64,000 bases of DNA from assembly GCA_039545335.1 (NCBI GenBank), contig BCIN01000004.1, forward strand, positions 796,925 to 860,924. The letters run 5' to 3'. The notes under the pieces are model-generated. The model worked only from the letters and a program-made list of their open reading frames with translations, made no database searches and was not told the DNA's origin. Positions 1 through 64,000 of this stretch are shown here, one piece after another. The number at the start of each line of letters is the position of its first letter. Position 1 is the first letter of the stretch. Position numbers and translations under genes: made by a program. The stretch is from Kondoa subrosea. Taxonomy: Eukaryota.

Positions 1-461
1 CCTGATAACGACCCAGCAGAGTACAGGGCTGCTCTGTAACCACCTCCTGAGGCCTGTTTGAAAATGAAGATGAGATCTTGATGAGGCTGAATGGAGAACG
101 ATACGTACAGCCATAGCCAGTGTCGGCCAAGAAGTAGCATTCGGGAAAGAACTTGAGCTGTAACCAGTATTCCGCTTAGATAGGTATTCAGCCCAAAGAG
201 GTTCTGTTACTGATTTCCTTCCTTGAATATAGGATTGTTCCCTGCGCATGAGTACATATGAGCGTGATAGGACGAAATTTCCAAGGCAATGACTGACGCT
301 GACGAAAGTGTTTGATTCGATTGTGGTACTGTTCCTGCTAGTCGAAGTAGTGATTCGTTTGACGGACAGGTGACATAGCTTGGAGCATAAGAATTGGATG
401 GTGCTTGAGCTTGAACAAGAGCAGTGGCAGAAGCCAAGACGAGGAGAAGAGGGGAAATCAT
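1..461 (-). CDS. Lysophospholipase / phospholipase B, 5' part (runs off window start)
   Basis: Signal peptide MISPLLLVLASATALVQA, then SYAPSYVTCP. A downstream exon (~14-54) reads ASGGGYRAALYSAG, the PLB/cPLA2 SGGGxRA motif. Confidence 0.9.
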
Positions 462-1046
462 AGGGATGGGATTGAACAGAGAAGAGATGCAGAAGTGTGC
501 AGTAGACCGAGAGGATAGCGCAACCCTTAGTAACAGCGAAACTCCGAGAACCGATCTTCTGAAGTTTAGAAGGCAGTGCCGTCAAGCGAGGCGATAGGTT
601 GAAGTGGCTGTAGCTTGGCCGACGTAGACCGAGTACCAAGACTTGCTCAAGAAGCGATGGCGGATGACAGGCAACAATGCATGAAAAAAAAACAAGCAGA
701 TCTTTATGCAGGAACGGCCGCCATACAAAATGGAGGCGTCAATGAGTAATCCAGCCGCCGGTCCCATCCTCTTGGCGATCTAGCAGTACATGTATCGCTG
801 CGAGTCCATTACAATACTCAACTTCAGCAGGCAGATCAATCTCGGTATTACGTAATCGGCTCTGCTAAGGCTTGCTGAGGATTTGTCGATGGGAGCTCGA
901 TGACTGACTGCATCAACTGACTGCATCTTTTTGACTACTCCGATACTGCTACAAAGATTAGTTTCATGCAATCGCAATGTTTAGCTATATACTTTTTCTT
1001 CCAAATCGGCTTATGCAACACGCTCATGTTTCCTCTTCTGTGCTTC

Positions 1047-1869
1047 TTAAACTCGCTTCTGAATCTCTACTACTCCTTGAAACTCTTCTTCGTTCGAGTA
1101 ATACACTTCTTCCGGGTAAAGCGTTTGCTCCAAAACACCATAATGATGAGGGTTGGATTGACAAGCTTGAGATTGCTGGTAAAGGTACATTGGATGACCT
1201 TGATACGATTGATAGGTATGAGGAGGGATGAAGGCTGATCTCTGTTCCACAGGTGAAACGGAAGCCGAACTTTGGTGATTTGGTAAAGAAGGTGCAAACC
1301 ATCCATCGTTCGAAGAGCTGTTGTATGAACTTTGATTAGAGATAGCTGGAGAAGGTTGAGAAAAGGGAAGAGGTTCAAGATGGATCTGCTGCGGTGCTGC
1401 TACGAAATCTGGTCGGCCCCCATTCTTTTCAGCAAGAAGACTTCGCAAATAGTGGTTCTCGCTGTAGGTACCTGAGCAAAGCTAGAGTGAAGATCAAAGG
1501 CCTGGACAAACCTTTCAAGCTGTTGATTGATCGATTGCAAGTCTGCTACGGTCTGTTGACTTTTCTGGTAGTCTTTTCTCAACTTTGCTAGGTCTTGGTT
1601 CTTTTCAATCCTACGTTGCTTCTGTGATTGTTTGGCTCGGTCTAATCGAATGCTCTGCGACACGTGGGCTATCAGATCTACAGGGCAGAGTTTGCAGACC
1701 TGTGTGCTGACTTCTCTCATTTCCGCTTCTACTAGACTTTTGACTGTGGTAGGGGACCATTAGCTATGTCTATGAGGCTCAGATAAGGGAACTTACTTGT
1801 ACGTGGAGGCCCGACAGCAGGCACAAGGATCGCACCCGAACGAAGCGCTAGGGGACCGCTATCGTACAT
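1047..1869 (-). CDS. bZIP-like transcription factor (multi-exon)
   Basis: Manual splicing gives MYDSGPLALR...ERKSIRLDRAKQSQKQRRIEK (basic region) followed by LAKLRKDYQKSQQTVADLQSINQQLER (heptad coiled coil) and a Q/S/P-rich C-terminus. Confidence 0.55.
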
Positions 1870-3265
1870 TTCTGAGGGTTTGCAGATGGTTTTCAAGGCA
1901 AGAGCAAAGAACAAAGGGAGAGAAAAAGAGGCAAAGAAGAAAATCTATAATGGGAAAGTCACAAGCCCATCTTCTGAACATTTGCGCGAATATAGCGCGG
2001 TGATTAGACCCCATGACTTAATCTGGTTCCGCTATTGCATTCTTTCTTCTGTAGAGAAGGGTGAACCTAAAATTTGGCAGAGAGAGAGATAGAGCAGCAC
2101 AGTATCTAACGGGATGACTGAGTTGCTCTGAAAACGTTTCGGAATAATTTCGCTCGACTACGTCCGCGTAGACAATGTAATTGATCTTTTCTCGAGTAAG
2201 CACTGACGGTTTGCCGTTGCCATAGGATGATTTACTTAGAGTTGAGATCGAGTTTCAAAGAAGACGAACTTTGTGCTATTAAGCTGTGGGCGACAAGCAG
2301 TCCTTGAGTCCAAAATCATCACGGATAGTCCTAACCGAAAGCCCGGCTCTCGTAAGTATCAAGGAGAATGAGGACTTGGGAACTCAAAGTCCAATGTTGC
2401 GAATGCAAAGCGACAGACAGGTGCATCTGTTCTGCGTCAGCCAGCGGGACTGCCGAAAGGCATATAGACACTGCCCAGGTAACGGCATTCGGTGACGACA
2501 GAGCTGAATTGCATCATTTATTGTCTAAAACACAGATGATTGCCTAAATGAATCGGTCATGATGGATGGATCATACGAATTACTAAGTAGCATCATCACG
2601 AAATCGATGTAACCAAACAGAAGCGAAGGCTGCTGTTCAGAACCTCGTCTAGTTGTACAAGTACAAAACAGATGTTGCAGCGGATACAGATAGAAACAGA
2701 ACAATTCCCTACAGCCAGGCCATATCCATGCTCTAGTTGCTTGAAATCAGCTAATAGAGAGCGACAAAGAGATTCAACCCAGAAATGTGTGCAGCACTTT
2801 CTTGAAAAATGAAAGCAAGATCGATCAGAAGAGGTTTCTGCATTAATGCCGCAGAGGAAAGAGAAAGATCAGAACATGAATTGGCGTAGACTGGCGAATT
2901 AAAGCTTCAGCGCGATTGACGTACACGAGTAGACGAAGTCCAAGGGCGAGTTCGATACCACATCAATATCGAGGGTTGCGGAAGGCTTCGCAAAGTAGTT
3001 TAGGGGGCATGTATAGGAATTGGTACAACGATTACTCTGCAACTACTAGGTTTGCGCTGTACAAAAAGAAAAAGACGGTATATGGTAAAGTATCGCGGGA
3101 AAATGTCCACACCTCTAAATATAATAAAATGCTCAAAATGCAACTTCTCTCTCTTCTTTCTCTTCTCTTGCTTCCTTTTGGTCGATTCGCTTGAGTCTGC
3201 TCTCTGCACGAATGACATCTTTCCTCATCTTATCTCCTATGTCTCTCCTTTTCCTTCATCTCTTT

Positions 3266-5372
3266 CTACAGGGCCGAGTTTCTCGATGATCGACCAGTCA
3301 ACCAAGCCGCACCAAACAGCATCAATAAAGAGGAAGCTCCAACAGCAATAGTAGCTTGCAACCTCAGAGCAGACGATTCTCTGGTGTTACCGAAAAGTGA
3401 TGGCGCGCCAGTTGCTGGGTTTCTTTGGGTGGTGAAAGCCACTTGTCCACAGTACTTGGTGCACACCGATGATGTTTCTTCAGCTCCTCCTGGTTGACCT
3501 GCTGGAACACCGGAAGAAGGGATATTGCTAGGTGGTTCTCTGTAGTTTGCCCTGTATGATCCCATCATACATTAGGTCGACTTCAACCTGTCCGCTGAAA
3601 AGACATACCACGAGACACGAGTTGCGAAACCAGCGAGATCGGTAGAGAAAGCGCTTGCAATAGCTGTGTCATTGACAAATCGGTAATCACGCAAATCTTG
3701 GTCTCCGGTGTCTCCTTCAACCTTTTCGTATTCTGCGTAATAGATAATGAGCACACGAGCCGTGATTGGATGCACTCTAACTGACCGAATTGCATGATCA
3801 GCTTCAGACGAGGGAATGTATTCAAGAATGCATCATTCATGATACATTGTTGCCACCTGTAGAGAAATACGGTCAATGAAATCCGGGGGAGGCATCAGGA
3901 GACTATTGCATACCATGTTTGCTTAATTGAAAGATCAGTAGCTCCGCCAGCCACGTCTACGTGGTAAGCAGCACCAGACTCTGAGAACTATACAAAACAC
4001 GAGCTGCATTAGCTCCAGGCATCAGACACAGCAAGGACAGCCGCGCACCATGCATGCTTTGTTGGTCTTCAAGCAATAATCTTGATAAAATGGTTCAGGT
4101 AATTGAGCGCCTGAGAATGGATCAATAGAGTTCATGATGTTTGTGCAGTATTGTGCAGGTTGAGCTTGATTGATGTTTTGCCCATAATTCGGTCCTTTCC
4201 AGTCTAATTGCGGTAAATATTCCATCAATATGTAGACCGAAGGCAATGTGAGATAGACGTACAGACCGATAGACCGATCCAGTCGACTACATCATCTCCG
4301 GGATCTGTGCGAAGTGCAATTAGCTTTCAACGAAAAATAGCTTCATCGGGAGTGAACGAACAATAAGGCGCATATGGATCATCAGCTGCTGTTATTTGAC
4401 CATCTCCACTGGTATCCAGAGCGGCGACTTCAGCAGCATTGGCGGGGGCTAGACAATCAAACATGAGCATATGTCTTAAATTCGCCACCGGCGGGCTGTG
4501 AAAAAGGTGTCTCACCAGTTTGGCCATAAGGATAACTATGATTGCGATTCAACACTTGCTCTATCAACGAGAAAAAACAAGCTTACCCAGTTCCCAAATT
4601 AGGCGCCCAGACAATAATTGTTTTTGGTGCAATTGCTTTAATGGCAGGATACATTGTTGCCCACATTGCTTTGTACGCTACTGGTTGGAAACCATATCTA
4701 TTGCTCACCATCAGTATACCTTCACTGCTTCATTGTCGCGGTGAACTAACGCAGCATTCCAAGTACCTTGCATTTCAGGCGCGAAACGCAAGTAAGTTGT
4801 CCGATCGTAATTATCCGTGTCTATTAGTGCCGAGCGTCAACCATACTCTTCCACTTAAGCTTAAGAAAGGGTACCAACAGTTTTTGAGTTGGTTGCCAAG
4901 AGCTTCATAATCGCTATCAGCCAAATTGAGTGTTGTAGGGTAAACAGTCAAAAAGACTGCTGCGTCGCTGAAAGATTGTTCAATGAGGTATTCAGGTGCT
5001 GGTCCACCCGCGCCTAAGCTCTCATTCAGTCCTGTAGGCCGAGAATGCAAGCTTCTGCTTTACCGGTGACATAGTCGTAGGCTGGTAAAGGCATGTCTTG
5101 AGATATTTGAAACACTGAGGTGTTGAAGCCTATCCTTCTGTTGAATTCAAAAGGGTTGTCCGCTCCTGGGAACACAAACTCAAGTGTTAGTGGCCTGACC
5201 GCGAGGAATATGCAACCTCCTTACCATCCATTGTATCTATCCATGCTCCGAACAAGATCTGGTTGCCTGAAGGTTCACCTAGTGCTTGCGCCGATGCTTG
5301 CAAGGCAAAGAAGGAGCTGAACAGAGGCAGCAACGCCGCAACGGCAGAAAGCTGGGTCCGCGTTGAAAGCAT
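3266..5372 (-). CDS. Secreted glycoside-hydrolase-like protein (GH26-like), probable GPI/C-terminal anchor
   Basis: N-terminal signal peptide; LFGAWID, DAAVFLTVYP, DDPYAPY, ESGAAYH segments; hydrophobic C-terminal tail after an S/T/P-rich linker. Confidence 0.7.
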
Positions 5373-5766
5373 GTTTAGAGCTGTTCCAAGTTGAAGGAGC
5401 GTGGTATAACGACAGCCGTCTGGTCTCTCTCTATCCTATCACACGGTATAACACAACACTTGGTGGTTTGGGAAGGTCGAAAAGGAATGCTTGAAAATCT
5501 CAACTGCGCTGCAAAGACAACTTTCGGCCAAACACCGATCGACTCGCAGTTGAAGAGATTTAAAAAAACAAACTCCCTTCGCTATGGAATTTGATATTGC
5601 AATGCATCCTATCACAGATAGAAAGAACTACATGCCCAAATGCTAAAATAATTGTACAAAAATGATATGATCTTCGCCCTCGCTTTCTTTCCAAGCATAA
5701 GTTTTGCGAGTTCGACAAACCAAACGTAAGGGGGAAAGAACAAAACAAGGCACGAGGAAACTACTT

Positions 5767-8398
<2,632 letters not shown>

Positions 8399-8583
8399 AT
8401 CGACTGGTGAGACTTAGAGAACGTGCAGACGAGCGAGTAGATAGATCCAAGAATGAGGCCGGCCAAGAAATGGTTTAAGATCAACCTCTGCGTCAACTGT
8501 CAAGGGAGGTCGGAAATATCGGAGTGCTTGCAAGGCAGAAGATCACAAAGAATACAATAGAAGCTATACATGCGGAACTCTGG

Positions 8584-9565
8584 CTACAAAACAGATTGAG
8601 GCCGAAGCCAAGGTAAAGCATCAAGAGTCTTCCTTGTGTTCTCCTTCTCTTGCTTTATGATCCCCGCGATTGCCTTGAATTTGGGATGAGCGGCGTCACC
8701 TAACATGATGCTGAGTATGAGAGAAGTCGACTACAAATGAAGGCTTACCCATCAGCTGAAAGATTATGGATTCGGAAGTTGTGACAACAGCTCCAGCTCT
8801 TCTCATCCGCTGCAGGAACATACTTCAGCTCATTCGCACGCAGGAACTATTCATACTCACTTCTAGAGCTGTTGAGTGAAGACGTAAGCTCATGCATATG
8901 ATGCTATACTTTGCCCTCACCGATGTTTACTTCATGTGGATTACACGAAGAGACAGCGTCTGCAATTACATGAACATCAATGTTCTTTTCTAGCAGATCA
9001 AGTGTAGTCTGCAGGCAGCAGACATGCGATTCTGATCAATCCTTAAGTCTGTTTCAGATCCAGCAAGAACGAAACTCACCTATGCCAACTAAAATGACAC
9101 TCTTGATACCCAGCTGATGTACCGAATTGGACACTTCGGTAGTCATCATACTGAACAAAGTCTTGGCTATTGGTCCGCCTAGAGGGTTCTGAGATTCATC
9201 CAAACTGGCTAAATCCAATTCGGGTACAGTTGCTCCCAGAGCTTTCGGATTCTGCAGGACAATCAGTAACAACTGGGTAGAAGAGTTGGGAATGGACCTG
9301 TTCTGTTGCATAGACGCTAATGTTGCCTAGAGTCTTTGCAACTTGGAGCAGTTTCTTGCTCGAGTCCACGATCGCATCGAAACCATAGATTGCAGTTCCT
9401 GATTGAGCAGTCAGTGCATACCGAATGGAATTATGTCTCTCGTACGGAATCGCTCTTGCAGGTCACAAACGAAAATCGCAGTCTGTTTGGAGAGTTGAGC
9501 TGGTTATGCCATTCGCTCTCATTTGGACTTACCTTCTCAGGCTGAATCTTGTTGACGGGTGCCAT
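8584..9565 (-). CDS. Isochorismatase-family hydrolase (ISOC/YcaC-like)
   Basis: Exons read FVCDLQERFR, QNPKALGATV, KTLFSM, ESHVCCLQTTLDLL, TTSESIIFQLMGDAAHPKFK. Confidence 0.9.
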
Positions 9566-9959
9566 GGCTGGAAAGTGAAGTTCTAAGTAGGAGGTCTACA
9601 GTGAACGAGAGTAACTCCATTTCGCAGACTTCACATATTACGTAATCTCCCCCCATCCTATCTACTTATCAGCTGAGAGATATTATCTCTACTCCATAGT
9701 GTCTCCGGTCATTTGAAGATACCTGGCTTGCAGTGAACAGAATAACAAGGCTTCGTGGCATTAGTCTCGCTCTGTATACCCGGACGATATCAATACTTGG
9801 GATGATGGAGCGGGGTGCAGACAAGGTTGTTGAGCTGAAGAGGAAAGAAACTCATTTGCCTTCAGAAGGCGTGAATTGCGACCTCATGCTTGTTAGAATA
9901 TGATGCCGTTTGCCATACAAGTGGCCTGTTGAAGAATTTAAGTGCTAGACTATCCAACA

Positions 9960-10290
9960 TAGAATCTTACAAGACCTGAATATCGTCAATGTCATCGCTC
10001 GAATGATCCCCCATGGTCATGAAGAATTGTTTCTCGAGCGAATCTCCTCTAACCCTAGTCCTCTCTCAAGGGCTGCGATAATATACCCTGCAGATATATG
10101 TGTACAATGATAAATCACAAGACTTCTGACCGAGCTTGTCATGTGCAGAAGAGACGTCCTTTGCAATATTGGTCCACAAAGAATCAGCGCGGAAATGTTG
10201 GGGAAATGTTTGAGAAAATCCGGCAGGGTAGGGTCTGCTGCTCCCATTCTTCAATATCGGAGGACAAATTGCGATTGATCACTTGATCTG
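9960..10290 (-). pseudogene. Fragment of an LRR/F-box-type C-terminal region, possibly decayed
   Basis: LPDFLKHFPNISALILCG...SVRSLVIYHC resembles fungal RNI-like repeats. The frame ends at TGA 10017 and appears to resume shifted; no clear N-terminus. Confidence 0.3.
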
Positions 10291-10760
10291 TAGATAGGGA
10301 ACACATTAGCTGGCTTAGTCTTCAGCTGCGTAGCTACAGCGCAATCTGCGATCAAGCCAGCCCGAAATTAAGATAGGTACGTCAAATAATATCCGCCTCA
10401 GTCGCAGAGACGTGCGAGCTGCAGTCTCGTGGCAGACACAGCGACAGCGAAATTACAGAAGCTAAAAAAAAGACGTGATGCAGATGATTGAGAGAATCCT
10501 GAGATTGGCATCAAGCAGTAAAATGAAACACAGAGATCAGACAAAGAGATCAAAGCACACGTCGTCCAGGTCACCAGACAGCAGAGGAACTCCTCTGTCG
10601 CTCGTCTTGGTGCAACCAGCCTCTGTATATTTTTCGACGGTTTCTCTCTCGCCTCTGCCGTTTATAAGCGTGTACAACCGCCGCTCCATTTCTCTTGTGG
10701 ATTTCTAGCAATTTGCTCCATCTCTGTGCCTTCTGTTCTTTCATTTCAAATCAAAGCGGC

Positions 10761-11706
10761 ATGACTTCCAAACCGACGCGTTTCAACGCAACACCAGCTC
10801 CTTTATGCGTTAGCTGCAACAAGGGCGCTTATCTAGCCGAATCTACACTAGGCCCTGGTGGTCGACTCTTCCACAAGACTTGTTTAAAGTGTACTTCTTG
10901 CAACAAGCGGTTGGAGGGATCTACTTTGTTGGAACATGATGGACAGGTGTGTCCATTCTCTTCACACATTCGACAGGGATGAATGACTAATGTGAGATGT
11001 GAAACAGCCTTTCTGTAAAGTTTGTCATAGAAACGCGTTCGGACCTAAAGGCTATGGATTTGGTGGATCTACAACAGCGGAATACGTTGATCGTTCTTCA
11101 CCTTTACGTTCACCTCCTTCTTCTTCTATTTCCAGAACCAATTCTTCTTCTATCACTCCTTGGTCACCTCCAAATATTTCTACTCCCCTCTATCGTTCAC
11201 CAAGTAAAGATCAACCCAAACTTAATGATGATGCAGCAGAAGAAGAAATGGAAATGGATGGAGATAGACCTGATTCGCCATTCTCTACAAAGACGGAATC
11301 AACTGGAAGAACTAGTCCTTACAAAGCGAATAGTACAGGAAGAAGTTCACCTTTTGGGGTATCAAAGGCAGGTGGAGGGAATGCAGGCAATACTTGTAGA
11401 AGATGCGGGGAGGTTTGCTACTTTGCTGAGCAGATCTTGGCTGCAGGAAACAAATGGCACAAACGGTGTTTGAGTGAGTTTCAACGCTTATTGATAAGCG
11501 CATCAGCTTAATTTTCTGGCAGGATGTGCGAAATGCTCGAAAGCGCTAGACTCGCATCTGAATGTCAAGGGTGACCTGCCGTTTTGCAAGGTGAGCAGTC
11601 ATGTCATGAGGCCCTTTAATTCTCTGATGAGCGGAACCAGAAATGTTACTCGGAAGAAGCTGGCATAGGCGCCCAAGGATTGATGACTCGGCCTGGTTTG
11701 TATTGA
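10761..11706 (+). CDS. Two-LIM-domain protein (CRP/CSRP-like)
   Basis: CVSCNK...FHKTCLKCTSC...FCKVCHRNAFGPKGYGFG and a second LIM CRRC...WHKRCLRCAKC...FCKKCY. Confidence 0.92.
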
Positions 11707-11955
11707 TGATCGCAAGCATGAACTAGAGATTGACGACTGAAAGCACGAGCTAGAGTTTTGTATAACGCATGTAACAGGTTGTAGCGGAAAATACATGAGC
11801 GACGTCGCACTGTAAGACGATACTTCATAGACCGTTAGAAAGATTGGACAGAGAGGCAGGAAAGAATCAAGATGCCGTAAAATCTAAGACAGTGCGAAAC
11901 AGAAAGGACGCAGTCGATTTCTGTTGAGTCGGTGCATGCATATCTAACGAGTCAT

Positions 11956-13012
11956 CTATCGAGCAGCTCTTCTCTTTCCAGAAGCTTCTAAACTCGCTTG
12001 AGCAGCTTTGGCTTTCTCTGTGCGCGTATTCAATATAAGTATTTGCTAAGCTCAAGCAGCTAACACATTACCCTGACTCTCTGCTTCTCTTTGTTGTTTC
12101 AGCTTCTCTCGTTCTTCGCGAATCTTACGCAGTCGAGCCAGATCAGCTTTCGCTTCATCAGTCTGCCGAAACATTAATATACAGAGGAGCATCATTTATG
12201 TCCTAGCATACCTTTCCAGCCTGCAAAAGAGAGGATATTCAGACTATGATGATTATCGCAGAAGCTCAACTTACCGCATGCATCTTCTGGTAATGCTCTT
12301 TTGCATCCTTCTTCTGCTTTTCTTCTCTTTCCCTCCTACTCAGTTCTTTCGGTGCCTATCTATCTATATCAGTATGTATTTCTCGCAAACGTAGCAATTC
12401 GAGCTGAACCTTTTTTGCCAAATCTGAAATCTTTACAGTCTTCTTCGCGGCAGCATTATCCACCTTTACAGGCTTTTCATCTTCTTCATCTTCATCATCA
12501 TCCGATTCTCTAGTAGTAGCAACAGGTTTCTTCAAAGCAGCTTTAGCAGCTTTCCTTTCTGCTCGAGATTGTTCCACTGCCGTTCCGCTCAGTACTATAT
12601 TTCCCAATTTATCTAGTACGACTTCATCTGAACTTCCTTGTGGTATCACAGCAGGTGGAGGAGGTCCATAAGAACTAGTTTGAGCAGGTAATTCACTATA
12701 TTGCTTGCATATCAGCCTTTTGATCTCTTTACATACAAAAGAAACTTGACTAACTCATCTGATTCTTCTTCTGATTCTTCTCCTGACCCAGACTCTTCTG
12801 AGCCTGATCCAGACTCATCCTCGTCTGCTCCATCATCCCACATGCCTAGTTCTGATTTATCGTTTGCATCTTTCCCACTCAATACTCTGGCAGAAGTGAA
12901 ATGTCGGCCTCCTCCTCGTTTAGCTTTGCCGTATTTGCCTTTATTAACGGAGTTAGACACAATGTATTAGAGCTTAAAGCAAAGAAATGGACAAACCTGC
13001 GTTGCGAACCAT
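11956..13012 (-). CDS. PDAP1/PP28-family heat- and acid-stable phosphoprotein
   Basis: KAKRGGGRHF N-terminus, acidic linker, C-terminal LSRRER...YQKMHAAGKTDEAKADLARLRKIREERE signature. Confidence 0.85.
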
Positions 13013-13243
13013 GCTTTCTTGAAAGAGGATCTAGGAATTGCTCTGAGTACTAGGATATGTAGACCTTGATAATTTGTAGAGGTATAGCCTATACTACTGG
13101 TATCGCATCTAACGAACGTTGTTCAAGAGCAACCCAAGCAGAATATTGGAAAATGATGTCGCAAGTGAAAGTAGTGCAGAATACAGTCACGAAATGTCCA
13201 GAATGAATGCATGTATGCAATGTACAACAAATACTCCTGACTC

Positions 13244-15453
13244 TCACACTGGCATCCCAAATTGACTGATTGATCTCTTCTGCTGCGGTTTGGGTCCAAC
13301 TCTCCACCAATGCTGGACGAAGGAGAGTCTCAGAGAAAGGACAAAGTTAGAACATTGACAACCTACTTGCATACAACTGTAGCCTGTACAGAGTGTCAGA
13401 ACTGAAAGATGCAAGACAAAAAGGTGAAACGAACCATCCAAGTCGAAAGCTGTAGGGAAACCACATAACTCAGCATTGAATAATACAATACCACGCAGAT
13501 ACTCACAGTCTTTTGGATTGCAAGAACATTTGCCATTGTCGATGTATTTTTGCCGATTCGCAGCTATAAGAGTCAAGATCAGTTGAAGGAAATCGCCAGG
13601 AAGGAAAAGGGGAAAAACGGCAATGGGTGTACGGATCTATACGCTGCCAGTGAGACCATGATCAAGTTCAGAGGTCATAGAAGCTTACTATGGCGATAAG
13701 CTGCCAGGAAATGCTTCAAATCAGCTACTACTAGCAAAATCGAAGAAGAGACTGACCAATGTCATCAAACTGATGCAGTCTATCCGCGGGAAGGAAGAGC
13801 GCAGCAGCAATAGAATGAACCGGAGCACTGCAAGATTTCGCGCAGTTCAACTTCCACCGAAGTAATGATAGCGAGACACTCACTCGCCCCATCGCTCGTA
13901 GAAAAAGTTCCCTGTTGCATCCAGATAGTCGAAGAACTGTGCATCACAAGGAACGATCTAAGCAAACGAAATGCTGAGTTCGATCTCATGGAAACGCACA
14001 TCTGAGTACTCTTTGCTTCTCCAGAAGCGCAGATCAGCAATCTCGAAATTACCTGTCCAGAGCATTAGCATGTAATCGCATTGCCTATTTTTCAGGCTTA
14101 CTCCAGAAACTGTCTCGAACAAACAGCTTTTAGCCAAACATTGAATTGCAAAGCGGATGTGCACTGACTGGCACAGATTATACTCTCCATCAAATCCTTT
14201 GCTGATATCGTCCACCATGAAATGTAGAGCATTGTCGGGAGCGACGTAATCTGGATGAATTTTGACAAATTCTCGAACGGTGTCCCAGAGCGATTCGATC
14301 GTTCTACGGTACTCGAAGATAGCTATAGTGAAAGAGTAGGTCTTGTTATTGCGTTCCATGAAAAGGAAGGGCTGTAAACCAAACCATCGAATCCATCAAT
14401 AATCTATATTGATAGCTTGAAGGTCTGGCTTACATCGTAGTCAATATCGCAGAAAAATTCTACGCCTCTGTGCATGGAGCAGATCGATCTATGTGTCTCT
14501 CACATAACGAGCAACCCAACTCACGGTTCGATTCGCCAATACCAGTCAAACTGCTGCATCAGCTCGTGCTTGTAGAAGAATCTGCATATAGCATGAGCAT
14601 ATGACGAAGCTGTGTTGCTTTCCGTACCCAGAGTTGAAACGACACATGTGCCTGTCGGTCATGATTTGGACTCAGCAAAATGATTGCACAAAGCCAGACC
14701 AGACGGACCTGTAGCTCTCTGATCCGCCATAGATGACGCGATCGTTTTCCATCCTCTGCCTTTCTTTGGCTGCTTTCTCTTGATCTATCCAATCAGGGTA
14801 ACTCCAATGTTCTCTCGGAATCTTTCCAAAATAAATTTCACTCCTCGTCATTTGTCTAACCCCTTGTTTGAAGTCTTCTGTGAAGTCTTCATCGTTCAAA
14901 AAGACCCAAGGGTACTGTTTACGACCTCATTAACCCAAATATAGATTTGTAAGAAGAGACTACTACTTACGCCTGCTTTCCTGTTGAAAGCGCTCTCTAT
15001 CTGTCGCATACTATCCCTCATAGCGCCCAATTCATTGTTTCTGACCAGAGAAACATAAGTTGCCTTAGCTCTTTTGTAGCGATTGAGTTTCGCAGGTTGA
15101 ATGTCAGGTGGATACTCCAAGCCCGTTTGTGGATCTTTCGTGTACACTGGTTCTAGCAAATCACCAAAAGATTGATCGTGCGAGTAAGTAGTAGAAGAAG
15201 ACCAAGATGGGATCCAATTGCTTGCATGACCTTTGCCTGCAGAGTAAGCTGAATGCAAGGAGTCATGCCCTGGTCCGCCAAATGCTGCAAAGACGACAGA
15301 GAGAGCAAAAATACTGCCTCCTGCTATGATGAGAGCTCGTAAAGGTCGTGCTTTCAAGGCTTGTAAAGGCGAAGGGATTTGCGTGTAGCTGCCAGAGCTT
15401 CCACCACTCCCAGAGCTGGGTCGATTTGCTAGGAAGTCTTGCCAGGCTCCCAT
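13244..15453 (-). CDS. GT15 alpha-1,2-mannosyltransferase (KRE2/KTR family)
   Basis: Type II TM segment; KATYVSLVRNNEL, YGGSESYRHMCRFNSG, YWRIEP, NFEIADLRFWRS, FYERWGDA. Confidence 0.95.
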
Positions 15454-15584
15454 CTGATTGGCACTGCAAAAGTGGTACTAGAGCCGCTGTTCGAAGGCAA
15501 AGATCGCGCGAAATGTTTGTGTTTTCTGAAACTCTCTATGCGACTTTCATGCGCAGTAAAGCTAAATGTACAATGGTTCGCAAG

Positions 15585-17943
15585 TCACGATACAGGTTTG
15601 TAATCCTTCGGCACGGGATTTATCTTGTTCTCCAGCTGAAGGAAAGTCATGAGTGCTTCCGTTTGAGGGTTCGTGTACCAAGGAGCTGTCCCATTGTATT
15701 AGCACAATCACTTCCACGAGCTCCAACATACGATTGTCAGTCAGATCTCCTCCAGGTTCATTCGTACTCGGCGCGGTCTTTGTGAATTGCTGAATTTGCT
15801 CAACAGGTATTGATCCACCATTCGGTAAATTAGCTGCTACCCAATCTACTTGCTCATCCAGCAGTTTCTTGATTTCTGTAGATTGTGTAGGTAGGGATTG
15901 TTGATTCCGACTGAGCGAAAGATAAGGATGAAAAGCTCGCGTTATTGCCAACCATAAAGGATCGAACATGAGTTGCGTTGTTTCTGGAGCTTGCACGTCA
16001 GGTAGATCAATGAGCTGTACATATCATATGAGAATAGCCCAAGCCAAAGGAGTAAGGAACACTTACCTGAAGAAATTGTTTCCTGTGACCACACTTGCTA
16101 AGGGCGAGAAACTTGGTAGATTCCTTATCCATCTTCACAACCGGTATGTCAGCTCTTCTTTGATCCGTCCATCGTTGCTGTACCATCCCATCTTCTACTC
16201 CTTCATCCCCATCCAAATCGATCTGCACTTCTTCCGGGTTCGACTTTTCAGGACTGACAGGTCTACTAGGTATCCCAGCCAGACTAGCTAACAGAGCAGC
16301 TTTTGCTTTAGCCAATTCAACACTTTCATCCCTTTCCGAATCAGGTTGTACCAGTTTATCCAAACCTTCATTCTGTTGCATTTTTTCTTGAGGCAATGAA
16401 ACGATAGCTTGAGGATCTTTGATATCCATTATCACTTCTTCACCCTCAGAATCGAAGTCCACATCAATCTCAATCGCGTCTGGGTTTTCTGCTTTCTTCC
16501 CTTCTGCTTTCTTGTCTTCATTATCGGAAGAAGAAACGATCTCGATTTCATCCGGATTGATATCATCTAGAGTTTGTTCAAATTGACTACTGGAATGAGT
16601 TTCGACTGTTGATGTCCTAGAATGTGGATTGTGGTTGTTATGATTATTGATGCGGGAAAGGATTTGAGTTCGAGATTTATCATGTTTTACTAGAGCGGCG
16701 AATTTGGCATGCAAGTGTGCTGCGAACCATAATGGAGGTTGAAGAGTTGTTAGAAGGTTCATTAAAGGTGGTGAGCCTAAAGCGTTGCGTTTGATCTGTG
16801 CATGAAAAGCTTGATTAAACAACAAATGTTGCATGTCAGACAGTGAACGCACCTCATCCGCGAAATATGGCTTGAAGCCTATTAAGGCGGAAGTGTTGCC
16901 ATACTTGTCAATGTTTAATGGCCAGTCGTGAGATAGAAAGATGTCCGGCCTTTGCCGTTGTAGCTAGACGCATATATTGAGCTTCTGCTTTAGATTGGGT
17001 AGGGACAATGTACCTGTGCAAGACGATAGACATCGTACTGCCTGATATGATATATCGACCGCATTGTCGATTCAGAGTAGGGCATAGTTTCATGATGACC
17101 TGTACGAGAGGTCGGAGATTGATCCCTGAAACGGGAATATCTAAGCCAAATCTCGCACCTGAGTAATAGCTCCGATCATTGTAGATGCCGCTGGCGCCTG
17201 ATATCCGCAAACCATTGACTACGAGTGAACCTGCTCCGCCTAAGTAATATATCTGCGGTGCTATCCTACGTAGTGCAAATTAAGATCACCGCGAAAACGG
17301 CAGTAAATTAGAGCCATACCATCCTCCGTGATAACTGGTTTAATTAATCAGTCCATACATAGCGAATACCAAAACACACTGACAGTTCCCACATGTAATT
17401 GCTGGCTTCATGATTCCCACCGATAATGATAGTCAAAACGGGAGCGACAGTTTCACCTGAATAATACCTCGCGAACATCAGTCAGTCATATTCTTCGAAT
17501 TGACCGAAGGATAGGAACTCACTTGTGAAATCCGCCTAGAAGTCGATATTTGTCCGGTACAGCTAAACATTTTAGATCTGCTGGATTCCGAATTGCCTGC
17601 AGCATTTCTTTTAACGAAAAACCGAAAGGAAGCTTGTACGAAGACGAACCTGAAAGTCACCGCATATTAGCAGTAGGTCTACCTTGGAAGAAGTTCGTTC
17701 TTCAGCTTCTTTAAGCGAAGCATAGATCTAAAGGGAGATGAATGAATGATAAGGAAAGCAGAAAGAGAGAAGAAGAGAATGAATATACAGAATCTAATTG
17801 TCCGTGACAGCATCCTTCGATCTGAGGATCAGAGGAATGAGACGAGGAGAAAAAACAAAGAGAGACTGAGCGGAACAAACAGCAATCTGTCGAACTCATC
17901 AGTATTGCAACGGAAGAATGTGCGTGAGTAGACAGACCTTCAT
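15585..17943 (-). CDS. DBR1: RNA lariat debranching enzyme
   Basis: MK|IA|IEGCCHG start via microexons, [49 protein letters not shown]. Confidence 0.95.
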
Positions 17944-17999
17944 CAGACACTACTGTCTGCGCATAAGGCTGAGTCGCGGTGGAGAAGTGACCTGCATAA

Positions 18000-19200
18000 A
18001 TCCAATCAAAGCAATTGTTTGACTTGAACGTCGACTGTTCTTATATTCAGCTGTAATGTGGGTTTCTGTCGCCTCATCTGAAGCAGGCCGTGCTCAGTAG
18101 CAAGTCCAATAGTCCAAACATCAGCAAATATGGCCTTCCGAGCAGTAATGAAGAATTGGGTATGCTCAATTATTGGCTTAGCCCGCTATGGCTACATACA
18201 AGTGCTGACTTGCTGCTCTCTTCATTAGTATGAACCTGGTCAGTCTTGCTCGGATGGAAGTGCCCAGTGGATTTGCTGATGGCTTGGTTACAGCCGCTAT
18301 TCCAATCTACGCAGTCATAGCGTGAGTTGCATTGCGCTGATGTGTGCTGAGGACTCACACTGATGCACCTGTAGCGTTGCTGTCGGTGGAGTGCGTTTGC
18401 TCTGGCTTCTCGTAGTGACTCGCAGCTAATTGACCGAATTCGCCAAGGCTGGATACTGTAAGTTCTTGCCCTCTTCCATAGGACAATACCCTTACTTTCC
18501 TTGACAGATGTTGGCCGGCGTATGTGATAAGATATTTGTCACTGTTCGGAGCTGATCGCTCGAGAAGTCGCAACTGGACCAGGTGAACTTGCCTCTTCTC
18601 TTGGGTGTCCTCATACGATACTGATGTGCTATGATAGATGTGGTTTGGGATGTACGCCTGATGCATTCTTGATGATTCGCTCAATCTCACATCTTTCTCT
18701 AGAGACACAACAACCCAGAACCTTGGAACAGAGTTCAGCAAGGAGAGAAGTAAGTGACGAATCAATCTTTGGGGTTGCCCTTACTGATCAACATTGCTTC
18801 CTGCAGCATTAAATTCGGAGTAGGCCTATCTTCCTTATGCGAAAAATCGATTTTGATAATCCGCCTTACAGTCGGTAAATCAGAAGTTCGACAAGCCGTG
18901 AGGTTTTCTGAGGTTAAAGTATGTTATTTTTGCTAAAGCCTCCTGTCTGTCAGCTACAAGCGATCGTATGTCGAATGTTTAAAAGTTCATATGCGACTTG
19001 CTGATCACTTGTCTCAGCTGGAACATTGGAGCACCCAAAGAAGAGGGCAAGCTGGTCAGTCATCCTCCTGTACCGGATGTTTGCATCTGAAGGTCTATCT
19101 ATGTACAGGTCTAATCTTTGGGTCTTTTGCGTATATCGATCCTCATATGTACTTGCATTTTCGACAAGCATAATGCACATAATTTGCTATCTCTCGTCTG
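18000..19200 (-). other. Unresolved coding-like segment (decayed or highly spliced orphan gene)
   Basis: Successive minus-strand ORFs (18950-19180, 18355-18765, 18170-18358) with protein-like composition; no recognisable family. Confidence 0.2.
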
Positions 19201-19303
19201 CCTCGTTGTGCCTTTGTGTCATGTCTATGATAATGCGGAGGTGACAAGCTATGCGATCTAATCTCTACACCAGGCAAAGTACAAGAACGACATATTTACT
19301 GCT

Positions 19304-21711
19304 CTACTTTGCCTGTCTTGGACTTATATCCTTTCGCCATGCATCCACGCTGTTCACTAGTTTCGCAGGAGGTGCAACAGCCGGCAGACTAGGCATGACG
19401 CTTTGAGCCTGTTGCTGCAACATCATTTGCTGTTGCATCATTTGCTGCTGATAGGTAGCAGCCATAAGGTGTTGTTGGTATTGCATAGCTTGCATTTGCA
19501 TCCAATAAGCTGATTGCTGTTGTTGATGGAGAAATTGTGCTTGTTGTGCTTGTTGCCGAGCGATGCCAAGAGGTGCATCGTCATTCGTTCTAGCTCGCAA
19601 AGGTTTCTCGTCGTCGGAATCTACTTCCACCCTTTTTTTATTTGATAAAGGCTTCTCATCATCTGAGTCGACATTCTCTTTCTTCGCAGCTTTAGATGGA
19701 TTAGACCAAAGTGTTCCACTCAATCGTTTTCCAAGTGAAACATATTCTTCTTCTTGCTCTTCTTGGTCGCTTTCCTCCTCCTCTGGCATCGAAGGTGTTT
19801 CTGGCTGCAGGTAATCTTCCAAATCGAAACCACCGACTTCAGCAGGCTCAAAACTGATTTTCGATTTCCGTTCGCCTAACATCAGGGCAGATTGCCTTGA
19901 TTTGACGACAGACGAAATAGGTAAATCATCTTCTTCATCTCCTTCTTCCGCATTTTTCTCGTCGACCGCGTCTTCTCTCTCAGCTAAAATAGTAGCCAAA
20001 ATCGGTTCTTCTTCTTCTTCTTCCTCTTGATCTCTCTCACTGGTACTATCACCACTATCCGATCCTTGAGTCCACAATTTCCGTAAGGCATCCGATCGAC
20101 TAGCGTAAGAAGCTCGGAAAGGTTTATCTGGACTGTTCTCTCCTCCCGATTCACCAGGAGACCAAGGATTCTTGCTTGATGGTGAGATGGGCGAGAAAGA
20201 TGGATCGAATTCAAGTGATAAGCGAACTTTGTTAGGTGTTACAGGTGGTGAGAGGTATTGATCAGAGTGTCCTTTGTTTGGTGAAGGAGGGATAGAAAGA
20301 GGTTGAGGTGGTAAAGAAGGTGCTCCAGGCGGTAGCCAAGATGGAGTTTCAGCTAGCTCGAATTCACCTGAGGCGGAAGATAAAGAAGGTTGTTTCTCTA
20401 ACGAATCACGTCCAGATGATTCGGGTTCAATGGACAGTTCTTTTCGCAGAGGTGAAGGGGGTAAATCATATTCTTGTGGCTGCAACGTTTCCCTCTTTTT
20501 GCCTTTCTTATCAGGTTTCTGGCGTTTCTTGGCGTCCTTTTCTGCTTTCACAGCATCTTCAACTCGTTTCCGTTCAGCTTCCATTTTGCGTTGCGCTTCT
20601 TCCATCAATCTAATCTTGGCCAGCTTTTCCAGCTCTTTCTCCAATACTTTGTCCCTTCCGAAGACACCTGTTGCAGGTTTAGCATTTGCATCCCTTTGCG
20701 CTGCTTGAGCGGTAAAACGCAAGAAAGGTTCAGAATCGTCCGGAGGAGGTGCATCAGGAGTGGATAGATTATAGAGCGAGTCTGACATCTTGATACGTGA
20801 GTCACCAGAAAAGACTCTGAAGCGCTGCTATCAGTCAAGGTCTTTTCAGCTTAAAGTAATTGGTTTTACCTTTGTTTACCCTTGATCTCCGCTTTCCTCT
20901 GATCCAATCGATCTAACAAGCTCAAGCCATACAGTTTTCCAGCAGGTCTTTCCTTTACTGCTTCTACCGCACCAGCTTCTTTGTTGACGACCTGAGAAAT
21001 TCGTTTGGCAGCTTCTTGCAATTGACCTTCTTCGGCTAGGGGAGCGGGCATAACCAACACTTTCGGTCTGCCAGGAGTAGTGAAAACAGGTCGATCAGCT
21101 TCTGCTTCCAGTCGTTCTGCTCTCTCTTCAGGTGTTTCAGTTCTACCAGGATCAAAGCGGGATAAAGCACTACCAGGACGAGAAGTGACAGAGTAAGAGG
21201 ATAGAGCAGAGGTAGTCCGAGTACGAGTGTAAGAGAAGTTAGTAGAAGCGCGTGATGTTGGTCTGTCTTCTTCGGCATCTTCGCGCAGATATGCAAGACC
21301 CGATTCATCATCCTCAAGTACTTTAATAGGTTCCGATTTCTTTACAGTACTGCAAGAAGACTTGAGCGTGCGCAAGCGCGCAAAGGTAGAAAGAGAACAG
21401 ACCTTGTCCCTTCAGGTAGCAGTTTGTCCATGCCCCATTCGGACAGAGTTTCACTTATAGAAGCAGCATCATCCTCCTTATCTCCAGCATCCTTGACTGG
21501 AGCTAAATAAGTCTCGCCAGTGCTGTGCCACGAAAGCGAACTTGAAGATCTCTCTTCTCCCGTGAAACCTTGAGACAGGTAATCTGGAGTTTTGGCTCGT
21601 TGGTTATTTGTAGGATGGTCTTCTGCCTCGGGTCTAGGCAGACCGAAGTAATCTAGACAGGCTTCATTGTGTTTATACTAGGAAATACATAGAACCTGTT
21701 TCAGCATTCAT
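19304..21711 (-). CDS. Hypothetical low-complexity, disordered protein
   Basis: Exons MNAET|DYFGLP..., 20866-21375 and a 494-aa terminal ORF with acidic tracts, two DSDDEKPL repeats and a Q/M-rich tail. Confidence 0.75.
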
Positions 21712-21982
21712 GACACAAGCCCAAGTAGTAGCAAAGCCAGCTCACTGGAGTGACTATAGCAGACTCCTTGATCTTCTCGTCATCATCCAGCAAGTTTGCA
21801 AGCAATTCCAGGCGAGCGATGATTTGCGCATCATCGTGCATTTGGTGGTTCAAAAGAACGCGTCTCATTGAGAACAAAGTCACACGAAGTAGCACATAAC
21901 ACTGTTTTCATTAAAGCGACATATAGACGGACGCTGCACAAGCTACTCTGATAGTATAGTAAAAAAAGCTGTACTTCCTTCT

Positions 21983-24487
21983 TTACTTCGACTTGGTCTT
22001 CTTTCCACCTGCCAAAGTGTGTTTGCCGATGAACAAGCTCGAGATGAACTATGCATTTAGTCAGCATGTTTGCTAAAGCAGGGAGAAAAGAGAAAACTTA
22101 CAGCCAATCCAGCGAAAACAGTCAACAAGATGAAAACTCGGTGCATAGAGTATTGATAAGCAGCAATTGCTCCTTCTCTCTCTTTACCGTGCAGGTTAGC
22201 GATGGTCGAAACATCTGCTCTGATTCGAGCGATCTTCTCCGCCGCATCTGGTCCACTAAAGACGTTATTGAGTTGATTCTGTCAGGATCGAGTCAGCTAT
22301 ATCGCTACCGCAGACCGATGAGAATATACTTTGAGAGTGACTTGCAGCAGAGAAGTGCTGAGTGAAATACCAAGCACACTTCCAGTAGCTCTGAACAGGT
22401 CTGATCGCACAGTTAGCATTATACACAGATGACAGACAACGAGCCTACAAGAAATACCAGTGGCAGCTGCCATATCTTCAGGCTTGACAGCGGCAATTAG
22501 AGCGACTAGGGTAACGGTAATCAGACCCTGCGCAATGCGTCAGCGCTACGATCGTGCTCGAAGGTGTGGACATACACCGAAGCCCTATAGGTAACGGATG
22601 AGAGATGGATCGACTAAAGAATGCATGCACTCACAATGCCTCCGGGAGCCATCGAGAGCCAGTATTCGGGTTCATTGGTGTATTGACGGTTCCATAGCTG
22701 AGCGATTTTGTTCAGTAAGCTTACGCAGTAATAGCGAGAAACTCACAGTCATCAAGAAAGGTCCCAAGATACCAAGACCAGCCAAAGAGATGAGAAGAGT
22801 GCGATAAGTTCCAGTTCGAGCGATATAGAAACCGCAAAGTAGCCTGAAGCAAAAAATGTTTATTAGTCCGTCGAGATTCTCGTGTGCGACGAGCAGACTC
22901 ACGAAGCAGTGGAAGCGAGCACAGCATTAGGAATCAAGTGAAGACCGGCATAACTTGTGGAGGTTTGTTCAACAGCTGAGAAGTAAAGCGGTACATTGTA
23001 TAGGATACCGAATTGACTCATTGAGCTATATTGTACTAGTCAGTATAGCATAATCGAGCGACAATAGACTTACATAAACCAGTTAGTCAAACTGACGAAC
23101 CCGGGAGTTCTTGTGAAGAGAACAGCAAGCGGCATGACCTGATCAAGCTCTTAGATCATTCACGGAACATCATTTACAGACTTACTGGCTGACGGGCGAC
23201 ATATTTTTCGACAATCACAAAACAGATAATCAAGACTACAGCTCCAATGATCGATCCGTAGACCAAAGGAGAATCCCAAGGCTTCTCATTTCCGCCAATG
23301 GAAGTACCAAGCAAGAAGAGAGCAATACCGCTGACAAGAGTCAAAGCGCCAAGGTAATCAATTCGCTTGAGTTTCTCGGACATGGATCCTGGACCACCTG
23401 GAATGTTGACCTTCCAGCTGACTACGACAGCATGGATGATGCAGAGAGGAATTTGGATCAAGAATGCCCATTTCCAGCCAATGCTGTCGCCCAAAAGCTT
23501 GAGACAATGAGTCAGCAGATGTCAGAAAATACGCTTGATATGCTTACACCGCCAACTGGACCTCCAATAGCCGCACCTAAGGCGTATACTATATTACCGA
23601 ATCCTACACGTACGATAGTAAGCTTTCAAGCTGTTCGTCAAAAAAGCGAGACTGACCTTGATATACACCACGTTGACGCAAAGGAATAAGATCGCTCGTG
23701 ACAATGGAAGCCATTGTAGTTAGACCACCAGCACCGACACTGCAGCATCTTTGAGCATCCAACATTGCTTGCGACGTAATGACTTACCCCGCAAAAGCTC
23801 GAGCAGCGATAAGCTGAGGGAAAGTTTGACTGAGACCACAGAAGAGAGAACCAATTAAGAAAACAATAGAAGCGAAGAGAGTCGCTGCTTTTCGGCCAAA
23901 GATATCAGATCCTCGACCATATAGAGGTTGGAAGGCGCATTGCGTTAAGAGGAAACTTGTGCCAATCCATGACACTTCGTTCGAGCGGTGAAATTCAGAG
24001 CCAACGGTCGAAAGAATTGTAGCGACGATAGTAGAGTCCAATGCACTGTCACACCTTTAGCTGCGGTCTTGCATTCATTGAAAGGCGTACGCTAGCTGTA
24101 TTTTGCGTTAGTATAGCGACTAGTGTTATGAAGCGATAAACTCACGAAAGTACCGATCCAGAGACCAGATAGCTGTGTACTCGATCAGAGCGGTTGCAGA
24201 GCAGCTCGAGCTACTCACGATAATGAATCTGTCTGGTCGAAGAGGTGGTTCGCCTATTGAGATTGCGCTTTCGTTGGGAATCCCTTCGACATCGTCGTTT
24301 TCTGCCAAGTTTTGCATATTGGGAGGCAAATTGAAAGCCGAGGCATTGGGACTGCAGATGATTTTTCAGAACATGCTCATTTCGACATGTGTAGAACGCA
24401 CTCAAGAGATTGTTGAATAGCAGAAGCATGAGCGTCCTCATCTTGAGTCGCTCCTACTAGAGGCGTGCGCTCTGTTACAGCCGACAT
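21983..24487 (-). CDS. MFS transporter, 14-TM DHA2/Vba-like
   Basis: DSTIVAT, WIGTSFLLTQCAFQPLYGRGSDIFGRK motif A, GWKWAFLIQIP, RIDYLG. N-terminal ERTPLV resembles an acidic dileucine-type vacuolar signal. Confidence 0.93.
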
Positions 24488-25083
24488 TGTTCGCAGATAA
24501 GCAAACGAAAAAGAAAAAACCTCACCTTGTCTTGAAGCGGTCACCCGTCAAAGTCGCGATTTAGTGTGTGTATCAAGAGAATCATACCCTACTGCAGAGA
24601 TTCCCTGTGATGGCAGAATAGAATCGAAAGGTGTTGCTGTCACTTGCTTGCTCTCGTTATTTGCCTTTCGTATTTGGATCTTCCACTATGTTATACGAAA
24701 GCGAACAAGTCAGACTCTAATGCCTCTGTGGATATCCCATGCATCGCTTCTAGTGTGGTTTGGCATGAACGAGCAGCTCGTGATATCGATTACGTAATCA
24801 CTGTTATGCAAGCCTGGCGTGCTGTCTAGTCGAAGACTTGATTGTTTGCGTATGGCCCTTTATCGATGGGCTTGGGCTGGTAGAAATCTACGGTTGATGC
24901 ACTACAAGATCATCTTCTATACTCGCGAACCTCTTACATTGTTGCCGAAGCCGTCTCGCTTTTCCGTATGACAGATGCCCTTTGTTCTAATCATCGGAAT
25001 GAGTCAATTACTTATACACGTATATCCATCGAATGCATTCATGCCTGTTGCTGTTGAAAGATTTATTGCTTATCAAGATCTCC

Positions 25084-25836
25084 CTACATATTGTTGTTGT
25101 CCCTCGCTGTCTTTGCTTCACGATACAGAGCAGGTCGTCCACCTTTCTTATCATCCGGCCAACCTTCTGGGTACAGATGTGTGGTAACCTTGAAGCCCCT
25201 TGATGTGTATAGACCAAGACCTGCTGGACTGCTTTCCAGCCAAGTCGGATTATCTTGTTGGTCAATGTATTGCAGAAAGTGATCCAGAAGTTTCTTGCCG
25301 ATGCCGTTGCGTTGCGCTTTAGGGTCAATGACCAGCGTTTCAATATACCCTTTAAACCAAGCATCAAGACAGCTATCAAAAAAAGGGGACATGCCAATGC
25401 GGAACATACAACAGCCACCTTGCACACCTTCTTCAGCCAACTTGTGATTGATGGCCGCTTGAGAAGCTTTGCGATAGCTATTTGACATTTCTATTCGCAA
25501 AGCAGCCCAATCTTCTTTTTCCTCTTCTGACATCTTTTCTACATCCAGCATAGCCACTTCTCTGCCCGGTTTGCGTCCATAAATCACTCCAACTACCTCT
25601 CCTTCCGCATTGACAGCTTTCCATCCAATGTAATCAAAAACAAGTTGTCGACGAATGACGGAAGCTAGTCTTTGTACACGAACGTCTTGAGATGGACGCC
25701 ATTCGAATGGTTCCATAATTGCTGTGTCCGCTCCAAATTCATCAAACGCATTCAGTTGACATCGAGCAATGTTGATTAATTCGTCTTGAGAGTCACCGCG
25801 AACGGCGCTGATAGCAATGTCGAAAGTCATGGTCAT
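25084..25836 (-). CDS. GNAT-family acetyltransferase (single exon)
   Basis: 250-aa ORF with IETLVIDPKAQRNGIGKKLL (motif A) and LESSPAGLGLYTSRGF (motif B). Confidence 0.9.
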   Translation of the reverse strand: MTMTFDIAISAVRGDSQDELINIARCQLNAFDEFGADTAIMEPFEWRPSQDVRVQRLASVIRRQLVFDYIGWKAVNAEGEVVGVIYGRKPGREVAMLDVEKMSEEEKEDWAALRIEMSNSYRKASQAAINHKLAEEGVQGGCCMFRIGMSPFFDSCLDAWFKGYIETLVIDPKAQRNGIGKKLLDHFLQYIDQQDNPTWLESSPAGLGLYTSRGFKVTTHLYPEGWPDDKKGGRPALYREAKTARDNNNM

Positions 25837-26543
25837 ACAAGAGCAAGAGGCACATTGACTCGAATGTGCACAAGTTGGAGGAATCTATTTCTGGCTCACG
25901 GCAATGTCGAAACGCGTCAGATTGACCTCGCGTGATCGTACATTTCGTAGCTGTACCAAACAGAGCGGGTCAGTCTGCTTCCTTGTTACACACTGAACAG
26001 CTTTAAGCTGAAGGATGGGAAGGCATCAGAGAAAGCAAACACTGATTTTCTCTTTCTCCGCCGATATCGGTCAAGTTCGTCCATGTTTGCATCAATCCGT
26101 CAATGAGGTTTCAGGTGCTGTAAAGCAGGAAATGCAGCTTTGCTCTGCTCGAATCCTAGCTCCCTTTGCGATACCGACTTGCATTCGAGTCGCTTCCGAA
26201 GAATTCTCGCCTTCTTTCGTCAAGCGAGCCATTCCTTTTTGCCTGCTCAACGGTCATGAATGCTTGCGTATCACTCTGGACGTACTATGATTCTGTCAGT
26301 AATCAAGAAGAATCAGTCACTTTACATTTTTCAGCTTTGTCGTCTCCAGCAAAGGAGAACTCTACTGGCGGGCCAGAGCGAAACGGACTACGGACAGGAC
26401 CGATAGTACTCGAGATCGGTTCGGCGCTTCACATCATACTTGCAAGACGATACTGTACGGCCAAAGANTTTTGACGAAAATCGCGCCCAGATCAATCTCT
26501 GGTGTTCCCACACCGAGTATGAGCGCGTCAAATACCGGTTCGC

Positions 26544-26742
26544 GGGAGTTTGGCTGAGTGGTCTAAAGGTTGGTCTGCCCTGGTCGCTCGGTCTGGATCT
26601 GTCTGACTTGGATTTGCAGCGGTAGCCTAGAATTTCATAGTTCAGCTATTATCCTCTGGATGCGTAGGTTCAAAGTCAGTAGCTCAGATGTTGTTATGGT
26701 TCTCCGTCTGATCTGAGTGTTACAACAGTCCTGCAGCTCTCG
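26544..26742 (+). tRNA. tRNA-Ser(AGA) split by three introns: exons 26544-26568, 26620-26632, 26644-26674, 26729-26742
   Basis: The spliced 83-nt sequence folds as a cloverleaf: acceptor GGGAGTT/AGCTCTC, D stem GCT/AGC, anticodon stem GTAGC/GCTAT with loop CT-AGA-AA, variable arm ATCC-TCT-GGAT, T arm GTAGG-TTCAAAT-CCTGC, discriminator G73. Confidence 0.88.
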
Positions 26743-26754
26743 AACCGATTCAAC

Positions 26755-26763
26755 TTTTTTTTT
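26755..26763 (+). terminator. Oligo-T (T9) Pol III-type terminator
   Basis: T run begins after a 12-nt trailer downstream of G73. Confidence 0.7.
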
Positions 26764-27197
26764 GGGTGGAAATTTCGTTAATCTAGCTTCAACCAATGGC
26801 CCTTTCGCCTCAGACACTACCAATATACTGCTTCACCTGATTTCGTTCATCTGGAGCACACAAGTAACTGATCTCCAGTGGTGTTGGCAATTTCGACATA
26901 GGATGATTTACATGCTGACAAATTTTCCCGCCAGATTTCCAGAGACATCCTGGAGAGAGGATTTCAAGGTCTCAGTAGAGCATTCTAATACCACCATCTA
27001 CAACATCAGCGACATGCTGTAGTGTATGGAGATGATATTAGCTCTCTCTCACTGTGCTGAATGATGCTGCTTGCCCACTTCAAAATGCGCGCTGTGCACA
27101 AAGTCCAAGCTATGCTGCTCAAGCACGTTTCTCCCTTTTCCCTTTGTTCTTCTTGCTATCGTCTACAGCTGCTTCTCTTCTTCCATCCTTCCTTCAT

Positions 27198-27960
27198 ATG
27201 TTGAACCTTCGTATTCGGTCAGCAGTCGCAAAAGATGTCGCGGCTCTTGCAGACCTTTACACTCGCTCATCCGAGCAAAGCGCACTAGCAAATTTCGTTC
27301 AACCTCAGATCAAGAGCTCAAAGGTCTCCTTCCTTGCTTTAGAAACCTTCAAGCGAAGATTAGGCGAGACCTCTGTTGCTGAAATCAGGATCAAGAACTT
27401 CTGGACAGTCGTCGGAATGGTGATGTATCAGTCTGCTGGACCACTCAAGAGACCTACAGAGGAAGAAATGGCAGCGAAAGGTTAGTCCGAGGCTTTAAAT
27501 TTGGGGATCGGTCTGACCGCAATGATAGAGCTCATCAGATCGTGCGAAGATCAGTATAGGCGCGATCTAGTCAACCAAGCGCTGAAGGAGAGGGAATCGA
27601 GGTGAAATTTCCCATTTCGAGGCTATCTTCTTGGCTGAATTTCCTTCGAAAGATACTTCGCAGGCCATATCAAAGCAGAGATGCATTTCGATCCTTCCTT
27701 TGCTCATCTGAGGTACGATGATTTGCCTATCGTGAAGTCTGCAGCTCATTGCCAACAGCATTGAGAGTGCACTTTCGCAACATGTCAAGGATGTAGCCAA
27801 TCGTCTTCAACTCCCAATCTGTCTCATTTCTGACTCGCCAAATCAGTGCTTCGATACTCTCGAGCGCGTTGTCATCCAAGACGATCGCCCAAGTCTGAAA
27901 CGATCATTGCTTCTTTCGATCCAATCATACAGCCCGATAACGAGCGCAAGAATAGAATGA
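27198..27960 (+). CDS. Divergent GNAT-fold protein, three introns
   Basis: MLNLRIRSAVAKDVAALADL GNAT-type start. Introns at 27481-27528 (GTTAGT..CTGAC..TAG), ~27602-27652 and ~27713-27758 restore an open frame ending ...SARIE*. Confidence 0.65.
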
Positions 27961-27989
27961 ATTGACAATTCAGGTATACATTGTACGAT

Positions 27990-29110
27990 GACAGAAAGCA
28001 AGAGCTACGGTAATCCGATGCTATGTCTTTCATTGACACGGGCAAGACAGGCCTGAGAGGTTTTGACAAACTTGCCAATGGCTTCCAGTTGACTTAGAGC
28101 GGCCACTGCATTTGCCTGCTAATCGCTTCATACCCACAGAACCAGTTAGCATAGCTGAATATCGAGCTCTTGATACCCTTTCACTGGAATCCCGGGCTTG
28201 CATACATTGGCCAGCAAGCTTCCTCCATTGAAAACATGAAAGCGGTGTAGCAGTGGAAGGATTGTGTGCTGGTTGTGATGTGGTCGCCTGAACGTATACT
28301 GTGATGGACCTGCGCAGCCTGATTGGATCTCGTCTGGCCCAGGCTGGCCTTTCTTTGCTGAAATCAAACAAGGTCTTTGCGAGGCATTTGGACATCACTG
28401 CTTGACTTGTGAATGGTAGCGGGGTCGAGAGCAGAAATGTATGCTCATACTTCAGCACTCGAGCGATTCCAGCAGTCAGATAGGATTGATCTGCGAAGCA
28501 ATGCAGCGGTTTGCTTGATCGGCAAATTATAAAGCTCTCATCATCATTTCTCTTGCTCAGGAATCAGCTCGGCTTGTCACGATCTGTTGTATCCGGCCGT
28601 ACTGGATTCATCGAATGCACTACTCCGCATATTTGTGCGCTTGCAAATAATCTCGATACACGCATCGTACAAAAGATCGAGCTGCAAAAGTGTCGACCTT
28701 CTTAATGGCCTTACCACGACAAGCGGAAGAGAAGAGACTACTTCGCACCGCTTGACTGCTTTCACAAAGTCTCCTTTGCAGCTCTTCCTCGAATCAGAAA
28801 GTGCTGTTCTCGCTTTGTTTTGTCAGCTGCGGTTCATCTACGAGCAGATTTTCAGATATGTATTGCGAACACTGCCATTCGCTCTACTTTCAAGACTTGC
28901 TGCATCAAATTTGTACCTGTTCACAAGATAGTCAGAATTGTCCTGAAGCGGAAAAGCACTCACCACCTATAAAGCAGCAGTAAAAGATGTCCAGCATACT
29001 GTGATGCAATCGCGATTCCGGCTTTGAGTTCGCCGTATCGAATCAGTGCAATCTACGATTTCGCCTTCGTTCGTCAAGTGAGCCATTCCTTTTTGCCTGC
29101 TCAACGGTCA
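27990..29110 (-). other. Unresolved intron-containing or decayed gene
   Basis: Clear minus-strand intron gtgagt...ctgac...aacag near 28917-28963 flanked by an open frame (LLLLLYRW|YKFDAAS). A full ORF could not be built. Confidence 0.25.
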
Positions 29111-30137
29111 TGAATGCTTGCGTATCACTCTGGACGTACTATGATTCTGTCAGTAATCAAGAAGAATCAGTCACTTTACATTTTTCAGCTTTGTCGTCTC
29201 CAGCAAAGGAGAACTCTACTGGCGGGCCAGAGCGAAACGGACTACGGACAGGACCGATAGTACTCGAGATCGGTTCGGCGCTTCACATCATACTTGCAAG
29301 ACGATACTGTACGGCCAAAGAATTTTGACGAAAATCGCGCCCAGATCAATCTCTGGTGTTCCCACACCGAGTATGAGCGCGTCAAATACCGGTTCGCGGG
29401 AGTTTGGCTGAGTGGTCTAAAGGTTGGTCTGCCCTGGTCGCTCGGTCTGGATCTGTCTGACTTGGATTTGCAGCGGTAGCCTAGAATTTCATAGTTCAGC
29501 TATTATCCTCTGGATGCGTAGGTTCAAAGTCAGTAGCTCAGATGTTGTTATGGTTCTCCGTCTGATCTGAGTGTTACAACAGTCCTGCAGCTCTCGAACC
29601 GATTCAACTTTTTTTTGGGTGGAAATTTCGTTAATCTAGCTTCAACCAATGGCCCTTTCGCCTCAGACACTACCAATATACTGCTTCACCTGATTTCGTT
29701 CAACTGGCGTACCCGAGTTATTGAATTCCAGCGGTGTTGGCAAATTCGACATAGGATGATTTACATGCTGACAAATTTTCCCGCCAGATTTCCAGAGACA
29801 TCCTGGAGAGAGGATTTCAAGGTCTCAGTAGAGCATTCTAATACCACCATCTACAACATCAGCGACATGCTGTAGTGTATGGAGATGATATTAGCTCTCT
29901 GTCACTGTGCTGAATGATGCTGCTTGCCCACTTCACAATGCGCGCTGTGCACAAAGTCCAAGCTATGCTGCCTAAACACAGCGCCATTTCTCCCTTTTCC
30001 CTTGGATCTTCTTGCTATCGTCTACAGTTGCTTCTCTTCTTCCATCCTCCTTCGCATGTCGGACCTTCGCATTCGGTCAGCAGTCGCGAAAGATGTCGCG
30101 GCTCTTGCAGACCTTTACACTCGCTCATGGGAGCAAA
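29061..30137. repeat. Direct repeat copy 2 (~1.07 kb) of 26207-27279
   Basis: Same sequence as copy 1; ends inside the duplicated GNAT 5' end. Confidence 0.97.
29398..29596 (+). tRNA. tRNA-Ser(AGA), second identical copy; introns 29423-29473, 29487-29497, 29529-29582
   Basis: Identical to 26544-26742; followed by T8 at 29609-29616. Confidence 0.88.
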
Positions 30138-30151
30138 TGCGGAATGAATGA
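30056..30151 (+). pseudogene. Truncated duplicate of the GNAT 5' end
   Basis: MSDLRIRSAVAKDVAALADLYTRSWEQMRNE*; homology to the gene at 27198 stops at the repeat boundary. Confidence 0.75.
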
Positions 30152-30261
30152 CAAACCAGGTATCCATTGTATGATGATGGAAAGAAAACTTCACAATCTA
30201 AATAAAGTCTTTTCAAATGTCCTTTGTATATATCATTCCCGTGATTTTTCTCCTCCCTCTT

Positions 30262-31501
30262 TCAAACCACATGCCCATCATTGTTCGTTCGCCTTGTTGC
30301 AGGCTCATCGTTCAGCTCTACTCCTCTTAACGTTGTTTCCGAAGTATCGTAACCTCCTCCTTCTTTTTCTTGAGGAGGTGCTTTGAAATCGCCTCCCTGA
30401 ATTTTCGAGTAATCAGCTTCTTGCCTTCAAGAAAAGATTACAAATACAACGCACTGCATAGCCTGGAGGACCTTGTTGATCATAGGGACCATAAGTAGGT
30501 GGTGCGTATTGACCAGAAGGAGGTGCACCGTAACCTGGAGTATAGGCAGGTGCTTGGAAAGGCGCATCCTGAGAGTATGGATTCATTTGATAAGCTGCGG
30601 AAGGTGCGTTCATGCGTAAGTTTTGTGGGTTCTTGGATTGATGATAGTATGCTGCTGCTAGTGATGTAGAGAAGGCCTATGAAAGAGCTGAGTTTAATTC
30701 TACTGGAGTATGGATGAGAGTCCTCACGCCGAAGATAGCCAGACCGATAAGCCATGCGCTGAGTTCTGATCAGATACAGTAAATACGAGATACGACGCAG
30801 CTCACATCACATATGCTATAGTTCTCTTCCAACTACCAAAACACATCAGCTGAACGGTCTGAGTACCAGAGACATGTTTAAACGCACAGAGTCTCGCAGT
30901 CCTCTTGAGAATTCTGAGGTATGTCTACCAGCGGACTGTTCGAGTAGTAATCTGAATCGCCTCCAGAGACGCATTGCGCAATAATATCCTTTTTGAAGAC
31001 GAAATGGAACACTATCCGGCAGACGATGGAGACTAGAAGAAGACCGGCGCTAACGAAAGCTAGGTACATGTACATCTTGATGAGTTTCAGCCGTCTCTGT
31101 TCGTGGACGCATCAGTTTTATATTACTTCATATGCAAATAAATGACATACTGTTGCTGCTGCTATCAGACCATACGTTTCTATACAGCCTATCGCTATAC
31201 AGAGACCTCCCATAACGCCGTCTGAAATCTTCAATCCAGAGGTTTCACCCTCGCTTTTAGTCTTTTGGTCAAGCTTGCTCTGTCTTATGCATCAACTGAC
31301 TCACTCATTCAGTGCTTTGAGATAGCCAGTGCCGACTATGAAGGACCATATCATGCCTAAAAAATACAGCAATGTTTCAGCACGAAATCTCGTCAATTGC
31401 TTAAAGGAAACAGGCTGACCAATGGTAGTAAAGAAGATTACAATAGGTCTTAAATCTTTCTTGTACGCGCGAGTAACCACTCTAGCATCTAGAAATCCCA
31501 T
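30262..31501 (-). CDS. Multi-pass membrane protein with P/Y/G-rich C-terminal tail
   Basis: Several hydrophobic exons (GMIWSFIVG, GGLCIAIGCIETYGLIAA, YLAFVSAGLLLVSIV) and YAPPTY/PPGY motifs. Confidence 0.75.
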
Positions 31502-31723
31502 AGACCAATGAGCTTGGAGAAATCAATAAACAGGAGGAGGGCAAGAGCAGACAAGCAGGAGGTGGTGCTGTATCTAATTCTCGTGTGGTATTCATGGTTG
31601 CTTGCTCAGGGTATAGCTCGAAGAAGCAAGAACACGTTTATGGTTGACTTCTGTTGAACGCAAATGACCTGAAACAAAGGAAGGCGCTGAAAATGCCAAC
31701 GAATCTACAAATCATGCTATGTG

Positions 31724-33055
31724 CTATAGTACATCACCAAGCTTATGCGTCGCGCTTCCTCTTGCTGCAGGTTTCGGCTGATTTGCAGAAGGTTTCCATC
31801 CAATCTATCTCGCGACAATTTAGCTTTGTCGTACAGTGACAGCGAATCAACGCACTGCATATATGACCTGGAAAGTAGCAGGAACTGTTCCGTCTTCATT
31901 CCCATGTAGTGCTGTTCAAATTGCTCGATACCAATCTCAATGAGAACGGAGAGGAACTTACCTGAATAAATCGCACTGGCAGCCATCAACTCATCTCTAG
32001 GCAGACTTGCAGCTCTATGCCAAACAGCGTTACTTTCTCCCATTGCGCGCAAATCTTCCATCAATTCAATCATTGAAGGGTAATTGATCTTGATCTCATC
32101 CACATCAATCGTAGGTAGAGCGAAACCAGCTCGCGATATCAGGTTGGTCAGTGATTGAGAATCGGTCATTGGTGATACGCGTGGTGTGAGACCGCCCGAT
32201 CGTTCGAGAGAAGCGAGTTGGAGTGAAGTTCTGCTCAGTGGTCAAAGGATTCATACAAAAGAGAAGAGGACCTTACCGAAGTTCGAAAAGCGTGTCACCG
32301 CCTAACATAGCGCAAAGAAAAGCTCCATCTGGTCTTAATGTCCGCCGCACTTGTATCAGTACTCCTATAAAAGGCAAGTCTTTGAGCCGGACACCAGATT
32401 GGAAGCATTCGTGCAACGTACCAGGTAGATCATTCACCCAATGCATGCCCATACTAGACATGATACAATCTTGCGAATTCTCTTCAAACGGTAGAAGCTC
32501 GTTATCGGAAAGCAATACTCGTTCGACCGGAACTTGAAAGGCAATAAGGCGGTTTCTAAAGGTATACCGTTGATAACTTACTGTCATACTCTATATCTTG
32601 ATCCCTGTACAATGTCTTCTCTGTTTACGTATGAGTATAAAACATTGGAGACAAATGGAATAGGCTCACCCGAAGAATCGACCATTGTTACTTTCTGAGT
32701 GATTTCAGGCTCCATTTCTTTGATTATATGACCAGCACCAGAGTAGAGATCCATAATAGAAGGAAATCGACGTTTGATATCCTGGACATCCGATTACAAG
32801 AAGATCACATAAGAAACGCGATGACACAAAAAAGCGAAAGCAAAGAAGTACAAGTAAACGATCTACCATAACAGCAGCTAACTCATCGCGAACATAATCT
32901 GTAAGTCTGCTGGTTTCAACATCTGATGCAGCTCTGTTGCGCTGAGCGAGTTTCGATCGAGAATCAAAGACATTCAATGCAGAAGAAGGAGCTAAAGGAG
33001 AGGTGGATATAGAAGTAGCCAGCGATCTGACCAATTTCGGGACTGGCCCTCGCAT
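31724..33055 (-). CDS. NDUFAF5-like SAM-dependent methyltransferase-fold complex I assembly factor
   Basis: Mitochondrial presequence, VFDSRSKLAQRNRAA, MHWVNDLPG, AMLGGDTLFELR, LTPRVSPM, DLRAMGESNA, IGWKPS. Confidence 0.92.
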
Positions 33056-33179
33056 GTCGAACACACCCTCGTTTCAGGAAAAACAGCAACATTCTTGTTC
33101 GGAAACAGTCACACGCGAAATTGAAGCCCAGGATAGGAGGAGTGACAGTGGACAGACACTGTGTTGGATACCCAGGACT

Positions 33180-35038
33180 ATGACTACCTTACGACTAGAT
33201 ACACTGTTGCTTTCGCCAGCTTCCAAGTGGGCTGAATTTGGTACTTCGAGCCCTGATCTAGGCCATGGAAGGGAGAATGAGAGGATGCGGTTTATGACGC
33301 CTTTACCGTCGCCTTCAGAGTATGGGTCGCAATTAGGGCATGGGTCAATAGCAAATGGCAGACAGAGGCAGGTATCAGATGCTGGAAGCGATACTTCTTC
33401 TGTCAAATCAGCTCGCAAGAGTAGGACTATGGACTTCTTCAACTCTCCTGTAGCAGTATCCAAGCCTGTCTTCCCTCCTTCAACTTCACTTTCAGCTTCC
33501 ACATCAAGTAAACAGCCTGAACATGGATTGTCCGCAAGCTATACTTCTCGACAGACGCGCTCAGTATCTGATGCTTCTTCTTCTCGATCTCTATCTCCAC
33601 CTTCACCGCGTAGTCGTTCGAATCGGTCAGAAAGACAAGATCTGTCAGCTGAATCTTCGACTTCCCTCAACTCACCTTCCAAACCTTACAGCGGCAAACA
33701 AGGTCCTATAGGCTTGGGCAACTCACCAAAGAAGTATCTTAATCAAGATGGAACCTTGCCATTGAATCCACCAAGTCGATATCCTACAATCCTCCGACCG
33801 AGACAAAGAGCTTCTTCAGGTGCACAAGAAATATCAGATCGTCTTTCGGATCATGTAGTATCTCCTGTAGAAGCAACATCACCTACTGATCTTATACCTT
33901 TACCTGAAGAAGAACAAGATCCAGAACTCAAGCCTGGAACGTTTTTGAATCCTGAATACAAGATCCTCCGCTTACTAGGCAAAGGCGCTTTTAGTAAGGT
34001 GGTTCTAGCAGAACCAATAGCAGAAAGAGACAAGAAACCAGTTGCTATCAAGTTGGTGGATCGAAAAACATGTCAAAAGAATGATCGAATGCGAACAAGT
34101 GTCATGAGAGAAGTTGAAGTTCTCAAGCACATACATCACCCTTCTCTTATACATCTCCTCACTTCCTTCAACACTATGAGATATACTTGTCTGGTGCTCG
34201 AATTCGCGCCTGGGGGAGAACTTTTCGATCTGCTGGCAACTCATCATGACCGATTTACTGAACCTTTTGTACGGAGAATATTCGGAGAATTGGTGGATGT
34301 AATTGGTTGGATGCACAGTATTGGTTTAGTGCATCGAGATATCAAGTTGGAGAGTCAGTTTCATTCTTTCTGATTTATAATGCCTGGAACCGATCTTTCT
34401 TCTTGTATGCAGATATTATTCTCACAGCACATCCTTTCTCCTCACTGTCTACTTCTTTACCTTCACCTCTAATCAAACTTTCCGATTTTGGTCTTTCTCG
34501 ATTCATCAACTTATCTGAACCTACTTTACAAACAAGATGTGGTTCTGAAGAATACGCAGCGCCTGAATTGATCATGGGTCAATCTTACGATGGTCGACAA
34601 ACAGACGCATGGGCATTAGGCGTAGTCTTGTTCGCGTTACTTACTGGAGCTTTACCTTTCCTTGCCAACACAACAGAAAGGGAATCAGAATATTCAAGAC
34701 GAGCAGTATCTTCGCCAGTGGATATGAAAGCTCGGAAAACATATTTGATGAAGATTGCTCGAGCAGATTATCGCTGGCCTGCTGTCAATACAGCAGAAGG
34801 AGCAACGAATACCTTGGTTAATGAGAAAAGCAAACAAGTAGCAGACCGATTGTTGGTCCGCGTACCTGCTTCAAGAGCCAAAGTGGATGATTTATGGGAT
34901 TTAGAATGGATGCAAGGATCTGAAAGAAGAGCTCGAAGTGAAAGTTTGGATCAAGATCAAAGAGATGTTTGGTATCTACCTGAAACGAAAGTTGACCGCT
35001 TGCTGCATTCCGAAGATGGAGAAGGAGAAGTGTTGTAA
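33180..35038 (+). CDS. Ser/Thr protein kinase (CAMK group, Prr1/Nnk1-like)
   Basis: LGKGAFSKV, VAIK, HRDIKLE, DFGLSR, RCGSEEYAAPE, DAWALGV; one intron near 34353-34412. Confidence 0.93.
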
Positions 35039-35210
35039 TGCACGCTGTAGTAGTGTTTTTCTTTTGTGTACATTACTCTTTTTGTTTGACCGTTCAGATG
35101 TAAAACCGTTATTTTGTTGTAATCATGCATTGGACAGGGGAAGGAATTCTATGTATTGCATATCGCTTTTGCGAAGTCTATCATATGAAAATAGTTAAGT
35201 AGAGACAGCT

Positions 35211-36960
35211 CTAGGACCCTCTTGGAAGCTGCCGATCTGCATGAGCTACTTCGTATTCCGCCAGAAATCGATCCTTGCACAACAGCTTGAAGCCGACATT
35301 TGGCTTGGTAGGGTCAAGCACGAAATCATCGCCGATTCCAGGCACAACGTCTAGCTCTGATGCAGAAGGATGTCGACGTGGTGTGTGATCGTGCTTGTGA
35401 ACTGCAGTCAAGAATTCAAGAATAGGCTTCGAGATCCATCTTCGCTTAGAGCCCGTGAACCAACCGATGTGACCTCCGCTGACGGCATAGTCAGCAGTGA
35501 ATCCGTATACATTTTGCGACCTACTGCTTTGTTGTTGCAAGAGCTAGATTAGACTTCTGCCGGAAAATACCTAGCGGTACAGAGCTGTATGCAGTGATGG
35601 GATCGCTCTCGCTGGTATATAAATTCAGTTACCTTGTGTTTACAATGCAGCTTGCTCACCTGTGGAAAGCCAGAAGAGGAATAGTGACGTTGGATAGATC
35701 GAAAGCGCTCGAAGCGGCGACGTAGTAGTCATCGACAGATTTGTATCCCCATACGCGAGCAGTGAAGTCTCTATCGAACTCGTATAAAGACTGCTTCGGC
35801 TTCTGCAACGCGCACTTCCAGGAAAATCTAGAATCCGTCTCGAACAGATGTCGATACTTCACAACGATACGACGGAGATTGCTGGCCATTTGACGAGAAT
35901 AAAACCTTCCAGACCATGAGGAGGCGAAGCCTGACATGAGCTTGTGAAAGTCCCAAGGATTGCTGATGATGCAAACTGCTTTCAAGATTGTGTCATCGCC
36001 ATCTTCGCCCGCAAGCTTCGTGAGAATATTAGAGCCAAGACTGAAGCCGACTATGGCAGTCAAGAAGCGTAAACATGAGCGAACAGAAGTTGCTATTGAG
36101 GAGGCTCTTGACTTACCTCCGTACAAAGGTGACCGAGCTAATTTAAAGCAGTCTAGCAATTGATTACTCGGTTTGGGCAAGGAAAATGACTTACGAAAGC
36201 GCCGATTCAAGTGAAGTAGAGTGCAACGAGCATCGTCAGAATAGCTAGCGCTATTTTAAGTAGTCAGCTCATTCGACAAAGGACTTCATGCCAAGTCATT
36301 CACTTGTAAAGTTGAGCGGTTGATAGGTATGCAGCAGGACCGCACCCTCTTGCATGCATGACAACAGTTTGCCAGCCTGAATCGACGGCTTCCTTACTAC
36401 CGATCGGACGCACGACTCGTGACTTCCTGCTCAAGGTATCTCAGTCTTCTGAGGATCAAGGCAAGTCAGAGGTAGCAGGAACGTACCGCCACACACGCTA
36501 TGCAGAACGAGAAGAACAGGTCGACCATCTGGTGTATCATCTTGCAAAGGCGGCGAGAAGTCTAAGCTCAGGTTGCCTCCATCGGGAAGGCCAATATATT
36601 GTCGCTCGTAAAGTACTTCATCAACGGTCGTAAAGTCTCCACTGTACTGGTCATTAGCCATGTCTTCAACGAAAACAGACTCAAGAGAACTTACAGAGCA
36701 TTGAAAAGCATTTGTGAATGGCCCGAAAGAAGATGCAAAGGCGGTGTATAGTAAGATTTTAGAGAAGGACAATTATCCAGAATGGCACGCAGGATTGGAT
36801 CTATTCGAGGAGCATGGATAAGGGAGACCTTCGACGATAGACCTAGAGGAACAAGGAGGAACTGGATGATGACGTCCCCGAGAGCTCGAATGGGAAAGCA
36901 TTCCAATATACGTCCACGAGCGAAGGCCAGGATAGATAAGGAGTCTCGAAGGGTATACAT
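35211..36960 (-). pseudogene. ABHD/YheT (Eht1/Eeb1-like) alpha/beta hydrolase with a 1-nt frameshift
   Basis: GFSLG nucleophile, ESDP and GGHIG motifs. SHESCVRSVV is out of frame with EAVDSGWQTVVMHARGCG at 36393-36395. Confidence 0.7.
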
Positions 36961-37213
36961 AGGAGGAAAATACGAGACTGAGAGAGAAGAGAGCCGAAAG
37001 AAGAACTAGTCTCAGTGCGATTTGCAGCAACAAAGGGTGATAGCTCATCGGCTCAGAGCCAAATTGGACAGTCTGGCAGACGGTGACCAGACCTGTCTGT
37101 TGCGCGCAACTCGCAGGAAGAAAGACTGCAAAGCATCGATAAGGTGGTTGAGATCTTGAGAGACTCAGGGGACAACTTGACTAGAAGTCACCACTCTTTT
37201 GCCTTGGATAGAA

Positions 37214-38126
37214 ATGCCTACAGCTATATCTTCTCTATCTGAGCTGAATGCGCAATTACAGAAAGCTGGATCCAAGCTGGTCATCATAGAGCAAGTCTAG
37301 CAAGTGAATGTTTTGGTCGTAATTTGACTTCGCCTCTCTAGCTTCCAGTAAGCTCGAGCTGACACATCAAGAGACTGCTCAGCGATCGTCAGCGCCGTGT
37401 GGTGTGGACCCTGCAAAGTTATTGGTAGGTAATAGCGATTACTTAGGCAAGGCTGGAGTAGCTAACGACTTCAGCGCAGGTCCAGTCTATGAACGTTTCG
37501 AGAAGCAATACACCTCTGTAGTCTTTCTCAAATGCGATGTTGATCAAGCAAGAGATGTTGCTGCTAAGGTGAGCAACTACTTTGGAAGTGTCGCTAGAAG
37601 CTGATCGTATGTCCCTGCAGTATTCAGTATCAGCGTAAGCTGTAAATCAACACCTGTAACGCGCTTGTTAATCGCTTGCGCTAGTATGCCGACTTTCCTG
37701 TGAGTGACTATTCTGGCGACCTCTATTTGCTAATACTGGCGAATGAAGATTCCTTAAGAACAGCAATAAGATAGATCAAGTTCGTGGAGCAGATCAGCGC
37801 GGGCGAGTTAGCTTAATTCATGTTGACCGATCTGACTTACATTCCGAACGAAGGCTTGAGAATACGATCAAGAAATATATCGGAGGCTCATCTTCTGCTG
37901 ACGGTCATAGCTGGGTAATTTCAGAGCTGTTCAGCTGTAGCCTAAGCTCATACTATGACAGGGCAAAGGAAATGCTTTGGGTGACGGATCAGCGACTTCG
38001 GCACCTCTAGCTGCTCAAATACCCTCAGCGAATCAAATCACAAGCATATTTGATCAGCTAGATCAGTCGTCAAAGATCATTCTAGGCTTGGTCGCTTTGT
38101 ATATTGGCTATCTTGTACTTTCTTGA
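37214..38126 (+). CDS. Thioredoxin with C-terminal transmembrane tail
   Basis: Spliced LVIIDFHAVWCGPCKVI...KCDVD...MPTF...VRGAD; ends IILGLVALYIGYLVLS*. Confidence 0.9.
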
Positions 38127-38500
38127 TGGAAACTCTGGTAAGCACTCGACTTCATAATTATCGGGCGAATCGACACTGATATGATAACTGCAGATTGTGT
38201 AAATGTAATACAAGTTCAACTGGGAGCTTCCGTTTGACTACTCGGTTGACCGCCAAATCTCGAAAGTTGCGCTATGTCTCTCCCCTTTGTTCCAATTCAC
38301 TCTCGGAGCACTACTCCAGATCTACAGCCATCTCTGACAGGAGTCGATACTCGGTTTCTGACGCGTTCTAAGATTTACGACCGACTGCATCGACGGTCGG
38401 ACCTGAAACCATCAACAGCTCTGTATGCTATAAATTTTCCTCGTATCTCTCTTTCTCTCGTCTTCTGTCATCCCATACTTTCTAAATCAATTATATTACA

Positions 38501-39092
38501 ATGGCTACTCAACAAGCTTATCATGCTCCAAACGATTCTGTGCTGACCAGTGAGTCTCATATTCGCGTCATAAAAAGTCCGAAGCTAACATATTTCGTTA
38601 TTAGGGAACATCCTCATCGGTGTCGGAATCTCTGTGATATGCTTCTTCCTCATGGTTTGGGCAACGATAAATATGTTGTGCCGAATGTTTCAAAACCATT
38701 TCAGACATTCGACTTCTCGTTCAAGCCACCAGAGAAATCATGATTTGGAATCTGGAAGACGTTTCTTCTTTGGCAAAAAGAAATCTTATCAAAGCAGCAA
38801 TTCTTCTTTTTCAATCTCTAAACCTGAACCTGTCAAATCATCTTTCAAAACCAAACCTTTGGCTGTACCTCGATATGAACCTTCTGAAGAAATGGTTGAA
38901 GTTTGTCGATATACTCCAGCTGAATTGATGCAAGTGATTGAAGTGAATGATGGAGAGGAATTGCATGGAATTAAGGAAAAGGGACAAGTGATTCATCCGA
39001 ATATGAATATGGTTCAAGTACCGTCAAGAACTCAACCTCCTTCACATCATCAACAGCAATTCCATCATTTCGCTCATGTACAAACACCTTAA
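38501..39092 (+). CDS. Small hypothetical single-TM protein
   Basis: Short first exon, intron, hydrophobic ILIGVGISVICFFLMVWA segment, polar tail. Confidence 0.6.
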
Positions 39093-39366
39093 AGAAGAGA
39101 AGAAAACGATTGGGAGTAGATGAATAGATTTGGGTCATTGCATTGCATCTTTGGGTTTATATGTATCTCTGCATTCTTCATACTGAACTAGTTCTATCTT
39201 TATGCGTACACTCTCTTTGACCTGTGATAAACCTATGACGATCTTGTTCTTTGCATGAGGCTTCCGCGCGCAAGCTTCCGCTTCCTTTCTTGTCAACGAC
39301 TTGCCTTCTTCTAGAGTTATCTCTGGAGTATATCTTACATGCTAGATACCCTGTGAATCAGCTTCA

Positions 39367-42139
39367 ATGGTTCTGACAGTATCAAAAGTAGCTGTTTCCA
39401 CTACACCAGTAGTCTTATCAAGATTCTTTGTACATTTCGTACTGCATAAGCGAAAGAAGAAGGGCACAGCTCAAGGGCAGCAACTTTCTTATGATGAAGG
39501 TCTAGCAATCATCAGGCAGTTCTTGGTCGTTGCTAGCTCCCATACAATCGAAGATCTACAAGAGTATGTTTTGGTTTCTATCCCTGGATGCGCTCATGTA
39601 GCTGATGTTATTCGTAAGATTCACTCAGAACAAGGTCAGCTTCATTTGCGTGCCATCCATGTACAGAAGGATTTAGCTGATAAGCAATGAGATAGGTTCC
39701 TACACCTACTTGGGTCAAGACAGAAACTGTCATTATACCACAGAGAACAATAGATGAAGCTACCAAGATCTTGAACCACCACTTAGCGATCGATAATGTT
39801 ACTGAAGAAGTAGGCGGATCAAGATGGTGGACTGTTCGAGGAGCTCCTTTGAAATCTGAGTTTATTGAGATGGCAAAAGATCGTCTAGTCAGACAGAAAC
39901 GAGCGGAAGAAGCGAGAGCTGCTGGAAAAGAACCTGAACCTGATCGAGTGCTGTTATACATTCATGGTTTGTCTCTATCTTTGTAAACCCAAAACTGTGT
40001 CCAACTCAGTCTTGCATTAGGCGGAGCATAGTCAGTCCCTTCCCTACAAGTCTCGCTCTTGTACTCAGTAAGCTTGCAGCTTCTTCTCTTCGATCGAAAC
40101 GCATCGTCAGTTGCTCTAATACTTCCACTGTGATTTGGCCTAAGTACTTCAATATACAGGCTATCAAGTCCAGCGGCATGCGAGAAAATTCAATGCTCGA
40201 GCATTCGCGCCATCCTATCGGCTCGCACCTCGTATGTTGACCGGAAAAGGGCTGTGAGCTTCACTGAATGAATTCATTTTTTCCTATTAACAGAATATCC
40301 TTTCCCTTGCGGTTTGGCAGATACTTTGGCTAGCTATCTTTACTTGATCAAACCACCCAAAGGACGAGAAGCCATTCGACCTGATCGGATTGTCATTTCT
40401 GGCGATTCTGCAGGAGCTGGAATGGCTTTGTCCTTGATGGTCATTCTCCGGGACGCCAATCTACCGTTACCTGCTGCTGGTTGTCTCATGTCCGTCCATT
40501 CTTTCCACATTAAATGCTGTTGAGCTAATCATGATGTGACAGATCTCCTTGGGTCGATCTTTCGCATAGTTTCCCTTCTGTTGTGGGAGATAGTACGGCA
40601 GATTATATACCAGATGATGGGTTTCATGCTAGACCGAGCAATTCTTGGCCACCCATTAAAGGAGATGGTATTACTTTGGAGATAGATGGAGCAGAGATCC
40701 AGCTAGATGATCAAGTTCAGATGTATTGCAAGTAAGTAGCGTTGCTGGAGAAGGAAAAGTGATGTCTCATCCGTGAGAGTAGCAATAAGCTTATGTCGCA
40801 TCCTCTTGTATCACCTATCAATCAAGGCTCTCTAGGTGGTCTACCTCCTCTGATGGTCGTAAGTAAGATATATCAGCCGTCAAGAACCTTTGCCTGATAC
40901 ATGCGCGCAGATGGGCGGATCAGCGGAAGTCCTGCGCGATGAACAGATGTATCTCGCTCACAAAGTCAGTCTATCTTCTCTTGAGCCTGATTTTAATCTC
41001 ATCGAATCGTTGCAGGCCGCTGACCCTCAACGTTACCCACCTTCGGAAGAGATCTTGAATCGCTATCCTGCACAAAGGGCCAACCTGAACAAATATCCAC
41101 CTACAAAAGTGTAAGCTCCACATCGGGGAAACTGCTAGTAATTTGGCTTATTCTTTGACAGACACTTGCAAATGTTCGATTCCTGTTGTCATGTTGCACC
41201 TACTTTGGCTTTCACCAGACCTGCCAAATGTGAGCTTTGCGAAGCTTCTGTATAGTTTATGAGCTGACACATAGCCCAGACATGTACCGAGCTGCAGCCA
41301 GCTTCAACTTATGGGCAATCAAAGCTGCTGAAAAGCGAGCTGATCGGAAAGGACATTCTCATCAAAGACACTCTTTACATCACACTTCTTCTCGATCTTC
41401 TTTGGTATCTACTCTCAATGGAGCACTCAGCGAAGCCGATATTAAAGCAGCCAACGAAGATCCGTTACCTGAAGAAGAGCACTTTGATTCAGAATCCGAA
41501 TGTTCATCAGACGATTCTTCAGCTGACGAATCTACTAAAAATTTCAACGGACCTTCCAGCAGTCATTACAAAAGATCTATCAACCCAAACGTGGTTACCG
41601 TATCTGGCATTGAACCTGAATTCATCAATTCCATTATCAGAGAACGGGTTTCTGTAAACGGTAGAATCAGAGCAATGGAACCCGAGAGTGATATTGAAGC
41701 TCTCAATATGCCTGTGGAACGAATAGGGATTATAAGTCAAAGAGGACCAGCTAAAAAATGGTTAGCCAAAAGAGCGGAATGGGACAAGAAGTACGCGAAA
41801 GAGTTGAACGAGTTGAGGTTTAACAAAGAAGAGGATAGGAAGTTGGCTGAGAAGGAAGGATTCTTGACGAGGGATTTGTTTGGTGAAAGACCTCCTTTGA
41901 CAGCTATGGCTGGTTGGTGCGTCGAATCTCATGAAGATCTTGGTCTTCAGTACTGATGACTCCCTTGGTACAGGCATAACGCGTACAAAGCCAAATTGTG
42001 CTGTGCTCCTCAAGATGGTGAACAAGACAAAGCTTCTTCTGCCATGTCAATGTGGATGAAGGCCTCTAGCAAAGATGATGAACAGCAAGCCGGGGACAAG
42101 CAAGTTGAAGCTATGGCCGAGAAATTGAACAAGGTCTGA
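39367..42139 (+). CDS. HSL-family alpha/beta hydrolase (Abhydrolase_3)
   Basis: LYIHGGAY (across a microexon), [38 protein letters not shown]. Confidence 0.92.
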
Positions 42140-42448
42140 ATGAGAGAACCGGAAGTGAGTCAACCTTTCGCAGCAGTTGTGCAAGGCAGAAGATCTGCGA
42201 TCGAATTCGAAATGGAATATAGAAAGTATACTGTCGTTTATATAGAGATCTGAACATATTAGATGTGTGCATTCATTCATGAGCTATTCTCCTGTTGTGC
42301 TAAGGTGGCTGAAGGCGTCCCTTTACTCGGATTCCGCTCCTTGCTCTTGTTCTTGGACTATCACTCAACTTACGCAATTTCATTCTCGAACACAGCTTGT
42401 ACTCGTTCATATCTGCATCCATACATATCCCATACTACACGTCTGATC

Positions 42449-43876
42449 ATGGCTCGCAAGACCAAGCAAGCTCGAATCAACGCGAGATTGAGATTTAAAG
42501 GAGGTCGAGCCTACAAGAAACTTCGTGAGTCTGCTAGAAGTGCTCTCAGAAGGTTGCATAGCTCATATAGCGTGCATTCGTAGCCATTGAGGTTATCTTC
42601 GAGATAGCCAAACACGTCGCCCAGTTCAAAGGGGAAAACAAAGATGACAAGACTCTAGCTAGTTTGAGTCAAGTGTCCAGGGACTGGAGGGCTGCTTGTA
42701 TGCCTCATCGTTTCAGAGTAAGCTCTCTTCTTGCGCTCACAATCTCGCGATCAGCGCTGACTCAACCTAACACAGGCCGTGAATGCAGTCTCGCGTCATA
42801 ATGTGTTGCTGGCTTCCTTTGCAAAGATGGTCATGGAAACTGAGAAGCTGCCTCTCTACATCAAAGACTTTACAGTCTGCTTGGTTCGCAATCCTCCTCC
42901 GCGAAAGAGAGATTCCAAGCGTAACAGGCGAACCAATGTCAATCGAGCCAAAGCAATCACCGGCATTCTTTCCCGCGCCATCAACTTACAAAGTCTCACT
43001 ACCACTCTCAGAGGAAGATGTGTTGGTAATTTGGTCGATACTATCATTGCCTTCAATGCCGATACTTTGACAAGATTGGATGTTTGCACTTGGGATGGCA
43101 ACTTCTTCTTTGAAGCCGACTTCAACCCTCGAGAAGCTGCTCGACTCATTTCTGAGCTCGATAACCTGGAAGAATTGCGTTGGCCAACTGCCAAAGAACC
43201 TGAAAAGGGTGAATTCATTGTTCTCAAGGCCATTTTTACTCGACCCAAATTGAAGATTCTTTATATCAACAAACCTGTTTTCATCGATCAAGCAGCTCTA
43301 AACGTCTTGATCAACTATGAAAACAACCCCAATCATTTCCCAATCGGATTCGCTAAAACCCTGGAAGTTTTGCGATTTCAAGAATGGGAGCAAGTTTGCA
43401 ACTTACCCAACATCACTCCTTTCCTCAACTTATTCACCAACCTCAATGAATTGCATTTAGAAGGATTACCAAAAGCTAAAGCTCGAGCACCCGATCCATA
43501 CTGGAAATTTGACAAACCGCCCGTCTTCGATTTACCTAAAGTCGATCACTTGTACCTTTCTGATTTGGGCAAAAAGACTTGGAAACCTTTGCACACGCTT
43601 CTGAAAGAATTGGAAGGTTTAGAACCTAGTCATTTGTCGATTGAATATTGGTTACCTATGACTACTGAAGCTTTGGAACAATGTTTTATTCAACGAGAGG
43701 GAATCTTCAAGAATGTCAACAAACTTACTTTACCACCTTTCCCTCAGGAATGCCACTGGAAAGATGAGAGGTTGAATGAAGTGGAAGAGATTTGCAAGAA
43801 CCATAATGTGGTTTTCGATTACATGTGGCCTACAGAAGAGATGAAGAAGAAATTTGAATTGTATGGTTTCATTTGA
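42449..43876 (+). CDS. F-box-like / RNI-like LRR protein
   Basis: LP|IEVIFEIAKH...LASLSQVSRDWR F-box-like motif, then LxxLxL repeats (NLQSLTT, NLEELRW, NLNELHL). Confidence 0.75.
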
Positions 43877-44124
43877 AGTTCGTCTCAAATGTGCTCGAAG
43901 GGAAAGGTCACGGGACGAGAAGAGTGGACTTGAAGATGTTTCTTGGCTATGGACAATCGTTTGCCTGCGTTATTACATTTTGTTTCGTTTAGTGTTCATC
44001 ATTTAGTATTTAGTATATCTGTATCTCTTTATCCGTATAACAGTATTATTCATCTTATAGTCTTTTACATATCCGTCTAGAATACAATCTAATGCATATT
44101 CATAGAGTTCCTCTTCTACTTTCT

Positions 44125-45876
44125 CTAGCTATCTAAACTCAGGAAGCCTCTTAGCGCGCCGCCAACGTTTGGTAAATCGATCAAGACTGGTTTTAGATTT
44201 AATCAGTCTGTGATCTTTGGCTTCTTTCTGTGATAGATAACATAGGCTCACAAGTATCATGTCCATAAGGCGAATCCAGTTCATAATAAGTTACCCTCTT
44301 GTTTCCATTCCGTCTAATAGCTTCAGCCAATTCCTTTTGCTGTTCATATGGGAAAAGCACATCGGATTGAATGCCCAAGATCAGAACGGGATGATTCTTT
44401 AAATTGGCTAAACCTTTTTCCAGACTGGGCAGATAAGCGTGCGAAGAAGGTAGTGTTGAGATATGTTGTTGTTTGTCTTTTGAAGACGGTGAGAGTGGAG
44501 GTAAAGGAGTTGGACATAGTGCAGGGGTAGTTGCGGAAGAAGATCGGGAGATGTCTAATTCGTCTAGAGCCTCGATTTCCATGGAGAAGAGATCCATGGC
44601 TTTAGATATATAAAGCATAGAATTGGCGTCGAATTTGAGGCAGAACTGAAGGGAAATCGTAAGCTGCGATCAGGTTTTTCTGGAGAATATGACTTACTTG
44701 CTCTCCTTGATGATCTAGGTATGTTTCGATCAAGAAATCTGGACAAAGGACAGGAGGCGTATTAGGTGATTGACTATCTTTCCCTGAAGAAGGATTCGCG
44801 AAAGATGCTGAGGGTAGAGTAGGTCTTCTGCGCCTGCCGAATCGTTGCTCCCATTCTGGTCCCGAACGATAGGTAAATGTTGCAATTTCTGTCTGAATCG
44901 TGAGACAGAGCATCGAAGTTTCGCGGCGCACGTACGGCGAGCAAGCTTCATGCCAGTATGCGGCGGTAGACTATCGTAGTAGAAGCCTCGATTCCAGTTC
45001 GGGTCAGCCATGAGCACTGAACAGAGCTTGAGCAATGCCCAAGACGTACTAGCGAGATTATTTACCTGATCGTTGAGCATATCGTAAAGCTATACTTGCG
45101 GGACTGCTTCTTGCGGATCCTGATATGCTGACCACCTTTCCTACTCTCTCCGGCTCTAGATGAGCTGCTGCGATGCTCTGCATGCCACCCATACTGCTAC
45201 CAACACTTGCGTATAGTTTCGTTATGCCCAGCCCATCCAAGAGCTTGAATTGAGCTCTGACCATGTCAAAGATGCTCAGAATTGGGAAACGAGTGCCGTA
45301 GACTTTGCCATCTGTTGGGTCGATGGAAGAAGGACCAGTTGAACCATAACATCCGCCAATAACATTGGTGCAAATGACAAAGAACTTGTCTGTATCTATT
45401 GCTTTGCCTGATCCAATGAATCTTTCCCACCAGCCTTCTGATTTGTTCGCTTCTGTCGAATGCGCGTGAGAGGAAGCTGAGAGACCTGTATGCAGTAATA
45501 TGGCATTGGACTTGTCTGCGTTCAGTTTGCCCCAAGTTTCGTAGGCGATATCGAACTCGGGTAAGACGCCTCCGTAATCAAGTTGAAAAGGTTCAGAATG
45601 ATGAAAGAGGGAAAAGCCAGAATTGACATTGGCATAAGCTGGTTCTGGTCCGTTCTGATCGATAGCTGCAGTAGCTGAGGTCGAAGCCACAGGCGCATTC
45701 GATAGACCATCTCGTTCTCGAAGCAGTCGCTCCTCTCTGTTTGCATGTTGATCCAAGCAAGGGAAACTCAATGCAGCATTGCTGCCACCCGTCAAAGGTG
45801 CTGAACGAGGGTATGAAGTAGCATGGTATGACCTTTGAGCTGCTCTGAGCACGCGCAAGACTTTCCTAGAGCTCAT
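44125..45876 (-). CDS. MetX-family acyltransferase, Cys2/CysA-type (serine O-acyltransferase-like)
   Basis: Presequence, [48 protein letters not shown]. Confidence 0.88.
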
Positions 45877-46254
45877 GGGCGGGACCAAAGAGCAAAATGC
45901 ACCCTTTGATCAATTCCGCCATCGCTTAGTAAGCAAAATTGGTCAGCTATCTTGGCTTACATTGTGGTAAGAGTTGCCATCTTGCGCGAGGGGACTTGGA
46001 ACATTCCGCTGGCCTGGCCTGCAAAGCAGTAAATTGTCACTTTTCGGAGGTTCTTATAAGCTTTCGGCCTCGTCTGCCTCTATTGTGCTATTGAGTGCTG
46101 CTATAGCCTATTCACGTCATCGCTGGGTTGTCAATTTATACCACATCTGAATCTTTAATGATCATCTTTCCCTTTGTCGCGCAAATTGACTGTTTGCAAA
46201 TGCTCAGTTGCTTTGCTTTCTTCTTATAACATTAATTCCCAGTTCTATTTTGCC

Positions 46255-48001
46255 ATGCTTTCTTTACCTGACTCTCCTTCCTTTCTCACGTTCGCTCACG
46301 GACAATTGGTCAAGAGCTCCTCGCCAAAGCAGGCTTTGGCTGATGGACTGGCTCGATACCTTCTTGCTCCTTTAGGTCTCTCTTCAAAAGTCGCTCTATC
46401 TCATGCTCCTCATCTGGACTCGAACATGCGTAAAATGCTAGACTCTTGCTCTGGACTGAAAGAATACTACACACCGCCCCTACATCTTCTAGGAGGTCAT
46501 CTTCCAACTCTGTACAACGCTCTGTGAGTTTCTTCATCCCTGAAAAGAAAAGATAGTCATCAGAAGCCGAAGCTCATGAGACAAAACCGACAGGGCCAAT
46601 TTTCAAGGCATTGATGAGGCGGTGTACGAACGACAATATATTGGCCTTCCAGATGGGGGTCACTTGAGCTTAGACTTCTCGCCTCCCTTCTCTGTCGCTC
46701 CTCATGACAATCGACCAATTCTCTTCATTTGCCATAGCGTAACTGGAGGTGAGCCGAAGAAGGATCATTCCGATAAGGAGGACTGACGACTCTTTTAGGC
46801 AGTCATGAATCCTGTGTAAGATCTGCAGTTCAGGAAGCGCTTTCGAAAAACTTCCGAGCTGTGGTAATGCATGCAAGAGGCTGTGGAGAAATTTCTCATT
46901 TATCAACCGCTCAGCTGTACAAGTAAGTAATAATATGGATTCAGTGCTATAGAGATATGTCCTGACCATTAAGATAGCGGTTCATATACGGATGATGCTC
47001 GCTGCGCCTTGCTATACCTCAGTCGCTTGTTGCGTAAGTGATGAATCTCTATGTCGTGGAAGAGAGGTCACAGTCATGCGCGCAGCGGATGCACCTGTCT
47101 ATGGTGGTACGTTTACCCAGGGTCATGCTGCTATTCTGAGTTATCAGGATGCCCCGCAGTCGGATTCAGCTTAGGCTCGAACATTATGACCAAGCTCGTT
47201 GGCGAAGATGGCGACGAGACGACCTTGAAAGCAGTTTGCATACTCAGCAACCCTTGGGACTTTCACAAGCTGATCTCCAACTTCGAATCATCGATTCTTG
47301 GACGACTGTACTCACGTCGTATGGCAAGTAATCTGCGTCGAATCGTATTGAAGTATCGACATCACTTCGAAACGGATTGTCGAATCTCTTGGAAGCGCGC
47401 TTGCCAAACATCTAAACAGTCTTTACATGATTTTGACAGAAATTTCACTGCTCGTGTCTGGGGTTATCAATCTGTTGAAGATTACTACACCGCTGCTTCT
47501 AGCGCTTTCGATCTGTCCAAAGTTACTGTTCCGCTACTGGCTTTCCACAGGTGACTGCACTGTATGTCCCTCTTGTATTGTCTAAGATTTATGGTAGCGA
47601 AAGCGATCCCATTACTGCCTATAGTGCAGTTCCCCATGATATCTTTCAGCAGAAGCCCAATCTGGCTCTCGCGACCACAAAGCAGTACGTCTTCTTTTGC
47701 ATCTCTGTGCAATCCGATGCTGATAGAACTGCTCAGTGGTGGCCATATTGGCTGGTTCGCGAATTCGAAGAGAAGATGGGTTTCAAAGCCGGTCCTCGAG
47801 TTCTTGACTGCAGCTCACAAACATAATCCAGCTCCTCGACGTCATCCTTCTGCTTCAGACTTAGACAAAACGCCTTCAGTCGAAGACGATATGGTTGTGG
47901 ATGCCTCCAAGCCGAATGTCGGGTTTAAGCTGTTGTGCGAGAATCATGTTCTGGAACATGAAAGCGCCTCGGCAGATCAACTTATCGGTAAAGGCTCTTA
48001 G
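46255..48001 (+). CDS. ABHD/YheT (Eht1/Eeb1-like) alpha/beta hydrolase, apparently intact paralog
   Basis: Same exon structure as 35211-36960; GFSLG, ESDP and GGHIG in frame. Confidence 0.88.
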
Positions 48002-48132
48002 GAAGAATGTCTTTTCTTAATTTCTCGCAATAGACACCTTTAACCTGACGTGCAATACAACATAGATTCAATTTTCAGCTACACTAATGCAACTCTAGAC
48101 ATCTTGTACAATGCGGTTACTGATCACAAGAA

Positions 48133-50946
48133 TCAGCTTTTCTGCTTCTCTTCGTACTCGCTTGGACCTCTGCCCCAGCGAGTCGCCTGTCGGTAAACCA
48201 TGCCCTGAAAGAATAGTCAGCTCAGATTGACCGCTAGGATTTGTAAAACGTACCCATATATGATCATCCTTGATAGGCTTAGGTGGTTCCAATGTGGCTC
48301 GATCTACATCTTGCAACGGATCTCGCTTTTGTGATCGTTTTCGCACTTGAACAATTTCTTCAGGTTGAGGAGCAGCCACAGCAGCTGGGGCATAGTCTTC
48401 CATACCATGGCTTGAAAAGAATCTCAGTAATTCCTGGCAATAACAAATCTGACAACGCACAAGGCTGGTCTTTCCCAAGTTCTCCATTCATCTTTCAAAG
48501 GTGTATGCACAGCCGTTTCCAAGTATTCGGCTGAAGTCATCTCGTGCAATCGAGAAACAGCTCTTCGGAAAGCGAAGCGTTCATCTTGCCCCGAAAAGAT
48601 AGCCAAGTTCTTGAATGATTGCACAGCAGCAGAAGGATGATTCTCGTCGTCTTTGTCTGCCCTGGCAACATAAGCAGGTTGTTGACGTTCATTGTAGGTT
48701 TCAGTTCGAGGTGCATCGTAACTCGCTACATTGGGTCGATATGGAGCTTCAAGGTCTTGCAAGACTTCAGAAAGTGCTTCAGCTACCAAAGAATCTGGTT
48801 GTTCTTGCTCTTCTTTGGCAGCGGCGGCTTCAGCGATTCTTTGAGCATCTCCCTCATAGATTCGCCTGTGCAATGCAGATCAGCCGACTCTACTCAGAAT
48901 TCATTCGAAAGACTCACGAAGCTGAATATGGATGAGCTCCTCCGCCAAAAGCGCTCATATCTATCGTATCATCCGAAATTTCACGAGTGGCACCAGCAGC
49001 AGCAGCTTTGAAATCACTGTCTTTTGCTTCAGGGAAGAAAGTCATGTCTGGTAGCGCCGAAGCAGAGACGATCAGCTTGGTCTTGGTTTCGTCTATTGAT
49101 CATATTAGCATCGTATAGAAGATACAAGAGGGACAGAATTCACATAATGCATCAATTAGAGTGATGAATCTTCTCGCTTCGTTTTTGAGCGTAATAGGTA
49201 TGACAGGTACATTGTCCAAGATAATGGTATGAAAGTTGCTTGCAATGGTGAGGTAATCTGCAGGACCGAGAGTTGCAGCACAAAGGTCCGCAAAGCTGAA
49301 GCGGGCGATACCATCTGGAGTTTGCCAAGGTATAGGAACTTTGCGACCATAAACTTTCAAGGAGCCGCTTTGACCTGCAGAAATTCGGTCAGCCCTGGTA
49401 CCCAACGAAGTGTGGAGGATCTACTGACCTTCCTTGTTATCTATCAATTCTTTCACGGCTGCTTCGAAATCAGCCGAACCAGATTCAAGGAACCAAGAAG
49501 CGTTGGATTTAGCATGTTCTTTGGCTAAAGCAGATCTTCTTTGCCTTCTCCAATCGACTGGACTCTTGAGCTCCAAAATCGGACACCTCGCTTCGAGAAG
49601 ACCTAGAAAACTGAGGAATTGTTCTCGTTGAATACCTATCAGGAGCATTTAGCGGTCGTTGGAATCTGTATGAAGGGAGCCTGACCATGTTGATAGAGAT
49701 CGTTCGGCACTCTACCATAGATTCGAGTGAACATAATCTCATGTAATCAGCGATCATCTGACCTGTTACTTGTGCCTGCATTTATTTTCAGAGATGGAAG
49801 AGTCGTAGCATAGCTATCTGCTCACCTATTACAACACCTCCGAAACGCCAGTAGTACTCCAAGATGCGTCCTACATTCGATAATCAGCGACGATTACTGA
49901 TTTCACAACACACTTACGCAGTATACTAGCTCCCGCTACATCCCTACATGGACGACAGTCAACTGTGATGAAGATGTATAGCATAGTCTTGTGACATACA
50001 CTAGCTGAACTTCATCGAAAGCCAATAACCATCCTTCGTTCTTGATCAGATCTCTCGCAATACATGCTAGCACTGAAATCGAAATGCGAGTTTTAGCAAG
50101 TAACATTTACTAACCAATATATAAGAAGACTGACCATAATCTTTCTTCAAAGCCGGATCGTCTAAAGCTTTCCCGCCAGCGAAAACGGATAACCAGCCTT
50201 TACTCAGCGCTCTAGCTTTATTTGCATCCGCTCTACTCAAATTCGGATCTGCTAGCGCATCTAAAGATCTTCTCGTGTTTTCCACATGTTGAAAAGTTCT
50301 ATGGTAGAGCGATAACAAGAATTGATCGTAATGTCTTCTAATTTTGAAGGATATAGGTAAAGATTGGAAAAAGAGATCCATCAATAGAGATTTGCCAGTT
50401 CCAGGTGGACCAGTTAACAAGAATCCAGTTGGAGTTTCTAAATTTCGAAGTTCTTCATCTGAACTAAGTACTTTGACTAAAGCTTTATCCCTTTGACGTG
50501 CTGATAAACGAGAAGCTGTGGATTTTGCATCTTTTTGCCAAATTGGTGGATCAGGTGTTTCTGAAACTGAAGAAAGGTCATCCAACATCATTGCTAGACG
50601 CAAAGGTGGTTTATCTGATCCCACCAACACATGTGAGCGACAGAGCCATACATGCGGATACGAAGAGTGAAGACTAACAATCGACTAGAGTTCGATGAAT
50701 CTTACGTAACTGAACCAACATCCTTCGTTGCGATTCATCTGAGGTGATCTTGCCTTGAGAAACAAGAGATTCATAGAGCAACAGGGGGTCTGCACAAGAT
50801 ACATTGAGATCTGAGCAGAGATTGGACAAGTTGGAGGGAGATATACCCGTTACAGTCAATGCGGAGCTTGATGCGATCGAAGCATCGGTAGCATACAAGC
50901 GCGAAGTCCGACGAAGCAGAGGAGAGCAGCGATAGAGCGAAGACAT
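48133..50946 (-). CDS. AFG1/LACE1/ZapE-family ATPase
   Basis: GPPGTGKS Walker A, LLAFDEVQ Walker B, CSNRVPNDL, FSFADLC..LGPADY, ARRFITLIDALYE, FAFRRAVSRLHEM. Confidence 0.92.
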
Positions 50947-51045
50947 CCTAGAAGAAAGCCAGAGTAGATCCAAGTTAGAGCAACGAGGAATTACGAGATT
51001 GACATGGTTGGTGAGCAACAGTCAATCTCCCACAAATCAAACAGC

Positions 51046-52185
51046 ATGGGAGTGCAGGACGGCCTCTTCCTAGGTGCTCTATCTCTATGACACTCGCTCA
51101 TATGAAGAGCTGATCACAGCATATGATGTCCAGATTCTGCTTTGCGAACATGGGTTTTACTACCGATTGTCCTGGTTATGATCCTCGTCGGGTTGCTGCG
51201 ACACTATGTTACTCAACTCATGGATACACCCCCGAAGCCTCAGCCATTGAAAGCAGTTCGAGAGCAGTCAGTTCGAGATTTCGTCTCAGCTATATCACAA
51301 GCTGAGGAAGAACTCTGGTTTGACAGACGTGCATTGACTCGAGGAGCAATACTACGGCTCAATGGACATCATCTACCTAAATCAGTATTCGAAGCTAGAC
51401 GAACAGAATTGATAGCAGGCTACGATAGGTTAGCCGTAATTACATCTTCGCTCGAATGCTGTTACTAAGTTACTATATATAGCGGCAAGTACTTGAAAGA
51501 GCCACCAGCAGCAGATGGGACTGTTTCTGCTCAACCACCAAACCCGATGGATCCAGCAATGATGGATGGTAGGAGTGTTGACTAAGCTGTTTATAACCGT
51601 ACTGATTGCTCTTTTGTAATAGGTATGATGGATGGTGTAAAGAAACAAATGGTTATGTTCGTCCCTCAGACAGTATTGATGGGTTGGATCAATTTTTGTT
51701 CGTTCTTTGTTTCTTCACTTCCTTCTAACCACGCCTTTCTAACATTTAGCTGGTAGTCTTTACTGGATTCATCCTCATTAAGCTACCTTTCCCTCTTACA
51801 CCCAAATTCAAATCTATGCTTCAAGCTAGAATAGAAACTCAAGACATGGATGTTACTTGGGTATCTTCACTTTCGCTCTACTTTTTATGCTTGTTTGGAT
51901 TGAACTCGGTATATCGTTTAATTCTCGGTGAAGAGAACTGTAAGCATTTCATGCGCACGTCATCGGACAAAACTGATGGGCGCGAGAAAAATGGTTACAG
52001 CTGCCGATGGAGCAAATAGCATGGCAGCGATGAATCAAATGGGAGGCAGTATGATGCCAGGTCAACCACCTCAAGATTTCACAAAGTTGTACAAAGCGGA
52101 AAAAGAAAGTCTGCAGTTAGTCAATCATGCTGGCGTGATTGATGATGTGGAAGAAAGGTTCCTCAACTTGTATGGTGCAATTTAG
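51046..52185 (+). CDS. EMC3: ER membrane protein complex subunit 3
   Basis: LRTWVLLPIVLVMILVGLLRHYV, PQTVLMGWINF, KLPFPLTPKFKSMLQ, DMDVTWVSSLSLYFLCLFGL. Confidence 0.95.
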
Positions 52186-52286
52186 ACATGCGAATTTCCT
52201 CTGGATAAACGAGTGATTAATGCTATATTTACAACAAGATAATCACAGATTCTATTGTTACACTTGATGTTACATTGCGCTTTCAT

Positions 52287-55200
52287 TCAATACTATCAAG
52301 GAGAATCAGCCCTCTACCATGTTGAAGGGAACACGACTCACTGGAACGCTGGAGAAGTCCATCTCGCCAAGAGGGAACTCTTCATCTGACAAATCTTCAA
52401 TATTCTGTCTCTCTAAATCTTCCTCTTCTTGCGATCTTGAAGGCCAAGCCAATTTCTCTTTATCCGCATGCCAACTTTTGCGTTTCCTTTCATCCTCATT
52501 CCGGTTTCTCTTGTAGTAATATTCGAAATCATTCTCTGGTTCCAGACTTCCAGGCATGGATTCAGTTCTCCTTCTAGAAACTCGATCTTCAGATTCTATA
52601 TCTTCAGAAGCAACTGAACCTAATTCGAATTCATCATCCGGTTCTTCTTGAACAATATTGGAAGCATGAGCTAAAGGTGAAGTAGGTCTAGGTGAAGAAG
52701 CTCTTGTATGCCTTTCAGTATTGATCGTAGCATTCAGATCGGATTTGGAACTCTTTCTTCCAATAGAAATACTGCTTGTCAGTCTTCTCAGGGAATAGCG
52801 ACTTGAGTCAGAGCGCGCTGAAAGTGTTGGCGAAGGAGGAGTGAGGTCAGGTAAGTCGACTATGGGCATTGGTGCTCGCCAGAAATTGAAATCGGTATAT
52901 TCTGGTGCTGCGCGTCTGTTGATCGGCGGGAACATTTGATCGACCAGATCATTCATAGCAATATACCTGTGAGGAAGATCGCTCACTTAAGCTACCATAT
53001 AGCTAGCTCGAGCATCCGACTCACGATGATTTATAGCCAGCCAATTCGAGCAACTCCATCTTGACTTCTCCATTCGAATCGATAGTAAAGATCCGAGCAG
53101 AAGGTACATCCACAGTCCGATATGATAGAGCATCGGTTATTCGATTACCGAAACCAGCATAGAAAGGTCGATGAGGAGCAAACAAGCGATTGATATCTTG
53201 CAAACAGGCCATCTTGAAGACTTCAGGTTTACGCATGATGACTTCACTGTAAGTATAAACGCAGAACAATCAGCTTGTAGCTGAACGTTTGCGCCTTTAC
53301 TCACCGATGCAAAGAAGTCATTAATCGATCAGGACTCATGATGACAGGTCCTTCAGGCAGAGTGAAGTTGTTCTGCACAATACCGCGAAGGTATTCTCTG
53401 GTTGTATCTGCTTGTCCAATGGCTCGAGAAGTGAGGTACATCATCTTGTAACCGTTTCGTGCTATATCGGTGTAAAGTTTCGCTACGCCTAGATGGGTCC
53501 AATCACGACCAATCATGGTAAAGACATGACCCAGTGCATCGGATCTGTGCGATGAAACAAACCTTGAACAATCAAGCATTCTTCATATAGTCTTTCACGC
53601 ACTTGGTGATTGTGCCATCAATATCTGAAATGACAACCTTGAAGTCCGATTCCCACAAGAAGATCCTTGAAGTACATTTGACGATACTTGAAGAATAGGA
53701 AGACGAGATGCAATAGGAAATCTGGTTCATGCCTTTCTTCAAATCCAACTTCTTCAATTGATCGGAAGTCAATCTCAATGTTTTCGCATAGTGTTTGTCG
53801 GAAGGAGGTGTAGGTATATCAGGCTTCTTGGCTGTGACAGGTGTTGGTGCTATATTAGGAAGTTCAAGTGTCTCTTCTTTCAATTCAGTAGCAGGTGGCG
53901 TAGAAGGCGGTATTGCAGCTTCCAATTCTGATGGTGATTTGGGCCGAGATGGAGTAGTTGTGGTAGCTGCAGGTGGACTGCGAGGTTTGTTCCACCAACT
54001 TGACCATTTTCTGGTCCGAGGTGCCGTTTGAAGAGGGTCAGGTGTTTGTCGAGAAAGATCCTCTTTCGTTAGGTTGTTGGTAGGTACCAGTGAGTTGTGA
54101 TAGATTGCAAGAGAAGCAAGAACAGGTGAAGCGTTATCCCACGTCAGATATCTAGTTCAAGACTTGAGATAAACTCAAATTCGAAGAGAAAGCTTACCGC
54201 TGTTTATACCGGACTACTAAGTTCTTATCAGACATCAACTCCTTGTGATCACGAAACGTTTCATAAGATAATCGTTGAGCATCAAAAGTCCTAGCATCAA
54301 GTGTCGAGTCATGACCCAGGGCATCTCCACCGCAAAGGGAGAGTTCAAAGATATGTTCCAATTCGTCAGTGATGAGCTTGAATTCATAAGTATCTGCAAC
54401 AGGTTTGACTGATCCCACTGAGGTCAAATCGGCGATACTAGCTGGTCCAGAGGGAGAAGTAGCACGAGATGTTGGTCTAGTAGCCTTGCCTTCTGAGCTT
54501 TCCTTGCGTTCACGTATAGATAAACCTTCTGTTCATATATTTAGCTCTTCTGTACAGAACAAGGCGAAAAACGAACTAATATCATTCAGTAAGCCAGTCT
54601 CTGTCGCAGTCGCAAGTACAGAAGCTCCAGTCCTACTCTTGTGCAGATCAGCGCTTCTTAGCAGGCCCTGAGTGAAATCCACAATATCGTCTCCTGAACC
54701 AAACATTCAGACCAAGTACTGTAGAGCACCAAATGACAGTTTACCTTGATCTTGACTCCTGGCTTTGATTTCTCTTCCAAGCAAAGATCCCTCTATGTCT
54801 TTCCCAAGTTTGCTACTCTCATCTCCTTCAACTTTGTAACCGGCCATATCCAGCATCAAGGTACTTCCTCTTGAATGCAAAGATTGGCTCATACTCATGT
54901 CACCGGCTTCAGTAATAGTAGAGGAGCTTAGATTATTGGCGCGGACTTCTTGAGCGTGTTTGGCAGCTTGTCTTACATCATCACCAATTTCACCATCCGA
55001 TTCCAAAGATGACAAAGAAGGATCATGTTTGCCTTCCAAATCGTCTTTCATACTTTGTTCCAGATCACCAATTTCATTTCTAGCTTGATCTTCAGCTTGT
55101 GTACCTTCTTCTGCATCTAAATTGGTTTTCGATTTCCGTCGAGAAGCAGTAGCTGATTGTGCTAATCCGGATACTAAAGCAGCAGGAGCAATGACGACTT

Positions 55201-55867
55201 GAGCTGCCTTGGATGCGGTGTTTTGTAAGAACGAGACAGGACCACTGTTCGGATCTGAAAGATCTTCTTCAGCTTCGGAGGTAGCGGTAGTTTCAGGCGA
55301 TGATGAAGAGTCTAATCTTTGCGAAGAAGAAGTAGTGGACGATCCAGGCGAGTTTAGATCGAGGTAATCAGGTTCGCCCTATACATTTCGTATCAGCTAG
55401 AGTGAGTACGCTTCGATGCCTTCAACCTCACATGTGTATTTGCGGGCCCTTTACCATCTTCAATGTCTTCATCAGCAACAGGAGCAGCGATTGGACTTGT
55501 TTGTAGATCCGCAGGTACGTCGCCTTCGGTCTCAAAGACAAAGTAAGCTTCCCCAGTTTCGCCAACTTTCATGACGAAGGGGACTTCGACATCGTTGATT
55601 CGTACAGTGACCTACCACATATCGTAGTATTCAACGAATAGTGACACACAGGAGACATGTCTAGGTACTCACCTTGCGATCCACTGGTCTGAGAACACTG
55701 AGTTTACCAAACCGAACATGAAAAGGAGAGCAAGCGAGTTCCGTTTCGCCTGTAGCTTCATCCAGTCTTTCAACTACAATCACGTCGATAGCGCCAGACA
55801 GAGTAGCAGGATTGATCTCCTTGTAGTATGTTGACACGCTGGAAAGAGCTCTTCCGACCCATTGCAT
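52287..55867 (-). CDS. PAH1: Lipin / phosphatidate phosphatase
   Basis: N-LIP INPATLSGAIDVIVV...FHVRFGK; C-LIP VISDIDGTITKSDALGH, YLTSRAIGQ, FYAGFGNRITD. Confidence 0.96.
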
Positions 55868-56374
55868 CTTGTGCGGCTGGCTAGATGAGCAGCAGGCCCT
55901 GTCCAAGCTCGTTCACTATGCTGAACGTACGCTAGAAATTGGCCGCTTCAAGACAAGAGCTTGTTGAAGTCAAGAACATGCATGCTTCGCTTGACCCCGA
56001 GCCACGAAAGGCTTTGCATCCAATACCCTTTGGCTTATGTAGATACCAGGTCATTGAGGGATACCAGGACTGTCAGATCACAAAAGAACGGCTTGCCTCA
56101 AATAGGCGGCACCAAACATAGCCTTGAATGCTTCGAAGCATTCGTTTCAACACTCAGCTGCGCTGTGCTCTCCTTGATTTCTCTGTCTTTCTGTATCTTC
56201 TCTTGTCTCTGTGTTGCATGTCGTATTGCAAATTTGTGCGATAAGCTGCCAATACCGGTACTCGTTCACTTTGGCAAACGAAGTCCAATTCCAGCATAGC
56301 GCATGTCTCAGCAAGTCTCGGCATTTCTGTCTCCGATACTACCACACTGGTTACCAGCCGCCCAGCTAAATCCC

Positions 56375-57381
56375 ATGACGACAAATAGTCTTGTAATCCA
56401 GCCAGCGAGCAATGACGAAGAAGCGATTGAGAACCTGTTGCCGCTAGCCCGACAACAAGGCTGGGTGAGCACAGCATTATCACCTTCAAGTCTCTCATAG
56501 ACAGTGAATTTCTCAGGATATCGTCACTTCGTCTATCGCTGGACTACGAAACATTGATCCAGAAGGCTTTCTAATAGCTTACGTTGACGGAGAAGCTATA
56601 GGTTGTGTCGTTGCACCAATCTATGAAAATCAGACTGCCTTCATCGGCTATCTTGTTGTGCAAGAGGAAATGAGAAACAAGGGTGTTGGAACAGCTTTAG
56701 TCCAGTCAGCTCTGGCTCATCTTCAAGCGAATGGAGCTTCTTCTATCGGTCTGACTACTAAAGCAAGCTTGATACCCTTTTATCGCCGATTCGGGTTCAT
56801 TGAAACCGAGCAAACTACTTCGGTTTGGACTTGGTCTACGAAAGCTCAGTACCAATTGGAAAACAAACAGAAGAAGCAAGCGACTGCTTCTAGTGCTGTA
56901 GTCCGACATCTGCCTGATCAGAATAACCTCAACTCTTTCGACTATCTGTGTACTGGTTTCTTCCGTCCCAAAGTTTGGTCAAATTTTATGTCTCAACCGT
57001 TTCAATCCTTCTCCGTCTATGACGAAAGCAATTTGGCTGCTTGGGCCTTGATTCAAGAAACGGATGACGGTTTAGGTCTGGCTCCATTCTATGCATCGAC
57101 TTTCGAAAACGCGCAAGAGCTGTTGAAGAGTATTATATGTTATGCAACAGCTAAGAATTCGAAGAAGCGAAGGATTGAGCTAGAAAGTTGCGACGCTTTA
57201 CTCTCAAAGAAGTTGTTGGAGCAATTTGGATTTGAGAAGAAAGGCGAAAGCTCTACAGTAAGCAATCACTGCATTTCAGCCGAAATTGATGTAGATTGAT
57301 TAGTACATGTGGCTTGGCGGAAAGCCTGCTGTTGCACAGAAGGAAGGAAACTATGCAATTTTTGATGCAGGACTGGGATAA
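56375..57381 (+). CDS. Tandem-GNAT acetyltransferase (YitH/HolE-like)
   Basis: QQGW|...IDPEGFLIAYVDGEAIGCV...FIGYLVV..MRNKGVGTAL...FYRRFGF, second domain LGLAPFYA, ends DAGLG*. Confidence 0.85.
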
Positions 57382-57771
57382 AGTATGTGCTAATTTGCTG
57401 TGCGTACTCAGGGCTCTACTGATTCCTATTAGGTGTATTGTTACATTTTCTAGGGGCATTAGAATGCCCATGCGCTCTCTATCGTTTTGCTGTTTCTCTT
57501 TCCCCTTTCGTCGAAGACACTTGCTAGAATCCTTTTTTCTGCCTTCTCCGAGGTTGCGACTGAGAGCGAGCTAACTCACCGCACGTTTCTGTGATCTTGT
57601 GCGAAGTGCCTGCACGCGTTCCTCTTGTTGATCACCGATCAAAGCGGATCAGCCGTTCCGCAGGTGGGCTTTATTTCTCCACTGAGATGTCATTCTCGTT
57701 TCTCGCGTTTCCCGTTCTGCTTGGCTGTGCAAATCTTTCTCTCCCTTTCGTTCTCGAACATCGCTTAGACA

Positions 57772-59141
57772 ATGCCCAAGCCCAAATTCCATTATGTCAA
57801 TCTCCATCTTGTGTATTGTATGCGTAGCCAGTCTTATATGTGCGAATCGTTACAGAAACCTATTGGCGGGTTCTTCGAGCAAACAGAACAAAAAACTCCA
57901 GACTCTAACGAATCTAAAGGGATCAAAACTGGTCAAAAAGCTTTCGGACTATTAGATGATGCCTCTGTCGATCGTTGGGCTCAAATCGTCAAGATGCTTG
58001 AAGCTTCTCCCGACACATGTACTGAGGGTAGACCCGCTATCAAGATCATATTTGTGGGAAGACATGGCGAAGTAAATGACGATGCAATAATTTGCATTTT
58101 CTAAATAAAGCTCATTTATTACTTGCTATGAACAGGGATACCATAATCTTGGAAGAGAAAAGTATACAGAAGAGAAATGGAACAAGTAAGTCAGCTTGTG
58201 CGGTAGTTCCAATGGTGACTGATGCTATACCAAAGCGAAATGGCACACAAGAAGGGTGATGAGTACTTTTCCTCCGAAAGACTTATGGCTTGTTCATTAC
58301 TGAAACCTTCGTGCAGTGAGATGACTTGGGGTCCTGGTCAGTGCTTCTGCTGTCATCTGTATACTATCTGCTGATTATCGGTGTGACAGATCCAGAGCTG
58401 ACCGACGAAGGCATATGGGAAGCGAAAGAGATTGGTAGAGGTGAGTCTAGCCTCATGCTCAGTGCACATATACTAATAGTGACTTGCAGTCTGGCAATTA
58501 GGCATGTAAGCCTTCGCTTTTCGTCTGCGCGTGATGTACTAAATGTCTCTCAGGGAGGCCGCTCCGCCAATACCCTTTCCAACTACATTCTACTGCTCTC
58601 CTCTACTGAGGCCATCCCAAACATTGCACTATACCTTTTTCGATTCCGGTTTGGTTAAAAGCGATCAAGTAGTCCATGTTCGCGAAGGATTACGAGAAAA
58701 GGTCAACACCAAAGAACCTTCTCATAGAGGCAAGCTATCCGATCTCAAGAAAAAGTTCCCAACTTGGGAATTTGAGCAGAATGAAAGCGACGAGGATACT
58801 CTATGGTCGGAAGATCAGGAAGAAAAAGACCAGGAAGTCGCCAATCGCGCTGGTCTTGTGTTGGATGAGATATTTCAGAAGCCTGATCGGAGTACGTTTA
58901 CTTAGAACCGGATGATCCAAATTGACTATTGTTGAGCACAGGCGTATCCATCACAACGCACAGTAGCATGGTGAAAGGGCTATTAGCTTATACCGGTCAT
59001 CTCCCTTTCTTCGCGCCCAAAGGTGCCGCATTTGCTGTCCTGCTGGAAGCGACCATCAAGGAGGAAGAGTTAAAACCTGCAGTCGTTAGCACAAATAACT
59101 TGGTAGAAGCAGATACTCCACAGAGAGAGTCAAAACATTGA
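57772..59141 (+). CDS. Histidine phosphatase / phosphoglycerate mutase-like (Pmu1-like)
   Basis: IFVGRHGE|GYHN, DPELTDEG, YCSPLLRPSQT, EGLRE, SITTHS. Confidence 0.88.
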
Positions 59142-59248
59142 CTAAGCAAAAGCTCGCCGTATAACATATCATGTATTTCTTTACACTTGTACAATAACTC
59201 CTTTTTGCAAACAAACAGAACTTTGCAATTGGGCCTTCGATAGGTAGA

Positions 59249-60345
59249 TCAACCGACAAGCTGAACATTGCTTTCGATGTTCTTTTTCTTCAAGAAATTC
59301 ATGAAGTCGGTCACATCTGCGAATTTCTCAGTGCGATGCCGCAAACATGATCAATGCCACCGACCTTTAGCAGTGATAGCATCGACAGACTTTTGCGACA
59401 AGAATTGCGGAATCGAGCCTCTCGGATCAGATATGGACGCCTTCCTAGAATCAAGCGAATTCAAGATATGAATGATAGCGATAACAAGTCAAGACTAACC
59501 TCCATTGAATCACAGGCTTGCCGTCACGCTGGATTTCTCTAACATCTTCTACCGCCGAATACTATGCAGGCGGGAATTCAGTTGCCGAAGTGCTTTGAGT
59601 GTAAGGAATCTCACCAAGCCTTTGACACCACCGCTACTCTCCTTAGTGGAAAGAGGGATGGTAATGATCTGGAAGTGCTTGTCGTCGAAGTTTCTTTGCA
59701 CAGTCACACTGTCCTTGACAAATTAGGCCCAGATTGAGGTTATCGACCAGAATACTTACCCAGCGAACTCGCGATCAGACTGCCATGTAATAAGCCTGCA
59801 GATGCTGAGAGAAGACGTCAAGACGTACACCTAGCATACCAAGACTGAGCACCGTGTAGAAAGCAGCGACTTGTCCGTCATCATGAGCGTTTAGCAAAAC
59901 CAGATTCTTCATGCTTGACATGTACTCTTTGACATTGTCCAGTCGCTCTTCCTGCATGAACTTCTTGAAGACGTCGATAGAGGGAGCATCGTGGTAACTG
60001 GTTCGAAGATCTGCTTGACGCTCAGTACCGTAAGATCTTCAGAATTATGGAAACTTACGCCATTTGAGACCATTATCGGGGAAGTTCTTGCGTGACTTTC
60101 TGATCTTGCAAGCAACAGTACCGTTCTCTTGAGGCTTGGAATTGTCCCAATCTGGATGCTTGCTGTCATCTTCAGTTCCAGCCATGATAGCATCTGCTTC
60201 GGCGAAGATGCTGTCGAGGCTGAGGAAACCATGAGTATTGTACTGATGTTTCTAATAGGACCTACAAAGTTTTCAATTCAGGAGTTCCTTGAGCTGGAAC
60301 ATCTTCAAGCTTGATTTCCTTGTAAGTTAGATATGGACCAGACAT
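59249..60345 (-). CDS. DUF3074-like (START/Bet v1-fold-like) protein
   Basis: Spliced KWH-LRTSYH, KEYM, SDREF, YSAVEDV, IQW, SDPRGSIP motifs. Confidence 0.65.
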
Positions 60346-60782
60346 AGTGCAGAATATAAAGTGAAATGAGGGTAGGTGGGAAGAAGAGGAGAGAGGCCCC
60401 GCCAAATCTGGCCTCGGTCGGATTACTCGGTATTTCACGTTCAAGATCTTCATAAATGACAGAGACAAACAAACATAAAACGTTCCTGAATGAAATTAAT
60501 GAAACGCGACAGCGGCGCGTTCAGACACATAGACGGTTTGTAATACTGCGCTCTGCTTGGTGGAGGAAGCTCTGCAATGACAGTATGCTTGCAGTTTCCG
60601 GGAATCAAGCGGAAGGACAATTGAGACCTATCGAGACTCCAGCTCAGTCCGACGAGTATTCAAATATTCAGAGTCGAGCAAGATCATACTACAAAGACAA
60701 AAAGCTGATCTTAGGGGAAACCTGGTATTACGCGAAGAAAGACAAGAGGAATCTGATCCCAGATGCTGACCGATTTACATGC

Positions 60783-62393
60783 TTATCCAAGCGCTTCGTA
60801 TACCACTGTTTCTGCTTTCACGTAAGCTTCCCAAGCTAATGGCTCAAAGAAGGGTAGGTAGGTTGCGATCAAGACGTTGGAAACTCCTTTGACTGGGTCA
60901 ACCTGCCAGTACATGTTGGTCAGGCCCATCCACTAAGCATATCCGAAACACATTGAGCTCAAGATCATGATGGCACATGACTGCGTACCCAGACGGATCC
61001 TTTGCTTCGCCCTGTTGGCAAATCTTCCTGGCCGATTATGAAGGACAAGCCCTACTCGGGATCAGACGAAGCTCAAGCTTGCAGAGCACCAGACTCGCAT
61101 GTACTTTAGCGACACCTGGCATCAGATGGATAGGTTTGGTCACTTCTGGTCTGACGGCAGGCAAAACTGCACAGTCGTAATTCAGCAGAGATGTAGTCTC
61201 AAAAGGCGCTATTAACTAACTCTCTTTGAAGGCGTCTTGCTGGGAAATACCAAAGATCGCAAGTTGATCTTCGAGCATAGTATCAACTGTTACTGCTTGC
61301 AAGATTCTTTGACCATTGAGACCAACGCCTTTGTTCACTAATTCCCACGATTGTTAGATTATGATGTGTAGATCGCATAAGGCCAGACGGACTTAGAATG
61401 CTGACCACCTTTAAAAAGTCTGAAGCGGTTGCTTTAGCGGCACCACCTGCGCCATCGAAATCTGCTGCACTAGCAGAGAGAGCTACCGCAGGTATGAGCA
61501 AACACGAAAGAATGCGGTCTGACTAACGTACGCAGGGGAAGAAGCGTGCCATCAGGTAATCTCGCGTGTACTGGAGATAGTCTTTGCAACATGCTTTCGC
61601 TGAACTGTATGAGAATGTAACTCAACATATACTGCCCACGATCTAGCTAAAAGCATACCTCCCAACCGATGTCTTGTACACCAAGCGGTTCAAAGATGTG
61701 TTTCTTGCAGTAATCACCAAACGACATTGAAGTGACTAGACTTTCATCAGTGCAATACAGCTCGCGGGAGACTCGACTGACTGTGTTCTAGTGCAAAAGC
61801 AGCAATATCGAGGCCAATGCCATACACCCATTTCTTTCCGGGCTCTCCAGTCAAGCATTGGCCGATATAATTCTGCTTCATCAGAATCAAATCATCGTAG
61901 CCAGTCGACAAGCGCCGCTCGTTCAGTGCTTCATTCCACATCGAGTAACCGAAAGAAGCCGTGTGGGAAAGAAGGTGACGAAGAGTGATTTTGGTTTGAG
62001 GTGCTGATCCGTCCAGCTTCACAAAAGTGTTGACATCTGGCCAATACTGTTCTAAGGGCGCATCGAGAGTCCAGCCATTGTTCTCGACCAAGTGCATGCA
62101 AGCAATAGCGGAAATGACTTTAGTGAGAGATTGAATGCTACTAGCAGTATCAATTGTCATCTGCATACCAGTCAGTCGCAAGCCATGATCTTTGAGAGAC
62201 AACGCACAGGGTCTGGCTTTCCTACCATACGTACACCTGCGCAGGCTGAAGCAAGGGTCTTGCCTTGCCTATCGAGAGACAAGAATGCAAGACCTGGAGG
62301 ACCATTTTCGCGATTGACAGCCTCTTCAAGGATTGACTTCACCTTGTCGTCCGTTGTACCATTCTTTGGAAGCGTCTGAGTCAGTTTTGCCAT
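60783..62393 (-). CDS. Beta-lactamase/transpeptidase-family serine hydrolase (LovD/EstB-like)
   Basis: IQSLTK (SxxK), ITLRHLLSHTAS, EPGKKWVYG, DGAGG. Confidence 0.9.
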
Positions 62394-62460
62394 ATTCTCA
62401 CGAGATTGCATTTCTGTCATGTCTGATTTTGGTGACTGTCAAGGTCAAGCTGCGGTGTAA

Positions 62461-62482
62461 AAAAGAGAGAGAAAGAAAGAGA

Positions 62483-62516
<34 letters not shown>

Positions 62517-62517
62517 G
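62461..62517. repeat. Purine-rich (AG)n microsatellite
   Basis: aaaagagaga...gagagagagagaga tract upstream of the serine hydrolase. Confidence 0.9.
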
Positions 62518-62759
62518 AATGCAAGCAGGAAATGCAATTAGAATTAGATTACTTGCACAGTCAAAGATAGGAAGTTGAACAATTACCGCGCTGCATATAT
62601 ATAGCGCTCGATTACTCAGCTGACATGCCAGTCTTCAATGCGTCACATGTGCTCTTGAAGTCAATCGTCGATGAGACCGAAGTTATGCAATTGTTATTAC
62701 GTAAGACTCAGGTTGAGGTCCTCCACTGTGGTCGCCATGGTACAGCTGTAGTCTACCCT

Positions 62760-63600
62760 GCATTCTTTTACAATTTGGGACGATTGAACCAAATGCATAC
62801 ATATGACCCTCCCTGTCTGCTTTTCTGCAATTTTTGTGTTTCAAGGTTTCTGACCTCTGACCAATATCGCTGCGACTTTGCGTGTCCGCAAAGGAGAGCT
62901 TCAGCAGCAGCAAAATGAGGGAAACGTTTTACACTCAGTCTTGCTCTTTGATACTTCTTGCTTATTTCTGGATCGATTTCCTTTTGTAACATCTCTTGTC
63001 GCAGACACTCGACTGCCAAGCTTCATTGCGCCTTCTCATGATCCTGAGGCCAATTTGGTTCGCAGAATGGCCGAGATCGAATAGATGACAATGAATCGTA
63101 CCAATGTCGTCCAAGAACTTGACTAAATTTGTTCATAAGGCCCATATCGTCCCGATTGCTTCCTTTTGGTGTGCTAGTAAGTCGAAAGAAGTTCTTCAAT
63201 GGTTCAGGAGCCTTGATGACTTTCGCTTTCCTGACATGCGTCTTCGTGTCAGCTTTGGCTTGCATCTGACATCATCAATCGTCCAAAGGCAATGTTTCTG
63301 ATAGACATTGTCCAGTGTCGTAAGATCGTTGCTCGCACACAGGATTGCCGAAGTACCCAGTACGTGTTCAACCAGCTAGATAAAAGAAGAAGACACCAAG
63401 GGCTATAGTGGAGCCTGCGGCGAAGGATTGCGTATGATTAGCAGCTAAAACGACGAGAGCTTAGATACTGAAAAGCGCTGCGTAGATACAGCAACTCCAA
63501 TAGCAGATGGGCCACGTCGTGTTAAGACACAACAGGGACAAGAACGCAAAGAGATAAGTACAGAAGCGGTAAAGTCATCCAAACAGCCATAACGATTAGA
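62760..63600 (-). other. Possible spliced orphan gene or remnant
   Basis: Consecutive minus-strand ORFs with intron-like gtcaga..gctgac..cag; no family recognised. Confidence 0.25.
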
Positions 63601-63910
63601 GGAAGAGAGGGATGTGCAACCTGCAGATCACAAAAGCGAAATCGCGCGACAAGAATGATTATTGTCGCCGTCTCGAGGATTTTCTTGCTGAAATGCTTGG
63701 TAATAATCTATGTTACAGGTAAAGATGTCCATACGGGAACATCTTTGCAAACTACACGTCCAAAGTTAGTCGAACTCAGGCAGGAAAGTATGGCTCAACG
63801 CACAGCCAGTTTTGCTGATCGAATGATCCCTTCGAGCAATGCATCACTATCGACCATACTTCTGTAGTTCCCATGCTGCAAAGAAAGTAACTCATCAGGA
63901 TAGCCTATCA

Positions 63911-64000
<90 letters not shown>

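Follow-up and report, generated by a model that had tools for sequence, protein, structure and literature searches.

In reviews and textbooks the two nuclear splicing systems are kept apart: spliceosomal introns are assigned to Pol II transcripts and to a few snRNA and rRNA genes, TSEN is assigned to tRNAs, and the two intron types have recently been described as unrelated classes (van Hoof et al. 2025, PMC12530127). One account names as non-coding hosts of spliceosomal introns the genes for U6, U2, U5 and U1 snRNA and for rRNA, and describes the determinants of intron insertion into non-coding RNAs as unclear (PMC5855946). In the case of U6, the intron of S. pombe is removed by the spliceosome, and fungal U6 genes carry up to four introns (Tani and Ohshima 1989, 1991 and Canzler 2016, as cited in PMC5855946); introns are also reported from the U2, U1 and U5 snRNAs of the red yeast Rhodotorula hasegawae and from ascomycete rRNA (Takahashi 1993, 1996; Bhattacharya 2000, via PMC5855946). 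According to Yoshihisa (2014), a eukaryotic tRNA gene with an insertion in its D or T arm is usually regarded as a pseudogene, the exceptions given being nucleomorphs and Cyanidioschyzon merolae, where such insertions are short and BHB-dependent (PMC4090602).

Here we describe a tRNA-Ser(AGA) gene that is interrupted in the D stem and again in the T loop by inserts with the features of spliceosomal introns, and that is present twice in the 64-kb stretch of DNA that was analysed (hereafter the window; Table 1). We put at roughly even odds (a probability of about 0.5) that this is a functional, spliceosome-dependent tRNA-Ser(AGA) gene made by Pol III, which would make it the first tRNA known to have spliceosomal introns. 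With similar caution, each copy may be read as combining two U2-type GT-AG introns, at 24/25 and 59/60, with an ordinary TSEN-type intron at 37/38. The first-pass annotation of this DNA had named no established case of this in a tRNA, and our full-text search of indexed papers outside the subscription journals agrees with it: no tRNA gene with a spliceosomal intron was found.

Among the nearest counterparts of this arrangement are the U6 genes of S. pombe and other fungi, as they are described in PMC5855946. In both cases a short GT-AG intron with a canonical 5' splice site, branch and 3' splice site lies in the gene of a small structured RNA, U6 being made by Pol III, and in both there may be several unrelated introns in one gene, for which an origin by reverse splicing and reverse transcription has been proposed. 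However, that U6 is hit by introns is explained by its place in the spliceosome's catalytic centre, whereas a tRNA has no such proximity; moreover, tRNA-Ser also has a TSEN-type intron, so that two splicing systems would act on one RNA; and splicing has been experimentally shown for S. pombe U6, whereas for tRNA-Ser it is predicted. The snRNA introns of R. hasegawae and the rRNA introns of ascomycetes are likewise spliceosomal introns in fungal non-coding RNA genes, in part also away from the catalytic centre (U1, rRNA; PMC5855946), and the snRNA host is, as here, a basidiomycete; yet those RNAs are made by Pol II or Pol I and none is a tRNA.

Among tRNA genes, those of cryptophyte and chlorarachniophyte nucleomorphs and of C. 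merolae are similar in that here, too, tRNA genes of the nuclear type contain two or three introns, of which some lie in the D and T arms, and are missed by standard scanners (Kawach 2005; Soma 2007, 2013, via PMC4090602). Those introns are described as short (3-24 nt in Guillardia) and, in C. merolae, as BHB-dependent (PMC4090602), whereas the two tRNA-Ser inserts are 51 and 54 nt long, have no BHB motif and carry complete spliceosomal signals. Finally, the eukaryotic tRNA pseudogenes with D- or T-arm inserts resemble our gene in that the insertion affects one gene of a usually multi-copy isoacceptor family (PMC4090602), but here there are two inserts, each of them an exact GT-AG intron by the standard of the genome itself, within flawless exons.

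Table 1. Coordinates, within the window, of the parts of the interrupted tRNA-Ser(AGA) gene and of its second copy. The cloverleaf is that of ARAGORN, with positions in our own numbering.
Feature	Positions	Strand	Remarks
tRNA exon 1	26544..26568	+	positions 1-24: acceptor 5' strand, D stem 5' strand, D loop
A-box-like motif TGGCTGAGTGG	within exon 1, 26544..26568	+	intact
Insert I1, spliceosomal-type	26569..26619	+	51 nt; donor GTTGGT, branch-like CTGAC (A at 26606), acceptor GCAG
tRNA exon 2a	26620..26632	+	positions 25 and 26, anticodon stem 5' strand, loop to 37; anticodon AGA
Canonical tRNA intron	26633..26643	+	after position 37; ARAGORN: length 11 nt, anticodon loop
tRNA exon 2b	26644..26674	+	position 38, anticodon stem 3' strand, long variable arm, T stem 5' strand, T loop to 59
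Insert I2, spliceosomal-type	26675..26728	+	54 nt; donor GTCAGT, branch-like CTGAT (A at 26711), acceptor ACAG
Inverted repeat inside I2	26683-26689 / 26711-26717	+	7 bp
tRNA exon 3	26729..26742	+	T loop position 60, T stem 3' strand, acceptor 3' strand, discriminator G73
T9 run, Pol III terminator-like	26755..26763	+	12 nt past the discriminator
Second copy of the interrupted gene	29398..29596	+	199/199 nt identical; I1' 29423-29473, I2' 29529-29582; T8 at 29609-29616

ARAGORN with its intron option on calls no tRNA at the unspliced locus or anywhere else in the window, and a search of the unspliced DNA with Rfam gives nothing at the gathering score and, on 26300-27000, nothing at E<=10; two weak matches to archaeal snoRNA models (E<=5, whole window) were set aside as noise. 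When I1 and I2 are deleted in silico, ARAGORN reports a tRNA-Ser(AGA) whose anticodon loop holds an intron of 11 nt, and when that intron is deleted too, it draws a full class II cloverleaf. The first-pass annotation had given the sequence of 26544-26742 (plus strand) and all of its segment boundaries exactly as we find them, and its anatomy of two GT-AG inserts plus a canonical intron at 37/38 is borne out by ARAGORN on the spliced product. It had also predicted that standard scanners would likely miss the gene: ARAGORN and Rfam are indeed silent on the unspliced form, and ARAGORN finds the tRNA only after removal of the inserts.

The spliced product has 83 nt and G73 (ARAGORN gives a length of 85 nt because it adds one leader-trailer pair), and by our standard numbering its D stem is joined at 24/25 and its T loop at 59/60. 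The boundaries of I2 are unique; those of I1 can be shifted by 1 nt, and in only one of the two placements does the insert start with GT and end with AG. As we read the cloverleaf drawn by ARAGORN, every stem position is paired, none of the usual invariant bases is missing, and the anticodon loop and the T loop have 7 nt each, so that the decay of stems and invariant bases by which tRNA pseudogenes may be recognised is absent from the in-silico product. The cloverleaf has a folding energy of -21.3 kcal/mol, compared with -24.3 kcal/mol for the MFE structure. A 14-nt variable region with a 4-bp stem, a G after the acceptor stem and the anticodon AGA are all present; a long variable arm, G73 and a serine anticodon are the identity elements of serine tRNAs.

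As a measure of what an intron looks like in this genome, we used 16 homology-validated mRNA introns, of which DBR1 (at 15600-17821 of the window) contributed eight, poly(A) polymerase seven and a kinase one, and which were placed independently of branch and acceptor motifs. Finding introns without homology, as segments bridging open reading frames, was too noisy, and homology-guided junctions were used instead; in poly(A) polymerase, low-scoring junctions and 39-nt in-frame ones were dropped as unreliable, leaving the seven, and the kinase intron was placed via the catalytic loop, where its removal restores HRDIKLEN. The best named relatives of the DBR1 and poly(A) polymerase proteins are from Basidiomycota, of all three subphyla, at roughly 30-53% identity and with no close annotated relative among them; they include Mixia, Rhodotorula, Microbotryum, Tilletia, Malassezia and many Agaricomycetes, and we regard the organism as a basidiomycete whose introns are short.

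The validated introns are 46-67 nt long with a median of about 54 (n=16), a range that includes I1 with 51 and I2 with 54 nt. Their donors are loose (GTATAT, GTTCGT, GTGAGT, GTCAGT twice, and others; n=16), and the donor of I2, GTCAGT, is thus identical to that of two of the 16. A YAG acceptor is found in 15/16 and a strict CTRAY branch motif in 7/16, and both inserts have both. The branch adenosine lies 13 nt from the 3' splice site in I1 and 17 nt in I2, where the branch motif falls inside or overlaps the 7-bp hairpin, and in each insert the tRNA is restored by using the first AG that lies more than 6 nt beyond the branch. When scored for donor and acceptor against 10,495 GT..AG segments of similar size, I2 falls in the 99.7th percentile and I1 in the 82nd. 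The donor of I1, GTTGGT, has G at +5 and T at +6, as do most validated introns, with a G at +4 that none of the 16 has, and the G+C content of I1 is 0.57 versus 0.34-0.49 in the nine validated introns for which it was measured. The earlier claim that the inserts match the mRNA introns of the window therefore stands for length, donor, branch motif and acceptor, whereas the fit of I1 is weaker than had been implied; by its donor/acceptor score, I1 is a mediocre intron. Still, donor, branch and acceptor, length and the exact restoration of the tRNA upon removal in silico are all those of U2-type introns, and by the genome's own standard it is established in silico that I1 and I2 are exact introns of the spliceosomal type.

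One may also ask how often such features arise by chance. We combined them into one signature, in which a segment of 45-62 nt has to begin with GTNNGT, finish with YAG and contain a CTRAY whose A is 8-25 nt away from the 3' end. It has 77 matches on the two strands of the window, whereas 40 first-order Markov simulations gave 15.2 +/- 4.6 and never more than 26, so that the signature is a mark of real introns in this window. The probability that a random 51-mer carries the signature is 1e-5, and for a random 54-mer it is 7e-6. We then removed GT..AG segments from the window exhaustively: taking out single segments of 40-75 nt gave no tRNA call in 17,276 candidates, and taking out two segments (206,272 pairs) gave calls only at the two Ser loci, where the boundaries of I2 never varied, apart from one junk call, a tRNA-Gly(CCC) at 32115-32247 with a mispaired acceptor stem. 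In reversed and complemented controls there was one call in 428,770 pairs. Chance resemblance is thus excluded as the source of the two intron signatures. This exhaustive removal of one or two segments revealed no other split tRNA with GT..AG inserts in the 64-kb window, and a metagenome scan for T arms cut at 59/60 by GT...AG returned 23 loci, about the chance expectation, none of which (0/23) gave a tRNA after removal.

The second copy of the gene, which is absent from the first-pass annotation, belongs to a segment of about 1.1 kb that is duplicated in tandem (about 26206-27290 and 29060-30140) and in which a GNAT-like ORF also begins. Over 26226-26849, a range that takes in flanking DNA, the two copies are identical save for the length of the T run (T9 versus T8), and they diverge at 11 sites in 26850-26891; with gene and flanks equally identical, the pair is uninformative on selection. 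The gene itself occupies a spacer of 1.3 kb that is bordered by a minus-strand GNAT gene (25087-25884, identified by Pfam) and by a plus-strand ORF that begins near 27197. In contigs from two DNA runs of the same sample both inserts are present, with no joint across the inserts and no loose end, one contig matching copy 1 and the other copy 2. Such placement confirms the assembly; it is silent on intron-less paralogues, since contigs that share just the short exons might not be placed.

The signals for transcription resemble those of a Pol III tRNA gene, and the gene would most likely be transcribed by this polymerase. The A-box-like motif of exon 1 is intact. The B box is cut after position 59, and of the fixed positions of its consensus 8/9 are still contiguous in the DNA; it is broken at the tenth position, which has T where the consensus has C. 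A run of T9 in copy 1 and T8 in copy 2 starts 12 nt past the 3' end of the tRNA, and within the 199 nt there is no T run longer than three, an absence that is not significant given 0.59 expected runs of T4 or more. By simple counting, neither this avoidance of T runs nor the promoter-sparing position of the insertion sites is significant. As a point against splicing of such a transcript, Pol III transcripts have been reported not to be spliced in animal cells.

If the gene is live, I1 and I2 would be taken out by the spliceosome through intron definition, as for the Pol III-made U6 precursor of S. pombe. Only after their removal would the D and T arms form the elbow for RNase P, RNase Z and the TSEN ruler; since the D stem and the T loop are unable to form while the inserts are present, these activities would probably follow the spliceosome. 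Last, the 11-nt intron would be cut and ligated and the ends would be matured. As to how the inserts arrived, reverse splicing of excised introns into the tRNA, followed by reverse transcription and recombination, is probably the origin and the most economical one; it is the route that has been proposed for snRNA introns, and Ares et al. 2024 (PMC11146597) discuss that introns might transpose through reverse splicing by intron-lariat spliceosomes. An intron set by reverse splicing sits within reach of the spliceosome, which would make forward splicing plausible. Local duplication as an origin of the inserts was considered as well, and the only repeats common to inserts and exons, 6 nt long, were unconvincing.

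The main alternative is that of a young pseudogene, in which real intron sequences entered the gene, perhaps through reverse splicing and retro-recombination, and the precursor is unspliced or poorly spliced, the work being done by uninterrupted tRNA-Ser(AGA) genes, and the 1.1-kb segment was duplicated later. We consider this less likely, although there is evidence that points its way: such a reading is the usual one for D- and T-arm inserts in eukaryotic tRNA genes, according to the review cited above (PMC4090602), the B box is broken at one fixed position, I1 is no more than a mediocre intron, and the identity of the copies and their flanks means that the duplication is recent or homogenised, so that no selection is visible. 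A recent double insertion in a redundant gene copy is conceivable, whereas two independent and exact intron insertions into an already dead gene are hard to explain. Moreover, one finds 83 exon nucleotides without a mispaired stem position or a lost invariant base, splice signals that are complete in both inserts, and a terminator run kept in both copies, and placement by reverse splicing would by construction give a context that is accessible to the spliceosome. We favour a live gene over a dead one because there are two insertion events in one gene, the exons are flawless and the terminator has been retained.

Alternatively, a gene that is live may owe its splicing to another polymerase. Spliceosomal splicing is normally coupled to Pol II, and the tRNA could be made by Pol II, in a transcript of its own or within the 5' leader of the GNAT-like gene that starts near 27197, with I1 and I2 spliced co-transcriptionally and the tRNA released by RNase P and RNase Z. 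The position of the tRNA gene about 450 nt upstream of an ORF on the same strand, together with which it was duplicated, is in keeping with this, as is the imperfect B box. Nonetheless we think it improbable, given the intact A box and a T9/T8 run that follows the 3' end at 12 nt as in ordinary Pol III tRNA genes, and given that in S. pombe the Pol III-made U6 is described as being spliced (PMC5855946).

We give quite a low probability to the idea that the inserts are of the transposon type, i.e. introner-like elements or miniature transposons with splice signals that landed in a tRNA gene, in which case splicing would be a separate question. Introners with splice sites of their own are reported from several eukaryotes (PMC11282704), and the 7-bp inverted repeat of I2 might be viewed as a trace of such an element. 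Apart from the tandem duplicate, however, no further copy of I1 or I2 exists in the 64 kb searched, where the best other matches are 11-12 nt, and the two inserts are unlike each other. There is no target-site duplication (the flanks AAAG|...CAG|CGG and CAAA|...CAG|TCC share at most 1-2 nt), terminal inverted repeats are found in neither I1 nor I2, the sole inverted repeat being internal to I2, and the sizes of the inserts are those of ordinary introns of this genome.

It is very improbable that I1 and I2 are removed by something other than the spliceosome, be it as ectopic TSEN/BHB-type introns like those of Cyanidioschyzon and nucleomorphs or by another endonuclease. Such ectopic introns, several per gene and in the D or T arm, are on record for nucleomorphs and C. 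merolae, and 59/60 is listed as an archaeal intron site (PMC4090602). We looked for the bulge-helix-bulge that this scenario calls for, requiring the splice sites to lie in two 3-nt bulges with a 4-bp helix between them and flanking helices, in 16 registers per insert. None can be drawn: I2 has at most 3/4 central pairs, and I1 reaches 4/4 in two registers only, with no flanking pairs. In addition, the known ectopic eukaryotic tRNA introns are only 3-24 nt long in the nucleomorph case (PMC4090602), and the full set of spliceosomal signals would have to be a coincidence, with P of about 1e-5 for each insert. The last possibility, chance resemblance or an assembly artefact, is effectively refuted, for although both DNA runs derive from one sample, their separately built contigs carry both inserts and together represent both copies, and spurious tRNA calls (1 / 428,770 control pairs) and the signature itself (P about 1e-5 per insert) are far too rare.

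Even if the gene should turn out to be a pseudogene, it would still record, as few loci do, that introns were transposed exactly into a non-mRNA gene. If, on the other hand, the reading that we prefer is true, i.e. a live tRNA-Ser(AGA) gene whose product needs the spliceosome as well as TSEN, this would be the first tRNA in which spliceosomal introns have been shown, as well as the first known RNA to depend on both of the nuclear splicing systems, its precursor passing the spliceosome twice and the tRNA-splicing endonuclease once before folding. The RNA classes processed by the spliceosome would thereby be extended, and U6 would be joined by another, independent example of a probable Pol III transcript that undergoes splicing. 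Such a gene would also indicate that reverse splicing can plant introns in abundant RNAs that are remote from the catalytic centre of the spliceosome, and, since a tRNA has no special access to that centre, it would provide natural evidence on the origin of new introns. Finally, ARAGORN and covariance-model scans would be able to miss functional tRNAs, and the tRNA sets of some fungi would be under-counted by all standard scanners.

The interrupted tRNA-Ser(AGA) gene and the start of a GNAT-like ORF share a segment of about 1.1 kb that is duplicated in tandem (26206-27290 and 29060-30140), the two copies being 2.85 kb apart. From 26226 to 26849 the copies do not differ at a single position, 11 differences are then crowded into 42 nt (26850-26891), and beyond this cluster the copies are again identical to about 27047, with identity down to 80-90% by 27290. 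Because the identity between the copies is patchy in this way, the sequence suggests that gene conversion has acted on the duplication. The sole N of the window, at 26468, precedes the tRNA gene by 76 nt; the equivalent site of the second copy is an A.

Introns validated by homology were available for comparison from three protein-coding genes in the window (see table). In the poly(A) polymerase gene at least seven introns, of 47-67 nt, have homology support; in the gene for the lariat-debranching enzyme, DBR1, six of six homologues support an additional 57-nt in-frame intron candidate (16796-16852); and in the protein kinase gene (32946-35035) the motif HRDIKLEN is regained once the 59-nt intron is taken out.

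Genes and intron used for comparison
Feature	Position	Strand	Description
Poly(A) polymerase gene	about 6239-8323	-	Pfam PAP_NTPase and PAP_RNA-bind
DBR1 gene	15600-17821	-	at least 8 introns, 46-61 nt
Kinase-gene intron, 59 nt	34354-34412	+	donor GTCAGT; interrupts catalytic loop

The exhaustive search, in which GT..AG segments were removed in silico before tRNA calling, also returned a tRNA-Gly(CCC) at 32115-32247 (+), called by ARAGORN after two arbitrary deletions. We rejected it as a false positive, since its acceptor stem is mispaired and its T loop aberrant.

Around the tRNA-Ser gene, seven nucleotides of the 5' leader (26536-26542) are complementary to the 3' end and trailer (26741-26747); chance alone would give roughly one to two matches of this kind across the locus. 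The second GT-AG insert, I2 (26675-26728), contains a 7-bp inverted repeat (26683-26689 / 26711-26717) that pairs into a hairpin when the fold of the precursor is predicted. This hairpin overlaps the branch-like CTGAT and could hinder or time the use of the branch site.

What the first reader, a model, noticed from the sequence alone, without database searches (positions are those of the whole stretch)
26551..26763. Internal Pol III promoter is partly broken by the T-loop intron, so polymerase choice and processing order are open questions
The A box TGGCTGAGTGG (26551-26561) is intact and a T9 terminator follows. The genomic B box reads GGTTCAAAGTC, losing the conserved C61 of GTTCRANNC, and lies 62 nt farther from the A box than in the mature form. 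Known: TSEN and RNase P/Z recognise the folded mature domain. Inference: spliceosomal splicing must precede normal tRNA processing, on either an uncapped Pol III transcript or a Pol II precursor.
Basis: partly seen in the sequence, partly recalled or inferred. Interest (0 to 1): 0.72.

Follow-up and report, generated by a model that had tools for sequence, protein, structure and literature searches.

The report
Spliceosomal-type introns inside a tRNA gene
A fungal serine tRNA gene is split by two short introns that look like the host's ordinary mRNA introns, plus one normal tRNA intron, which, if they are spliced as they look, means a tRNA precursor has to pass through the spliceosome before normal tRNA processing.

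Summary
Window 26544-26742 (+) is a tRNA-Ser(AGA) gene in three pieces. A 51-nt GT..AG segment sits in the D arm (24/25). An 11-nt intron sits at the canonical 37/38 site. A 54-nt GT..AG segment sits in the T loop (59/60).

- **Promoter and terminator:** the A box is intact. The genomic B box matches 10 of 11 positions, with C61 lost. A T9 run follows 12 nt after the gene. An identical second copy lies 2854 nt downstream.
- **Intron type:** both long segments match the host's short spliceosomal introns in length, GTNNGT, CTGAY branch site and CAG. Neither has a bulge-helix-bulge motif.
- **Beyond chance:** of 561,306 in-silico double GT..AG deletions across the window, only this locus gave tRNA calls.
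- **Other organisms:** a pattern scan of metagenome contigs found three tRNA-Leu genes with a GT..CAG intron at 24/25. One of them is circularly permuted and has a second such intron.

Sequence evidence favours Pol III transcription followed by spliceosomal splicing, as in fission-yeast U6, and then normal tRNA maturation. No RNA data could be obtained, so expression, the polymerase and the order of steps remain inferred. I found no published case of spliceosomal introns in tRNA genes.

The parts
26544..26568 (+). Exon 1: tRNA positions 1-24 (5' acceptor strand, D-stem 5' strand, D loop, first two bases of the D-stem 3' strand)
   Evidence: D stem G10:C25, C11:G24, T12:A23 forms only after removal of 26569-26619 (pair list)
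26551..26561 (+). A box TGGCTGAGTGG, intact
   Evidence: 2 exact matches in the window, both in the two gene copies
26569..26619 (+). Intron 1, 51 nt, in the D arm between positions 24 and 25. Signals: GTTGGT at the 5' end, CTGAC with the A 14 nt from the 3' end, CAG at the 3' end.
   Evidence: no BHB geometry; length within the 46-61 nt range of 10 verified host introns
26620..26632 (+). Exon 2a: positions 25-37 (C25, G26, anticodon-stem 5' strand, loop with anticodon AGA)
   Evidence: ARAGORN drawing
26633..26643 (+). Canonical 11-nt tRNA intron at 37/38
26644..26674 (+). Exon 2b: positions 38-59 (anticodon-stem 3' strand, long variable arm ATCC/GGAT, T-stem 5' strand, T loop up to A59)
26667..26677 (+). 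Genomic B box GGTTCAAAGTC. It matches 10 of 11 consensus positions; its last three bases are the first three bases of intron 3.
26675..26728 (+). Intron 3, 54 nt, in the T loop between positions 59 and 60. Signals: GTCAGT at the 5' end, CTGAT with the A 18 nt from the 3' end, CAG at the 3' end. It contains an internal 8-bp hairpin.
   Evidence: all 10 tRNA calls among 561,306 double deletions use exactly this segment
26729..26742 (+). Exon 3: positions 60-73 (T60, T-stem 3' strand, acceptor 3' strand, discriminator G73)
26743..26763 (+). 12-nt trailer followed by a T9 run (26755-26763), a Pol III terminator-like site
29398..29616 (+). Second copy of the whole gene. Introns at 29423-29473, 29487-29497 and 29529-29582; A box at 29405-29415; T8 at 29609-29616. 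It is identical to the first copy apart from the T-run length.

Best explanation
This is a working nuclear tRNA-Ser(AGA) gene of an unidentified fungus, present in two tandem copies. Its coding sequence is interrupted three times.

Proposed mechanism:
1. RNA polymerase III transcribes the 199-nt unit. It uses the intact A box and a B box whose core (52-59) remains contiguous, and it stops at the T9 run.
2. The spliceosome removes the D-arm and T-loop introns from this uncapped transcript by intron definition, as it does for fission-yeast U6.
3. Only then can the D stem, the T loop and the tRNA elbow form. The tRNA splicing endonuclease and ligase then remove the 11-nt anticodon-loop intron, and RNase P and RNase Z trim the ends.

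Shown: the gene anatomy, the spliceosomal character of the two introns, and the Pol III-type signals. Inferred: expression, the polymerase, actual splicing and the order of steps.
For: **tRNA reading**
- ARAGORN calls tRNA-Ser(AGA) after removal of the two segments.
- Read directly from the sequence, the product has T8, A14, G18G19, T33, a GGTTCAAATCC T arm, a long variable arm and G73.

**Not chance**
- 0 tRNA calls in 24,645 single GT..AG deletions.
- 10 calls in 561,306 double deletions, all at this locus and its copy.

**Host introns**
- A DBR1 gene model aligns without breaks to homologue P0002 across 10 introns of 46-61 nt.
- The tRNA introns are 51 and 54 nt.

**Splice signals**
- Only 81 of 24,645 GT..AG segments in the window (0.33%) combine G+5/T+6, Y-3, a CTRAY branch site with its A 8-35 nt from the 3' end, and a length of 46-61 nt.
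- Both tRNA introns meet all four criteria, while only 2 of 10 DBR1 introns do.
- GT..AG is the register that restores the D stem. Three adjacent registers give the same product, and one of them is GT..AG.

**No BHB**
- No BHB geometry at either ectopic intron.

**Pol III signals**
- The A box is exact and the B box matches 10 of 11 positions.
- 2 of the window's 4 T>=8 runs sit right behind the two copies.
- The longest T run inside the gene is 3, although 4 of 10 host introns carry T>=4.

**Precedent**
- The S. pombe U6 gene is Pol III-transcribed and its intron is removed by the spliceosome. Fungal U6 genes carry up to four such introns (PMC5855946, passages).

**Other organisms**
- A metagenome pattern scan gave 4 loci.
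- L001 and L003 become tRNA-Leu(AAG) and tRNA-Leu(CAG) after removing one GT..CAG segment at 24/25.
- L002 becomes tRNA-Leu(CAG) after circular re-joining and removal of two 56-nt GT..CAG segments with ACTAAC branch sites.
- All three are followed by T runs.
- The same pattern has 0 hits in the prokaryote genome collection and 0 in viral contigs.
Against: - No RNA evidence of any kind exists, so expression, splicing and the polymerase are untested.
- The whole genome is not held. I cannot say whether intron-free tRNA-Ser(AGA) genes exist that would make this copy dispensable.
- The two copies are identical across the gene and about 430 nt of flanks, so there is no exon-versus-intron conservation contrast.
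- The B box loses C61, a position whose partner base is contacted specifically by human TFIIIC.
- The A-to-B gap is 105 nt, outside the 30-67 bp given for human tRNA genes.
- The intron of L003 contains a T5 run and both L002 introns contain T4 runs. In some organisms these would terminate Pol III.
- The metagenome pattern itself required GTNNGT at 24/25. The shared position and 5' splice site of those hits are therefore imposed by the search; only their 3' ends, their branch sites and the restored tRNA are independent evidence.
- ARAGORN is permissive about the D arm.
- An alternative 3' splice site at 26625 gives a weaker tRNA-Met-like call.
Confidence: 0.5

Rival explanations
1. Pol II precursor. 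The gene is read as part of a longer Pol II transcript, for example one starting in the 340-nt conserved upstream block or running towards the GNAT-like ORF that starts near 27198 (+). The two introns are spliced co-transcriptionally, and the tRNA is then cut out by RNase P and RNase Z.
For: - Spliceosome recruitment is normally coupled to Pol II (established knowledge).
- The B box has lost C61 and the A-to-B gap is 105 nt.
- The duplicated block carries 340 nt of identical upstream sequence and reaches into the start of a downstream + strand ORF.
- The intron of L003 has a T5 run.
Against: - A T9/T8 run lies 12 nt behind both copies, and such runs are rare in the window (4 in total).
- The A box is exact.
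- There is no T>=4 run within the gene.
- T runs also follow L001, L002 and L003 directly.
- U6 shows that Pol III transcripts can be spliced.
Confidence: 0.15
2. Disabled gene. Introns entered a tRNA-Ser gene, for example by reverse splicing followed by reverse transcription and recombination, as proposed for U6. The locus is now silent or yields no functional tRNA. It looks intact only because the event, or the duplication, is recent.
For: - There are no expression data.
- The two copies are identical, so purifying selection cannot be shown.
- The genome is not available to check for other tRNA-Ser(AGA) genes.
- Standard tRNA finders do not detect the gene.
Against: - Two independent intron gains in one gene, with every conserved tRNA position, the A box and the terminator intact.
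- Both introns carry stronger splice signals than most host introns: only 2 of 10 DBR1 introns pass the same four criteria.
- Three further intron-bearing but otherwise intact tRNA-Leu genes occur in unrelated contigs.
Confidence: 0.2
3. Non-spliceosomal removal. The D-arm and T-loop segments are ectopic tRNA introns cut by the tRNA splicing endonuclease, as in Cyanidioschyzon merolae, nucleomorphs and archaea. The GT..AG ends would then be coincidental.
For: - Ectopic and multiple tRNA introns, including at 59/60 and in the D loop, are documented in C. merolae and archaea (PMC3978253, passages).
- Some nucleomorph ectopic introns lack a defined BHB motif (same passages).
Against: - No register gives a 4-bp central helix flanked by helices at either intron.
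- The best case is 4/4, mostly G-U pairs, with no flanking helix.
- Both introns match host spliceosomal introns in length, 5' splice site, branch site and 3' splice site.
- All six long introns seen here (window plus L001-L003) end in CAG.
- Fungal endonucleases are held to measure from the mature domain to 37/38 (established knowledge; also stated in the passages).
Confidence: 0.07

Closest known systems
mRNA-type (spliceosomal) introns in U6 snRNA genes of fission yeast and other fungi (Tani and Ohshima 1989, 1991; Canzler et al. 2016, as cited in PMC5855946, passages read)
   Same: Both are small, stable RNA genes of the Pol III class interrupted by GT..AG introns with canonical 5' splice site, branch site and 3' splice site. 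A single fungal gene can carry several such introns. In S. pombe, removal by the spliceosome has been shown.
   Different: U6 sits in the catalytic centre of the spliceosome, which explains intron gain by reverse splicing; a tRNA does not. Here the introns break the tRNA fold itself (D stem and T loop), and a canonical tRNA intron sits beside them, so two splicing systems would have to act on one RNA.
BHB-dependent ectopic and multiple introns, and permuted tRNA genes, of Cyanidioschyzon merolae, green algae, nucleomorphs and archaea (PMC3978253, passages; PMC3728597, abstract start in the listing)
   Same: Both have tRNA genes interrupted outside 37/38, including the D region and 59/60, with several interruptions per gene. 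In C. merolae the 37/38 site is processed last. L002 combines permutation with introns.
   Different: Those introns are defined by bulge-helix-bulge motifs and cut by the tRNA endonuclease. Here no BHB fits and the signals are spliceosomal.
Canonical eukaryotic tRNA intron at 37/38
   Same: The 11-nt intron at 26633-26643 is of this kind.
   Different: The two long introns lie at 24/25 and 59/60, which this system is not known to reach in fungi.
Pol III genes with widely separated A and B boxes (yeast SNR6; PMC9136082, abstract start seen in the listing)
   Same: In both, an A box and a B box further apart than in normal tRNA genes may still be used by TFIIIC.
   Different: In SNR6 the B box lies downstream of the terminator. 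Here the extra spacing comes from introns inside the gene, and the B box also loses C61.

Membership tests
Nuclear class II tRNA gene (tRNA-Ser) | Cloverleaf with 7-bp acceptor stem, D arm, anticodon arm, long variable arm and a T arm with a 7-nt TTCRANN loop | tested here: met
   ARAGORN calls tRNA-Ser(AGA) after removal of 26569-26619 and 26675-26728. All helix pairs are standard or G-T. The cloverleaf is not present in the raw DNA.
Nuclear class II tRNA gene (tRNA-Ser) | Internal Pol III promoter (A box and B box) and a downstream T-run terminator | tested here: met
   The A box is exact. The genomic B box matches 10 of 11 positions and would match 11 of 11 after splicing. A T9 run lies 12 nt downstream. 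Use by Pol III was not tested.
Nuclear class II tRNA gene (tRNA-Ser) | Expressed, processed and aminoacylated | not testable with these tools
   No RNA data and no whole genome were available; the run look-up is reported under Tried and rejected.
U2-type GT-AG spliceosomal intron | GT and AG termini in the register that restores the exon product | tested here: met
   Met by both introns. Intron 1: 1 of 3 equivalent registers is GT..AG. Intron 3: the GT..AG register gives the TTCAAAT loop. Among the 23 of 840 boundary variants still called tRNA, a few others also give canonical loops.
U2-type GT-AG spliceosomal intron | Extended 5' splice site, branch site at the proper distance, YAG and length, all like the host's verified introns | tested here: met
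   Compared with 10 homology-verified DBR1 introns. Both tRNA introns pass four criteria that only 81 of 24,645 GT..AG segments pass.
U2-type GT-AG spliceosomal intron | Excision as a lariat by the spliceosome | not testable with these tools
   This needs RNA data.
BHB-type (endonuclease-dependent) ectopic tRNA intron | Two 3-nt bulges carrying the cut sites, separated by a 4-bp helix, with at least one flanking helix | tested here: not met
   Geometry scan over four cut registers per intron. The best case is a 4/4 central helix for intron 1, mostly G-T pairs, with no flanking helix. Intron 3 reaches at most 3/4. No positive control was run.
Canonical eukaryotic tRNA intron | Located between positions 37 and 38 | tested here: met
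   The 11-nt segment 26633-26643. This applies to that intron only.

The most novel reading that the evidence does not exclude
Spliceosomal introns in nuclear tRNA genes are a real, so far undescribed and phylogenetically scattered class. The evidence is a fungal tRNA-Ser gene with two of them and three tRNA-Leu genes in unrelated metagenome contigs, one of which is also circularly permuted. In this reading Pol III pre-tRNAs are bona fide spliceosome substrates, and two unrelated splicing machineries act in a fixed order on one 199-nt RNA. Such genes would be missed or mis-called by standard tRNA finders: ARAGORN reads L001 and L003 as Cys and Thr genes with long anticodon-loop introns.
Probability: 0.5. 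Interest if true: 0.88.

Novelty: new variant of a known kind. Interest (0 to 1): 0.78.

Why it matters
Textbook accounts keep tRNA splicing (endonuclease plus ligase) and mRNA splicing (the spliceosome) apart. The large tRNA review I searched mentions the spliceosome only as a contrast.

- **A shared substrate:** a tRNA precursor that needs the spliceosome would link the two systems on one substrate.
- **An open question made testable:** it would let one test, on a natural substrate besides U6, whether Pol III transcripts can recruit the spliceosome.
- **Intron gain:** it would inform models of intron gain in non-coding RNAs, where abundance, structure and proximity to the spliceosome are the candidate determinants.
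- **Annotation:** tRNA gene sets of some eukaryotes may be incomplete or mis-annotated.
- **Promoter tolerance:** it is a natural experiment on how much B-box damage and A-to-B spacing TFIIIC tolerates.

Tried and rejected
- **Sequencing runs:** The look-up of sequencing runs on window:24000-31000, kind rna, listed no RNA holder.
- **Whole genome:** it is not held, so I could not survey other tRNA genes or other tRNA-Ser(AGA) copies.
- **Contigs behind L001-L003:** Only 600-nt flanks were seen.
- **Raw-DNA RNA scans:** Rfam at gathering threshold and at E<=10, and ARAGORN, gave no tRNA. ARAGORN at a lowered threshold gave 9 weak calls elsewhere in the window, with introns of 52-1208 nt in 8 of the 9. 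I did not follow these up and regard them as noise.
- **BHB reading:** rejected.
- **Mobile-intron reading:** neither intron has another copy in the window apart from the duplicate gene. This leaves the rest of the genome open.
- **ORF-joining harvest of host introns:** 66 clusters, too noisy to use as a training set. I used only the 10 homology-verified DBR1 introns.
- **Copy-to-copy comparison for exon versus intron constraint:** uninformative, because the copies are identical from about 26230 to 26853.
- **Thermodynamic folding of intermediates:** the D and anticodon stems are poorly predicted even for the mature sequence, so it says little beyond the acceptor and T stems.
- **L004:** 0 tRNA calls in 442 deletion variants. 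It reads to me like protein-coding sequence, untested, and I treat it as a chance hit.
- **Earlier scan notes:** nothing relevant.
- **Literature searches for a prior report of spliceosomal introns in tRNA genes:** none found. The library holds only Creative-Commons PMC papers and bioRxiv, so this is not proof of absence.

Full report
**1. What is at the coordinates**

Window 26544-26742 (+) reads as a class II tRNA in three pieces.
- Exon 1 (26544-26568) carries the 5' acceptor strand, T8, the A box TGGCTGAGTGG (26551-26561), the D loop and the first two bases of the 3' D-stem strand.
- A 51-nt segment follows (26569-26619).
- Exon 2 (26620-26674) supplies C25, which completes the D stem. It also holds the anticodon arm with anticodon AGA, interrupted by 11 nt at 37/38 (26633-26643), a long variable arm, the 5' T-stem strand and the T loop up to A59.
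- A 54-nt segment follows (26675-26728).
- Exon 3 (26729-26742) gives T60, the 3' T-stem strand, the 3' acceptor strand and G73.
- A 12-nt trailer and a T9 run (26755-26763) follow.

ARAGORN and Rfam see nothing in the raw DNA. After in-script removal of the two long segments, ARAGORN calls tRNA-Ser(AGA) with an 11-nt canonical intron.

**2. More than chance**

- I deleted every GT..AG segment of 40-90 nt on both strands of the window and rescanned. 24,645 single deletions gave 0 tRNA calls.
- 561,306 double deletions gave 10 calls. All were at this locus or its duplicate, and all used 26675-26728.
- With the stricter form GTNNGT..YAG, 490 double deletions gave 4 calls. These were the Ser reading and a weaker Met-like reading that uses an alternative 3' site at 26625, in both copies.
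- ARAGORN is lax about the D arm. 455 of 1,160 boundary variants of intron 1 are still called tRNAs, against 23 of 840 for intron 3.
- The exact boundaries of intron 1 therefore rest on the D-stem pairing G10:C25, C11:G24, T12:A23. Three adjacent registers give this same product, and one of them is GT..AG.

**3. A second copy**

An identical gene lies at 29398-29596, followed by a T8 run.
- The duplicated block is 26203-27282 against 29058-30141, at 96.4% identity.
- The copies are identical from about 26230 to 26853, apart from an N and the T-run length, and diverge beyond that.
- This gives no contrast between exons and introns.

**4. Host and its introns**

- The window encodes eukaryotic proteins: DBR1, a protein kinase, poly(A) polymerase and GNAT acetyltransferases.
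- The best named relatives are fungi, mostly Basidiomycota, at only about 50% identity. The host is therefore an unidentified fungus without a close sequenced relative in that collection.
- The DBR1 gene (17821-15603, minus strand) has 10 introns. I fixed their ends by an unbroken alignment of the spliced product to homologue P0002.
- Their lengths are 61, 53, 55, 49, 54, 59, 50, 57, 52 and 46 nt.

**5. The two long segments are spliceosomal in type**

- Intron 1 has GTTGGT at its 5' end, CTGAC with the A 14 nt from the 3' end, and CAG at its 3' end. It is 51 nt long.
- Intron 3 has GTCAGT (the same hexamer as DBR1 intron 4), CTGAT with the A 18 nt from the 3' end, and CAG. It is 54 nt long.
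- Of 24,645 GT..AG segments in the window, 81 (0.33%) combine G+5/T+6, Y-3, a CTRAY branch site with its A 8-35 nt from the end, and a length of 46-61 nt. Both tRNA introns do, and only 2 of 10 DBR1 introns do.
- A geometry scan for a bulge-helix-bulge motif, over four cut registers per intron, was negative. The best case is a 4/4 central helix for intron 1, mostly G-T pairs, with no flanking helix. Intron 3 reaches at most 3/4. I ran no positive control for that scan.
- Neither intron has another copy in the window outside the duplicate gene.

**6. Other organisms**

The pattern GGCYGAGTGGTYTAARGGTNNGT found 4 loci in metagenome contigs. It found 0 in the prokaryote genome collection and 0 in viral contigs.
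- L001 becomes tRNA-Leu(AAG) after removal of a 71-nt GTATGT..CTCTAAC..CAG segment at 24/25.
- L003 becomes tRNA-Leu(CAG) after removal of an 82-nt GTAAGT..CAG segment at 24/25.
- L002 is a circularly permuted tRNA-Leu(CAG) gene.
  - Its 3' half lies upstream, interrupted in the variable arm by a 56-nt GTAAGT..TACTAAC..CAG segment.
  - A 7-nt linker follows.
  - Then comes the 5' half, with a 56-nt GTACGT..CACTAAC..CAG segment at 24/25, and then a T7 run.
- L004 gave no tRNA call in 442 variants, and I take it as a chance hit.

The pattern imposed the position and GTNNGT on these hits. The independent features are the CAG ends, the branch motifs, the restored D stems, the second L002 intron and the downstream T runs.

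On the raw loci, ARAGORN mis-reads L001 and L003 as Cys and Thr genes with long anticodon-loop introns. Genes of this kind may therefore sit mis-annotated in databases.

**7. Polymerase**

For Pol III:
- The A box is exact.
- The B-box core G52-A59 is contiguous. Only the 61 position is changed, and a C happens to fill the 62 position.
- T>=8 runs occur 4 times on both strands of the window, and 2 of them directly follow the two copies.
- The longest T run inside the 199-nt gene is 3, whereas 4 of 10 DBR1 introns carry T>=4. With two introns this is not significant; about 0.6 such runs would be expected.

Against Pol III, or open:
- In the human TFIIIC-DNA structure, the base-specific contacts are G53, T55, C56, G57 and the partners of C56, C61 and C62. 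This is my mapping from the numbering given in passages of PMC11811891. Losing C61 would remove one of those contacts.
- The A-to-B gap is 105 nt (116 nt start to start), against 30-67 bp quoted for human tRNA genes.
- Yeast SNR6 shows that widely separated boxes can be used (PMC9136082, abstract start in the listing).

From memory, and not checked here:
- A report that the S. pombe U6 intron carries a B-box match.
- Yeast work showing tolerance of long A-to-B spacings.
- A 1987 report that Pol III transcripts are not spliced in mammalian cells.

**8. Precedent and order of steps**

- The S. pombe U6 gene has an intron removed by the spliceosome. Fungal U6 genes carry up to four introns with canonical signals. 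Spliceosomal introns also occur in U1, U2 and U5 snRNA genes and in rRNA genes (PMC5855946, passages). That review does not name tRNA.
- The tRNA review PMC10275265 mentions the spliceosome once, as a contrast.
- In C. merolae the 37/38 site is always processed last (PMC3978253, passages).
- Predicted mean pair probabilities:
  - The acceptor stem is 0.81-0.95 in all forms.
  - The T stem is 0.00 in the full precursor, 0.99 after removal of intron 1 alone, and 0.73 after removal of intron 3 alone.
  - The D and anticodon stems are poorly predicted even in the mature form.
- I infer that spliceosomal splicing comes before endonuclease splicing, because the D stem and T loop cannot exist until the long introns are gone. 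End trimming need not wait for both long introns.

**9. Verdict**

The spliceosomal nature of the introns is well supported by sequence. The sequence leans towards Pol III. All expression-level claims are untested.
- I rate this a new variant of known kinds, namely spliceosomal introns in Pol III-class small RNA genes and disrupted tRNA genes.
- Seven literature searches found no published tRNA case. The library is limited to open-licence PMC papers and bioRxiv.

Noticed in passing
L002 (minus strand; locus coordinates 539-739): A circularly permuted tRNA-Leu(CAG) gene in a metagenome contig. It carries two 56-nt GT..CAG introns with ACTAAC branch sites, one at 24/25 and one in the variable arm. 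This combines permutation with spliceosomal-type introns.
   Followed up: partly
L001 536-606 (-) and L003 618-699 (+): tRNA-Leu(AAG) and tRNA-Leu(CAG) genes, each with a single GT..CAG intron at 24/25. Raw ARAGORN mis-calls them as tRNA-Cys and tRNA-Thr with long anticodon-loop introns, so such genes may be mis-annotated elsewhere. The L003 intron contains a T5 run.
   Followed up: partly
window 26203-27282 and 29058-30141: A 1.08-kb duplicated block (96.4% identity, spacing 2854 nt) with a core of about 620 nt that is identical. It includes 340 nt upstream of the tRNA and the first roughly 30 codons of a GNAT-like ORF starting near 27198 (+). The identical core suggests gene conversion or a very recent duplication.
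   Followed up: partly
window 15603-17821 (-): A lariat debranching enzyme (DBR1) gene with 10 short introns of 46-61 nt. One of them ends in GAG rather than YAG (17522-17468).
   Followed up: yes
window 26597-26606 and 16852-16796 (-): tRNA intron 1 and DBR1 intron 8 share the string CTGTCTGAC, and tRNA intron 3 has CCGTCTGAT. This may be an extended branch-site consensus of this host.
   Followed up: no
window 26625: An alternative TAG 3' splice site lies 6 nt downstream of the preferred CAG. Using it gives a weaker ARAGORN call, tRNA-Met(CAT) with a 10-nt intron.
   Followed up: partly
window 26207-26543: The 340 nt upstream of the tRNA are identical in both copies and contain a 7-bp hairpin (around 26400-26425). 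An Rfam scan at E<=10 found no family there.
   Followed up: partly
window 6509-8338 (-): Poly(A) polymerase gene fragments. The best named homologues are spread over all basidiomycete subphyla at about 50% identity, so the host has no close relative in the protein collection.
   Followed up: partly
window 26469: A single N in the window, within the conserved upstream block. The duplicate copy reads A at that place.
   Followed up: yes

Follow-up and report, generated by a model that had tools for sequence, protein, structure and literature searches.

A duplicated tRNA-Ser(AGA) gene of Kondoa subrosea and a genome-wide class of tRNA genes with introns bearing spliceosomal signals

Introduction

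Why would a tRNA gene that is interrupted three times be present in two neighbouring copies that agree in every base, introns included, and what kind of introns are these? The question is raised by a stretch of 64,000 nucleotides of Kondoa subrosea DNA, termed the window in what follows, to which all coordinates refer unless a genome position is given. Multicopy tRNA genes undergo duplication and concerted evolution. An initial annotation of the window had described the second copy as sequence-identical to the first, and had considered dosage duplication or homogenisation as its cause. The analysis reported here leads to a different emphasis: the second copy as such is ordinary, and the class of gene that it copies is the important point.

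Results

Anatomy of the tRNA-Ser(AGA) gene

The second copy of the gene (copy 2) is composed of the following elements.

29398..29422, + strand: exon 1, tRNA positions 1-24 (5' strand of the acceptor stem, D arm, intact A box)
29423..29473, + strand: intron A, at 24/25, 51 nt, spliceosomal type (donor GTTGGT, branch CTGAC with the A at 29460, end CAG)
29474..29486, + strand: exon 2, positions 25-37, anticodon AGA at 29483-29485
29487..29497, + strand: intron B, at 37/38, 11 nt, canonical tRNA intron
29498..29528, + strand: exon 3, positions 38-59 (3' strand of the anticodon stem, serine-type variable arm of 14 nt, T arm up to position 59)
29529..29582, + strand: intron C, at 59/60, 54 nt, spliceosomal type (donor GTCAGT, branch CTGAT with the A at 29565, end CAG); it breaks the B box
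29583..29596, + strand: exon 4, positions 60-73, discriminator G73
29609..29616, + strand: T8 run, the likely polymerase III terminator of copy 2

Cutting out 29423-29473, 29487-29497 and 29529-29582 leaves a tRNA-Ser(AGA) cloverleaf with the invariant bases, G73, the G15-C48 pair and a long variable arm, in which 20 of the 21 stem pairs are intact; the exception, G13-A22, is also found in Ser(TGA). A gene of the other Ser(AGA) type is present at G000:C8:166380-166800 (L092), and has two introns, GC-AG at 14/15 and GT-AG at 30/31, but no canonical one. The window gene differs from it by five compensatory stem-pair changes and one one-sided change. With both partners altered in five stem pairs, the spliced form appears to have been under selection.

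The three inserts announced by the initial annotation as those of a triple-intron tRNA are real. They fall into two types, however, with B a canonical tRNA intron and A and C GT-AG introns, and it had been missed that two of the three are mRNA-type. The distance from the branch motif to the intron end is 14 nt in intron A and 18 nt in intron C. In intron B the antepenultimate base is a T that faces C32, so that the standard A-I pair is absent, and this C32/T mismatch occurs in 4 of the 25 canonical introns examined. By eye, leader 29390-29397 and trailer 29595-29601 can pair, which would lengthen the acceptor stem of the precursor.

ARAGORN found no tRNA in the raw window, and no Rfam family reached its gathering score there; within 28900-30300, Rfam returned three weak chance matches only, and thus no upstream partner RNA. 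When a near-correct splice of the window gene, made within the script, was submitted to ARAGORN, Ser(aga) was reported. Readings as Cys(GCA) or Ala at the end of the first intron were dropped, as they lie inside intron A.

Two genomic copies in a direct repeat

The repeat that contains both copies has the following layout.

26207..27280, + strand: repeat unit 1, 2854 bases upstream of unit 2
26544..26742, + strand: copy 1 of the tRNA gene, introns at 26569-26619, 26633-26643 and 26675-26728, T9 run at 26755-26763
27281..29060, no strand: spacer between the repeat units, at single-copy depth and without homology to the DNA upstream of unit 1
29061..30138, + strand: repeat unit 2, comprising the tRNA gene, flanking DNA and the beginning of a putative protein gene

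As had been claimed for the exons and all three introns, 199 of 199 bases of 29398-29596 match 26544-26742 in the alignment within the window. A search of the 18.9-Mb genome found exactly two occurrences of this 199-base sequence, both in the window. The copies sit in a direct repeat of about 1.08 kb, the units of which are 2854 bases apart and in the same orientation. Its 39 differences over 1079 columns consist of two at the very start, one N, the T indel and 35 distal differences, which all lie beyond 26850/29703, within the distal ~430 columns. Perfect identity, given an N in copy 1, spans 529 bases. The identical block starts 318 bases upstream of the gene, where copy 1 has an N at 26468, and extends through the gene and trailer to 94 bases beyond the T run; it has about three times the length of the gene, and its flanks are as identical as the gene itself. 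Around the gene the divergence between the copies is 0%, and it reaches 9-17% distally, at the far end. The earlier statement that other parts of the repeat have diverged is therefore correct for the distal half, whereas the 318 upstream bases and the 94 bases after the T run contradict it. Similarly, the reported contrast between T8 and T9 exists in the assembly (29609-29616 in copy 2 versus 26755-26763 in copy 1); the collapsed read-derived contigs of both sequencing runs carry T8 and do not confirm the T9 of copy 1.

Past the repeat, about 670 bases of the downstream putative gene are missing after copy 2 as compared with copy 1, and beyond this deletion the 46 bases 30142-30187 resume the match to 27955-28001 at 83%. 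Single exons of the gene downstream of copy 1 had no significant match in Pfam. Other genes in the surroundings include an intron-free GNAT acetyltransferase gene upstream of copy 1 (25087-25839, - strand, Pfam PF13673 and PF00583) and two inverted paralogous hydrolase-like genes (35656-36624 and 46611-47554) that are 77-84% alike and about 10 kb apart.

A perfectly identical stretch of 529 bases, with an N in copy 1, together with the lack of any contig that bridges a whole repeat unit with both flanks, might suggest that two haplotypes were mis-assembled into a spurious second copy. This was examined by read depth over 24500-31000, using contigs from two DNA runs of one sample, which is possibly the source of the assembly. 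The repeat had a depth of 243.6 in run X1, as compared with 144-147 for single-copy DNA, and of 102.5-114.6 versus 52-55 in run X2. In both runs, a spacer contig of 1869 bases had the depth of the two outer flanks, that is, the full single-copy level. Because a haplotype mis-join would give a repeat of single depth and a spacer of half depth, the approximately doubled repeat and the single-copy spacer mean that there are two genomic copies. The upstream flanks of the units are moreover unrelated, and copy 2 has a deletion of its own. A mis-assembly that presents one copy as two, the outcome that the initial annotation wished to see checked by depth, is thus hardly credible, and the second copy is a true segmental duplication. 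All three inserts are present in the contigs with zero mismatches. The earlier conclusion that they are no sequencing artefact is borne out by these contigs and by 29 other interrupted genes, but not, as had been argued, by the twin copy, which is not independent.

A local segmental duplication has hence copied the tRNA-Ser(AGA) gene; the duplication may either be recent or have since been homogenised by gene conversion over the first ~620 bases of the repeat. Selection for the dosage of the main serine tRNA may keep the pair identical, which would be compatible with this history. The genes found in several copies mostly serve common codons (three each for Asp, Glu(CTC), Val(AAC) and Ser(AGA)), and the gradient from 0% near the gene to 9-17% at the far end is what a conversion tract would give. 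However, a neutral recent duplication or conversion yields the same picture, and the flanks are as identical as the gene. With non-coding flank inside the identical block, the identity points to a recent date of duplication or conversion rather than to selection, and a role of dosage is considered possible but not probable. Local pairs of tRNA genes, 3-17 kb apart and often inverted, were also noted elsewhere (L020/L021, L077/L078, L081/L082, L066/L067, L009/L106 and L108/L109), some of their members being truncated at the 5' end. tRNA-anchored local duplication seems to be frequent in this genome.

Genome-wide census of interrupted tRNA genes

A census was compiled from an Rfam tRNA search (at least 19 matches; 63 candidates out of 689 were scored), from a pattern that combined a B box with a T run (79 rows) and from three further patterns. 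Among the 51 B-box loci inspected, 26 were not tRNAs and four were partial copies, and a further set of 20 pattern loci contributed six tRNAs; the partial copies L066, L069, L081 and L096 were left out of the count. In total, 49 complete-looking tRNA genes were found, which represent all 20 amino acids. No gene was found in this census for Lys(CTT), Thr(AGT), Pro(AGG), Glu(TTC), Gly(TCC/CCC), Ser(CGA), Arg(TCG/CCG) or Val(TAC). Because several expected isoacceptors are among the missing ones, the count of 49 is a minimum, and further genes without introns may have been missed.

GT-AG-type introns are widespread in this set: 38 of them are present in 31 of the 49 genes, seven of which have two, and they are absent from 18. 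They occupy more than 20 positions, from 5/6 to 63/64, but leave the stretch between 31 and 46 free. For Asn, Cys, His, Ile, Lys, Met (initiator and elongator), Phe, Pro and Ser, every gene that was found is interrupted, and the Lys(TTT) gene has a second intron. Positions 13/14 and 24/25 recur across different tRNA types. Further triple-intron genes are those for Pro(CGG) (L055) and Ala(CGC) (L123), each with two GT-AG introns and a canonical one. The Thr(CGT) gene L059 (G000:C1:3980750-3981170) has three extra bases past position 37, which are either a canonical intron of minimal size or part of an anticodon loop of 10 bases, and the Tyr gene L106 has imperfect stems.

A serine-specific scan of the genome gave 46 matches; one of these was a real tRNA (interrupted), and 10 others among them that were checked were not tRNAs. 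A T-loop-plus-donor pattern had 24 matches versus 27 in the control, the two window copies being the only tRNAs. Scanning metagenomes for Ser/Leu T arms with an intron at 59/60 returned two matches, both chance occurrences in GC-rich coding DNA, and no look-alike of the window locus was seen in the metagenome scan or in the other genomic windows compared.

Type of the introns

Statistics were based on 36 distinct introns, leaving out copy 1 of the window gene. The GT/GC donor and the AG end were required by the annotation, whereas the bases at +5, +6 and -3 and the branch signals were not selected for. The introns are 47-69 nt long (median 51.5), with 35 GT donors and one GC donor. Of the 36, 32 have a G at +5, 35 a pyrimidine at +6, 33 a pyrimidine at -3, and 30 a CTNAY branch motif. 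For the first 30 introns, 25 had the branch motif, as compared with 4.6 in shuffled sequences (maximum 14 of 2000), and 27 had the +5G/+6Y combination, which is found at 11.8% of background GT dinucleotides. The exon preceding the intron ends in G in 18 of the 36 cases and in AG in eight. For comparison, protein homology, with intron pairs searched jointly, was used to delimit four mRNA introns in a homoserine acetyltransferase-like gene nearby; they have a length of 47-65 nt and the same signals, although they come from one gene and are a small sample. The best named relatives of the encoded protein are from Microbotryomycetes (82-83%), with Aspergillus close behind, which would suit a Pucciniomycotina-like fungus. 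Judged by their sequence, introns A and C carry U2-type signals that match those of the mRNA introns of this genome.

The intron borders were also assessed independently of these signals by comparing the cloverleaf that results from any possible cut. A purpose-built cloverleaf score was used, since ARAGORN proved too permissive when canonical introns were left free. Excision at the GT/GC-AG borders had the top score for 22 of 30 introns, among 949-3519 alternatives, and the other eight were not ranked first by this crude score. Intron C came out top and intron A was 23rd (35.9 versus 37.4), because a slide by three bases gives a G13-C22 pair in place of the class II G13-A22. Scores of 88 non-tRNA controls did not exceed 25.4, as compared with at least 31 for interrupted tRNAs.

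Triple-intron tRNA genes with introns in the D arm, at 37/38 and in the T loop are known from Cyanidioschyzon merolae and crenarchaea (PMC3728597, PMC4090602), which raises the question of whether the tRNA endonuclease also excises the ectopic introns here, via a bulge-helix-bulge motif as in these organisms. This motif (a 4-bp helix with two 3-nt bulges) was found in none of the 36 introns at any equivalent cut, although relaxed forms without the helix exist in C. merolae. All introns are GT/GC-AG and most have a branch motif, features that endonuclease introns do not need according to PMC10275265. Bulge-helix-bulge splicing was thus rejected as an explanation and is regarded as very improbable; spliceosomal removal is the likely mechanism for the mRNA-type introns. 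Descent from an introner or transposon-derived intron family was also rejected: only paralogue pairs align among 30 introns, no sequence is shared beyond these pairs, and the intron of L108 is unique in the genome.

Paralogues with and without an intron

Three Val(AAC) genes, L108 (G000:C2:3112230-3112650), L109 (C2:3128860-3129280) and L107 (C2:3007780-3008200), have identical exons. L108 and L109 share the upstream flank, the exons and the canonical intron, and their sole difference within the gene is a GT-AG insert of 53 nt at 53/54 in L108. This insert is also absent from the more distant copy L107 and occurs nowhere else in the genome. No T run follows L108, which thus lacks a terminator. 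As read from these sequences, the trio is a case of precise intron gain or loss between close paralogues. A similar case is the remnant L069 (G000:C3:243040-243460), which lies 12.7 kb from the Ser(GCT) gene L068 and lacks exactly its 51-nt intron; this decayed Ser(GCT) copy is either a pre-insertion relic or a copy of a spliced RNA. In the Leu(AAG) pair L079/L086, 15 of 50 intron bases differ as compared with 1 of 79 exon bases, and both genes nevertheless keep donor, branch and acceptor.

Promoter elements and transcription

Many of the mRNA-type introns fall within the A or B box. Upstream regions were inspected for 48 tRNA genes (the window gene counted once) and the U6 gene of this genome (L097:1501-1606, - strand), which is intron-free. 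An upstream element with the sequence YTACA, set in (G)YYYTACAR, is present at -92 to -48 in 36 of these 49 regions, against a background of 7.6% per 45 bases, and is often followed some 20 bases later by a TATA-like stretch. It is common to U6 and intron-free tRNA genes. Thanks to this element, a gene can probably stay active although introns occupy its A and B boxes. Type 3 polymerase III promoters, which depend on SNAPc, combine an upstream element with TATA; the SNAPC3 family was not found in the genome, a weak negative in view of its intron density. The 13 regions that do not have it include the only Asp and Gly genes found, the B boxes of which are intact. A second upstream motif of repeated GAAACGA units was seen at about -110 to -130 of L008, L011, L017, L048, L064, L067 and L090.

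The window copies scored -0.7 for the upstream element, as compared with a background median of 0.0. An A box and a T run are present, and no intact B box was found on either strand within 29001-30000. Because the B box is broken, the element is absent and the other Ser(AGA) gene, L092, carries the element, the window copies may be weak or silent. It is conceivable that their introns are spliceosomal but both copies silent or decaying, with L092 supplying Ser(AGA) and the identity of the pair reflecting a recent duplication. The extension of the identical block into non-coding flank, the truncation of the downstream gene at copy 2 and the truncated tRNA duplicates elsewhere (L066, L069, L081) would fit such decay. 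The intact cloverleaf with its five compensatory changes relative to L092 speaks against it, as do the intact splice signals and T run and the 13 regions that lack the element, including those of the only Asp and Gly genes found (though B boxes are intact there). On balance, silence of both copies is judged unlikely.

The broken A or B boxes of many genes, and the lack of either usual promoter part at the window gene, could also mean that interrupted tRNA genes are transcribed by polymerase II or lie within polymerase II transcripts, from which they would be cut out after co-transcriptional splicing. A possible GT-AG intron in the upstream block of the window gene, seen by eye, would be in line with this. 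However, T runs closely follow nearly all tRNA genes, the upstream element also precedes U6 and intron-free tRNA genes, and a TFIIIC B-block subunit is encoded in the genome. Transcription by polymerase II is thus an improbable origin of these tRNAs.

Discussion

The locus is best read, with fairly high confidence, as a recent or homogenised local duplicate of a tRNA-Ser(AGA) gene that belongs to a genome-wide class with U2-type spliceosomal introns. The precursor would be transcribed by polymerase III up to the T run. The spliceosome would then remove introns A and C, by way of the GT donor, the CAG acceptor and a branch A located 14-18 nt before the intron end, and the loss of both introns would restore the D stem and the T loop and so permit the cloverleaf to fold. 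The folded cloverleaf would in turn allow the tRNA endonuclease and ligase to take out the 11-nt intron B, after which RNase P, RNase Z and CCA addition would complete a serine tRNA that reads UCU/UCC.

A broader reading, to which we incline with more reserve, is that the spliceosome has become essential for tRNA processing in this organism. Most tRNA genes, and all those found for nine amino acids and the initiator, would have U2-type introns, at more than 20 positions, and some precursors would depend on both machineries, with two introns for the spliceosome and one for the endonuclease. The A and B boxes would have been freed for such introns by a U6-like upstream element, and the introns would still be precisely gained or lost, as in the Val(AAC) trio.

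If true, spliceosomal introns in most tRNA genes would tie the translation capacity of the cell to its spliceosome, and tiny, probably uncapped polymerase III transcripts would be spliced routinely. Such introns would also explain why tRNAs are missed by standard tools, as illustrated by ARAGORN and Rfam, which found nothing in the window. Furthermore, paralogues with and without one exact intron would form a small, testable system for intron gain and loss, a long-standing question.

Parts of this picture are familiar. Identical gene and intron sequences in neighbouring copies are likewise a feature of multicopy tRNA genes under concerted evolution, from which the pair in the window does not differ in any essential way; such concerted evolution is mentioned in PMC5832005. 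According to PMC10275265, eukaryotic tRNA introns are located at 37/38, have unconserved ends and are removed by a protein endonuclease, unlike mRNA introns. Intron B agrees with this type in its 11 nt, its location one base 3' of the anticodon and its unconserved ends, but is without the standard A-I pair, and the type accounts for only one of the three introns.

In outward form, the closest resemblance is to C. merolae, nucleomorphs and crenarchaea, for which PMC3728597 and PMC4090602 likewise describe up to three introns per tRNA, in the D arm, at 37/38 and in the T loop. The promoter boxes are interrupted there as well, and compensating upstream signals have been proposed; for C. merolae, PMC3728597 puts forward that upstream signals carry the tRNA genes with interrupted boxes and also describes relaxed motifs without a central helix. 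The introns of these organisms rely on a bulge-helix-bulge motif and the endonuclease, whereas here the motif occurs in 0 of 36 introns and all have spliceosomal signals. The TFIIIC B-block subunit is present here, in contrast to C. merolae, from which it is reported to be absent.

In kind, the introns resemble those of small fungal RNAs. PMC5855946 and PMC5832005 list mRNA-type introns in U6, U1, U2, U5, U3 snoRNA and rRNA genes, and PMC5855946 describes fungal U6 RNA, a product of polymerase III, as being spliced by the spliceosome. These introns are likewise short, with canonical donor, branch and acceptor, and reside in a small structured non-coding RNA; several may be present per gene, with unrelated sequences and at many positions, and U6, too, is a polymerase III transcript. 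A search of open full texts returned no description of spliceosomal introns in tRNA genes. Here, introns of the kind known from small fungal RNAs are seen in another host RNA, the tRNA, a class that we could not find described and a host that is absent from the lists of the two reviews (PMC5855946, PMC5832005). Unlike in the cases of U6 and the other RNAs, the introns adjoin canonical endonuclease introns in one precursor and break internal promoter boxes, and 31 of the 49 tRNA genes found are affected while the U6 gene of the same genome has no intron.
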